The notes under the pieces were generated by a model. It saw nothing but the letters and a program-made list of their open reading frames with translations. It made no database searches and was not told the origin of the DNA. This document shows, piece after piece, positions 1 through 40,510 of a stretch of DNA of 40,510 bases. The translations under genes and the position numbers were made by a program. The DNA lies in IMG/VR virus record IMGVR_UViG_3300025112_000051, positions 1 to 40,510 of that record. One strand, 5' to 3'. Every line of letters begins with the position of its first letter. Position 1 is the stretch's first letter. This DNA comes from a virus (Duplodnaviria; Caudoviricetes).

Positions 1-879
1 TTGGCTGAGGCGCAGCCTGTCGAGGCAGTAGTGTCTGTTGTCTCGATTGAGGACGCGAAGAACCGCCTGTACGCCGCGCAGCAGGCTCTGTCTTCCTTGG
101 AGACAGCAGTGTCGCGCTGGGGCGACATGTCGGCTGCACGCGACAAGGCAACCGCCATGGAGGCCGACGTGTCCAGCTACAAGGCGCTGGCCTCAGCCTG
201 CTCGTCTGCTGTGGGCGCGCTCCTCGCCACGCAGACCAAGGCGTTCTGCGCCAAGGTGCAGCGCTATCTGCCCAAGGCGTGGGTGTTCCACGTCGAGCTA
301 TCTGAGGGTGGACGCCAGACGTTCCGCATGGGGCTGCTTCGCGGCGAGAAGCTGCACTGCGCACTCTCGGGTGTGGAGTGGGCAACGGTGACGACAGCTG
401 TGGCAGCAGCCACGGTAGAGAGCGGCGCTGCTGTGCTCGTGCCCGAAGACCGTGCATGGGATCCGCGCACGCTGAAGAGCGTGATGCAGGCCTTCGCCGC
501 GTTCCCTGGTCAGGTCGTCTTGGCCAGCACCACACGCCCCTCTGGCCGAGTGCCCAAGGGCTGGGACATGATCGACATGGACGCGTGGTTGAAGGCACAG
601 CAGACGGCTGAGGAGACTCAGCAGGAAGAGTCAAAGTCAGACGATCCCGCCGAGCTGCCCGCGCCGCCTGCGCCACCGGCACCGGTACAGTTCAGCAGTC
701 GTAGCAAGCGGCTACTGTCTGGCCTTGGGTTCGAGACAGACCAGATTGGACTCATGACAGCGCAGACGGCTGCTGAAGTCATCAAGGTGGGCCTACTGGC
801 CAACCAGGTGCGCGTCAACAGCGATGGCTCTTGGTCGTATCGAGGTGACTCACCGACCCTGTCCATGCCATCATCATGA
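1..879 (+). CDS. C-terminal part of Rad50/SbcC/SMC-like ABC ATPase (5'-truncated)
   Basis: Coiled-coil segment followed by ABC-signature-like LSGVE, Walker B/D-loop-like VLVPEDRAWD and terminal strand QVVLASTT; then a Pro-rich linker and a small extra domain. ORF is open from the window edge. Confidence 0.6.
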   Translation: MAEAQPVEAVVSVVSIEDAKNRLYAAQQALSSLETAVSRWGDMSAARDKATAMEADVSSYKALASACSSAVGALLATQTKAFCAKVQRYLPKAWVFHVELSEGGRQTFRMGLLRGEKLHCALSGVEWATVTTAVAAATVESGAAVLVPEDRAWDPRTLKSVMQAFAAFPGQVVLASTTRPSGRVPKGWDMIDMDAWLKAQQTAEETQQEESKSDDPAELPAPPAPPAPVQFSSRSKRLLSGLGFETDQIGLMTAQTAAEVIKVGLLANQVRVNSDGSWSYRGDSPTLSMPSS

Positions 880-882
880 ACC

Positions 883-1104
883 ATGAACTGTCCCCGCTGC
901 GGAGGCAAGACGCGCGTGTCCGACACACGCAGCGCCGAATCACCTGGTCGTCACCTCGACGTCAACGAGGCTCTGTCTTGGTACACACGAGACTGGGTAG
1001 GGCGCATCCGCGGATGCACCAAGTGCGACTGGCGGAAGCGAACAGTCGAGTTGGTGTTGGACGATCTGCTCGCCGGTTGGAAGCGTCGTCAGTATCGGAG
1101 GTAG
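883..1104 (+). CDS. NrdR-N/Ogr-like zinc-ribbon protein
   Basis: MNCPRCGGKTRVSDTR...RIRGCTKCDWRKRTVE matches the CxxC...R.R.CxxC...T.E pattern of the NrdR N-terminal Zn ribbon; no ATP cone follows. Confidence 0.7.
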   Translation: MNCPRCGGKTRVSDTRSAESPGRHLDVNEALSWYTRDWVGRIRGCTKCDWRKRTVELVLDDLLAGWKRRQYRR

Positions 1105-1379
1105 CAGAGATGAGCATCCGCGAACTGGTAGGTACCGTCGCGCGTGCATATCTCCACCGAGCCGCCACGGAAGTTGCTACCGGTTGCCACGGTCAGCTGA
1201 TCGATGGCGCTCTGGCGAGCCTCTGCCGAGTCGAACACGAGGTCCACAGGACCCGCCGTGCACATGACGAGCAGTGGATAGGTCAGAGCAGGCGTTGGCT
1301 TCGCCGCCTTCTTGGGAGCCGCTGGCTTTGCCGCTGCAGCTGGCTTCTTCGCCGGTGTTGTCTTCTTCGCAGTCGGCAT
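1089..1379 (-). CDS. Small protein with histone H1-like Lys/Ala/Pro-rich N-terminus
   Basis: MPTAKKTTPAKKPAAAAKPAAPKKAAKP then about 65 aa globular part; GAGGG RBS upstream; TATACT -10-like box at 1409-1414 (- strand). Confidence 0.65.
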   Translation of the reverse strand: MPTAKKTTPAKKPAAAAKPAAPKKAAKPTPALTYPLLVMCTAGPVDLVFDSAEARQSAIDQLTVATGSNFRGGSVEICTRDGTYQFADAHLCYLRY

Positions 1380-1427
1380 GTGACCCTCTACATGTTGGAG
1401 ACGTTCCCAGTATAACGCAGGGGCATC

Positions 1428-1457
1428 TTGACCGGCTGTCGAGGCTCCCGTTACAGT
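1428..1457 (+). promoter_or_regulatory. Sigma70-type promoter
   Basis: TTGACC (1428-1433), 18 nt, TACAGT (1452-1457), immediately upstream of the structured element at 1462. Confidence 0.5.
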
Positions 1458-1461
1458 GATC

Positions 1462-1548
1462 GAGCCTGTCGGGTTTGCGCAACTCGGCCCTCGGAGACGG
1501 GGAAGGGGCTCAAGGGATAGCGCCGCTCACTGGGGTGTGGGCGGCGCT
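1462..1548 (+). ncRNA. Putative structured RNA/leader: three-way junction plus 12-bp hairpin
   Basis: P1 1462-1467/1506-1511; P2 1468-1475/1481-1488; P3 1489-1493/1498-1502 closed by a GAGA (GNRA) tetraloop; then stem 1519-1530/1537-1548. All non-Watson-Crick pairs are G-U on the + strand. Confidence 0.55.
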
Positions 1549-1614
1549 TACTACCCGTGCGCCTTGGTACCCCCACCCACCTACAACCCCGCCCCTCCGA
1601 TCCCCGAGAATCTC

Positions 1615-3714
1615 ATGTCCGACGCTGCTACGCTCGACCCGCCTGCGCAAGAAGACGAGAATCCCACCGGAGAGGCACTGCTGAGGGGCTTACTGCAGAC
1701 GCTGCAGAGCGAAGCCTGCGACGACATCCCTGGCGTGTGGGCGCGGATGCAGGACCCTGATGTGATGGATGCGCTGGCTGCTGGGTGGTTGGAGGACGAG
1801 GCAACCATCCAGACCCTGCTGGCTGCGCTTGAGACGGTTCCCCGTTGTACCACCAGGACCCGCGCCCTCCGATCCGCGGTACAGCGCCTGGCGACCTCTC
1901 AGAGGCGCCGCAGGTCCACACAGATGGTGGACGACCTCGAAGACATGATGGACAGGCTGGTGACCGTCTCAGACAGCCTCGCGAACGGCTGCCCCCCAGC
2001 CAACCTGGTCGACCCGGCTCTGCTCGATCAGCTTCGCATCCCGCGGGGCTACCAGATGGACAACTCAGGCGTGTACCGCCTGGCAACCGCGGCGGACGGA
2101 GAGGTGGTCAGACATCGAGTCGCCTCCGCGCCTATCTTCGTGGCTGCGCGCTCGGTCAGCATCGACACTGGCGAGGCCAAGCGACAGGTGATGTGGCGTG
2201 GCGCCAGCGGTTGGTGCAGCCGAGTGACCGACCGCAGAACCATCCTCGATGTCCGCAGGATCATGGACCTGGCCTCGTTGGAGGCGCCCGTGAACAGCAC
2301 CATCAGCGCACAGCTGGTCGGCTTCATGGCGGACTACGAGGCAGAGAATGCCCATCGACTCCCTGCGTTCTGCACTGCTGACCACATGGGCTGGCTACCC
2401 GACGATGGCTTCCTGCTGCCAGACAGCCACTACCAGGGCAGCGACACCGAGTCTCGCTACACGCTGTCGCATGTGGAAGGGCTCAACGCGTTGGCACAGG
2501 GTTGGAAGACAGGGGGTAGCTGGGAGGGGTGGCTGGAGGCAGCCGAGATCGTGCGGGACTACCCCTACATGTTGATTGCCATCTACGCCTCGGTGACAGC
2601 GCCACTGCTGCACATCATCGGCATTCCCGGCTTTGTAGTCGACTTTGCGGGAGAGACCAGCGGCGGAAAGACGACGGCGCTGCGGATGGCCGCCTCTGTC
2701 TGGGGCAAGCCCGCAGACACGTATCCGACAGCGATGTACAGCTGGGACGCTACCAAGGTCTGGATCGAGAGGACTGCAGGGGCGCTGCACAGCTTGCCGC
2801 TCATTCTCGATGAGACCAAGCGAGCGAAGCACCCCCGCGTCGTGCGTGATGTCATCTACGACTTCTGCCAAGGACAGGGGCGTGGGCGAGGCTCGCTTGA
2901 CGGTACTCGTCAGACAGCTACCTGGCGCAGCATCCTGATCTCCTCTGGTGAAGGAGCTGCCACGAGCTTCAGCGAGGACGCAGGTACCAGAGCACGCGTG
3001 CTGACGCTGGCTGGCAAGCCGTTGGGCAAGGACGCCGCTGTCGGCGGAAAGGCCAGTGAGGAGCTTCAGCACATCGTGGCCGAGAATCATGGATGGCTGG
3101 GTCGGGCCTTCGTGCAGTACCTCACGGCCAACCGCGCGCAGTGGGACACCATTCGCGACGTCTACAAGAAGGTGCGCGAGCACTACGTCGAGGCGGCATG
3201 TACTGCAGTAGCTCGACGTCACGCTGCGCACTTGGCTGTGCTGGAGGTCACTGCACAGATACTGCAGAAGGTGGGCATGCCAGAGCCAAACGTCAACCCG
3301 TTCGATACGCTCCACGAGGCCATGATCAAGGCTGCAATGGACGCCAACAGGCCGCTGGCTGCGCTCGAAGACGTGGTCACCTGGTGCACCATGCACCAGA
3401 AGGAGTTCTGGATGCGTCACGCCATGTATGACGATGGCGAGCCAAAGGTACCCAACGGAGGTTGGCTGGGCAGCTGGAGCAACTGGGAGAGCTGGGAGTA
3501 CATCTCAATCTGCAGCGTCACGCTGCGCAAGCTGCTCTCAGACCTGGGCCACCACCCAGAAGAGATCATTCATCGATGGGGCAGTCGAGACTGGATCATG
3601 AAGAACAGCAAAGGCGGAACCACCAAGACCATCCGATTGGACGGTGCACCGACCCGCTGCATCTGCATTCTACGCGCTGCCATCGATGAGGCGATGCCCT
3701 ACGATGAGGTCTGA
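1615..3714 (+). CDS. DUF927-family replicative helicase/ATPase (Cch-like)
   Basis: Walker A GETSGGKTT in the context VVDFAG...AASVWGKP, Walker B LILDE, GQGRGR and SSGE motifs, NHGWLG, C-terminal winged-helix-like tail. Start placed at ATG 1615; the GTG at 1456 would run through the structured element. Confidence 0.8.
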   Translation: MSDAATLDPPAQEDENPTGEALLRGLLQTLQSEACDDIPGVWARMQDPDVMDALAAGWLEDEATIQTLLAALETVPRCTTRTRALRSAVQRLATSQRRRRSTQMVDDLEDMMDRLVTVSDSLANGCPPANLVDPALLDQLRIPRGYQMDNSGVYRLATAADGEVVRHRVASAPIFVAARSVSIDTGEAKRQVMWRGASGWCSRVTDRRTILDVRRIMDLASLEAPVNSTISAQLVGFMADYEAENAHRLPAFCTADHMGWLPDDGFLLPDSHYQGSDTESRYTLSHVEGLNALAQGWKTGGSWEGWLEAAEIVRDYPYMLIAIYASVTAPLLHIIGIPGFVVDFAGETSGGKTTALRMAASVWGKPADTYPTAMYSWDATKVWIERTAGALHSLPLILDETKRAKHPRVVRDVIYDFCQGQGRGRGSLDGTRQTATWRSILISSGEGAATSFSEDAGTRARVLTLAGKPLGKDAAVGGKASEELQHIVAENHGWLGRAFVQYLTANRAQWDTIRDVYKKVREHYVEAACTAVARRHAAHLAVLEVTAQILQKVGMPEPNVNPFDTLHEAMIKAAMDANRPLAALEDVVTWCTMHQKEFWMRHAMYDDGEPKVPNGGWLGSWSNWESWEYISICSVTLRKLLSDLGHHPEEIIHRWGSRDWIMKNSKGGTTKTIRLDGAPTRCICILRAAIDEAMPYDEV

Positions 3715-3720
3715 ACCAGG

Positions 3721-3749
3721 TTGACATAGACCATCCCTGAGACTACCCT
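3721..3749 (+). promoter_or_regulatory. Sigma70-type promoter of XRE gene
   Basis: Perfect TTGACA (3721-3726), 17 nt, TACCCT (3744-3749); GGGAGG RBS follows. Confidence 0.65.
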
Positions 3750-3765
3750 GGCAATAGGGAGGCAT

Positions 3766-4056
3766 GTGATGCCAAGCGCATTCAGCAACGTCATCGAGCG
3801 ACATCGTAGGTACCGAGGGTGGAGCATCGCGGAGCTGGCTCGGAGAGCTGAGCTGACGCAGCCCGAGGTGAGCCGCCTGGTAAACGACGTGCGCACACCG
3901 ACGCTGCGGCATGTGCAAGGTCTCGCAGAGGCGCTCTCGGCCTCCGCGAGGAAGCAGCCCGAAGGACCCACGAGCTACGACGAGTGGGTAGCTCTGCTTG
4001 TCGACCTGGGCCAAGAAGCCCGCCGCGCTGCCCGCGAGGCCAGGCGAGCCAGCTGA
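3766..4056 (+). CDS. XRE/Cro-CI family helix-turn-helix regulator
   Basis: RRYRGWSIAELARRAELTQPEVSRLVNDVRTPTLRHVQGLAEAL is a typical HTH_3 pattern; strong RBS. Confidence 0.85.
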   Translation: MMPSAFSNVIERHRRYRGWSIAELARRAELTQPEVSRLVNDVRTPTLRHVQGLAEALSASARKQPEGPTSYDEWVALLVDLGQEARRAAREARRAS

Positions 4057-4060
4057 CGGC

Positions 4061-4429
4061 TCAGTCGTAGTTCAGCTTGACGATGACAGCAGACCCCGGA
4101 CTGCCTGTACCTGCTGTCCCTGCACTGTTTAGGCAGGCGAGGATCACGCCTGTCCCAAATGCGATTCCCTGGTCGAACTGGTAGGTCACCTTGGTAGATG
4201 CTTGGGCCTTCAGGATCACGTCAGGGTCTGTAGTCCCCACCGTTACACTTCCAGTCACATTGTCATAGAGCTTCACAAAGCTGTTGACCGAGTTGGCTGT
4301 GTTGTTGATCTCTATTGCGTACAGGGTCGATGCGGCTGTAGCTACAACCGACTTCGTTGAAGATGCAGAAGTTTCCTTTGCAAACTTCGTCCCGAACCGG
4401 GTGGTGAGAGTCTTTGTCGACAGAGCCAT
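4061..4429 (-). CDS. Small beta-rich virion/decoration protein (paralog A)
   Basis: Start MALSTK with GGGAG RBS; Thr/Ser/Gly-rich beta pattern; aligns by eye with the neighbouring gene. Confidence 0.6.
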   Translation of the reverse strand: MALSTKTLTTRFGTKFAKETSASSTKSVVATAASTLYAIEINNTANSVNSFVKLYDNVTGSVTVGTTDPDVILKAQASTKVTYQFDQGIAFGTGVILACLNSAGTAGTGSPGSAVIVKLNYD

Positions 4430-4442
4430 GTGCTTGTTCTCC

Positions 4443-4826
4443 CTACGCCCCGGCCTTGACCACAGCGATAACGAGGGCTCCACCAGTTACCGCACCGCCT
4501 GCTGGTGTGCCTGCGGCGTTGGAGAAGACCCACGAGATAGCGTTTGTGGACGTGATGCCTTCAGCAATAGTCACGACTTGACGCTGGGCACCTGCTATCG
4601 GGATTGCAATATCAGGTGCGTCCGTCCCAACCACTGGTGCGGCACTGTCATAGATCTTCAACCAACCCTTAGCTGAAGCATGGTTGTTTGTGACATCGAG
4701 CACCATGATCGTGGCGTTTGAGCCCACAAGGTTGTTGTCAGCCGCAACGGTGCTTGTGTTGAGAGCTGTGTTCTTGACCATTTGAGACGACAGTCGGGCA
4801 AGTGGTAGGGTGGCACTGAAAGCCAT
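4443..4826 (-). CDS. Small beta-rich virion/decoration protein (paralog B)
   Basis: Start MAFSAT with GGAG RBS; shares K[LI]YD...VGT..PD and G[IV]..SAGT/NAAGT motifs with 4061-4429. Confidence 0.6.
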   Translation of the reverse strand: MAFSATLPLARLSSQMVKNTALNTSTVAADNNLVGSNATIMVLDVTNNHASAKGWLKIYDSAAPVVGTDAPDIAIPIAGAQRQVVTIAEGITSTNAISWVFSNAAGTPAGGAVTGGALVIAVVKAGA

Positions 4827-4847
4827 GGTCAATCTCCGGGTACGCTG

Positions 4848-4876
4848 ATTCTACTTTGTCTCGGACGAGGCATCAA
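4848..4876 (-). promoter_or_regulatory. Sigma70-type promoter for the paralog pair
   Basis: On - strand TTGATG (4876-4871), 17 nt, TAGAAT (4853-4848), overlapping the upstream stop codon. Confidence 0.5.
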
Positions 4877-5126
4877 CTCGCTCGACAGGAACTGACTCCG
4901 TCACAGCGACTGGAGCCTGCAGCTCTTCGAGGCGTGTTCGGATCTCAGTGAGGCTGGCATTGAGCTGAGTAGCCTGTTCTACAGCAGAGACAGACTGCTC
5001 AACGGAGACGGCAACTGCGTTCTCTTCCACCTGTGCGACAGCCGATGCCGACGGCACTGGGTCCTGCAGCACCGTCGTGTCGGGGTCAGTCGCCAGGGCT
5101 AAGGAGAGACAGAGCAGAGCGGTCAT
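4851..5126 (-). CDS. Secreted coiled-coil protein (lysis cassette)
   Basis: GAGGT RBS; short signal peptide MTALLCLSLALA; heptad segment LNASLTEIRTRLEELQ. Confidence 0.5.
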   Translation of the reverse strand: MTALLCLSLALATDPDTTVLQDPVPSASAVAQVEENAVAVSVEQSVSAVEQATQLNASLTEIRTRLEELQAPVAVTESVPVERVDASSETK

Positions 5127-5133
5127 GACTACC

Positions 5134-5334
5134 TCACTGAGTGGTTCGGGGGGCGATGGTGTCCAGTACTGAGATAATAACCTCCGTCTGCCGGTTGGCC
5201 TGCTCCAGCTGAAGCTGAATCTCAGCAAGCTCGACCTTCACGTCCAGCACGAACTTCGCGAGGCCGAGAACGGCTGCGCTCACGAGTCCCGTCATTACCT
5301 TGTGCAACAGGTCCCAGGTCTGGTCTCTACTCAT
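5134..5334 (-). CDS. Single-TM coiled-coil protein (holin/lysis accessory-like)
   Basis: Hydrophobic VMTGLVSAAVLGLAKFVL followed by an amphipathic coil; ATGA overlap with the upstream gene. Confidence 0.55.
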   Translation of the reverse strand: MSRDQTWDLLHKVMTGLVSAAVLGLAKFVLDVKVELAEIQLQLEQANRQTEVIISVLDTIAPRTTQ

Positions 5335-5720
5335 TTCGCACCCCCTTTGCGCGTGATCTCTTTGAGCTTGGCCTCCTCATAATGGCGGCGCATCTCGCCC
5401 AATCCCGTATCGATCATCAGGTGAATCTCTTGCAGCTTGGACGCCATCAGGTCCTTTGTCTCTGAGTGTCTCTCCTGGTATTCCTTCAGCACAGAGTCGT
5501 ACCGTTCTCTCAGGGCATCCTCTCGTGCTTCGTACTTGTCGGACAGCTCTGTCAGGCGCTCATCGAACTTGGCCTGTGTCTTCTCGGCACGCTCAGCCCC
5601 AACACGCTGGTCCTCGTGCTGCCTCCGGGTCATAGTCAGATGCTGCCAGACCATGAACGCGGCGAACAAGCCCAGCGCTCCATAGTCGAGCAGGGTATTG
5701 AGAAGTGCGTCAGTCATCAT
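5331..5720 (-). CDS. BhlA/UviB-like holin
   Basis: LLDYGALGLFAAFMVWQ N-terminal TM then charged coiled coil (EAREDALRERY), the BhlA/UviB layout; tandem Met-Met start. Confidence 0.55.
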   Translation of the reverse strand: MMTDALLNTLLDYGALGLFAAFMVWQHLTMTRRQHEDQRVGAERAEKTQAKFDERLTELSDKYEAREDALRERYDSVLKEYQERHSETKDLMASKLQEIHLMIDTGLGEMRRHYEEAKLKEITRKGGAK

Positions 5721-6120
5721 CCACCTGTTGAAGCGCCCACCCAGCGCCAACAGTCACTACTACCCCACCGATGAGCCCGACGGCAACGTGAACACCGGGG
5801 CGTTGCACAACCGGTTGTGATTGGCGCTCCAAGTCGAGCATCTGCTGAAGCTGATCTGTCCGCCACTGTTCCATCTCCAGCTTCGACTCCAGCTGCGCCG
5901 TGTCGATTCGGTACCGAGCTTCAAGATGCTCGGACCACGTCTCAATGGCGTACAGGTCAGCAGCAACCGAGAGAGGGAGCGCCACAGCGGCACACTCGTG
6001 GTTGTCGCGACCTGGGGTCACCGAGTATGCCTCTGGACACTCCCCGTCGACGGGTGAAGGTGGTGCAGGTTTTGCTGGCGGCTCAAGGGCAAGTGCTGTG
6101 CTGACCAGCCACCAGATCAT
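5710..6120 (-). CDS. Signal-peptide protein with coiled coil and C-terminal TM (spanin-like)
   Basis: MIWWLVSTALA signal, Pro-rich linker, two Cys, coiled coil, C-terminal hydrophobic VAVGLIGGVVVTVGAGWAL; no lipobox. Confidence 0.55.
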   Translation of the reverse strand: MIWWLVSTALALEPPAKPAPPSPVDGECPEAYSVTPGRDNHECAAVALPLSVAADLYAIETWSEHLEARYRIDTAQLESKLEMEQWRTDQLQQMLDLERQSQPVVQRPGVHVAVGLIGGVVVTVGAGWALQQVDDD

Positions 6121-6398
6121 CGCTTCCTCTGGTTGATCATATCAGCAAGCGCATCCCCATCGCCGGACTCCAGCACCTCTTTGACCTCTGCCTGCGCGAC
6201 CTCTGCCTGCCGGTCGACCTCTGCCCGAGCCACCTCGATAGCCTCATCAGGTGTTGGAGGATCGAGTTTTGTCTGCTGCTTCTTCGACACCCTCCGCCAG
6301 CCAAACCTCGCACCCATGGCCACGAGCGCAGCACTCAGCAAACCAGCGACCACGGCGATGATGACCGAGGCCAGGTCGGTGAGAGCCACATCAGCCAT
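6117..6398 (-). CDS. N-terminal TM plus helical domain (i-spanin/Rz-like or holin)
   Basis: Long hydrophobic helix followed by basic residues and an Ala/Glu-rich helix; lies downstream of the endolysin. Confidence 0.55.
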   Translation of the reverse strand: MADVALTDLASVIIAVVAGLLSAALVAMGARFGWRRVSKKQQTKLDPPTPDEAIEVARAEVDRQAEVAQAEVKEVLESGDGDALADMINQRKR

Positions 6399-6627
6399 CG
6401 GCGGCGTTCAGCACCAGATCCACGAGTACATCGATGATGATCCCCAGTAGCTGGCTCTCTTGTCGCTCGTTCAAAAACGGGATGTCGAGCTTCTCATTGA
6501 CCAGATCAACAACCCACTCGCGCTTCTCAGCGCCTGAGCCTGCGTCTGGGAACAGCACCTCTGCCATACAGATTGCCTGCTTGAGCAACTTGCCCAGGTC
6601 CTTGAGCCGTACCTTTCGCTTTCCCAT
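6391..6627 (-). CDS. LL-H-holin-like small protein
   Basis: AEVLFPDAGSGAEKREWV resembles the AE...G.EK motif of LL-H family holins; directly after the endolysin; no clear N-terminal TM. Confidence 0.45.
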   Translation of the reverse strand: MGKRKVRLKDLGKLLKQAICMAEVLFPDAGSGAEKREWVVDLVNEKLDIPFLNERQESQLLGIIIDVLVDLVLNAADG

Positions 6628-6628
6628 G

Positions 6629-7204
6629 TCAATCTTCCTCAATCAGTGTGTATGTGAATGTCTTGAACCCACGCTTGTCGATCTGCGTGTGCGCCAGCAG
6701 GATTAGCTCAGCATAGTCGCTGGGGTCTGCAATGACCTGGCAGCCTGCGCTCCACTTCTCTACCGGCACGCTCTTCCGTTTCGAGTTGGCCCGATGGATG
6801 TTGATGCCAAAGTAGCCCTCCTCGATAGTGTCGGCGCTTGTGTCCAGAATCTCATCCTTGTTGCTGTCCCTGAAGACCTTGACCTTTCCGCTCTGGCAGA
6901 GCGCCTCGTAGCGGCCTCGGTGCTTACCGAGCCGATAGGCGCCTCGGTACTGCCCTGGCGCCAGGATGGCCGTGCCAGACACACGTGAGGGGTTCTCAAG
7001 CCAGTAGGCACCAGGGTCAGTGGTGCAGGGCCAGTATCGAGTGACCCACCGCCCACCTTCTTTGTAGGTGCAGGTCATCAGGTCATCGAACTCGTTGGCT
7101 TCACGCCCTTTGGAGCGGATGCCAATCAGGTTCAGATCGTAGTCGCCATTAGTGAAAACTGCGTATCCGTAGCCCGCCACCTGCTGTAGGAGCGGAGGCA
7201 GCAT
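6629..7204 (-). CDS. Endolysin candidate with L,D-transpeptidase (YkuD-type) catalytic motif
   Basis: GINIHRAN...WSAGCQV gives the H-x(n)-S-x-G-C signature; also TTDPG and PGQY motifs; heads a run of membrane-protein genes; GAGGTG RBS. Confidence 0.7.
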   Translation of the reverse strand: MLPPLLQQVAGYGYAVFTNGDYDLNLIGIRSKGREANEFDDLMTCTYKEGGRWVTRYWPCTTDPGAYWLENPSRVSGTAILAPGQYRGAYRLGKHRGRYEALCQSGKVKVFRDSNKDEILDTSADTIEEGYFGINIHRANSKRKSVPVEKWSAGCQVIADPSDYAELILLAHTQIDKRGFKTFTYTLIEED

Positions 7205-7232
7205 CAATCACCTCTCGCTCAACTTAGCCATA

Positions 7233-7433
7233 TCAACCTCCCGCCAGGTCAACGATCTGCTGTAGGGTTAGCTCCTCGTCAAACTCAGAGTCACTGAGGT
7301 ATCTGCCACCACGGTCATCTGGTGCGTAGACGCACTTCTCGAAATCCTTGAGCCCGATCCATTGGTTGCCCTGGTCGTCGGTCCAGACCAGCATTGTCTT
7401 TGTCATCCAGTCCTGTGCCTCTGCTTCAGTCAT
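7233..7433 (-). CDS. Hypothetical acidic protein
   Basis: 66-aa ORF packed tightly in the operon between 7437 and 7204. Confidence 0.5.
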   Translation of the reverse strand: MTEAEAQDWMTKTMLVWTDDQGNQWIGLKDFEKCVYAPDDRGGRYLSDSEFDEELTLQQIVDLAGG

Positions 7434-7436
7434 TAG

Positions 7437-8180
7437 TCACCCTGGGAACCATGTGGCTTGTCTGGGCCCGATCATCATGTATACACGAAACCCAATAGTT
7501 GATTGACTGTCCGGTGTGTCGTTCGAGCGCCCCAGTGCGACAAATGGATTGAACACGGCCTCAGCATCCCCAACAGTCGTGGCTGATGTCACATGCTTCG
7601 TGAAGTCCCACTCGTAGCTGGCGTCCACACCAAAAGCGTGAACGCTGTCAAATCTACGGTCTGGTCCGAGCAGAATGGAGCCAGCGCAGTGCAATAGATC
7701 GGTTCGGGCACCGCTGTCTGCTGGTGTCGGATTACTCCCGATGCCGACTCGAAGGTCAGGTCCGCCACCAGCATCCCAGTGGAGACCAAAAAAGGCCTGG
7801 TCATGGTTTGCGAGGTCTGACGCATCTGTGCTGAAGCCAGCAACAACATAGGAGTTTTCTGTGTTGAGGGCTGGCTCTGCCGTGGTGACAATAGACATGT
7901 AGTAGGGTATCAACTCGTCCCAGTCCCACTGATGCGAGAAGTCCCACCGGTAGCTGACACCCTCACTGGCCTTGTTCGTAGATGAGGCCAAGTCTGCAAG
8001 CACCACAGTGGTTGCTGCGTCAGTCTCGGTAAGGCTCACGAGTACAGAGTTTGGATCTGTCACGGTGCCAGTAGCCAGCTTGAGGCGAACCCACTCAAAG
8101 TCTGGCCGCATGACGCCTGTGCCTGGCCAGAATCCCCGAGTCACAGGACCTGGGATGCGTGTTCGACCGGTCAGGTTCAT
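7437..8180 (-). CDS. Putative tail/receptor-binding beta-sandwich protein
   Basis: Beta-rich 247 aa, ATGA-coupled to the preceding structural gene. Confidence 0.45.
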   Translation of the reverse strand: MNLTGRTRIPGPVTRGFWPGTGVMRPDFEWVRLKLATGTVTDPNSVLVSLTETDAATTVVLADLASSTNKASEGVSYRWDFSHQWDWDELIPYYMSIVTTAEPALNTENSYVVAGFSTDASDLANHDQAFFGLHWDAGGGPDLRVGIGSNPTPADSGARTDLLHCAGSILLGPDRRFDSVHAFGVDASYEWDFTKHVTSATTVGDAEAVFNPFVALGRSNDTPDSQSTIGFRVYMMIGPRQATWFPG

Positions 8181-8530
8181 GCTGTGATCCTGTTCACATA
8201 GCCATGGATGTTGATCGTATTAGTGGTTCCCGCGAACGCTCTAACGACCCGAGTATCTTGGAGTAAAAGTCCTGGGGCTACCAGGACAAGACCAGACTCT
8301 GCCGGAATAGTGACTTCGATTAGATCGTCCGATACTGTGACGTCTCCCCACTCCAAAGTCAGCTTGATTGCGCCTGTGCTGCTGTTTACGGCGTACAACC
8401 AGATTTCATCTATATCAGACGTACCAGCCACAGCGGTATGAATAAGTGTGCCTGCCGTAACTGTGGCCGCAACTTCTATTCCTCTGCCATCGTCAGAGCC
8501 CGTCAGTATTACCTTGCTCATCGTTGCCAT
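8177..8530 (-). CDS. Small virion structural (tail-fibre-associated) protein
   Basis: MATMSKVILTGSDDGRGI...DEIWLYAVN...IHGYVNRIT, a pattern I recognise from small proteins following tail fibres in environmental phages; GGAG RBS. Confidence 0.6.
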   Translation of the reverse strand: MATMSKVILTGSDDGRGIEVAATVTAGTLIHTAVAGTSDIDEIWLYAVNSSTGAIKLTLEWGDVTVSDDLIEVTIPAESGLVLVAPGLLLQDTRVVRAFAGTTNTINIHGYVNRITA

Positions 8531-8539
8531 GAAAAACTC

Positions 8540-9076
8540 CTACGAAAATACCTGCATGTGGAGGATGAGGTCAACATCGTTGTTGGCGCTGCCACCACCA
8601 CCGCCAATAGTCGAGTGATCGGCTGAGACATCCATGAACTGCTGAAGATACCAGTTGGTGCCATCAAACGTCCATTCCGTAACGTCACCGCTGGCTGTTG
8701 TGATGTTCGTGCTTCCGCCCTTCAGGTTGGTGCCGGTCACATCGAAGACGACAGCAGCAGTTGAGATGACCGTGATGGTCTGCCCAGCTACGCCGTCATC
8801 GAACATCGTCAGCGTCTGTCCGCTGGCGTGGGTCTTGAACAGGTTTCCGGTAGCCACGGATGGCGTTACGTCCGACGAGCTGAAGGTACCGAATGTCTCG
8901 CTTGGCCCAGAGAACGCTGCGGCCCCAGCGACGTGGAGCATACAGTTTGGTGTTGTTGTGCCTACACCAACGCGGTTGTTACTGGCGTCGATGCTCAACG
9001 TACCCGAGTCGATCTCCAGGTCATCGGCTGTCAACGTACCGGTGAAGGTGCTGTCGTCCCAGACTCGACTCATCAT
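8540..9076 (-). CDS. Short tail fibre/spike protein
   Basis: TLSIDASNNRVGVGTTTPNCMLHVAG fibre-type repeat unit; Gly-run linker near the C-terminus; ATGA overlap with the upstream stop. Confidence 0.6.
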   Translation of the reverse strand: MMSRVWDDSTFTGTLTADDLEIDSGTLSIDASNNRVGVGTTTPNCMLHVAGAAAFSGPSETFGTFSSSDVTPSVATGNLFKTHASGQTLTMFDDGVAGQTITVISTAAVVFDVTGTNLKGGSTNITTASGDVTEWTFDGTNWYLQQFMDVSADHSTIGGGGGSANNDVDLILHMQVFS

Positions 9077-9507
9077 CGCCTCCAGTTGACACGGATGTTT
9101 GCCGTACACGTCCCGGTGTCGGTCTTGGCAACCACGTAGACCGTGTCAGCCACACTGTGGTCTGTGTGAAAGTTCACGTCCGCGTCGACCAGAAAGACCG
9201 CACCACCATCGGTTGCTGTCGTCGCGCCGACTTGAATGGTCTGTGTGGCCCCCGACGTGGTTCCCGGTGTGAGTGGGATGTCCCCAGCTGCATCGCGAGC
9301 CAGGTACATGTGAACCTTGGCCGCACTACTGGCGATGGTGTCGATGCTGAACTCGACCGACTGCACGTTGCAGTTGGGCGGGAAGTTGACTGCCTCGTCC
9401 GCATTAGTGGCATCGACTGCGCATGCGAAAGCTGTTGCAGTGCTGGTTAGGCTGGCCTGATGCTTGTAGCTGAAGCCGACCCGGTTCCATCCACCGTAGT
9501 TGCTCAT
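9073..9507 (-). CDS. Small beta-rich virion protein
   Basis: GAGGAG RBS; Thr/Ala-rich beta pattern; first gene after the giant protein. Confidence 0.55.
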   Translation of the reverse strand: MSNYGGWNRVGFSYKHQASLTSTATAFACAVDATNADEAVNFPPNCNVQSVEFSIDTIASSAAKVHMYLARDAAGDIPLTPGTTSGATQTIQVGATTATDGGAVFLVDADVNFHTDHSVADTVYVVAKTDTGTCTANIRVNWRR

Positions 9508-9522
9508 CTTGATCTCCTCGCG

Positions 9523-12500
9523 TCAGCGCATCGGCGGACGCTTGCCCATGTACTCGAAGCGTGGTTCCTCGCCTCGTACTGCCTTCGGTCTGTGTACCTC
9601 GGTTGTCTGCAGTCCACTCAGTCCTCTTGCCCATCTTAGTATCTCACCGGACCAATGTGTGCGCTCCAGCGGAGATATCTCCCACTGCTTTAGCAGCTTG
9701 TTCAGCTCCCCAAGGGGGCTGTTTTCAAGGGCAAAGGACATGATCCCTGGGGAGACGTAGTAGCGCGTGGGCACTACTCCAGCCTCAGCAGGGTCCACTC
9801 CTCGCTTCTCCTCGATCTGCGCCCATATCGGATCTTCGACGCCTTCATACTTGGCCACATCCCAGCCCAGGTAGTCGAGCAAGTCGGCAATATACGGGGT
9901 CACACGCACAGCGCGTCGGGACTCTGGCGACTTCAGCCAGACATCGAGCACCTGCGCAGTGATCGGGCTCCGCTCGGGCTGCACTATCGTGTGCAGTGAG
10001 GCCACTGGGTCGACGGTACCTGCCCAGGCTGGGTTCGCGAGAGGATCGAACTCGTCTGCCATGAGGTTATGGCCAGCCTCAACACCTAACTCAGACATAG
10101 TTATCAGGAACGCGGCGTAGCCTGCGAGATGACGCATCCCTGCATGGATAGTCGACTCAGGCAGCATCACCTCTGTCCACGCATAGTCGGTCTGTGTGGC
10201 GTTGATGTAGTTCATGAAGGCCTGCACCGCCTCCGTGCGTGGCAGAGTCACGGCTGCGCTGGGCCGCTCACGCACCCACCCGCCCTTCGCGGACGGGTCA
10301 GGGAATGGAATCGCGGCAGCCCCCGTCTTCAGGTGAGTCAGTCTGTCAGCCTTCTGGAGGAGGTGGTCCAGCTCGACGTACTTGCCCGCGTAGATGCCCA
10401 TCTGGCGCTCAGCAAACAGCATCCGAAGAGCCAAGCGTGCATCGCGAGGCACCTTGTGAGGACCCTCGTAGTGGTCCTCAACCAGCTTGCGCAGCACGTA
10501 GTAGTTGTCCTGCGCCTCGTCTGGCAGCGCATCCACATCCACTCCGTAGGGCTCTGCGACGAAGTCGTAGAGTATCTGTGTGACTGCCTCGGGCCCAAGC
10601 TCCTCCGCGCGTCGGATGACACCCATGCGATAGGCCACCCTCGGTGAGAGCATGGCGTCGAGTATCTGTCGGTTCGCGTTCTTCTGAAACGCCCAGAAGG
10701 GCATGATGAGGCTGACCCACCAGGCTCGGTCCATCTTCGACATGCTGCCAGCATAGTCATACAGCGCCTTGATGGTGAATCGAGCCGCCTTGCGTGGCGG
10801 ATAACCCATTTCGACAAGGGTGATCATGGCGCCCAGGCGCTCTCGCTCTGCCCAGGTCTCGGCCACATCCTCGGTGAGCTTCAACAGACCTGCACCGACT
10901 CGCCGAGGATCTTGCTTCTTGAACGCAGCAGGCGTGGCTGAGTCAACTGCCTTCTTCAGCTGAGTCGTGTCGAAGCTGGCAAAGATGCCCTCCTCGACAG
11001 CCATCTCTCTCAGACGCCGGTACGAGTAGACCCGGTCGCCGACGCGGATGACGCCCTCGTGTCCCTCCAAGATGGCGTTGACGTCGATACGATACTTAGA
11101 CCCGCTCAGCAGCTGAGACGCCTTGTCACCGTGGCGTTGTAGGGACCGCCGGACCCGCTCAACTGCTTGGGGATTGGCCACTCCCACCTCTTCCAAGGCG
11201 CGGATGAACTGAGCCACACCAGGAATGGTGAGGAAGTTCTGCGCTACCATGCGAGCGGTCGAGGCTGCTGCAGGACGGAACCCCACGATCATCGACATCT
11301 GGTTGAAGTGGTCGAAGGTGTTCATCAAGAAGTAGCGGGGACGAGTGACAAAACCGCCGCGCGTCATCACCTTCTTGATGTAGCGAAGAGTCCAGCCGAA
11401 GATCCCGTGCATCTCTTGCTCAGAGGTGTGTAGCTGGATCTTGGTGCGGATGTCACCAGCACGAGCCAGTGCATCACCCAGCCGCTTCCGCGCCTGCTCG
11501 GGTAGATAGTAAGGCGTGTCGAGGATCTTCTGCTCCAAGAACCGCGGGTTCATCCCGTAGCGCTGCACCACAGCCTGAACCTTCGGTAGCATCTCCAACG
11601 GCACCTGCTCACCGTTGACCCACTTCAGGAATGCCTGCTGCACCTCTTGGTCGACAGCCAAGCCCATCTGCACCCACATCCTGCGTGCAGCATGTGCATG
11701 TCCATGACCTGCGATCAGAAGCGATATGCGGTTCGACTGGGGCTTGCCCCAGACACGCTCGACGTCGCCGAGAACCACGTCGGCCAGATTATACGCGGAG
11801 CCCTCGTAGAGCTTGCCGTCGCGCATTGTCAACCCAGCGAAGTAGGTCAGGACCTCAACTGTCTCATACACCTGGGCTGGCGGCGATACCCGTCGACCAA
11901 GCGCATCAGCCCCAGCCTTTGGCGCGACCTGGAGACCCTCACGAATCCCCACGATGATGTTGTCTTCACCACTGGCATCGTAGATGAGCTTCTGGACAGC
12001 GTCATCGAGCATGGCCTTCGGGAACTCCAGCTCTTTCAGGGGCCCAGTAGCTACCGCCTTGTCGGGCAGCTTAGACAGCGCCTCGCCCATCGATGTACCG
12101 CTCTTACGCGCCTCCTCGACGTAGGCAGCCAGCGCACGCAGAGCCGAGTGCTGCTTCTGCATGGCAGGTGTGTTCAGGGTACGGCTCAGCGAGACTGCGA
12201 CCTCTGTGACCGCGTTGAAGCCACTGGCGTAGGCTTGTCGACCCTGCTTGAACTCGACAATCTCACCACTGAGGAACTTGAGCATCTTGTCACGGTCCAG
12301 CTCACCCAGAATGGTCACCGCGTTGCCGATGGCCTCCTCGACCTTGCGTCCGCCTGCGTTGATCGCCCGTCTGATGGCAGGGGGCAACTCGCGCAGCGCA
12401 CCGTCTGCGTCACCTCCAAGGACGATAGCCTTTGCGAACTGCCCAATGGCGCCCCTCACTCCCTTCTGCTTGTGCACCCAGTTGTCGATGCGCTCAGACG

Positions 12501-15500
12501 CTGTCTCCTCCTTCACAGAGTCAGCCGCTGAGCGGATGGCCAGACCTGGCTCTTGCATCGCCTCAGCCGCCAGCTGACGGTTCTCCAGGTCAGCCTGTAG
12601 ACGCCCCAGCGCTGCACGAGACCATTCCGTCTGGCCCTCCACAGGGGCAGGCAGCACGACCTTGCCAGTGTCATCGAACTGCCGCTGCAGGTCCTCGATG
12701 GTGACCTTCGGCATACCGATACGACGCGCCTCATCTACCAGGAACGCAAACGCCGAGACCGTCTTCTCCCGCTTGACTCCGAGAATCTGGTCACGGATGA
12801 ACTTGTTGACGCGCGGCAGCCCAGCCTCTTGTGTCGGCATGTCCCGCAGCAGTCGGTCGAAGACAGACTTGACCTCGACGGTCATCTTGACATCGATCTC
12901 AGAGCCAGCGATCACCTTGTAGATCTCGACCATCCACTCCTTCAACCGCTCAAACACCTGAGCGAGTCGAGGTACAGGCGCCTGACCCTCTGCGATGTAC
13001 CGCTCGAACGCACGGGCGAATAGCTCCTCTGCCTGTACGATGATGTCGTCACTGGTCGCTGTGAACTTGCCGAAGTCATGACCAACCTCAAGACCGTGCT
13101 GTGTCTTGAGCCAAGACGTGACGATGCCCATGTCGGCATTATCCAGGTCCCGACGGAACAGGTGCCCGATCTCATGGACGATGGACGAGACATCCGCCTT
13201 CTCAAAGGCGTAGATGATGGCGTCACCATCCTCAACGAACTCGATGGCTGCCTTGGCTACGTCCTCATCAAACTGATGCAGGACGCGCGAGTCGGCCTTG
13301 GCCGCGGTCGCTGCCGGGGTCTCGGGGGCGCGGGCACCAACAGCCTCTGATGCCAGTGCGCGGAACTCTTGTGGAGTGATCGTCTCTGCAGGACCTGTGA
13401 CCATGGCTCCAAGGAACTGTTCAGTCTCATCCGACATGCGCACTGCCGCAGCGAGCACGCCCTCTTCTGCATCCAAAGCATCCAGATACTCTGACCATCT
13501 TGCAGCCGCGGCAGCTTCATCTTCAGGCGTTATCTTGATGACATCAGCCAGCGGTGAGCTACGAACTTGATCCGTGTACTTGCTGCGCATGAAGTCGTTG
13601 TATGTCTGACGCGCAACATCCCGACCGAAGATTGCCTTGATCTGGTTGTAGTGGCTTCGTACCAAGTCAGCCAATGCCCGAAGCGCCTGTTGCCATGGCT
13701 TAGCGTATGGAAGGTCTGTGGGGTCAACACCCTTACCTTTGGCGAATAGGCGTCTTGACGCGTCCTGAATCGACAAGTCCTTCATCTTCTCAACGACCCA
13801 CTCGTCAAAAGAAGAGAAGCGATAGGTGCTCTGATTCTTCGCCATGTTGATGTCGATCAACTTACCGGCGCGGTCGAACGCGTCAGGGTTCGTGCGCATG
13901 AACTGACCGCGCTCACGGGCGAACTGCTTGTACAGGTCCTTCACAGTGGAGTCAGGAAGAAACTGACTCAACCCGTGCCACAACTCATGAATCGTCGTGT
14001 CTACAAACCGACCACTGGCAATAGCAGAGTGACTGATACCGACAATGTCGCGGCCGAAGAAGTAGAGCCCCAGGGGCTCATTGAGCATCATGCCTGTGCG
14101 AATCTTCGGCTCAATGGCAAACGCAATGTTCTCAAGACGCTTGGTCCCGACCATCGCGACGAACTCTTTAACAATGCCATATTCATGGTCAGGAATGGTC
14201 GCGATGCCACTATCTGTCTTCCACGCCTTGCCGAGCTTGTCTCGTGTTCTCAACGTCTGACGAAGAATCTGCCCACGACCACGCTTACGGGCAGCGGCTC
14301 TCTCGTACCACTTCAAGGCCTTCTTAGGAGTACCCGCGGGACTCTCGACAAACTTGCCGACATCTGCGGGCTCCGTCACACCCATGGCCGGTCGTGGCGG
14401 GACGGCTTCTACACCCTCAAACAGTCGCTCAAGAGTAATCGACCGATCACCTTCGGCTATGAAGCGCGCATAGTCTTCCTCAGCCCCCGCACCAAACGTG
14501 TCGTAGCCAGCCCCCTTTCGTGGAAGGTCCTGCTTGCGTGCGGGTGTCAGGAATATCTCAAGGTTGGGCGGTGGCGGTGGCGGCGTGCCTTCCGTAGCAG
14601 CCCTGAAAAGAGAGTCCCCGTATCTGCCTATAAGAGTGTTTACGATCATCACGCGGCTGGGGGCTTCATACTTGTACGTAAAGTCGACGCCAGCATCATC
14701 AAGCGTCTTTTGTGACTTCTTCAACTCGCGCCGTATTGAGTCCCACCGGCGTGCCGCACCCGCGGAGACGGGTGAGCCCCCCGCCTTTTCAAGAGTGTCC
14801 ATGAAGCGGCCACTCAAGATGTCATCAACAGTCACCCCTCGGATGCCGTATCTCTGCGCCGCCGCATAGCCATCGATTATCGCTTCTGTTTTAGCCTTGG
14901 TCAGCCAACGTATATCCCAAAACAGCATATATGTAGAACGGGAATCGGTGTGCTCAGTTACCTTAGCCAGTTCATTTGGATTGTCGTACAGATACTTGAG
15001 CAACCGATACTGCTCTGGGGAGGCGCTACCAGCAGCTACATTAGCCAAGGTCTTTTGTAGGCTCTCGGCGTTAGTGTGTGCAAGCCAGTCACCCGACGTG
15101 TAAAGACTCTCAGCACCGTACCCAGTTGCGCTGCGGTACGTCCCAAACAATGTGCCAAACTGCTTTTGGAAGGCGTCATGCGCCTCTTTCGCATCTTCAG
15201 GTAGGTTTTGTATCGAGCGCCTGAGCTTGTCAATACCCTCTGCCTCAGCCTCAGCTGTCAGAGCCTCAACTGCCTGCTTCTGGAACAAGACCTGTGGACC
15301 GCCGACTCGCTCAGCCACCTGCGGCTTCAGGTCTACGAAGGGAACCTCAGCACCATTGGCACTGACACCATCATCGAACCAGGCTTCGCGCAGAGGGGCT
15401 CTCGTGTGCTCCTTCACCACGCTGGGCAGAATGGTGTCGTAGAACTCCTGTGCCGCGTCGAGAGGCATACTGACGACTTTGCTCGCGATTGCGCCAGTAG

Positions 15501-18500
15501 GGAAAGCAATCCCGGCGTAGCCCTCATCAACCGCTATCTGCATGATGCGCTTGACTGCGAGACCGGCCCACGCCTTGGTGTCCTTGAACGGCGCGTCTGG
15601 GATAGCGTTTCTGCCCTGATTCGCCCTCGCATAACGCCGCAGTTCTTCGACCCAAAGAAGAGTGCTTCTATTTGAATAATTGAAACCAGGCACTATGTCA
15701 GCACCTGTACCCTCCATAGTTGCCGTCAGCCTCAGTCCTACTTGGTCGCCCGCGTTAACAACGTCAGCTTGAGCATCTTGCACAGGCGTGCGGTTAATGA
15801 AGCGCCCGTGTTCGGAGACTCGCTTGTTACCCTCTTCATAAAATGCGTAGCGCGCTTTTTCCCACTCAGTGTAGTCATCCCACGCCTTTCGCATGCGCGG
15901 AGGCAATGCATCAATCTTGGCTTGGCGCGCATCTCCTACTACATCATCCAAGGCCAATCTATCTTTGAAAAGGTCATCGTCGTATTGGAGTCGTTGACCC
16001 AACCGGACTGAGTCAGTATGTGGGTGTGCCTTGTGCCAGTCTCGGAGCAACTTTGTCTCTTGCTCAAGGCGGACCAATGCAGCCTCAAATGGCACCAACT
16101 TCTTCTCGGCATCACTGCGGTAGCCACGCTGGCGACCCTTCTGATGCAAGTCGGACTGAATCTCCTCGACGTAGAGGATCTTGCGCCCGTCCTCAGCTAC
16201 ACGGTCGGTAGCACGGATGTGAACCAAGACGTTGGGAGTGTCCCAGTGGGAGCCTTGGGCCTCCGTGAAGGTCTGCGCACGTAGGCCTTCAAACCAGTCA
16301 TCTGAGTCAACATCGGCAGGAACACCGTAGCGAGTATACACCTTGTCCCGAAGCGCTTTGTAGACGTCATGGGCAGCGCTGCCCTCAAAACCGCGCCGGT
16401 AGTTCTTCAGCTTGTCTACATCGGGGTCAGCAAGAATCTCTGGCGCCTTGCTCTTGAAGGTGACCAGCACCTCGCGGTAGTTCTCACCTCCGTCTCCGAG
16501 GGTCCAGTTCTTGAACATAGGCGCTTTAAGGTTCAGTGAATCCTCAAGGTCACCAGCGGCTGCCTCGACTTTCTTCCACTTCACGAACTCAGGGCTGTCT
16601 GCAAGTGCCTTAGTCGTGCGGAACATACCAGGGACGCTTGCTAAGTCCCTAAGCTCGGCGTGCAGCTTGATCGCGTGGCTATACTCATCGAGAATGGCAG
16701 CGGCGCGTTTCGCCGCTTCAAGGTACTCGTCAGGAACGATTACCACATGGTCCGTCGCAGACACCGCCTTCGTCCCTGGAGGGATAAGGCCGCCCACGGT
16801 GGTTGGAGTCTCGTAGTCGAGTACCGTATGCTCGTCAGGAACGCGTACCTCAAAGGCGTCTGGGTCAAGGTGCCGCCCGCGTGCTTCGAGAAAGGATTTA
16901 CTCCGCTCGTACTCGGCCGCAACGTCTGGACTGAGAATATCGTCAGCCAGCTCTTGCGCCATCCGTGGTAGGCGGTCCAGCATCTCTTGCGGTGTACGCC
17001 AAGATCCCGCCAAGGTGCTGGCTATCCCTTCCCTCTGCCAGCCCTCTATGACCTTGCCTATCTCCGCAAACTCCTCCTGGATCGCCTGGGGCACTCGTCG
17101 CGGGGGTAGTCGACGGCTCAGTGGGACAGTCGACCAGCCTGTTGAGGTCCACCGCTTCGACTCGTTGTCAACCTCACGGAGGCGCTCGTAGACATCCCGC
17201 CAGATGTACTCAGGATCTGTCTTGACGCGGTGAACCTCAGTGCCGTCGAAGGGCATCTGATGGTCCTCAGTCATCTTGCGCGCCCACTTCCTGATCCCAT
17301 CCTGTACCGGCTCATACGCCTCGTCAGCCTTTGCTTTGGCTGCCTTGAGCGCAGGCGGCAGCACCCCCATCGAGGTCTCCTCAACCACCACTCGGTTGTT
17401 CTTCAAGTGCCCCAGTAGCTCATCGCGAGTGACCGAGTGCTGCCCTTGTGCCATCAAGTCATCGAGGAACTCTTCGAGGTTGGTCCACTTGATCTCTTCT
17501 TCTTTGGCGCCTACCCTCACAGCTTCGAGCACAACGTCCTTGAGAGACCGCGCAGGTATCTTTACACCCTCGTGGCGATAGGTAAGTCGAGGCTCGCCCG
17601 TCACCGGATCAATGACTGGGTCGCCCACCTTGGCTTCACCGCGCTGAACCGCCTTCGACTTCTTCGTGTAAAGAATCGGGATGGGCTCAGCGACTTCCGT
17701 CACGGCTTCTCCCCGCCTTCGGGCTTTGCGTCGCTTTTTGGCCAAGGCTTTCGACACACTCACGCTTGCTGGTTGCGCCTGGTACACATCATTGAGACCC
17801 TCAACAACCTTCTCCAGCTCGGAGTAGAAGATGGGGTCCTCACCCTTGACCGCGGCCTCTGTCCCAGCTGCTGTCTTCTGGAACAGGATGCGCGGGTCGT
17901 CGGGGTCGAAGGTGCCGACGTTGAGCTTGGACTTGATCTGGGTGGGCTTAAATGCGGCATAGGCAAGCCCAGTATCAGCCGCGTCGACCATGATAAGACC
18001 GTCGTAGCCTCGCATTTCAAGCTGTGGCACCACAGTATTAGCCCATGCGTTTAGCCAACTTTCATCCTTTGTAAGCCTCCAGAAGTACATTTTACTTCCG
18101 ATGCCTGCGTCAATGTCTTTAGCGGCCTTGATAATCCGATCAACGAGGCGCCTACCTTCCTTTGTCATGTGGGCAGCGCCAAACTCAGGGTCGATATCAG
18201 CGATGATGCGATACGCGCTGGTGTCTCTCAGGTCCAATGGGTTTTTCAGCGACAGGTAACCTTCAGTCACAAAGTTCTTAGCGACATCATCCAGTACACC
18301 CAGTTCAACAGCTTCCTCCCACCCCGCCTCAGTTCGTGTGTCGACGCCGAGGCGACTAAGGCTGTAGTTCTCAGCCGTGCCTCGCCTTGGTGTAAACCAG
18401 AAGAGCCCACCCGCCTTTTCATGCCGAAACTCTTCGAGATTTGGAGTGTCACTCCCATGGTAAACAACCAACGGCTCACCCGCTTCATCGACCACCTTGG

Positions 18501-21500
18501 ACGCGCCAAACCAGTTCTTGAAGAACCGACTCTCAAGCGGGCTACGGTCTTCACTCAGGATCTTCTCATAAATCTCGCGAGCTTCAGCAATCTCGTCAGC
18601 CGATGTGGCACCAGCCGCTGCGGCGTCTACCTCATCAGCTTGGAGCAGAAGCCTCTCAGGACCTACCCTTTCTGCAGCTGCTCTCGCACGCGCTCCAAAT
18701 GTTCGTTCAACCCCCGGTCGAGGTCGAAGGTCTGCGTCTCCGGGTTCCAATCGGAAGGTGTGCTCGATGCCGTATCCTTCAAGAACTGCAGGTACTCGCT
18801 GTTGGAACTCTTCGCTGTAGAGTTCTGCCCACTTGTAGTCGAGGTCTTTTCCGACATACTTCTCTCCTTGTGCACTCAGCTCATGTATGCGCTCAGACGC
18901 GCGCCTGGCAGAGCCGTCAACGGCTGCCTTGACTGCGTCTTTGTACTCACGAGATCGTTGACGTACTGCCGCAGGGATGTTGCCCCACGACCCATACTTC
19001 TCCAGTAGGACAGCGTCTGACAGCTCGCCAAAGCCATCGGGCACGTCCAGTATCCACACGCCGCCGTCTGGGCGCGTTGCGCGCATCTGACGAGCATCGA
19101 GGCGAGTGCCATAGATGACATCGGCGCCAGACAGCGCACTGCCGTTGGGGTGGTTGTGCGTGAACCCAAGACCAGGCGCCTTCATCATGCGCTGGGTCTC
19201 TGCGGTGGTGAACGACACGTAGTTGGGTGCATTCGAGGTCGCTCGGATGACGTGTACACCATCTTCGGTGTGCGCCATGGCGTACTCGACACCGAGACGA
19301 CGGATGGCATCCTCAGCAACCGACAACGGCTGACCCAGCAGCAGCGGGCCGACACGAGTGGCGCTCTTGTCGAAGTCGGACTTGGTGATCTTGCCCGCCG
19401 CTACCAGCTTGTCGATGGCGGCTGCTGCAGCATCCACGGGGTCTGCTGCGGCTCCCAATACCTTGTCAGCCTCATCTACCGCTTCCCACTTACCTTCGGC
19501 CTTACGAAGCTCAATCCCCTCGGGTAGCGATGCCCGCGCTACTGCCTCATGGTCGTAGTCAAGCGCGTCGCCCCGCCGAATGTGGCGCTCAGCAAACTCT
19601 TCCATGCCGGCAATCTGAGTGCGCCAACCCGGCCAGTCAGCCGGCGCTGCGCTGTTCTCTATCGCCCACGCACGCGCACGAGCATCCATCAAAGCAGACA
19701 AAGCCTGTGCGCGCTCGCGAGAGATCCCCTGGGTTGCCTTGAGTAGCGCCTTGGTAAACAGACGTGCCTCTGCCGAGAGGTCAGGCACCTTCATCGCCTC
19801 TTTTATGCTTGCCCTGATCTGGAGCGGAGGCGGCTCGATCTTCGCCAGCCCATAGAGTTCCTCGCGCAGCAGCAGAGACGCTGCTGCCCGTGACTCGTTG
19901 TTCATCTTGACTGCTTCCTCAGTGCGGTCGAGCGCCTTGAGCCACTCGGCAGTCTTGCCCGCTTGGCCCTTGATCAGCTTCGGCGCGGCTGCAAGTGACT
20001 TATGCACGACCGCACGAGCCTTGTTGATCTCCTTCAGCCTCGCTACCTCATCGACGGCGCCGGCTGCTTCTGCCGCAGCCAGCTCAGCCTTGATGCTGGG
20101 CAGTGTGCTCAGCTTGTACATCTCTGCGCCTTCACCCTCAACCCACTTCGCTTTCCACGCTCCTGGGTTCTTGATCAGCTCAAGGAGGCTCTCAGGGGCA
20201 AAGGCGGCCTCAATGAGCTGGCGCACCTCCAGTGCTCCGTCATCTCCAGCAGCACGGCCAGCGGCCACGATTGCGCTTTGCTTCGGCTTGACCAGGTCAC
20301 CCTGTATGAGAGGCATGTCGATGTAGTCACCAGCCTCTATGGCTCGGCGTTCCTGCGCAATCCGATCCAGATGACGCTGCGTGCCGTACAGCTCAGCGTA
20401 GTCACCCGCGATGGTCTGGCTGGTCTTCTCGCCCTTTACCCGAGGACGCAGCAGATCCTTGCGCACGCTGGCGTGGAGGTTGAGCTTTGAGTCGCGCAGG
20501 TCACCCGGCAGCTGATTGGACAGCCGAACGCTGAAGATGTCTGGGTTCGCATTCGCCAGGTTGCCTGCTACCTGTGCATCCTTGATGTCCAAGTTGTCGG
20601 CTATACGACCGTGGTTGCTGCGCAGCGCCGACTCAGCAGCAGCGGCTTCGCCATGACCCGCAACACCGCCCGTTGCGCGACCGATTGCCGCGTCAGCCGT
20701 AATCGCACCGATGCGGCGTGCCCGACTGGCGTGAATGGGCCTCGCGGCGAGCTTCGCCGCACCAGCTGCGCCAAGCAGCACGTCGGGGAACAGCACTGCC
20801 GCGCCGAAGCCGGCCAGACCAGCAGCAATGCGCGCGGCGGTACCCATACCCTCAGTCGCCTCTATTGAGGCTGTGAAGAAGTCCTTGCGCTCTGCAATGC
20901 CCTTCACTGCGCTGTAGCTGTCCAGCTCCCCATGGTACAGGTCGCTCGCGATGCCCACTGCAATCGCCTGCGGCACATCAAACATCTCGAAGGCGTAGGA
21001 GAGACCGCTTTGCTGCCGCAGCACTGCCTTGTTGTCCGCGTTGATACCAACGACCTCGACGGTGGGCATCATCGCCTGAGCGAGGCTGACCTCCTTCTCA
21101 TTCAGCGAGGCGTATGGCAGGAAGGTTGCACCAGTCCACGCACCAACGGTCTTGGCCAGCGCCATCTTGTACACAGACTGCTGACGGTACGCATTGCGTC
21201 GACGCTCCCGCTCCTTGCCGCTCAGCGTGTCCCACTCTAAGTCGCGGTTGATCAGCGCCTCGGTGTAGTCCTCTACGAACTCGTAGCCAGAGACCAGCTT
21301 GTTCTTGTTCAAGTCGACAAGATGAGCCAGGTCGGAGTCACCCTCAACGGCCTCCTCCCATATCTCAAACGCCGTCCGACCGGCGATCCCCTCACCGGGC
21401 TTGACGACCTCTTTCGCTTCAGCTGGGTCTGACTGGAACCACGCACGCTCCTCTGACCAGACATACCCCTTGTTCTGAGGTTCACGCAGCCACGCGGGTA

Positions 21501-22128
21501 TGTCCTCTCCACGCTCCTCATAGCGCTCGACAGCCTTCTTCCGCACCATCTCTCGCTGAGTCGCCAACTCCCGCGCCTTCGGCCCAGCAAACTCGGACAC
21601 ACCACGCTTCTTTGCTTCCTCGATGACCTCAGTAGGATCCCGACCGCGCCGCCCGACCTCCTTGATCATGTAGTCGATGTCGACACCACGCGCCTTGACG
21701 GCTGCCTTGAACTCGTTGGGCTGCAGCCCCAACTCCCGGCTGTGGAAGATGACCACCTCGGGGATGGATCGCGGAGCCGTGATACCCGGCTGCGGCCTCT
21801 CCTCTGGGCGCTCTATCTGCCGCTCGTATGCGGCCTTCAGCTTGTCGAGAAACTCCTCCACCTTGGTGTCAGGGGGCCCAGGGGGCCCAGGTGTCTCAAG
21901 GGTAGGCGCCTTGGGTAGTGGCGCTACCTCTACCGGCTCAGGTGCCGATGGCGGCATGAACTGTGGCGCCGCTATACGTGGGGCAGTGGGTATCTCGGCT
22001 CTGCCCACGACACCGAATACACCCTGCTGCTCAAGCTCATCCGCCTTTGTACGAGCCTCTTCAGCCGACATGCCTCTCGCAAGGCGACGTTCGATGTACT
22101 GCTGCTTTTCTTCGGCGGGAGTGGCCAC
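9523..22128 (-). CDS. Giant polyvalent internal virion/ejection protein (4201 aa)
   Basis: Last gene of the ejection block. Contains JAMM motif (E...HNHP...SGAD), ART-PolyVal-like segment (FKNWFGASKVVD...VVYHGS...PTQIKS), EEIQSD/DAPF domain, two HExxH zincin motifs (HELWH aa 2714, HEIGH aa 2985) and a helical C-terminus (MPFWAFQKN) typical of large ejection proteins. Confidence 0.8.
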   Translation of the reverse strand: MATPAEEKQQYIERRLARGMSAEEARTKADELEQQGVFGVVGRAEIPTAPRIAAPQFMPPSAPEPVEVAPLPKAPTLETPGPPGPPDTKVEEFLDKLKAAYERQIERPEERPQPGITAPRSIPEVVIFHSRELGLQPNEFKAAVKARGVDIDYMIKEVGRRGRDPTEVIEEAKKRGVSEFAGPKARELATQREMVRKKAVERYEERGEDIPAWLREPQNKGYVWSEERAWFQSDPAEAKEVVKPGEGIAGRTAFEIWEEAVEGDSDLAHLVDLNKNKLVSGYEFVEDYTEALINRDLEWDTLSGKERERRRNAYRQQSVYKMALAKTVGAWTGATFLPYASLNEKEVSLAQAMMPTVEVVGINADNKAVLRQQSGLSYAFEMFDVPQAIAVGIASDLYHGELDSYSAVKGIAERKDFFTASIEATEGMGTAARIAAGLAGFGAAVLFPDVLLGAAGAAKLAARPIHASRARRIGAITADAAIGRATGGVAGHGEAAAAESALRSNHGRIADNLDIKDAQVAGNLANANPDIFSVRLSNQLPGDLRDSKLNLHASVRKDLLRPRVKGEKTSQTIAGDYAELYGTQRHLDRIAQERRAIEAGDYIDMPLIQGDLVKPKQSAIVAAGRAAGDDGALEVRQLIEAAFAPESLLELIKNPGAWKAKWVEGEGAEMYKLSTLPSIKAELAAAEAAGAVDEVARLKEINKARAVVHKSLAAAPKLIKGQAGKTAEWLKALDRTEEAVKMNNESRAAASLLLREELYGLAKIEPPPLQIRASIKEAMKVPDLSAEARLFTKALLKATQGISRERAQALSALMDARARAWAIENSAAPADWPGWRTQIAGMEEFAERHIRRGDALDYDHEAVARASLPEGIELRKAEGKWEAVDEADKVLGAAADPVDAAAAAIDKLVAAGKITKSDFDKSATRVGPLLLGQPLSVAEDAIRRLGVEYAMAHTEDGVHVIRATSNAPNYVSFTTAETQRMMKAPGLGFTHNHPNGSALSGADVIYGTRLDARQMRATRPDGGVWILDVPDGFGELSDAVLLEKYGSWGNIPAAVRQRSREYKDAVKAAVDGSARRASERIHELSAQGEKYVGKDLDYKWAELYSEEFQQRVPAVLEGYGIEHTFRLEPGDADLRPRPGVERTFGARARAAAERVGPERLLLQADEVDAAAAGATSADEIAEAREIYEKILSEDRSPLESRFFKNWFGASKVVDEAGEPLVVYHGSDTPNLEEFRHEKAGGLFWFTPRRGTAENYSLSRLGVDTRTEAGWEEAVELGVLDDVAKNFVTEGYLSLKNPLDLRDTSAYRIIADIDPEFGAAHMTKEGRRLVDRIIKAAKDIDAGIGSKMYFWRLTKDESWLNAWANTVVPQLEMRGYDGLIMVDAADTGLAYAAFKPTQIKSKLNVGTFDPDDPRILFQKTAAGTEAAVKGEDPIFYSELEKVVEGLNDVYQAQPASVSVSKALAKKRRKARRRGEAVTEVAEPIPILYTKKSKAVQRGEAKVGDPVIDPVTGEPRLTYRHEGVKIPARSLKDVVLEAVRVGAKEEEIKWTNLEEFLDDLMAQGQHSVTRDELLGHLKNNRVVVEETSMGVLPPALKAAKAKADEAYEPVQDGIRKWARKMTEDHQMPFDGTEVHRVKTDPEYIWRDVYERLREVDNESKRWTSTGWSTVPLSRRLPPRRVPQAIQEEFAEIGKVIEGWQREGIASTLAGSWRTPQEMLDRLPRMAQELADDILSPDVAAEYERSKSFLEARGRHLDPDAFEVRVPDEHTVLDYETPTTVGGLIPPGTKAVSATDHVVIVPDEYLEAAKRAAAILDEYSHAIKLHAELRDLASVPGMFRTTKALADSPEFVKWKKVEAAAGDLEDSLNLKAPMFKNWTLGDGGENYREVLVTFKSKAPEILADPDVDKLKNYRRGFEGSAAHDVYKALRDKVYTRYGVPADVDSDDWFEGLRAQTFTEAQGSHWDTPNVLVHIRATDRVAEDGRKILYVEEIQSDLHQKGRQRGYRSDAEKKLVPFEAALVRLEQETKLLRDWHKAHPHTDSVRLGQRLQYDDDLFKDRLALDDVVGDARQAKIDALPPRMRKAWDDYTEWEKARYAFYEEGNKRVSEHGRFINRTPVQDAQADVVNAGDQVGLRLTATMEGTGADIVPGFNYSNRSTLLWVEELRRYARANQGRNAIPDAPFKDTKAWAGLAVKRIMQIAVDEGYAGIAFPTGAIASKVVSMPLDAAQEFYDTILPSVVKEHTRAPLREAWFDDGVSANGAEVPFVDLKPQVAERVGGPQVLFQKQAVEALTAEAEAEGIDKLRRSIQNLPEDAKEAHDAFQKQFGTLFGTYRSATGYGAESLYTSGDWLAHTNAESLQKTLANVAAGSASPEQYRLLKYLYDNPNELAKVTEHTDSRSTYMLFWDIRWLTKAKTEAIIDGYAAAQRYGIRGVTVDDILSGRFMDTLEKAGGSPVSAGAARRWDSIRRELKKSQKTLDDAGVDFTYKYEAPSRVMIVNTLIGRYGDSLFRAATEGTPPPPPPNLEIFLTPARKQDLPRKGAGYDTFGAGAEEDYARFIAEGDRSITLERLFEGVEAVPPRPAMGVTEPADVGKFVESPAGTPKKALKWYERAAARKRGRGQILRQTLRTRDKLGKAWKTDSGIATIPDHEYGIVKEFVAMVGTKRLENIAFAIEPKIRTGMMLNEPLGLYFFGRDIVGISHSAIASGRFVDTTIHELWHGLSQFLPDSTVKDLYKQFARERGQFMRTNPDAFDRAGKLIDINMAKNQSTYRFSSFDEWVVEKMKDLSIQDASRRLFAKGKGVDPTDLPYAKPWQQALRALADLVRSHYNQIKAIFGRDVARQTYNDFMRSKYTDQVRSSPLADVIKITPEDEAAAAARWSEYLDALDAEEGVLAAAVRMSDETEQFLGAMVTGPAETITPQEFRALASEAVGARAPETPAATAAKADSRVLHQFDEDVAKAAIEFVEDGDAIIYAFEKADVSSIVHEIGHLFRRDLDNADMGIVTSWLKTQHGLEVGHDFGKFTATSDDIIVQAEELFARAFERYIAEGQAPVPRLAQVFERLKEWMVEIYKVIAGSEIDVKMTVEVKSVFDRLLRDMPTQEAGLPRVNKFIRDQILGVKREKTVSAFAFLVDEARRIGMPKVTIEDLQRQFDDTGKVVLPAPVEGQTEWSRAALGRLQADLENRQLAAEAMQEPGLAIRSAADSVKEETASERIDNWVHKQKGVRGAIGQFAKAIVLGGDADGALRELPPAIRRAINAGGRKVEEAIGNAVTILGELDRDKMLKFLSGEIVEFKQGRQAYASGFNAVTEVAVSLSRTLNTPAMQKQHSALRALAAYVEEARKSGTSMGEALSKLPDKAVATGPLKELEFPKAMLDDAVQKLIYDASGEDNIIVGIREGLQVAPKAGADALGRRVSPPAQVYETVEVLTYFAGLTMRDGKLYEGSAYNLADVVLGDVERVWGKPQSNRISLLIAGHGHAHAARRMWVQMGLAVDQEVQQAFLKWVNGEQVPLEMLPKVQAVVQRYGMNPRFLEQKILDTPYYLPEQARKRLGDALARAGDIRTKIQLHTSEQEMHGIFGWTLRYIKKVMTRGGFVTRPRYFLMNTFDHFNQMSMIVGFRPAAASTARMVAQNFLTIPGVAQFIRALEEVGVANPQAVERVRRSLQRHGDKASQLLSGSKYRIDVNAILEGHEGVIRVGDRVYSYRRLREMAVEEGIFASFDTTQLKKAVDSATPAAFKKQDPRRVGAGLLKLTEDVAETWAERERLGAMITLVEMGYPPRKAARFTIKALYDYAGSMSKMDRAWWVSLIMPFWAFQKNANRQILDAMLSPRVAYRMGVIRRAEELGPEAVTQILYDFVAEPYGVDVDALPDEAQDNYYVLRKLVEDHYEGPHKVPRDARLALRMLFAERQMGIYAGKYVELDHLLQKADRLTHLKTGAAAIPFPDPSAKGGWVRERPSAAVTLPRTEAVQAFMNYINATQTDYAWTEVMLPESTIHAGMRHLAGYAAFLITMSELGVEAGHNLMADEFDPLANPAWAGTVDPVASLHTIVQPERSPITAQVLDVWLKSPESRRAVRVTPYIADLLDYLGWDVAKYEGVEDPIWAQIEEKRGVDPAEAGVVPTRYYVSPGIMSFALENSPLGELNKLLKQWEISPLERTHWSGEILRWARGLSGLQTTEVHRPKAVRGEEPRFEYMGKRPPMR

Positions 22129-22130
22129 GA

Positions 22131-23648
22131 TTACTCCGTGATTGCCGCGCGTGCTAACCGCGCTGAACGTGCTGACTCTCGCAGCGTCTTCTTCACCTCG
22201 GCCAAGTTAGCTTCATTGAAGTCGAGACCACCCATGAGCTGCTTCATCTCGTCATAGGCGCTCACAACACTTGGCGATGGCGCATGCCGTTGTAGCAGCG
22301 AGCCAGCCCGGATCGGTAGTGGCTCGCCAGACGGTGCAGGACCGCCGAGTACTCTTGCCAGATCATCGAGTGAACGGATCTCCCGGTAGCCTCTCAGTTG
22401 CTCCTCAAGCACGTTGATTCGCCGCAGCTTTCCCGCTGCCGCCGAATCGATACCAGGGCCGGGGCTGGCTGGGCTTGGCTCGTGTCGCTGACTCGGTGGT
22501 GGAGCTTCAACGGCAGCCGGTGCTGTAGCGGTTGCACGGGCTGCGTAGATCCTGATCTTGTCAACGTCTGACTGGATCGGAGGTGGCAGCTTCTGGGGTA
22601 TGGTCCCTGGGGCCTGATATGCGCCAAGCGACCTTGTCAGCATGGTCTCAGCGCGCTGCTCCAAGTCATCAAGCGCTACAATCTGGCGCTGCAACTTGTG
22701 GTACTCAACATCAGCCGGAGTAGGCTCAGCGCGCCTCGATATCCCTTGAGGTCCAACAGCAGGCCGTGCGCCCAACTCCAGCGTCTTCTCGATCTGGCGT
22801 TGCAGGTCGTCGCGCACATGGCGCAGCGCCGCCAAGCGACCCTCTACCTTCTCGATGACTATCCCTTGTGCTTCGGCAGATGTCGCTGCTGCAGGCACGC
22901 GAGGTATTGTCTCAACTTCGCGCCTGGCAGCCTCTTCCGCCTCGCGCATCTGACCAACCAGGTCAAGGCGACGCATCCTCTCATACTCGCCAACTGGTGG
23001 CTTGACTCCCTCTTCAGCAATCAGCTCAGCCTCTGTGCGCTGCCCTGGAAACCCTCTAATGCCGATTCCAGGCAGTGCAGCTTCCCGCGAGACTCCTGGC
23101 AGCTCTCTACGTGCGGCTATCACCTCTTCCTCGTAGGGACCGAATCTGTGAACACGAGTCCCGCGACCAGCTTCCTTCGCGCGAGCCAGAGCCAGCTCTG
23201 GGTATTCTTCTGGCTCCATACCCAAGGTCTTGAGCAGCTCGTACTGACTGCGCAACGACTTTGCGACTGGCCGCTCTGGAGGCAGCCCCGCCGCTTGCTC
23301 TGTCGCCTGACGCGCGATTACCGCTTGCCGAAGAAGGTCACGCTTCTGAGCCTCATCAGTAAGGCTACGTTGTAAGCGCCTTTCACGAATATCATCCATT
23401 GACGGCCGCACCGGTGGTGGTGTTGCAGACGCCACCTCTGCCGCTGCCGCTGCCGCTGCCGCTGGCTCTGCTGGCGGTGCGCCCGCTGGTGTACCCGCTG
23501 TTGTACCCCCCGTTCTCCGCGGGGCCTTTGGCGGTGGCGCCTTCTCTGCAAGCGGCGACAGACCGAGACCCCTACGTCTCTTTGCCTCAGCCGCTGCTGC
23601 ATTCTCGGCAACCTTTCTCGTCACCAGGTCTTCGACAGCGGTACTCAT
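22131..23648 (-). CDS. Internal virion/ejection protein, Ala/Pro/Arg/Glu-rich
   Basis: 505-aa ORF with GAGGTG RBS, low-complexity and coiled-coil segments, located in the ejection block. Confidence 0.55.
   Translation of the reverse strand: MSTAVEDLVTRKVAENAAAAEAKRRRGLGLSPLAEKAPPPKAPRRTGGTTAGTPAGAPPAEPAAAAAAAAEVASATPPPVRPSMDDIRERRLQRSLTDEAQKRDLLRQAVIARQATEQAAGLPPERPVAKSLRSQYELLKTLGMEPEEYPELALARAKEAGRGTRVHRFGPYEEEVIAARRELPGVSREAALPGIGIRGFPGQRTEAELIAEEGVKPPVGEYERMRRLDLVGQMREAEEAARREVETIPRVPAAATSAEAQGIVIEKVEGRLAALRHVRDDLQRQIEKTLELGARPAVGPQGISRRAEPTPADVEYHKLQRQIVALDDLEQRAETMLTRSLGAYQAPGTIPQKLPPPIQSDVDKIRIYAARATATAPAAVEAPPPSQRHEPSPASPGPGIDSAAAGKLRRINVLEEQLRGYREIRSLDDLARVLGGPAPSGEPLPIRAGSLLQRHAPSPSVVSAYDEMKQLMGGLDFNEANLAEVKKTLRESARSARLARAAITE
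23440..23463. repeat. (GCCGCT)4 in-frame microsatellite
   Basis: Encodes the poly-Ala run of the 505-aa protein. Confidence 0.7.
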
Positions 23649-23651
23649 CAG

Positions 23652-24191
23652 TCACCTCACCTTGATCGGGGTAGCCGGCTGACCAAACTGTACGCTGGAG
23701 ACATCATCGGCTCCGCGCGCCTTTGTCGCTTGCTGGCGTCCCTCCTGACGTCGGGCTTGCACACGTTGTATGACCTCAGCGCGTGTGTCTGCCTCGCCGA
23801 AGGCGCTGGTACCCACCTGCTCAGCTGCGACTGAGCGCGCCTTGCGGCTGGTGGGCTTGTAAACCCTACTGCGCTTCTCACCCTCAACTCGATACGCCTC
23901 CTCGCCGGGGAATCTCTGCTCAATCTTCTTTTCTCGGCTGGTCAACCGCGCCTCAGCCTGCTTCTCGCGCTCCTCTGGCGACGGAGCTTGTGCCTGAGTC
24001 CGCTCAGACAGCGCCTGAAGCTGCCGCGTTCGCAGATCCTTTTGCTCCGCTCGTAGATCCTTCGCCTCCTCGCGCGCCGCCTCCTCTGACGCTCGCACCT
24101 GAGCCATAGATCGCGCTGTGCCGGCAGCCGCCAGCTGAGCCCGCTGACGGGCAAGCTCCAGCTGAGACAGTGGTGGTAGTGAACCGGCCAT
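23652..24191 (-). CDS. Charged helical internal virion protein
   Basis: 179 aa Arg/Glu/Gln/Ala-rich; TAATG overlap with the upstream gene; GAGGT RBS. Confidence 0.55.
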   Translation of the reverse strand: MAGSLPPLSQLELARQRAQLAAAGTARSMAQVRASEEAAREEAKDLRAEQKDLRTRQLQALSERTQAQAPSPEEREKQAEARLTSREKKIEQRFPGEEAYRVEGEKRSRVYKPTSRKARSVAAEQVGTSAFGEADTRAEVIQRVQARRQEGRQQATKARGADDVSSVQFGQPATPIKVR

Positions 24192-27157
24192 TAGGCTACC
24201 TCCCCAACCTCTTCAGGTTCCTCTTCATCATACGCGTCACGCACTTTCTTGCGGAATCCAGGCGCCCATTCTCCTATGCTCCGAAGATGCGCTACCATCT
24301 TGGAGCCCCCCTCTTTACCAGGAACCGCTGGTTGAACAGGGCTGCCGTTCTCTGCCACCGAATCCTTTTCGGTCGACTCAGGAAACTCCCGCTTGAGCTG
24401 CTTGCCCAGCTTCCGCCTCGCGACGACACCCTTCAATCCCTTCTTTTCTCGCGCCAAAGCCGCTTGTGCCACTGTCCTCATGCGAGGGTCTGCCTCTAAT
24501 GTTTCAACGGTCTCCCCTGCAGCAAGCCTTTCCGCGTACTCTGCATACCCGCGCTCCATGCCCTTCTCCATGCGTGGAGACAGTGCCTTTCGCATGGCTG
24601 CACGACGCGCCTTCCGCGTCTCCTCAGCGGTTGGCTCAGCGTCAGCAGCTTCCTCGGCTGCAGGTGGCTCGGCAGGTGGCTTGGCCTCTGGCTCCACTGG
24701 CGGCTTGGGCTCAGCTGTGGGCTCGGGCTCAGGTTTGGGCTTGGGCTTGGGCTTGGGTGCCTCTGTCGCTTCCTCCTCGACTACAGGCTCAGGCTCAGGC
24801 TCAGGCTCATCCACAGCCTCTGGCTCAGGCTCAGTATCGAGTTCATGCTGGCGCCCCGTAAAATCCGCCTCGTCTACGTCGAGCGGACCACCCTGCCTCG
24901 CCTCGGCCTCCTCTTCAGCAAGGTCTGCCTCAGCCGCCTCATCTCGCGTAGTAGCCTCAGCACCCCGCGTCATCTGCGCCTTCTGAGCCTTCAGTCTCGT
25001 CGCGGCTTCCCCCTGAGACAGTGTCTCACCGAGAACCACGCCGCCATCAGGTGACGCAGCCGCCTTCTCCAAGGCAACCATCTCATCAGCAAACTCGATC
25101 TCCTCTCGCCTCTTATCCTGCGCTCGCTTCTCTGCCTTCGCTGCGTCTTGTTTCGCCGCTGACTCAGCAATCTCCTCGGGTGTCGGCTCACGTCGACCTT
25201 CAAGGAAGGCGATGTAGTCATCGAAGGAGTTGGTGCGGGCCAGATTGGCGCCGTCAGCTGTGCGAACCTCTATGTTACCCGTGTGGTAGGAGAACTGACT
25301 CGGAGCCTCCGCGGGGTCAACTTGCTCTGGAGGTGCCTCCATAGCCGAGTAGAGCCGAGCCCACTTCGCGTCAGCCATCGTGGTGCCAGAGCGCGCTGCA
25401 ACGACGGTAACTGGACCATCGATCTGGTCCGCCTTGAATATCTGCAGCCCAGTCGGCGTGAGAATCTCGATGTAGCCATCATCGTACTCAGGGTTCACCT
25501 CATGGTTGCCCTGGGGCTTCATCTTCTCGCCTGACATCTCATAGGTGCCAGGTACCTCCTTGCTATATGTAATCGTGCCCAGCTTCGCCTTGTGCGCTTC
25601 CCATGCCGCGGGGTCGAGGTACTCAGCGGCGTCGTCAGCCAGCAGCTCATGGAGAGCAGCCGCTGACTCGATCGAAACTGGCCTGCCATCACGCATGACG
25701 ACCTCACCCGCCTCGATGATAGCGCTAAGGTCCCACTCATAAGATGCCGCCGCCTGTGCCATCTCCTGCGATGACAGGGTTACCGCGTCTGCACCATGGA
25801 TCAGGTGGTAGTCACCCGTGGTCGGGTCGTAGTACATGTGCTCTGGGCTGGGATCGTCATCGGAGTCATGCACGGTCAGCCTAATAAGACCCATCTCTTT
25901 CATCGCTTCGATACGGGCCGCCTCCTCGGGTAGGATTGTAGTACTTCTGGTTGGGCTCGTGACGTATGCATAATCCCCATTTTCATTGGCGATGGTGCCT
26001 GCACGGGCAGGGTCCATCTTCACCTGGAAGCGCACAAACTCACCAGTAGTTGCACCGGGAGAGCCGAGTCTGCCGTAGCGGTTGGGGTGAGTCACCTGGC
26101 GGTTGAACGCCATCACCGCCCGTTTATCGTGCTTGCCCACTACATAAGTGCCATCGGGCTGCACGTAGCCAAGATGCTTGAAGCCGTTCTCCTCTGCCCA
26201 AGAGCGGAAGCGCTCGTTCCCAATCGCTTTGGCCATGGTGTTTGCGTCATCACCACGGATCTTGCGACCGAGAAACTGTTGTGTTTTAAACACTTCGCCG
26301 TAGTAGGCATCGTCAGCTATCGCATCATCGAGCCGACGCTGAGCGTCTTCGATTGATCCCAAGCCCTCAGACTGCTGAAATCGTGGAAGCAGCTTGTCGA
26401 TCTCCGACTCCAGCTGCCGCGCTAACTCATCGCGCTTCTCGCCCTCAGGCGCGTCGCGCACCTGCTGAGCAATACCCGTGATCGTTGCCTCAGTCTTTCT
26501 GAAGGCTGACAGCTCGTTGACGTAAGTGTGTTGACCCGCGTTGGCTATAGTTAGCCATCTGTCCACCGCATTCTTCTGTGACGGGCCAAGCGCATCAAAC
26601 GAGGTCTTGTCAAAGAAGAGTTCGCCACTGTCATCGATGCCAAACGTACCCTCTACTCCTCGACCAACCTCGCTGAGAATGTTGAACATCTGCGAGTCGT
26701 CTACACGCCCAAGCGTGCCCGTCTGAGCCGCGTAAGCATTCATCGTCTGGTTGATCATCTCGCTCGTGCCACCCGACTGGTTGCCCTTCATGGCTTGAGT
26801 GTAGATGTAGCTGTGCGCCGGGCTGCGAGACTTGCTCAGGCTATTTCGGGCCGTAGTGAGGGCAACCTGCATCTTCGTCCAGTTGTCATACGCATTCTGA
26901 CGGTCCTTTGCTATCGACTCGCGCAGGTCATGCACGCTGCCGATCAGCAAAGCCTGCAGACGGATATCCTCGCGTAGCTGCTCCATGGCATAGCGATTCA
27001 GCTCACGTTCCTTGCCCTCCTTGTAGTTGCCGACAGTCTTGCCCAGCGAGCCATACAACTGATTTGTGGTCGCATCCGTCGTCTTCACATCCGGATCGAT
27101 TTGACCCCAGACTGACTTCGCCCACGTGTCCCAGAGGGGCTCTTTAAAAAACGCCAT
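24191..27157 (-). CDS. Large internal virion/ejection protein (988 aa)
   Basis: AAGGAG RBS; helical N-terminus, mixed middle domain, acidic Pro-Glu/Pro-Lys tail; position matches the middle ejection gene of podoviruses. Confidence 0.65.
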   Translation of the reverse strand: MAFFKEPLWDTWAKSVWGQIDPDVKTTDATTNQLYGSLGKTVGNYKEGKERELNRYAMEQLREDIRLQALLIGSVHDLRESIAKDRQNAYDNWTKMQVALTTARNSLSKSRSPAHSYIYTQAMKGNQSGGTSEMINQTMNAYAAQTGTLGRVDDSQMFNILSEVGRGVEGTFGIDDSGELFFDKTSFDALGPSQKNAVDRWLTIANAGQHTYVNELSAFRKTEATITGIAQQVRDAPEGEKRDELARQLESEIDKLLPRFQQSEGLGSIEDAQRRLDDAIADDAYYGEVFKTQQFLGRKIRGDDANTMAKAIGNERFRSWAEENGFKHLGYVQPDGTYVVGKHDKRAVMAFNRQVTHPNRYGRLGSPGATTGEFVRFQVKMDPARAGTIANENGDYAYVTSPTRSTTILPEEAARIEAMKEMGLIRLTVHDSDDDPSPEHMYYDPTTGDYHLIHGADAVTLSSQEMAQAAASYEWDLSAIIEAGEVVMRDGRPVSIESAAALHELLADDAAEYLDPAAWEAHKAKLGTITYSKEVPGTYEMSGEKMKPQGNHEVNPEYDDGYIEILTPTGLQIFKADQIDGPVTVVAARSGTTMADAKWARLYSAMEAPPEQVDPAEAPSQFSYHTGNIEVRTADGANLARTNSFDDYIAFLEGRREPTPEEIAESAAKQDAAKAEKRAQDKRREEIEFADEMVALEKAAASPDGGVVLGETLSQGEAATRLKAQKAQMTRGAEATTRDEAAEADLAEEEAEARQGGPLDVDEADFTGRQHELDTEPEPEAVDEPEPEPEPVVEEEATEAPKPKPKPKPEPEPTAEPKPPVEPEAKPPAEPPAAEEAADAEPTAEETRKARRAAMRKALSPRMEKGMERGYAEYAERLAAGETVETLEADPRMRTVAQAALAREKKGLKGVVARRKLGKQLKREFPESTEKDSVAENGSPVQPAVPGKEGGSKMVAHLRSIGEWAPGFRKKVRDAYDEEEPEEVGEVA
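24711..24835. repeat. GGCTCA / GGGCTT hexamer repeats encoding (EP)n and (KP)n linker
   Basis: Direct tandem hexamers inside the 988-aa ORF. Confidence 0.7.
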
Positions 27158-27169
27158 GTTTGCTCCTTC

Positions 27170-27694
27170 CTACACCACAGGAACTGTCGGACCGGCTGAC
27201 CCTGCAGCAGTCACAGCTTGCTTCTGTCCTGCAGCGGCCTGGCCCAACCCGGCTGTGATACCAGTGGTGAGTCCACCACTCGCCAGATTGATGGCAGTCG
27301 CCCAGTCCCCCGCCACCTTACGCCGCTGCGCTTCTAAGCCAGCGACGATCTGCGCCTCCTCCTGCAGCCCCAGCTGCTGCGACCCCTTCTCTATGCTGGC
27401 TGCTGCCTGACCACGAGCTGCCAGCTTCTGTTCGAGGCTGGCATCCTCGTCCTGAGTCGCGCGAACAATCTCACGCATCGCATCTCGCTTCTGCTGCGCA
27501 TTCAGGCCAAGATCACCGCGCTCCATCTTGGCGACGTCCTTCTTCAGCTTCTTCCTGTACGTCTTGCCCGTCTTACCGCCTCTCGCCGAGATCCCTGTAC
27601 CAATGGCGCCAGAAACACCGATGCCACCAGCAATCAGCCCAGCAGCCACAGCAGGTGCGATTATAAACAGCAAGTCACGTTCGTAGCGGATCAT
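27170..27694 (-). CDS. Small ejection protein (P22 gp7/T7 gp14-like layout)
   Basis: GAGGTG RBS before ATG 27694; Gly/Ala-rich hydrophobic N-terminal and C-terminal segments around a Gln-rich coil; TATACT box at 27713-27718 (- strand). Confidence 0.65.
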   Translation of the reverse strand: MIRYERDLLFIIAPAVAAGLIAGGIGVSGAIGTGISARGGKTGKTYRKKLKKDVAKMERGDLGLNAQQKRDAMREIVRATQDEDASLEQKLAARGQAAASIEKGSQQLGLQEEAQIVAGLEAQRRKVAGDWATAINLASGGLTTGITAGLGQAAAGQKQAVTAAGSAGPTVPVV

Positions 27695-27761
27695 GCAACA
27701 CCTCGGGGGTCCAGTATATCGTGCGTGGTGGCTGAACGGGCATCTGAGCCTCTCTGTGACC

Positions 27762-28511
27762 TCACAAGATGGTGAGCACCCGCGCGTTGCGAATGCCGGC
27801 TGTGAGCCGGGAATAGATTTGATGCTCGGCAGGAACATCGACCCCGATAACGGAGCGCGCAAACGTCTGGATGTTCTCGGTGGTGTCTACAGTCTCAGCA
27901 AACACCTTGAACACGAGATCATGCCACCCAGCAGATGCGCCTTCAGCCAGGTGCGACATGTCGAAGTGCAGCCCCGCCCGCTCCTCATACGAGGTTCCAG
28001 ACGAAGTGCCACCGGTGTACACAAGGAAGCTACGCGGAAGCCCGCGGCGAGTGTGTTCAAGCGCGGCACCGTCCAGGTGAGCTTCTACCGACAGGTTAGG
28101 CACAACCCGATATGGCGACGACGTCCCGTCGATCCTCGGTCGCCACACGCTTGCGAAGCAAGACCACTGCCACAGCGCCGCTGACACAGCGTAGGGGAAG
28201 TAGACACGCAATGCGCACCCGGCGATGGGCACAAAGATCTTATTGTCCTTATCAGATGAGATGGCATCGCTGAAGATGTCGATGTCGGAGTACTGAAACT
28301 CTTGGTGCCCCCGGAACACCTCACCAGGCAGCACATGGTCGGCTTGCACCTTGAAGCCTGAGTTGAGGTTCTCGATGGTGAGTCCTCCGTTCACCGTCGA
28401 CATGATGCCATCGCCAGTTGCAAGCTCGGAGTCGTAGATGTTGTCGTTGTGCCCGTCAGGGTCGAGCGTGTCGCCGTCTACATACGCGTAGGGAAGGGTG
28501 ACAAAAGGCAT
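27762..28511 (-). CDS. Tail appendage/structural protein
   Basis: N-terminal GDTLDPDGHNDN...GGLTIENL anchor-like segment plus beta-sandwich; related by eye to the two halves of the upstream gene. Confidence 0.55.
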   Translation of the reverse strand: MPFVTLPYAYVDGDTLDPDGHNDNIYDSELATGDGIMSTVNGGLTIENLNSGFKVQADHVLPGEVFRGHQEFQYSDIDIFSDAISSDKDNKIFVPIAGCALRVYFPYAVSAALWQWSCFASVWRPRIDGTSSPYRVVPNLSVEAHLDGAALEHTRRGLPRSFLVYTGGTSSGTSYEERAGLHFDMSHLAEGASAGWHDLVFKVFAETVDTTENIQTFARSVIGVDVPAEHQIYSRLTAGIRNARVLTIL

Positions 28512-28512
28512 G

Positions 28513-30015
28513 CTACACCCTCACCTGAATGACGTTGATGCAACCGTGCAGAAACTCAATCACTGAGCCGTCAGTAGTCCACTTCAGCGTGCTGCCGTAC
28601 ACACCGATAGACGCCATGTTCGAGATGGTGTTGCCATCCGAGTTGTCGATGACGGCAAACAGCGGAATGTCTACATGATCATCTGCTTCGCTGTAGACGT
28701 CACCGAGCGTGTTCCACCACAGATGATGGTTGGTATAGCCTTCAGTCGCCTGCATGACACTCGATGTGCCACTGTCATCTGTACGGAGAAGCGTGAAGCA
28801 TGCCACAGCATTGCCCTCCGATGGATACAAGGGACGGTGCACTCTTTGACAGCGCACGTTGGCTGTGACGATGAAGATGGCTTTCTCCGTCATGTCGAAC
28901 CCTGTTACCTCCAACTGCTTACCGTCAAGGTCATCGAGTAGATACCACCCAGTTGCGGCTCCCGATGGCACCGTAGTCACAGTCGCATCGCTGAACCCAG
29001 GATACTGGTTGTCGATAATCTTTTCTCCAAGGGCGGTGCCTAAAGAATCAGAGCCGATGGTAGCCTGCGCCGTGTACACGACTGGGCTGGGCAAGTGGTT
29101 GTGGTTCAGTGCACCACGCGCAAGCGAGCCGTCCTTGACCTCGTTCAGCGCATCCCGCACCTTCTTCAACCTGTCGGTGCCTATACTCGCGGCACTGAAT
29201 GCCTCCTCAGCCTCGAAGGCAGGTGCCTCTACAGCTGACAAAGTGCTTCCAGATGGAGCATGCGTCGGCATCTGTAGTGCAAACAGCTGACTGCTCAACG
29301 CGAACACGACATCATCGGTGGATTCGCGCTTGGTTATGTCAACTCGCCCCAACCGGCGGGCCACCAGCTCAATCGTGTGGACTCCCACCGCAGCCTCAAA
29401 GACAGCACCTACGCGAACGGACATCAGCTCAGGACCGCAGCCAGCCGCACCTGATACCTCGACAGCTGGACCCAAGACGGCACCACGCGGATTCAGCGGA
29501 CGGTACGCGTAAGACGACTGCTCGTACTCATTTGACCTCCCCGTGATCGACCACTCAAGAATGCTGCCGTCTACACGCAGCGCAACCTGTACCTGTGCAC
29601 CAGTCCACGCATCCCCATGGAGAAAGGGTGCCGCGGCAGCCCAGCCACAGCGACTGTACTGCAGTCGACCCACAATCCAGAGCTGTGCAACACCAGTCGT
29701 CAACGACGCCGTCTCGATGGTCTCCCAACCCCCACCTGACGCCAGCTCTATTGCATTGGCCGCCAAACTCGTTGGGTCTGGGGCTGTGTATGAGCCAGGT
29801 GATCCGAACCTCGGGTTCACCGCCGAGGTTGCCTTGACCCAAGTGAAGTACGCGCCTGTCTCCACAGACAAACCGCTTGTGATTGTGCTCGCCAAGTTGT
29901 GAGCGTTCAGCTTGCCAGAGGCCAGCTCAGCAGCCGGCACATAGTCTTCGTTCAACTCTACCGGGTCGAGTACATCGGCATCGTTCAGCTCACGCTTCGG
30001 AAAGATGTAGCTCAT
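28513..30015 (-). CDS. Tail appendage/structural protein with two internal modules
   Basis: Start MSYIFPK after GAGGAG RBS; two beta-rich halves preceded by GKLNAHNL and GALNHNHL. Confidence 0.6.
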   Translation of the reverse strand: MSYIFPKRELNDADVLDPVELNEDYVPAAELASGKLNAHNLASTITSGLSVETGAYFTWVKATSAVNPRFGSPGSYTAPDPTSLAANAIELASGGGWETIETASLTTGVAQLWIVGRLQYSRCGWAAAAPFLHGDAWTGAQVQVALRVDGSILEWSITGRSNEYEQSSYAYRPLNPRGAVLGPAVEVSGAAGCGPELMSVRVGAVFEAAVGVHTIELVARRLGRVDITKRESTDDVVFALSSQLFALQMPTHAPSGSTLSAVEAPAFEAEEAFSAASIGTDRLKKVRDALNEVKDGSLARGALNHNHLPSPVVYTAQATIGSDSLGTALGEKIIDNQYPGFSDATVTTVPSGAATGWYLLDDLDGKQLEVTGFDMTEKAIFIVTANVRCQRVHRPLYPSEGNAVACFTLLRTDDSGTSSVMQATEGYTNHHLWWNTLGDVYSEADDHVDIPLFAVIDNSDGNTISNMASIGVYGSTLKWTTDGSVIEFLHGCINVIQVRV

Positions 30016-30034
30016 ACGAAGGTCTCCTCTCCAC

Positions 30035-32119
30035 TCATACGTCTGACCGATGCGGGATGCGACCGCGCACGTTGCCCATCGTAGCCACACTGATGTCAAA
30101 AGCGAACGCAGCCAAGCGAATCCGCCTGGGTCGAGAGAGTGATATCTCAAACGCCCATGAGCTGACGTTCTCCAACCCCACCGGAATCTGACGCCAGAAC
30201 AGGCGCGGGTCATGCGTCTTTGCGGTGCCCAAGACGGCACTCCCTGCGATGTCAGTGACCACACGGCTGTCGTCGTCGGGCCCAATCGTGAGCACATCAG
30301 TCATCTCGGTGACCTCATTCCAAGACCCGTTGCGGTAGAACCTGATGGTGATGTCGCTGTTGTAGGCATCCAACATGCCGAGGTACATGGTGCGTACATG
30401 CATCGGTGTGAGCCCGGTCTCGTCACCGTAGAGCCATGCCGAACGGTAGATGATCTCTGCTGCCACCGAGAAGTTCTGCGTCTCATGGCCCATGACGAAC
30501 ACGTTGTGGCTCGGACTGGATACGGGCTTGTGTGTGCCGAACATCAACACGTACTGGCGCCAGTCGTCCGTCTGACAGATATCAGCGACGTGGATGTCAT
30601 AGGTTTGCCGACGCCAGCTGACGCCGTCAAAGACCAGAATCAACGTGTTGTAGTTCTCCCCTGCCGGTGAGACGGCGCATCTATACTCACCGCTGGTAGG
30701 GTCGATGGCTGCAACTGCCATCTGCATCCGTCCGCGGTTGACGCCATGCCGAATCGTCTTGTGAATCACATCACTCACGCGCGTGATGGTACCCCCCCGC
30801 ATCGAGTAGAAGCCGTCACGCCCCAACCAGATCAGAGCCCCATTTGAGAGCGCCTTGATGGACCTCGGAGCTACACACCCCACACCCTGCGCCAACGGTC
30901 GAGGCGCACCAAACTCGGCCAAGGAGTAGACACTGGAGGCGGTAAACGCGAGTAGCACGCCATCATGCGATGCCAGTCCCGTCACCTCAGCCCCGCCGCT
31001 GTCTGGTAGAACCCAATCTGCGGCTGTGAACGTACCAGGGAACCCCGGCGCAGACCGCCTGACCATGCCCGAGTTACCGATGATGTTGCCTATGACCAAG
31101 CGCCCCTGGTGGGTGCACATGACGCGAAAGACGGGCACGGCAACTGTCGCCGCCAGAGGGCTACCAAGCTCACTGTCAGAGAAGTTGTCGGGGAAGTTGA
31201 ACTCTCGATTACCCGGTACACGCGCCAAGAACCGAGCGGTGTTGTCATCGTGCTTGGTGTCTGGCGTTCTGTAGATTCGACAAGCAACCGCATGGTCGGG
31301 TCCATCTCCACTCACTCTCACGAGGAACTGTCGCCCCAAGTCCGAGATGCCTGCGCCCGATTGCGTTGTGCCGGATGTTGACCCTACAGCCAGCGCCTCT
31401 GCCTGAATCGTGCTGATGTCTACAGGGCTGCTGATCGGTGAGGCCTGCGACAGGTTCCCGAAGAGGTCCTCCCACTGTGTGTGGTAGTACCAGGTGCCCG
31501 TGAGCAGCGCGCCAGATGCACCATCAAGCGTGTCACCAGGGGTACCGATGCGACCCGCCCAAGAGTAGCCATACGCGTTCTCGTAGACGCTGGCGCGATC
31601 AACCACAGACGCGTTGGTCGGACCTTGAGCCAGTGGAGTCCCTGGTAGCGTCCTAAACCCCAAAGGATGAACAGCGCCATCATGGGTAATGACCCGAGCA
31701 TAGTCGATGCCGTTCGTCCAGATGATGCGGTCAGACAGCACAGCGAACTGGTCTGGGTAGCGAGGTCGACTCTCGTCAGACAGGCCAGTCTCAAGCGACT
31801 CCCACTCCCTCGACCAGCCGTTGTGACGGTACAAGACGCTACCTGCACGGATGATCAGGGTATCAGCAGTGCCACCCAACAGGTTAGCGTGGAAGATGCC
31901 GTGGGGCTCACCAAGCACATCAGCCGGATCCTGCTCCGCATTGGCCACTGTTCTTGATGGCTCGTATACGCAAGGTCCAGTGATGGACTGCAGAATGCCC
32001 TCTGTCGTGATCTCCAGGTTCTGCACCTTCTGCGCCAGCAAGCCGGGAGCAAAAATCTTCTGCGCTTCACCTGGTGGAACAACGTAGCGCAGAATCGTCT
32101 GGTCACCTGGACCCGCCAT
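30035..32119 (-). CDS. Tail nozzle/hub protein (T7 gp12 / P22 gp10-like beta-propeller)
   Basis: 694 aa all-beta; GVGCVAPRSI, IWLGRDGFY and HQGRLVIG propeller motifs; follows the adaptor. Confidence 0.7.
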   Translation of the reverse strand: MAGPGDQTILRYVVPPGEAQKIFAPGLLAQKVQNLEITTEGILQSITGPCVYEPSRTVANAEQDPADVLGEPHGIFHANLLGGTADTLIIRAGSVLYRHNGWSREWESLETGLSDESRPRYPDQFAVLSDRIIWTNGIDYARVITHDGAVHPLGFRTLPGTPLAQGPTNASVVDRASVYENAYGYSWAGRIGTPGDTLDGASGALLTGTWYYHTQWEDLFGNLSQASPISSPVDISTIQAEALAVGSTSGTTQSGAGISDLGRQFLVRVSGDGPDHAVACRIYRTPDTKHDDNTARFLARVPGNREFNFPDNFSDSELGSPLAATVAVPVFRVMCTHQGRLVIGNIIGNSGMVRRSAPGFPGTFTAADWVLPDSGGAEVTGLASHDGVLLAFTASSVYSLAEFGAPRPLAQGVGCVAPRSIKALSNGALIWLGRDGFYSMRGGTITRVSDVIHKTIRHGVNRGRMQMAVAAIDPTSGEYRCAVSPAGENYNTLILVFDGVSWRRQTYDIHVADICQTDDWRQYVLMFGTHKPVSSPSHNVFVMGHETQNFSVAAEIIYRSAWLYGDETGLTPMHVRTMYLGMLDAYNSDITIRFYRNGSWNEVTEMTDVLTIGPDDDSRVVTDIAGSAVLGTAKTHDPRLFWRQIPVGLENVSSWAFEISLSRPRRIRLAAFAFDISVATMGNVRGRIPHRSDV

Positions 32120-32635
32120 CTACCACTCCATGTACGAGTATGCGCTGATGGTCTCTGTAACCCCCGATCCCCCACCCATGACGAACTTGTACCGAAGCCC
32201 CGCCAGCACATCGAACTGGTAAGGCGTCTTGAAGGCGCCAGTGACACCTGCTGGGATTTGAGCGACCACGACTGTATTGTACGACCCGGAGGCCGCAGAT
32301 GTCTCGACCAAGCAGCTGATCACTGCAGTCACAGCCCCTGTCGCAGTCAGGCTGAAGTAGCCGAAGACGCGACGGGCCTTGCGCACCGTGCTCGCTGAGG
32401 TCGAGACCAGAACGCCTGAACCAGGCGGGGTAGCCATCTGCGTCAGCGCGGCGTTTGGTATCTCGCGGTAGGGGTGGACACCACTGTCCAAGGCTGCAGT
32501 AGAGCCATCAAACAGGTGGGCGTGAAGTGACCGCTGAGAAGCGGCTGAGACGCGCAGGTCGCGCGCTACGTCTGAGGCCAACGCCGTGCGCTTGACCTTC
32601 CCATAGCTGCCGTACCTGTCGCGGCGACCTGCCAT
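32120..32635 (-). CDS. Virion protein, basic N-terminus plus beta-sandwich
   Basis: 171-aa ORF abutting the nozzle gene. Confidence 0.5.
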   Translation of the reverse strand: MAGRRDRYGSYGKVKRTALASDVARDLRVSAASQRSLHAHLFDGSTAALDSGVHPYREIPNAALTQMATPPGSGVLVSTSASTVRKARRVFGYFSLTATGAVTAVISCLVETSAASGSYNTVVVAQIPAGVTGAFKTPYQFDVLAGLRYKFVMGGGSGVTETISAYSYMEW

Positions 32636-32641
32636 CTCATC

Positions 32642-33148
32642 CTACGCAGGCGCAGCCTGGTTGCGACCTTCCCACGCCTCTGCGAGGATCGTCGGTGCCT
32701 GCACGTTGCTCTTCAGCTCAGGCATGGTCCTGTAGACGCGGGACTTCCACGTCGGGTACTTCTCACCCTGCCGCGGCGTCGGCAGCGACTGCACAACGCG
32801 CTCTGCCTGGGATCGAGGCTCTCCAGTGACCTTCAGCGCTTCCTTGTCTATCTCACCCTCGAAGGCGCCCGTCTCCACGTTCCAGTAGATGCCTGGGGGC
32901 ACGTAGCAGTTGGCCTCTTTGTCGTAGACCCAGCCGAGAGGGCGCCAGTCGAAGTCACCCCGATGCTCTCGCGCAGACGTGACAAACTCCACGCCGTTGC
33001 GCGTCATCAGCACACCTTGCCAGCTGTTTTGTCCCGAGTGCATGATGCTGACGAGCATCGCCTGCTCGTGCATGGTGTTCAGATTCGTGCGCTCCATGGC
33101 GTCTCCCAAGTTCGGGTAGGGAAACTGATAGAGATAGGGTCCGCTCAT
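32642..33148 (-). CDS. Hypothetical protein
   Basis: AGGAG RBS before ATG 33148 (MSGPYLY); 168 aa. Confidence 0.55.
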   Translation of the reverse strand: MSGPYLYQFPYPNLGDAMERTNLNTMHEQAMLVSIMHSGQNSWQGVLMTRNGVEFVTSAREHRGDFDWRPLGWVYDKEANCYVPPGIYWNVETGAFEGEIDKEALKVTGEPRSQAERVVQSLPTPRQGEKYPTWKSRVYRTMPELKSNVQAPTILAEAWEGRNQAAPA

Positions 33149-33203
33149 TTTGGCTCCTGGTTGTCCTATCGAGGGTTGAGAGGTCGACGTCAGCTGAAGC
33201 AGC

Positions 33204-34721
33204 TCACTCGCTTGAGAATGTACCGTATCGCCTGCGGACGCGCTGTCCAGCCAAAGAGACCGGCTCAACAACACGACCTGGGTTGGCGTAGCGGTGGCGG
33301 TACCGCCTGGCCAGCACCTGATAGCGGTCGAGGTGCAGCTGGGCACCGGTCTGGTCTGCCCCGTCGTTTAGGCAGAGGTAGTACAGGGACAGCTCAATGA
33401 GAGCAGGCACCGCGTCACGCTGAATCGGGGCTGTATCCTGGTCGTGAACGAACTTGCGGGGCAACCTGAGCACCCGCATGTCCAGCTCGTAGTCCGCGTC
33501 CTGATGCGGATAGACCTTATAGGCATAGTAGCCTGTACTGTGCTTCAGAGGTCTGTAGTAGTCGGGGATGCGCGCACCAGTCCACTCGTAGACAGCGGTG
33601 TCTGGTGTTTGCGCTGCCGGGTCTACCTCGGCCAGTAGATAGAAGATGTTGGCCTTCTCGACGTTGTTGTACTCACCTGCACCGCTGGCGAGAATGTCGC
33701 TTCTCGCCACGTAGAAGCGAATGCGCAGCCCTGAGTACGTCTCTCGCGGGGTTCCTGTCACATCGAAGTTGGTCATCGCATCGATGTTGACTGCCTGGAT
33801 TACGACTGACTGACCAGCAGCCGCCAAGCCGTCATGGGTAAACACCTTGCTGACAGGTGATGGCGCACTCTCCCAGACCGGGTCTTGAATCCCACCTGGT
33901 GCAACCTGCCACTCTTGGCCCCGCTTACCCCACACGTAGGTGTAGCAGAAGGTGAACTCACCCTCCTGTACTGGACCGACCCAGCCACCTTTGTCGCGGT
34001 TTATCCAAGTCGTTGGAGCCGCACGAGGTGGCTGCACTTGGAAGTGGCGCCCTCGCCACATGCGGTAGGGTCGACCCTTGGATGTACCCCGGAAGTCGAT
34101 CATGTCCTGGCGATACGCGCCGCCTGTGTCCAACGCCCAGACCTGCTGGCGCGTCTCGTCCCAGATGCGCGCAGGCTCAAGAATGCGCATCACGTCATCG
34201 GTGACGTAGAACTCTGGCTGATGAATGCGGAAGTCCATCAGCGTGTCGGTGGTGTTCCGCCACGGACGGTCGAGAGAGACGAAGTACTGATAGTCTGGTG
34301 CACCCGTCGACAGCACAGACCACCATTCTCGACTCTGGCGTCGATACCAGGTTCCACCCGCGTCCTTGATCTCCAGGTGCATCAGCCCATCCCAGGTGCC
34401 GTTGGTCTTTGGCGTCCACAGGGGCGATATCGGAAAGTTGTCCCCCGCGCTGTCGGTAAACTGCAGCACACGAGCATCTGTGCTGACCACTTTGACCCGT
34501 GCCGTCTCCGTGGTGATGACATCGGTAGATGAGCCCACGACATCGCCGTAGATCGACACGTGCTCCTCGTCGGGAACGAGAGCTTCAGGCACATCACCGG
34601 CCATGCGGTCGAGCGCCGTGTTTAACGAAGCACGGACCCGGTTGTTCATCGTCGTGCCTGAGCTGTCCCACGCTCTGAACTCAAGTAGACGAGACCGCAG
34701 TGCGCCAAGGCTGGTGTCCAC
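33204..34721 (-). CDS. Head-to-tail adaptor (tail tubular protein A-like) with inserted domains
   Basis: N-terminal helix SLGALRSRLL...LNTALDRM, central GRPYR, C-terminal DQDTAPI...ALIELSLYYL...RYQ helices typical of adaptors; GGAGG RBS, GTG start. Confidence 0.65.
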   Translation of the reverse strand: MDTSLGALRSRLLEFRAWDSSGTTMNNRVRASLNTALDRMAGDVPEALVPDEEHVSIYGDVVGSSTDVITTETARVKVVSTDARVLQFTDSAGDNFPISPLWTPKTNGTWDGLMHLEIKDAGGTWYRRQSREWWSVLSTGAPDYQYFVSLDRPWRNTTDTLMDFRIHQPEFYVTDDVMRILEPARIWDETRQQVWALDTGGAYRQDMIDFRGTSKGRPYRMWRGRHFQVQPPRAAPTTWINRDKGGWVGPVQEGEFTFCYTYVWGKRGQEWQVAPGGIQDPVWESAPSPVSKVFTHDGLAAAGQSVVIQAVNIDAMTNFDVTGTPRETYSGLRIRFYVARSDILASGAGEYNNVEKANIFYLLAEVDPAAQTPDTAVYEWTGARIPDYYRPLKHSTGYYAYKVYPHQDADYELDMRVLRLPRKFVHDQDTAPIQRDAVPALIELSLYYLCLNDGADQTGAQLHLDRYQVLARRYRHRYANPGRVVEPVSLAGQRVRRRYGTFSSE

Positions 34722-34737
34722 ATGTCCTCCAAGCAGA

Positions 34738-34771
34738 GAGCGCCAAGGCCTCTGAAGAAGCCCCGGCGCTC
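34738..34771 (-). terminator. GC-rich hairpin between cement and adaptor genes (terminator or leader structure)
   Basis: GAGCGCC/GGCGCTC stem extended by G-U pairs on the - strand; weak U tract; TGaTAGACT extended -10 directly upstream (34780-34772). Confidence 0.45.
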
Positions 34772-34818
34772 AGTCTATCACGACGTGATGTCTATGACGG
34801 GATATCGATCCGATTGGA

Positions 34819-35349
34819 CTACTGGCCCAAGCGGACATCCATTGCAACCGTACCGCTCACAGGCGAGCCGGTCGCTGTGAGAGCAATGCCAATAAGAGTA
34901 CCGGCTGCGGTATTGTCATCGACATTTCCAGAAGCCGTGCCGCCATCAGTATCAAGGAACAGACCACAAGTGATCCCTGCGGATGCCTTAGCAACGGCCT
35001 GACCATCACAAACGATCCACCCGTACTCGGTGATAGCGATTGCGTGCTGCGCGATACCTTGAACTCTCAAGGAGTTATCTCCTGCCGAGGTAGTTGGTCG
35101 CACGAGGAACCGTGAGTTTACAACAGACACATCGTTCTGCACGACGCAATCATATGCAGCAAGCGCCACAGTGGCCCGAACGAACACCCAGGTCCGAGAG
35201 CCTTGCAGGCCCAAAGACGTAGTACCGTCTGTATGCACCGCTGCTACGACTTCATCCGCAGATTCCACGAACTTAGTACCCAATGGGTACTGTGCCGTAG
35301 AGTACGTCGTGCTGAGTGCGTCGGTCTTGACTCTGTTTCCATATGCCAT
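34819..35349 (-). CDS. Capsid cement/decoration protein
   Basis: Directly after the major capsid gene; YPLGT...WVFVRA...GIAQHAI...YGWIVCDG...IGIAL pattern of small capsid-stabilising proteins; AGGAG RBS. Confidence 0.65.
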   Translation of the reverse strand: MAYGNRVKTDALSTTYSTAQYPLGTKFVESADEVVAAVHTDGTTSLGLQGSRTWVFVRATVALAAYDCVVQNDVSVVNSRFLVRPTTSAGDNSLRVQGIAQHAIAITEYGWIVCDGQAVAKASAGITCGLFLDTDGGTASGNVDDNTAAGTLIGIALTATGSPVSGTVAMDVRLGQ

Positions 35350-35358
35350 GATGAACTC

Positions 35359-36408
35359 CTACGCGGCGCCGCCGGAAACGACACCCTGAGCAGGCGTCTT
35401 GGTACAGATCATGTTGCACTGCATCGAGAAGATAGCAGTCACAACGTCCTGGTCACCGACACGTTCCTTGAACTCGGTGATCTTCGGAGCCTCATGAGCA
35501 GGCATCTCGATGAAGTCAGTGTTGAGAATGTAGGTGACACCGTCAGATCCGTCGCCGGAGAACTGAGAACGGTCGAGGTCGAGCGAACTGTACACCGAGG
35601 CCACACCAAGGTCGAGACCCAGCATGTTGGTCTTTTCCGTCTTGTCTTCGAGAACCTGAACACGGATGTTGGTCCGCTTCGTCTCCTCGAAGTTGGCGTA
35701 GACTTCGTCGTCCATGATCACGAGGTCAGGACCCTTGCCCATGCCGCCCGCGTAGTGCGCACACTGCCGATAGACGCGGCGTAGGTCGAGGAGGCCGTCT
35801 GTGGCCCACGCGCCGATGTCGAGCCAGTTGTTGAAGTGGAAGTAGCTGCTGCTCTTATCCACATTCTGAACCGTAGCAGTCTGTGCCGACGGAGCAGCGA
35901 AGTCCAACAGCCCGTTCGTCACTCCAGTACCGATGCCGTCGGAGATTTCTCCGTTCAGCGTCAGCATGCCCTTCAGCTCAGACGTCTGGAAGACGAGCCC
36001 GCGCGACACACCCGTCAGAAGATACGCGTTGAGGTCCGACATCGCACCCTGCATGGTGGTCTGGGGATACTCCTCGATGAGTCGAATCACAGCCAGCTTG
36101 CCGCTGTTGTAGTTCAGCTCCTTCTTGGGGATGTTGATCGCGACGACGAGTCGATGCGGCTCCACCTTGAAGCGCTTGACCTGCTGACGTCGGGTCATGT
36201 TGAGGAGTTCGTCGCCGACGTAGACGCCGACACCGCGAGCCGGAGCGCCACCTGCGAAGGAGCGCTCGATTAGCGAGCCGCTCTCCATGGGCATGCGGGC
36301 CTTCTTATCGAGGGCCTCCCAAAGCTCATTGCTGCGAACGAACGAGTTGACCAGCGGACCACGAAGGTCACTAAAGGTCGTGTTCAGAACCTCAGTTGAA
36401 ATCGCCAT
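35359..36408 (-). CDS. Major capsid protein (HK97 fold)
   Basis: 349 aa; NTT...LVNSF..SN.L...L, SG..I, GPDLVIMD and terminal CNMICT...QGV segments as in podoviral coat proteins; heads the structural operon. Confidence 0.8.
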   Translation of the reverse strand: MAISTEVLNTTFSDLRGPLVNSFVRSNELWEALDKKARMPMESGSLIERSFAGGAPARGVGVYVGDELLNMTRRQQVKRFKVEPHRLVVAINIPKKELNYNSGKLAVIRLIEEYPQTTMQGAMSDLNAYLLTGVSRGLVFQTSELKGMLTLNGEISDGIGTGVTNGLLDFAAPSAQTATVQNVDKSSSYFHFNNWLDIGAWATDGLLDLRRVYRQCAHYAGGMGKGPDLVIMDDEVYANFEETKRTNIRVQVLEDKTEKTNMLGLDLGVASVYSSLDLDRSQFSGDGSDGVTYILNTDFIEMPAHEAPKITEFKERVGDQDVVTAIFSMQCNMICTKTPAQGVVSGGAA

Positions 36409-36595
36409 TGTTGTGCACCCTTACAGAGCCGAGACGTTCCTGTGGGGGCTGCACCAGCAGCATCCCGGCAGGTTGAAAGTCGAGATTGTCTCCGCTTGTC
36501 CACCTGGGCTCATGTGCGGACCATGTAGAGGCTACCCGCGAGCGCACGAGAGGGGTGCGTACTTCCGTAATACACCATGCACGGTGAGGCTGCAA
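36409..36595 (-). promoter_or_regulatory. Capsid promoter and long structured 5' leader
   Basis: TTGCAG (36595-36590), 17 nt, TATTAC (36572-36567); about 150 nt of leader with several hairpins. Confidence 0.4.
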
Positions 36596-36616
36596 GCTCC
36601 ACGACTGAATATCAGA

Positions 36617-36775
36617 TCAGTATCCGTCGCTGGTGCTGGTGCTTCTGCTGCCCTTCTTGCGTTTTTTCTCGCCCTTGACAGCCTTCTTCAACATCGCGCG
36701 GCGCACCTTGCTCTTGTCCTTCGCCGCGCAGAGGTCAGAGTACGTCGTGCCTTGAACATCGGGGCCTATGGGCAT
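36617..36775 (-). CDS. 52-aa basic protein (not in the ORF track)
   Basis: Translated by hand: MPIGPDVQGTTYSDLCAAKDKSKVRRAMLKKAVKGEKKRKKGSRSTSTSDGY; TGATG overlap with the upstream stop. Confidence 0.6.
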   Translation of the reverse strand: MPIGPDVQGTTYSDLCAAKDKSKVRRAMLKKAVKGEKKRKKGSRSTSTSDGY

Positions 36776-37026
36776 CACGCCTTCTTGGCGGCTCTCGGCA
36801 GATTACCCAGCGTCTTCGCCAGCGAGACCTGTCGAGCCAACCGTCGTTGAGATGCTGTCATCTTCGTGCCCTTCTTCTCAGCCTTACGCTTAGCCTTGGC
36901 CAACTGCTTGGCCTCCTCGTCGAGCCTCTCCTTCGGGATCTTCTCGCCTTCTTCGATTCCCAGCGTCTCTCTCAGCGCGCCTGGGCGCTTGATCGCGCCC
37001 TTGATCCATTTCTTCTCTTCAGCCAT
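36775..37026 (-). CDS. 83-aa Lys-rich phage head-region protein
   Basis: GAGGTG RBS; KKWIKGAIKRPGALR...GEKIP...LAKTL, a pattern I recognise from small basic proteins near phage head genes. It is the 3' part of track ORF 36775..37893. Confidence 0.7.
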   Translation of the reverse strand: MAEEKKWIKGAIKRPGALRETLGIEEGEKIPKERLDEEAKQLAKAKRKAEKKGTKMTASQRRLARQVSLAKTLGNLPRAAKKA

Positions 37027-37089
37027 AGCCACCTCACATGCCGATATAACGCGACGGCGGGCACGCAATGGCCATGATACCATCGCTGC

Positions 37090-38754
37090 ATGCCAGCACG
37101 CGCCAACCGGCAGCCGTCGCATCCGCTCATTCTTCCCAGCGGCGCCACGCTCGCCCGTGCTGATAATCTCGACATGCGCAAGGTGCGCGCGATGTTCGCC
37201 ACACCCGCCGCCTTTGTCAGCATGTGCCAGATCGTCAGGGAAGACGAGTCTATCGGGTATCTGAACCCCACACCGACGCAGCAACGCCTCATCGAGGCGT
37301 ACCACAGCCACCGCTGGCTGCTGGTCGACAAGTTCAGGCAGGCCAAGATCACGACCATCAGCGTCATGCTGCTGCTTCGCGACTGCCAGTACCTCGCAGG
37401 CGTGAAGGGGCTGCTCATCGCAGAGCGCCAGGACACCGCCGAGGACATCTTCGAGCGCATCCTGTTTGCCTACCGACGCTTGCCCAAGGCTGTTCAGATG
37501 CCCTTGGCCCCCGGCAGAAAGGCAGGCTCGACCCAGATGCACTTCTGTCACGGTGGCGGCATCAAGGTGCTGACGGCAGGCGGGCGCAGCCCAGCAATCG
37601 GTCGCAGCATCGACCGCCTGGTCATCACAGAGTTCGGTGAGGCCCAGTGGCAGCGCAAGGCAGCCATCAACATCTTCCCCACGGTGAACAAGCGCCCCAA
37701 CGCGCGCATCATCTTGGAGAGCACACCTGGCCGAGCAGGTAGCCATCACGAGCAGATGTGGCACTCGGCGCTCGAAGGCAAGAGCCGCTTCCACCCGTTG
37801 TTCCTCAAGTGGTGGAAAGACGAGTCGTGCGGCATCGACATCGGCGGCGACTTCAAGCTCACCGAGGAGGAGCGCGAGTATCGGACGCGTCACACGGACA
37901 TGACGCTCAACAACATGGCGTTCCGACGCTCAGCGTTGAACACCGAGTTCGTGGGGGATGAACGGCTGTTCAGCAGCAAGTACCCCTCAGACCCCTACGA
38001 TGGTTGGCTGGGTGCCTACGCCCCCATCATGCCCATCGACGTGCTCAAGCCGATGCTCGCCCACGCAATCGCAGACCCGTCGATGGGTCGATACGGTGCC
38101 CGCGAGATCGAGCCGCCCAGGACGGGCGCCAAGTACATCATCACCGCTGACCCAGCTGGGTTTGGTGGCACAGGTGACAAGAGCGCGCTCACCATTTGGG
38201 ACGCCGTCCAGCGCAAGGAGGTCGCCTTCTGGGAGGACCGCGAGGACCCCACGCGCTTCGCCTCGCGACTGATGAACCTCCAGACGCGCTACAACAACGC
38301 GCTGCTGGTGGTAGAGTCCAATGCCATGGCCTGTATCGCCGTGCTCAAGGACAGCAGCTGCCGCAACCTGTTGTGGACCGACAGGCGGCATCCAGGCTGG
38401 TACGCCACCGAGAAGCGCATCCAAGAAGCTGAGGCGCGCCTGGTCAAGCTGCTCCGCGACGGAGACCTCACAGTGCGCTCGCGCGGAACGCTCCATCAGC
38501 TGGTCAACTACGACGGCAGCCGAAAGAAGCGCGTCAGGGGCCTTGATGGCATCATGCACCACTTCGACCGCGCACGCACAGTCATCATGGCTGCTGACGT
38601 GTTGTCCCGCCGCAGCTTCACCGAGACTGCTCTGGAGGAGCACATCGGCTACCAAGCTGGACAGGTTACAATCAATGACCTCGACAAGCTCAGCAGCCGC
38701 AAGCGTGCTGAAGCTCGTAGCCCCTTCAAGCCACCTCCGCGCTCATGGAGCTGA
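37090..38754 (+). CDS. terL: Terminase large subunit
   Basis: Walker A-type KFRQAKITT, Walker B LVITE, coupling motif ESTP, FLKWW, RNase H-like nuclease motifs TADPAG..D, VVESN and HFD. Confidence 0.9.
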   Translation: MPARANRQPSHPLILPSGATLARADNLDMRKVRAMFATPAAFVSMCQIVREDESIGYLNPTPTQQRLIEAYHSHRWLLVDKFRQAKITTISVMLLLRDCQYLAGVKGLLIAERQDTAEDIFERILFAYRRLPKAVQMPLAPGRKAGSTQMHFCHGGGIKVLTAGGRSPAIGRSIDRLVITEFGEAQWQRKAAINIFPTVNKRPNARIILESTPGRAGSHHEQMWHSALEGKSRFHPLFLKWWKDESCGIDIGGDFKLTEEEREYRTRHTDMTLNNMAFRRSALNTEFVGDERLFSSKYPSDPYDGWLGAYAPIMPIDVLKPMLAHAIADPSMGRYGAREIEPPRTGAKYIITADPAGFGGTGDKSALTIWDAVQRKEVAFWEDREDPTRFASRLMNLQTRYNNALLVVESNAMACIAVLKDSSCRNLLWTDRRHPGWYATEKRIQEAEARLVKLLRDGDLTVRSRGTLHQLVNYDGSRKKRVRGLDGIMHHFDRARTVIMAADVLSRRSFTETALEEHIGYQAGQVTINDLDKLSSRKRAEARSPFKPPPRSWS

Positions 38755-38755
38755 G

Positions 38756-39181
38756 ATGCCTACATACGAAGAGTTGATAGAAGCAAAGCGCAGAGAGGCG
38801 CGGTTGGGCGAGAGCCCCCAGAGCGAGTCTCAAGCGGAAAAACGTCAGAGATTCATAGAGCATGTGCACAAGTTGCAAACCGAAAACCCGGACACGCTTC
38901 GAGAACGCTACGGCCTGACGCCCGACGAGTCCGACTGGCTACAGAGGTTCGGTGACATGGAAGATCGATTGTACCGACGAATCGTCGGTGGCGAGCAACA
39001 AAGTCCGTGGGATGAGGGAACCCGCGGAGCGCGCGGGGTCGTTGCAGGCGACCCCACTGCAGGGGCCCAACAGAAACGCGCCGAAGCCCTCAAAACCGGG
39101 CTGGCTGCGAAGAGTAAGCGCACCAAGCCCACAACCAAAGCAGAATCGTCAACGTACCGGGCTGGCCCCGAAGCCGAGTAA
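38756..39181 (+). CDS. Hypothetical charged protein between terL and portal
   Basis: ATG 38756 with GGAG upstream; 141 aa helical/basic; fills the gap exactly. Confidence 0.6.
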   Translation: MPTYEELIEAKRREARLGESPQSESQAEKRQRFIEHVHKLQTENPDTLRERYGLTPDESDWLQRFGDMEDRLYRRIVGGEQQSPWDEGTRGARGVVAGDPTAGAQQKRAEALKTGLAAKSKRTKPTTKAESSTYRAGPEAE

Positions 39182-39187
39182 CTACCA

Positions 39188-40510
39188 ATGCCCAAGCTCA
39201 GCTCTCTCATCGAGCGCCACCTCAAGTACTACCAAGCCAACGAGAAGAAGTCGTTCGACAAGGCTCGACGCTTCTACCGCGGCGCATTCTGGTCGCTACA
39301 GGACTCCACGTTCACCGACACCGACAGCATGTCGAAGTCGCTGCTGTGCTCCAAAAACCTCATCTATGCCATCGCAGACACCGCCATCAGCGCGCTGCTT
39401 GGGCCCAACCCGCAGGTCGGCGCCAACCCGCGAAGTGAAGCCGCCCAAGAGGTCGCCCCAGCCGTCAACGGTCTGATGGAGTGGACGTTCAAGTCCAACA
39501 AGATGAGGCGCCGAGCCGCCACCGCACTCATCGACGCAGTCCTCTGCAAGCGGGGCGTCTTCAAGACGGGCTGGGATGTTCTCAACGACCGCCCCAAGAT
39601 CACCGTCGTGGACCCGACCAACCTGTTCTTCGACCTCACCGTCAGAGACGTGGACGACATCCGCTACTGGCTGGAGGCCACAGTCATCCCCTGGGACGAG
39701 TTCAAGAACCGCGTCAAGTCGGGACAGTACACCGGTAAGAACCTCGATGACATCCGCTCCGACCGCTACCCCAAGTGGATGCTGGGCGACACCGCACGCG
39801 CCAACTCCGACTCGGTCAGAGACGCGTTCAAGTGGGTCACGGTCTGGGAGTACTACAACCGCGAGAGCGGCAAGATGCAGCACTACATCAAGCAGGCTGA
39901 CACCATCGTCTTCGAGGACCAGATCGACTACGTCCCCTACAGCATGTTCAGCCTGAACCAGTCAGGCATAGACTGCGCTGGACTCAGCGAGGTGCAGCTG
40001 GTGCTGAACCAGCAAGAGACGGTCAACGACCTGCTCACGCACTGGAAGCAGATCACCTACCTGATGATCCCACGCATCCTCTACGATGCTGGCCGCATCA
40101 GTGAGGAGGACCTCAACAAGGCAGTCGAGTCGTCTACCGGCTCATTCGTCGGTATCGCACCCGAGAACAGCGAAGCGCTGCGCACCCTGGCGACTCTCTT
40201 CTACGAGATGCCGATGCCCATGGCGCCTACGGGCGTCAAGGAGTTCATCATGCGCCAGGAAGACGATGCAGCGTTCGTCAGCGCCCTCGCTGAGGCTGCC
40301 CGCGGTCAGGTCACCGGGGCCCGCACCGCCACCGAGATGGCGATCATCGACGCCCAGATGCGCACGCGCCTGGCCACGCGCGAGGGGCACATCAACGACG
40401 CGCTCGAAGACGTAGCCGCCAAGGCCTTCTACCTCAGCCGCAAGTACATGTCTGAGCCCAAGATGGTACGCGTGGCGGGTGGGCGTAAGTGGGCGACCGT
40501 CTCGCTGGAC
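39188..40510 (+). CDS. Portal protein (P22-like), 3'-truncated; not in the ORF track
   Basis: Open frame from ATG 39188 to the window end: MPKLSSLIERH...RFYRGAFW...NLIYAIADT...NPQV...DAVLCKRGVFKTGWD...VDPTNLFFD...RTATEMAII. Confidence 0.85.
   Translation, partial: MPKLSSLIERHLKYYQANEKKSFDKARRFYRGAFWSLQDSTFTDTDSMSKSLLCSKNLIYAIADTAISALLGPNPQVGANPRSEAAQEVAPAVNGLMEWTFKSNKMRRRAATALIDAVLCKRGVFKTGWDVLNDRPKITVVDPTNLFFDLTVRDVDDIRYWLEATVIPWDEFKNRVKSGQYTGKNLDDIRSDRYPKWMLGDTARANSDSVRDAFKWVTVWEYYNRESGKMQHYIKQADTIVFEDQIDYVPYSMFSLNQSGIDCAGLSEVQLVLNQQETVNDLLTHWKQITYLMIPRILYDAGRISEEDLNKAVESSTGSFVGIAPENSEALRTLATLFYEMPMPMAPTGVKEFIMRQEDDAAFVSALAEAARGQVTGARTATEMAIIDAQMRTRLATREGHINDALEDVAAKAFYLSRKYMSEPKMVRVAGGRKWATVSLD

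What the first reader, a model, noticed from the sequence alone, without database searches (positions are those of the whole stretch)
13162..19356. Giant virion protein looks like a self-cleaving polyprotein with effector cassettes bounded by a repeated [VIL]-L-x-Q motif
Seen: six similar motifs sit at the module junctions of the 4201-aa protein: TRVGPLLLGQ (Q933, nt 19332), ERVGPERLLLQ (Q1163, 18642), DPRILFQ (Q1417, 17880), ERVGGPQVLFQ (Q2283, 15282), RGQILRQ (Q2624, 14259) and DSRVLHQ (Q2952, 13275). Three are preceded by RVG(G)P. They delimit a JAB module, an ART-like module, the EEIQSD module, an unknown module and a first HExxH module; the last lies 33 aa before the ADVSSIVHEIGH zincin. 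Established: polyvalent phage proteins combine zincin peptidases with anti-host effectors and are proposed to be delivered with the DNA. Inference: L-x-Q is the recognition site of the cis-encoded zincin, which releases separate effectors in the head or after injection, like a viral polyprotein.
Basis: partly seen in the sequence, partly recalled or inferred. Interest (0 to 1): 0.9.

Follow-up and report, generated by a model that had tools for sequence, protein, structure and literature searches.

The report
Phage polyprotein's likely self-cutting signal
A 4,201-residue phage protein is a chain of swappable modules that end in the same short Leu-x-Gln tag, and relatives whose built-in zinc-protease domain has lost its active site have also lost the tag, so the tag likely marks where the protein cuts itself into separate enzymes, although no cut has been observed.

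Summary
The six motifs are present as stated (8 [VIL]LxQ in all, 2.4 expected). Four are conserved cassette ends (Q1163, Q1417, Q2283, Q2952). Q933 lies inside the JAB-like unit; Q2624 is undecided; RVG(G)P is not part of the general signal.

The protein is a polyvalent, probably ejected, virion protein with an intact zincin (H2985-E2986-H2989, E3035). The new evidence is comparative. Among 118 relatives sharing the backbone, [LMF]xQ precedes the peptidase in 52 of 54 with intact HExxH but 8 of 64 whose domain keeps its fold residues yet lacks the active site. Distal cassette ends follow suit (21 of 26 against 0 of 8). ART cassettes end in Q with this peptidase clade and in other tags elsewhere, largely regardless of ART ancestry. 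AlphaFold places the proximal motif as a strand next to the peptidase's first strand.

Self-processing of polyvalent proteins was proposed in 2017; I found no recognition site in print. The scan noted similar tags, with other letters, on other genomes. Cleavage, the bond cut and the timing are untested. The clade has about 12,800 clusters and includes cultured phages, so it is testable.

The parts
9523..22128 (-). Giant polyvalent protein, 4201 aa (GTG start; first ATG at 22071), last large gene of the virion block
   Evidence: homologues sit after the internal-virion and transglycosylase genes in AF and BPP-1
19564..22128 (-). N-terminal backbone (aa 1-about 855), shared with relatives; no L-x-Q at its end here, though P0002, P0197 and P0198 have one
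19330..19341 (-). LLGQ (Q933): inside the JAB-like unit, probably not a junction
   Evidence: Q in 3 of 14 homologues, M or H in 11
18640..19548 (-). JAB-like cassette (aa about 861-1163; HNHPNGSALSGAD, label from a recalled motif)
   Evidence: no family model matched
18640..18651 (-). LLLQ (Q1163): conserved end of the JAB-like cassette
   Evidence: 12 of 13 homologous ends keep Q, 6 of them seeds; low-confidence segment in model
17878..18639 (-). ART-PolyVal cassette (aa 1164-1417; ART fold core about aa 1199-1403)
17878..17889 (-). ILFQ (Q1417): conserved end of the ART cassette, followed by a low-confidence linker
   Evidence: (218 of 431 alignment ends within 12 aa)
15280..17877 (-). EIQSD cassette (aa 1418-2283), function unknown
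   Evidence: no family match
15280..15291 (-). VLFQ (Q2283): conserved end of the EIQSD cassette
14257..15279 (-). Unknown module (aa 2284-2624), one homologue (P0263)
14257..14268 (-). ILRQ (Q2624): possible junction, undecided
   Evidence: identical in P0263; the next module occurs without the preceding one in P0226
13273..14256 (-). Second, cargo-type zincin module (HELWH at aa 2714-2718, nt 13975-13989)
13273..13284 (-). VLHQ (Q2952): peptidase-proximal motif, family-wide
12844..13272 (-). Zincin-like metallopeptidase (aa 2953-about 3095): HEIGH at nt 13162-13176, likely third zinc ligand E3035 (nt 13024-13026)
9526..12738 (-). C-terminal backbone (aa 3131-4201), used to define the family

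Best explanation
This is a phage polyvalent protein, likely packed in the head and ejected, whose swappable cassettes end in an h-L-x-Q tag that is likely the recognition site of its own C-proximal zinc peptidase, which would cut the chain into separate pieces. Shown: four of the six tags are conserved cassette ends; the peptidase has H2985, E2986, H2989 and E3035; tag and active site are lost together in relatives. Predicted: the proximal tag forms a strand beside the peptidase's first strand, as a substrate would (inferred from secondary structure only). Inferred: cutting frees the ART, EIQSD and other cassettes (about 28, 97 and 37+37 kDa) from an N-terminal piece carrying the JAB-like unit (126 kDa) and a C-terminal peptidase-backbone piece (140 kDa), most likely on or after ejection. 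The exact bond within L-x-Q and the timing are unknown.
For: Natural knockouts: [LMF]xQ within 30 aa of the peptidase in 52 of 54 intact against 8 of 64 dead copies; stricter pattern 46 of 54 against 3 of 64, background 4.3%. The active state changes 11 times on the backbone tree; of 9 independent pairs about 5 go the same way and 0 the other way. Dead copies keep fold residues (W3006, F3022, A3033, E3034, F3037, Y3044) but lose K2959, D2979, T/S2982, HExxH, E3035 and E3042. Distal cassette ends: 21 of 26 Q in active (9 of 14 without the seeds), 0 of 8 in dead or absent. Distal L[FY]Q 31 against 8.4 expected in active, 5 against 8.0 in dead. ART-selected set: Q end in 27 of 31 clusters with this peptidase against 5 of 62 without. 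On the ART tree Q changes 36 times (shuffled mean 44) but follows the peptidase in 8.1 of 9 pairs, p about 0.008. EIQSD ends F-Q in 16 of 17 active against 0 of 7 others. Held-out 148 proteins: 8 of 8 distal ART ends Q; upstream [LF][FY]Q 161 against 55, downstream 32 against 50. Codons vary (CAG 43, CAA 27). Models.
Against: No cleavage data exist for this clade in what I searched. N4 virion RNAP, ArdC and TraC1 carry MPTases yet are packaged or transferred uncut (PMC5512222, section read). Exceptions with intact HExxH: P0223 (ART ends ILAS, ILKA), P0284 (FLFA), P0230 (ILYH), P0303 (no proximal tag), L025 (ILES), P0162 (ILRA), P0003 (JAB end), and 10 of 80 IMG/VR loci lack the proximal tag. 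P0241 keeps LKQ with HGxxH. The pair test on the backbone tree is borderline (median p 0.03 loose, 0.06 strict) and rests on a FastTree tree with long-branch warnings. Tags also exist in proteins with no HExxH found. Q933 fails and Q2624 is unproven. Fold matches to solved zincins are weak (Z 4-5).
Confidence: 0.72

Rival explanations
1. The tag binds the peptidase's active-site cleft without being cut: a latch or autoinhibitory strand that keeps the peptidase quiet, or tethers cassettes during packaging, while the peptidase acts on a host target.
For: The model shows the proximal tag as a well-predicted strand next to the domain (pLDDT about 86). Co-loss with the active site fits binding as well as cutting. 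Other MPTase proteins travel uncut (PMC5512222).
Against: One active site needs one latch, yet tags up to about 1800 aa away are kept and enriched only in active copies. Each sits at a cassette end before a linker.
Confidence: 0.13
2. Only the proximal site is cut, releasing the whole upstream part; distal tags are leftovers that travel with cassettes because cassettes are swapped at that conserved end.
For: Any cassette can occupy the proximal slot. Most exceptions in active proteins that were examined are distal or transitional (P0223, P0284, P0003).
Against: Distal tags are Q in 8 of 8 held-out ART ends and in up to three ART copies per protein, decay in dead lineages (0 of 8), and have no DNA-level repeat.
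Confidence: 0.09
3. A different protease (host, phage head protease, or the cargo HELWH zincin) cuts the tag, and the link to the proximal peptidase is a lineage correlate.
For: Other lineages carry uniform tags without a recognisable zincin in the same chain (ITES, IRK-, IxFS). A second HExxH domain is present here.
Against: Losses are nested among close sisters (P0274 and P0289 inside an active clade; P0209, P0084). 34 of 64 dead copies have another upstream HExxH and still lose Q. No head protease was recognised in the window and the capsid protein has no such tag, though the genome may be incomplete.
Confidence: 0.05
4. Chance matches or a DNA recombination site.
For: The pattern is short (2.4 expected) and Q933, Q372 and Q4148 are probably chance.
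Against: Family-wide conservation and co-variation; synonymous codon variety; no repeat family joining the sites, only one 24-nt pair at 79% coding LFQK.
Confidence: 0.01

Closest known systems
Phage-type polyvalent proteins with zincin-like MPTase (Iyer et al. 2017, PMC5512222; Peptidases section and passages read)
   Same: Giant multidomain protein in the virion block with ART-PolyVal and MPTase domains; self-processing and the analogy to RNA-virus polyproteins are proposed there.
   Different: The main text I searched names no recognition site ('linker' 0 hits; 'cleavage site' only in a reference title) and no link between site and peptidase clade or activity. Its FTP supplements were not seen.
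Third ejection proteins of Bordetella phage BPP-1 (Bbp10), Pseudomonas phage AF (gp16), Cobetia phage Carin1 (gp32), Caulobacter phage JessA (gp39)
   Same: Same peptidase clade with the proximal tag (KFYQ, LLNQ, AYNQ, LLAQ) and similar gene position.
   Different: Shorter, with fewer cassettes; annotated as hypothetical, crystallin-like or lysis proteins; I found no processing data.
crAss-like phage gp65-gp67 fusion with zincin (bioRxiv 10.1101/2020.03.07.982082, passages)
   Same: A fused virion polyprotein 'likely cleaved' with a zincin nearby.
   Different: Cargo is an RNA polymerase; cleavage and site left open in the passages read.
Phage P1 DdrB and N4 virion RNAP (as described in PMC5512222)
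   Same: MPTase-bearing head proteins; DdrB is reported processed.
   Different: N4 RNAP is packaged uncut; neither was tested here for membership of this clade.
Picornavirus-type polyproteins cut by 3C proteases at Gln (recalled)
   Same: One chain, one embedded protease, a repeated Gln-containing site at domain ends.
   Different: Cysteine proteases of RNA viruses; analogy only.
Cyanophage A4 gp27 (PDB 9K3A; PMC12002296, passages) and anti-CRISPR structure 6KYF
   Same: Best fold matches to the ART cassette (Z 7.5 to gp27 residues 1418-1600; E 9e-3 to 6KYF): an ART-like fold inside a solved pre-ejectosome.
   Different: gp27 has no HExxH and no match to this peptidase; the matches are of middling strength.

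Membership tests
Polyvalent proteins (phage type) | Several biochemically unrelated domains, including family hallmark domains, in one chain | tested here: met
   ART-PolyVal 58.9 bits against cut-off 31.2; two HExxH domains; cassettes reordered in relatives
Polyvalent proteins (phage type) | Encoded with virion morphogenesis genes | tested here: met
   Same strand and block as major head and virion structural genes; homologues follow internal-virion genes
Polyvalent proteins (phage type) | Packaged in the head and injected | not testable with these tools
   Uncultured phage; inferred from gene position
Zincin-like MPTase | HExxH helix plus Glu on a following helix | tested here: met
   H2985, E2986, H2989 and E3035 in 54 of 54 intact copies; helices 54-66 and 101-121 in the model
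Zincin-like MPTase | Three-stranded sheet and fold match to solved zincins | tested here: inconclusive
   Strands predicted; PPEP-2, PprI and ArdC appear at Z 3.9-4.9 among unrelated rows; no significant sequence or Foldseek hit
Zincin-like MPTase | Zinc-dependent proteolytic activity | not testable with these tools
   Needs an assay
Self-processing viral polyprotein | Repeated consensus site at domain boundaries | tested here: met
   4 of 6 named sites are conserved cassette ends; Q933 is not, Q2624 undecided
Self-processing viral polyprotein | Site depends on the protease in the same chain | tested here: met
   Comparative only: co-loss and co-variation
Self-processing viral polyprotein | Cleavage demonstrated | not testable with these tools
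   No proteomics or assay available
ART-PolyVal (PF18760) | Profile match above cut-off and ART fold | tested here: met
   fold like tankyrase and MbcT catalytic domains, Z about 7
JAB/RadC domain | HxH..S..D metal site and profile match | tested here: inconclusive
   Motif visible (label recalled); no Pfam or NCBIfam hit

The most novel reading that the evidence does not exclude
Polyvalent phage proteins are true self-processing polyproteins with a protease code. Each peptidase clade imposes its own tag on the end of every cassette it carries: L-x-Q here, I-R-F/Y-S or F-S-R and others elsewhere. A cassette moving between lineages rewrites its tail, and lineages that kill the peptidase let the tag decay or switch to a second zincin. 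This would be a very widespread dsDNA-phage way to deliver several counter-defence enzymes from one ejected chain, and a new family of sequence-specific metalloproteases.
Probability: 0.45. Interest if true: 0.88.

Novelty: new variant of a known kind. Interest (0 to 1): 0.74.

Why it matters
Since 2017 it has been an open proposal that the peptidases in polyvalent phage proteins release the effectors; no site was named in the texts I searched. A defined tag with natural loss-of-function controls says where to look and which residue to mutate, in cultured phages (Carin1, AF, JessA). The tag also gives cassette boundaries for thousands of unannotated giant proteins (12,772 clusters at 50% identity match the peptidase profile), which makes single candidate anti-defence effectors expressible. 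It also points to a possible new sequence-specific protease.

Tried and rejected
Direct locus search with the window's peptidase found nothing; the alignment-based search worked. An automated test of Q conservation from all Q-containing windows was swamped by Q residues inside domains and did not separate active from dead distal sites (86 of 294 against 30 of 105); I replaced it by cassette-specific profiles, whose seeds were chosen for having Q, so seed-free counts are given too; P0224 was dropped there because its alignment stopped 25 columns short. P0226 was first scored active through its cargo HExxH and was removed. A DNA repeat or recombination site was rejected. RVG(G)P as part of the signal and Q933 as a seam were rejected. 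No solved relative by sequence or Foldseek. No look-alike for the unknown module; the Atlas did not complete for the EIQSD cassette. The complex predictor was not available, so peptidase-peptide binding was not modelled. A test of whether non-Q tags match head-protease sites in cultured phages was inconclusive (Tunturi_5, Dfl-JY45, F116, USP_18). An IQ-TREE rerun returned no answer, so trees are FastTree only. Ten paper searches found no report of this tag; subscription papers and bioRxiv supplements are not covered.
Full report
Observation. The window is most of a phage genome with terminase and a portal-like gene on the + strand and a head-to-tail block on the - strand. The last large gene of that block, 9523-22128, encodes 4201 aa. 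[VIL]LxQ occurs 8 times against 2.4 by shuffling (p about 0.003, pattern chosen after the fact), the two extra at Q372 and Q4148. Pfam finds only ART-PolyVal, aa 1214-1402, between Q1163 and Q1417.

Which motifs are junctions. I collected full-length relatives three ways: by the peptidase (78 proteins), by the ART cassette (best 120 of 2810) and by the C-terminal backbone (best 120 of 136), plus 111 IMG/VR loci. The closest relative, P0002, has the same backbone with cassettes in another order, joined at VLFRQ, MMFQ, LMFQ and ILEQ. Q1417 is the conserved ART end (218 of 431 alignment ends fall within 12 aa). Q2283 is the EIQSD-cassette end and Q1163 the JAB-like unit's end (DIFFQ, DIQFQ, DLLLQ, EVFFQ). 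Q2952 is family-wide: any cassette can sit in front of the peptidase and ends in the tag 26-48 aa before HExxH. Q933 fails: RVGPhhhG opens the JAB-like unit and is followed by Q in 3 of 14 homologues, M or H in 11. Q2624 is shared only with P0263. RVG(G)P is not general. In the AlphaFold model of aa 1144-1455 the ART fold core spans about aa 1199-1403, Q1417 lies at the confident edge before a linker under pLDDT 50, and Q1163 lies in another low-confidence segment. The sites share no DNA repeat and their codons vary.

The tag follows the peptidase. Among 142 proteins picked by ART alone (93 clusters), ART ends in Q in 27 of 31 clusters with this peptidase clade and 5 of 62 without; other lineages use their own uniform ends such as IRFS, IRYS, ITES, IRK- or ITRS. 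Two of the four exceptions have a dead peptidase (P0084, L002/L003). A second cassette agrees: EIQSD ends in F-Q in 16 of 17 cases with the active peptidase (the odd one is a pattern mis-hit), F-S or F-R in 6 of 6 without, F-A in 1 dead. On a tree of 134 ART domains the Q state changes 36 times (shuffled mean 44, minimum 34), while it follows the peptidase in 8.1 of 9 independent pairs and never opposes it (p about 0.008; the tree is short and weakly supported). In 148 held-out proteins from the profile search, all 25 ART ends are Q (8 distal), and [LF][FY]Q is enriched upstream of the peptidase (161 against 55) but not downstream (32 against 50); proximal counts there are biased because the profile included the tag.

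Natural knockouts. In the backbone family 64 of 118 scored proteins have lost HExxH (P0217 lacks the domain and P0226 was removed). They keep fold residues but lose K2959, D2979, T/S2982, H2985, E2986, H2989, E3035 and E3042. The proximal [LMF]xQ is present in 52 of 54 intact and 8 of 64 dead copies; a stricter pattern gives 46 of 54 and 3 of 64 against a 4.3% background. The active state changes 11 times on the tree; pair tests give about 5 of 9 the same way, none opposite, p 0.03-0.06. Matched distal ends are Q in 21 of 26 active cases (9 of 14 without seeds) and 0 of 8 dead or absent ones (IQMS, ILRA, ILYS, FLYS). P0274 and P0289 are dead inside an active clade and read MFKT and FFKA where sisters read LRQ or LKQ. 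Against: P0223, P0284, P0230, P0303, P0003, L025 and P0162 break the rule with an intact HExxH, P0241 keeps the tag with HGxxH, and 10 of 80 active loci lack the proximal tag.

Structure. The model of aa 2927-3110 (mean pLDDT 81.6) has the HExxH helix, a second helix with E3035, and VLHQFD as a strand joined by a two-residue turn to the peptidase's first strand. Zincin substrates bind as an extra strand on the edge strand (established knowledge, recalled), so this fits a substrate pose; I had secondary structure only, no coordinates, so pose and scissile bond are inferred. Fold matches to solved zincins are weak (Z 4-5). Binding of a distal site was not modelled.

Mechanism. Most likely (0.72) the chain is packed as an ejection protein and its own peptidase cuts at the tags, freeing the ART, EIQSD and further cassettes. 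Timing is open; on or after ejection fits the uncut packaging of other MPTase proteins. Rivals: a non-cleaved latch (0.13), a single proximal cut with hitch-hiking distal tags (0.09), another protease (0.05).

What is known. Iyer et al. 2017 (PMC5512222; Peptidases section and searched passages) propose autoproteolytic release and the polyprotein analogy, cite P1 DdrB as processed and N4 RNAP, ArdC and TraC1 as unprocessed, and give no site in the main text; their FTP supplements were not seen. The crAss-like RNAP preprint (passages) calls the fused form likely cleaved. The phi24B preprint (passages) finds its polyvalent gp47 in virions and suggests the metallopeptidase degrades peptidoglycan. 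PMC9503650, PMC9024508 and PMC12002296 (passages) add context only. Ten searches found no report of the tag. Four earlier notes of this scan describe similar tags with other letters on other genomes; I did not check them. Cultured members exist: BPP-1 Bbp10, AF gp16, Carin1 gp32 and JessA gp39 all carry the proximal tag.

Verdict. A known kind of protein with a new, well-supported but untested processing signal: new variant of a known kind, interest 0.74.

Noticed in passing
P0081, P0091, P0092, P0107, P0127, P0152: Proteins with up to about ten ART copies end each copy in a uniform tag (ITES, IRK-, IxFS, ITNH), often followed by a WDExxHPRxxxGRF-like or HDxKGRF-like stretch; several have no HExxH. 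These may be head-protease sites plus head-targeting signals (ITE resembles the recalled T4 gp21 site).
   Followed up: partly
L117:19530-26693 (Dolichospermum phage Dfl-JY45, XAI97106.1): Carries an HExxxH-type zincin, and both ART and EIQSD cassettes end in F-S/A/Y-R; P0102, P0134, P0159 and L021 with the same zincin type end in xFSR, xFHR or xFRP. A second clade-specific tag.
   Followed up: partly
P0084, P0125, P0221, P0222, P0233, P0236, P0254: Relatives with a dead main peptidase share another zincin (SE..hhHE[IL]LH) and mostly S-type ends (IQMS, VTQS, ILRS, VQRS): drift, or takeover by a second protease.
   Followed up: no
P0312, P0314-P0318: Proteins with two copies of this peptidase; in several only one copy has a clear upstream Q tag.
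   Followed up: no
L020: One 5089-aa protein holds this peptidase preceded by VFFQ and, 2000 aa later, an ART ending IQYS before a different zincin: two tags and two peptidases in one chain.
   Followed up: partly
window 37090-40510 (+) against 9073-36408 (-): Terminase and a 441+-aa portal-like ORF (39188-end; label by position and size, no family scan) run opposite to the capsid and tail block; the window ends inside that ORF, so the genome is probably incomplete.
   Followed up: no
window 15280-17877: The EIQSD cassette is widespread in giant phage proteins, sometimes twice per chain, with no Pfam or NCBIfam match; its function is unknown.
   Followed up: partly
window 17878-18639: The ART cassette model's best Foldseek rows are cyanophage A4 ejection protein gp27 (residues 1418-1600; no ART mentioned in the passages of PMC12002296 I searched) and the anti-CRISPR structure 6KYF.
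   Followed up: partly
window 13273-19548: Cassettes have lower GC3 (0.58-0.65) than the backbone and peptidase (0.70-0.73), consistent with later acquisition.
   Followed up: no
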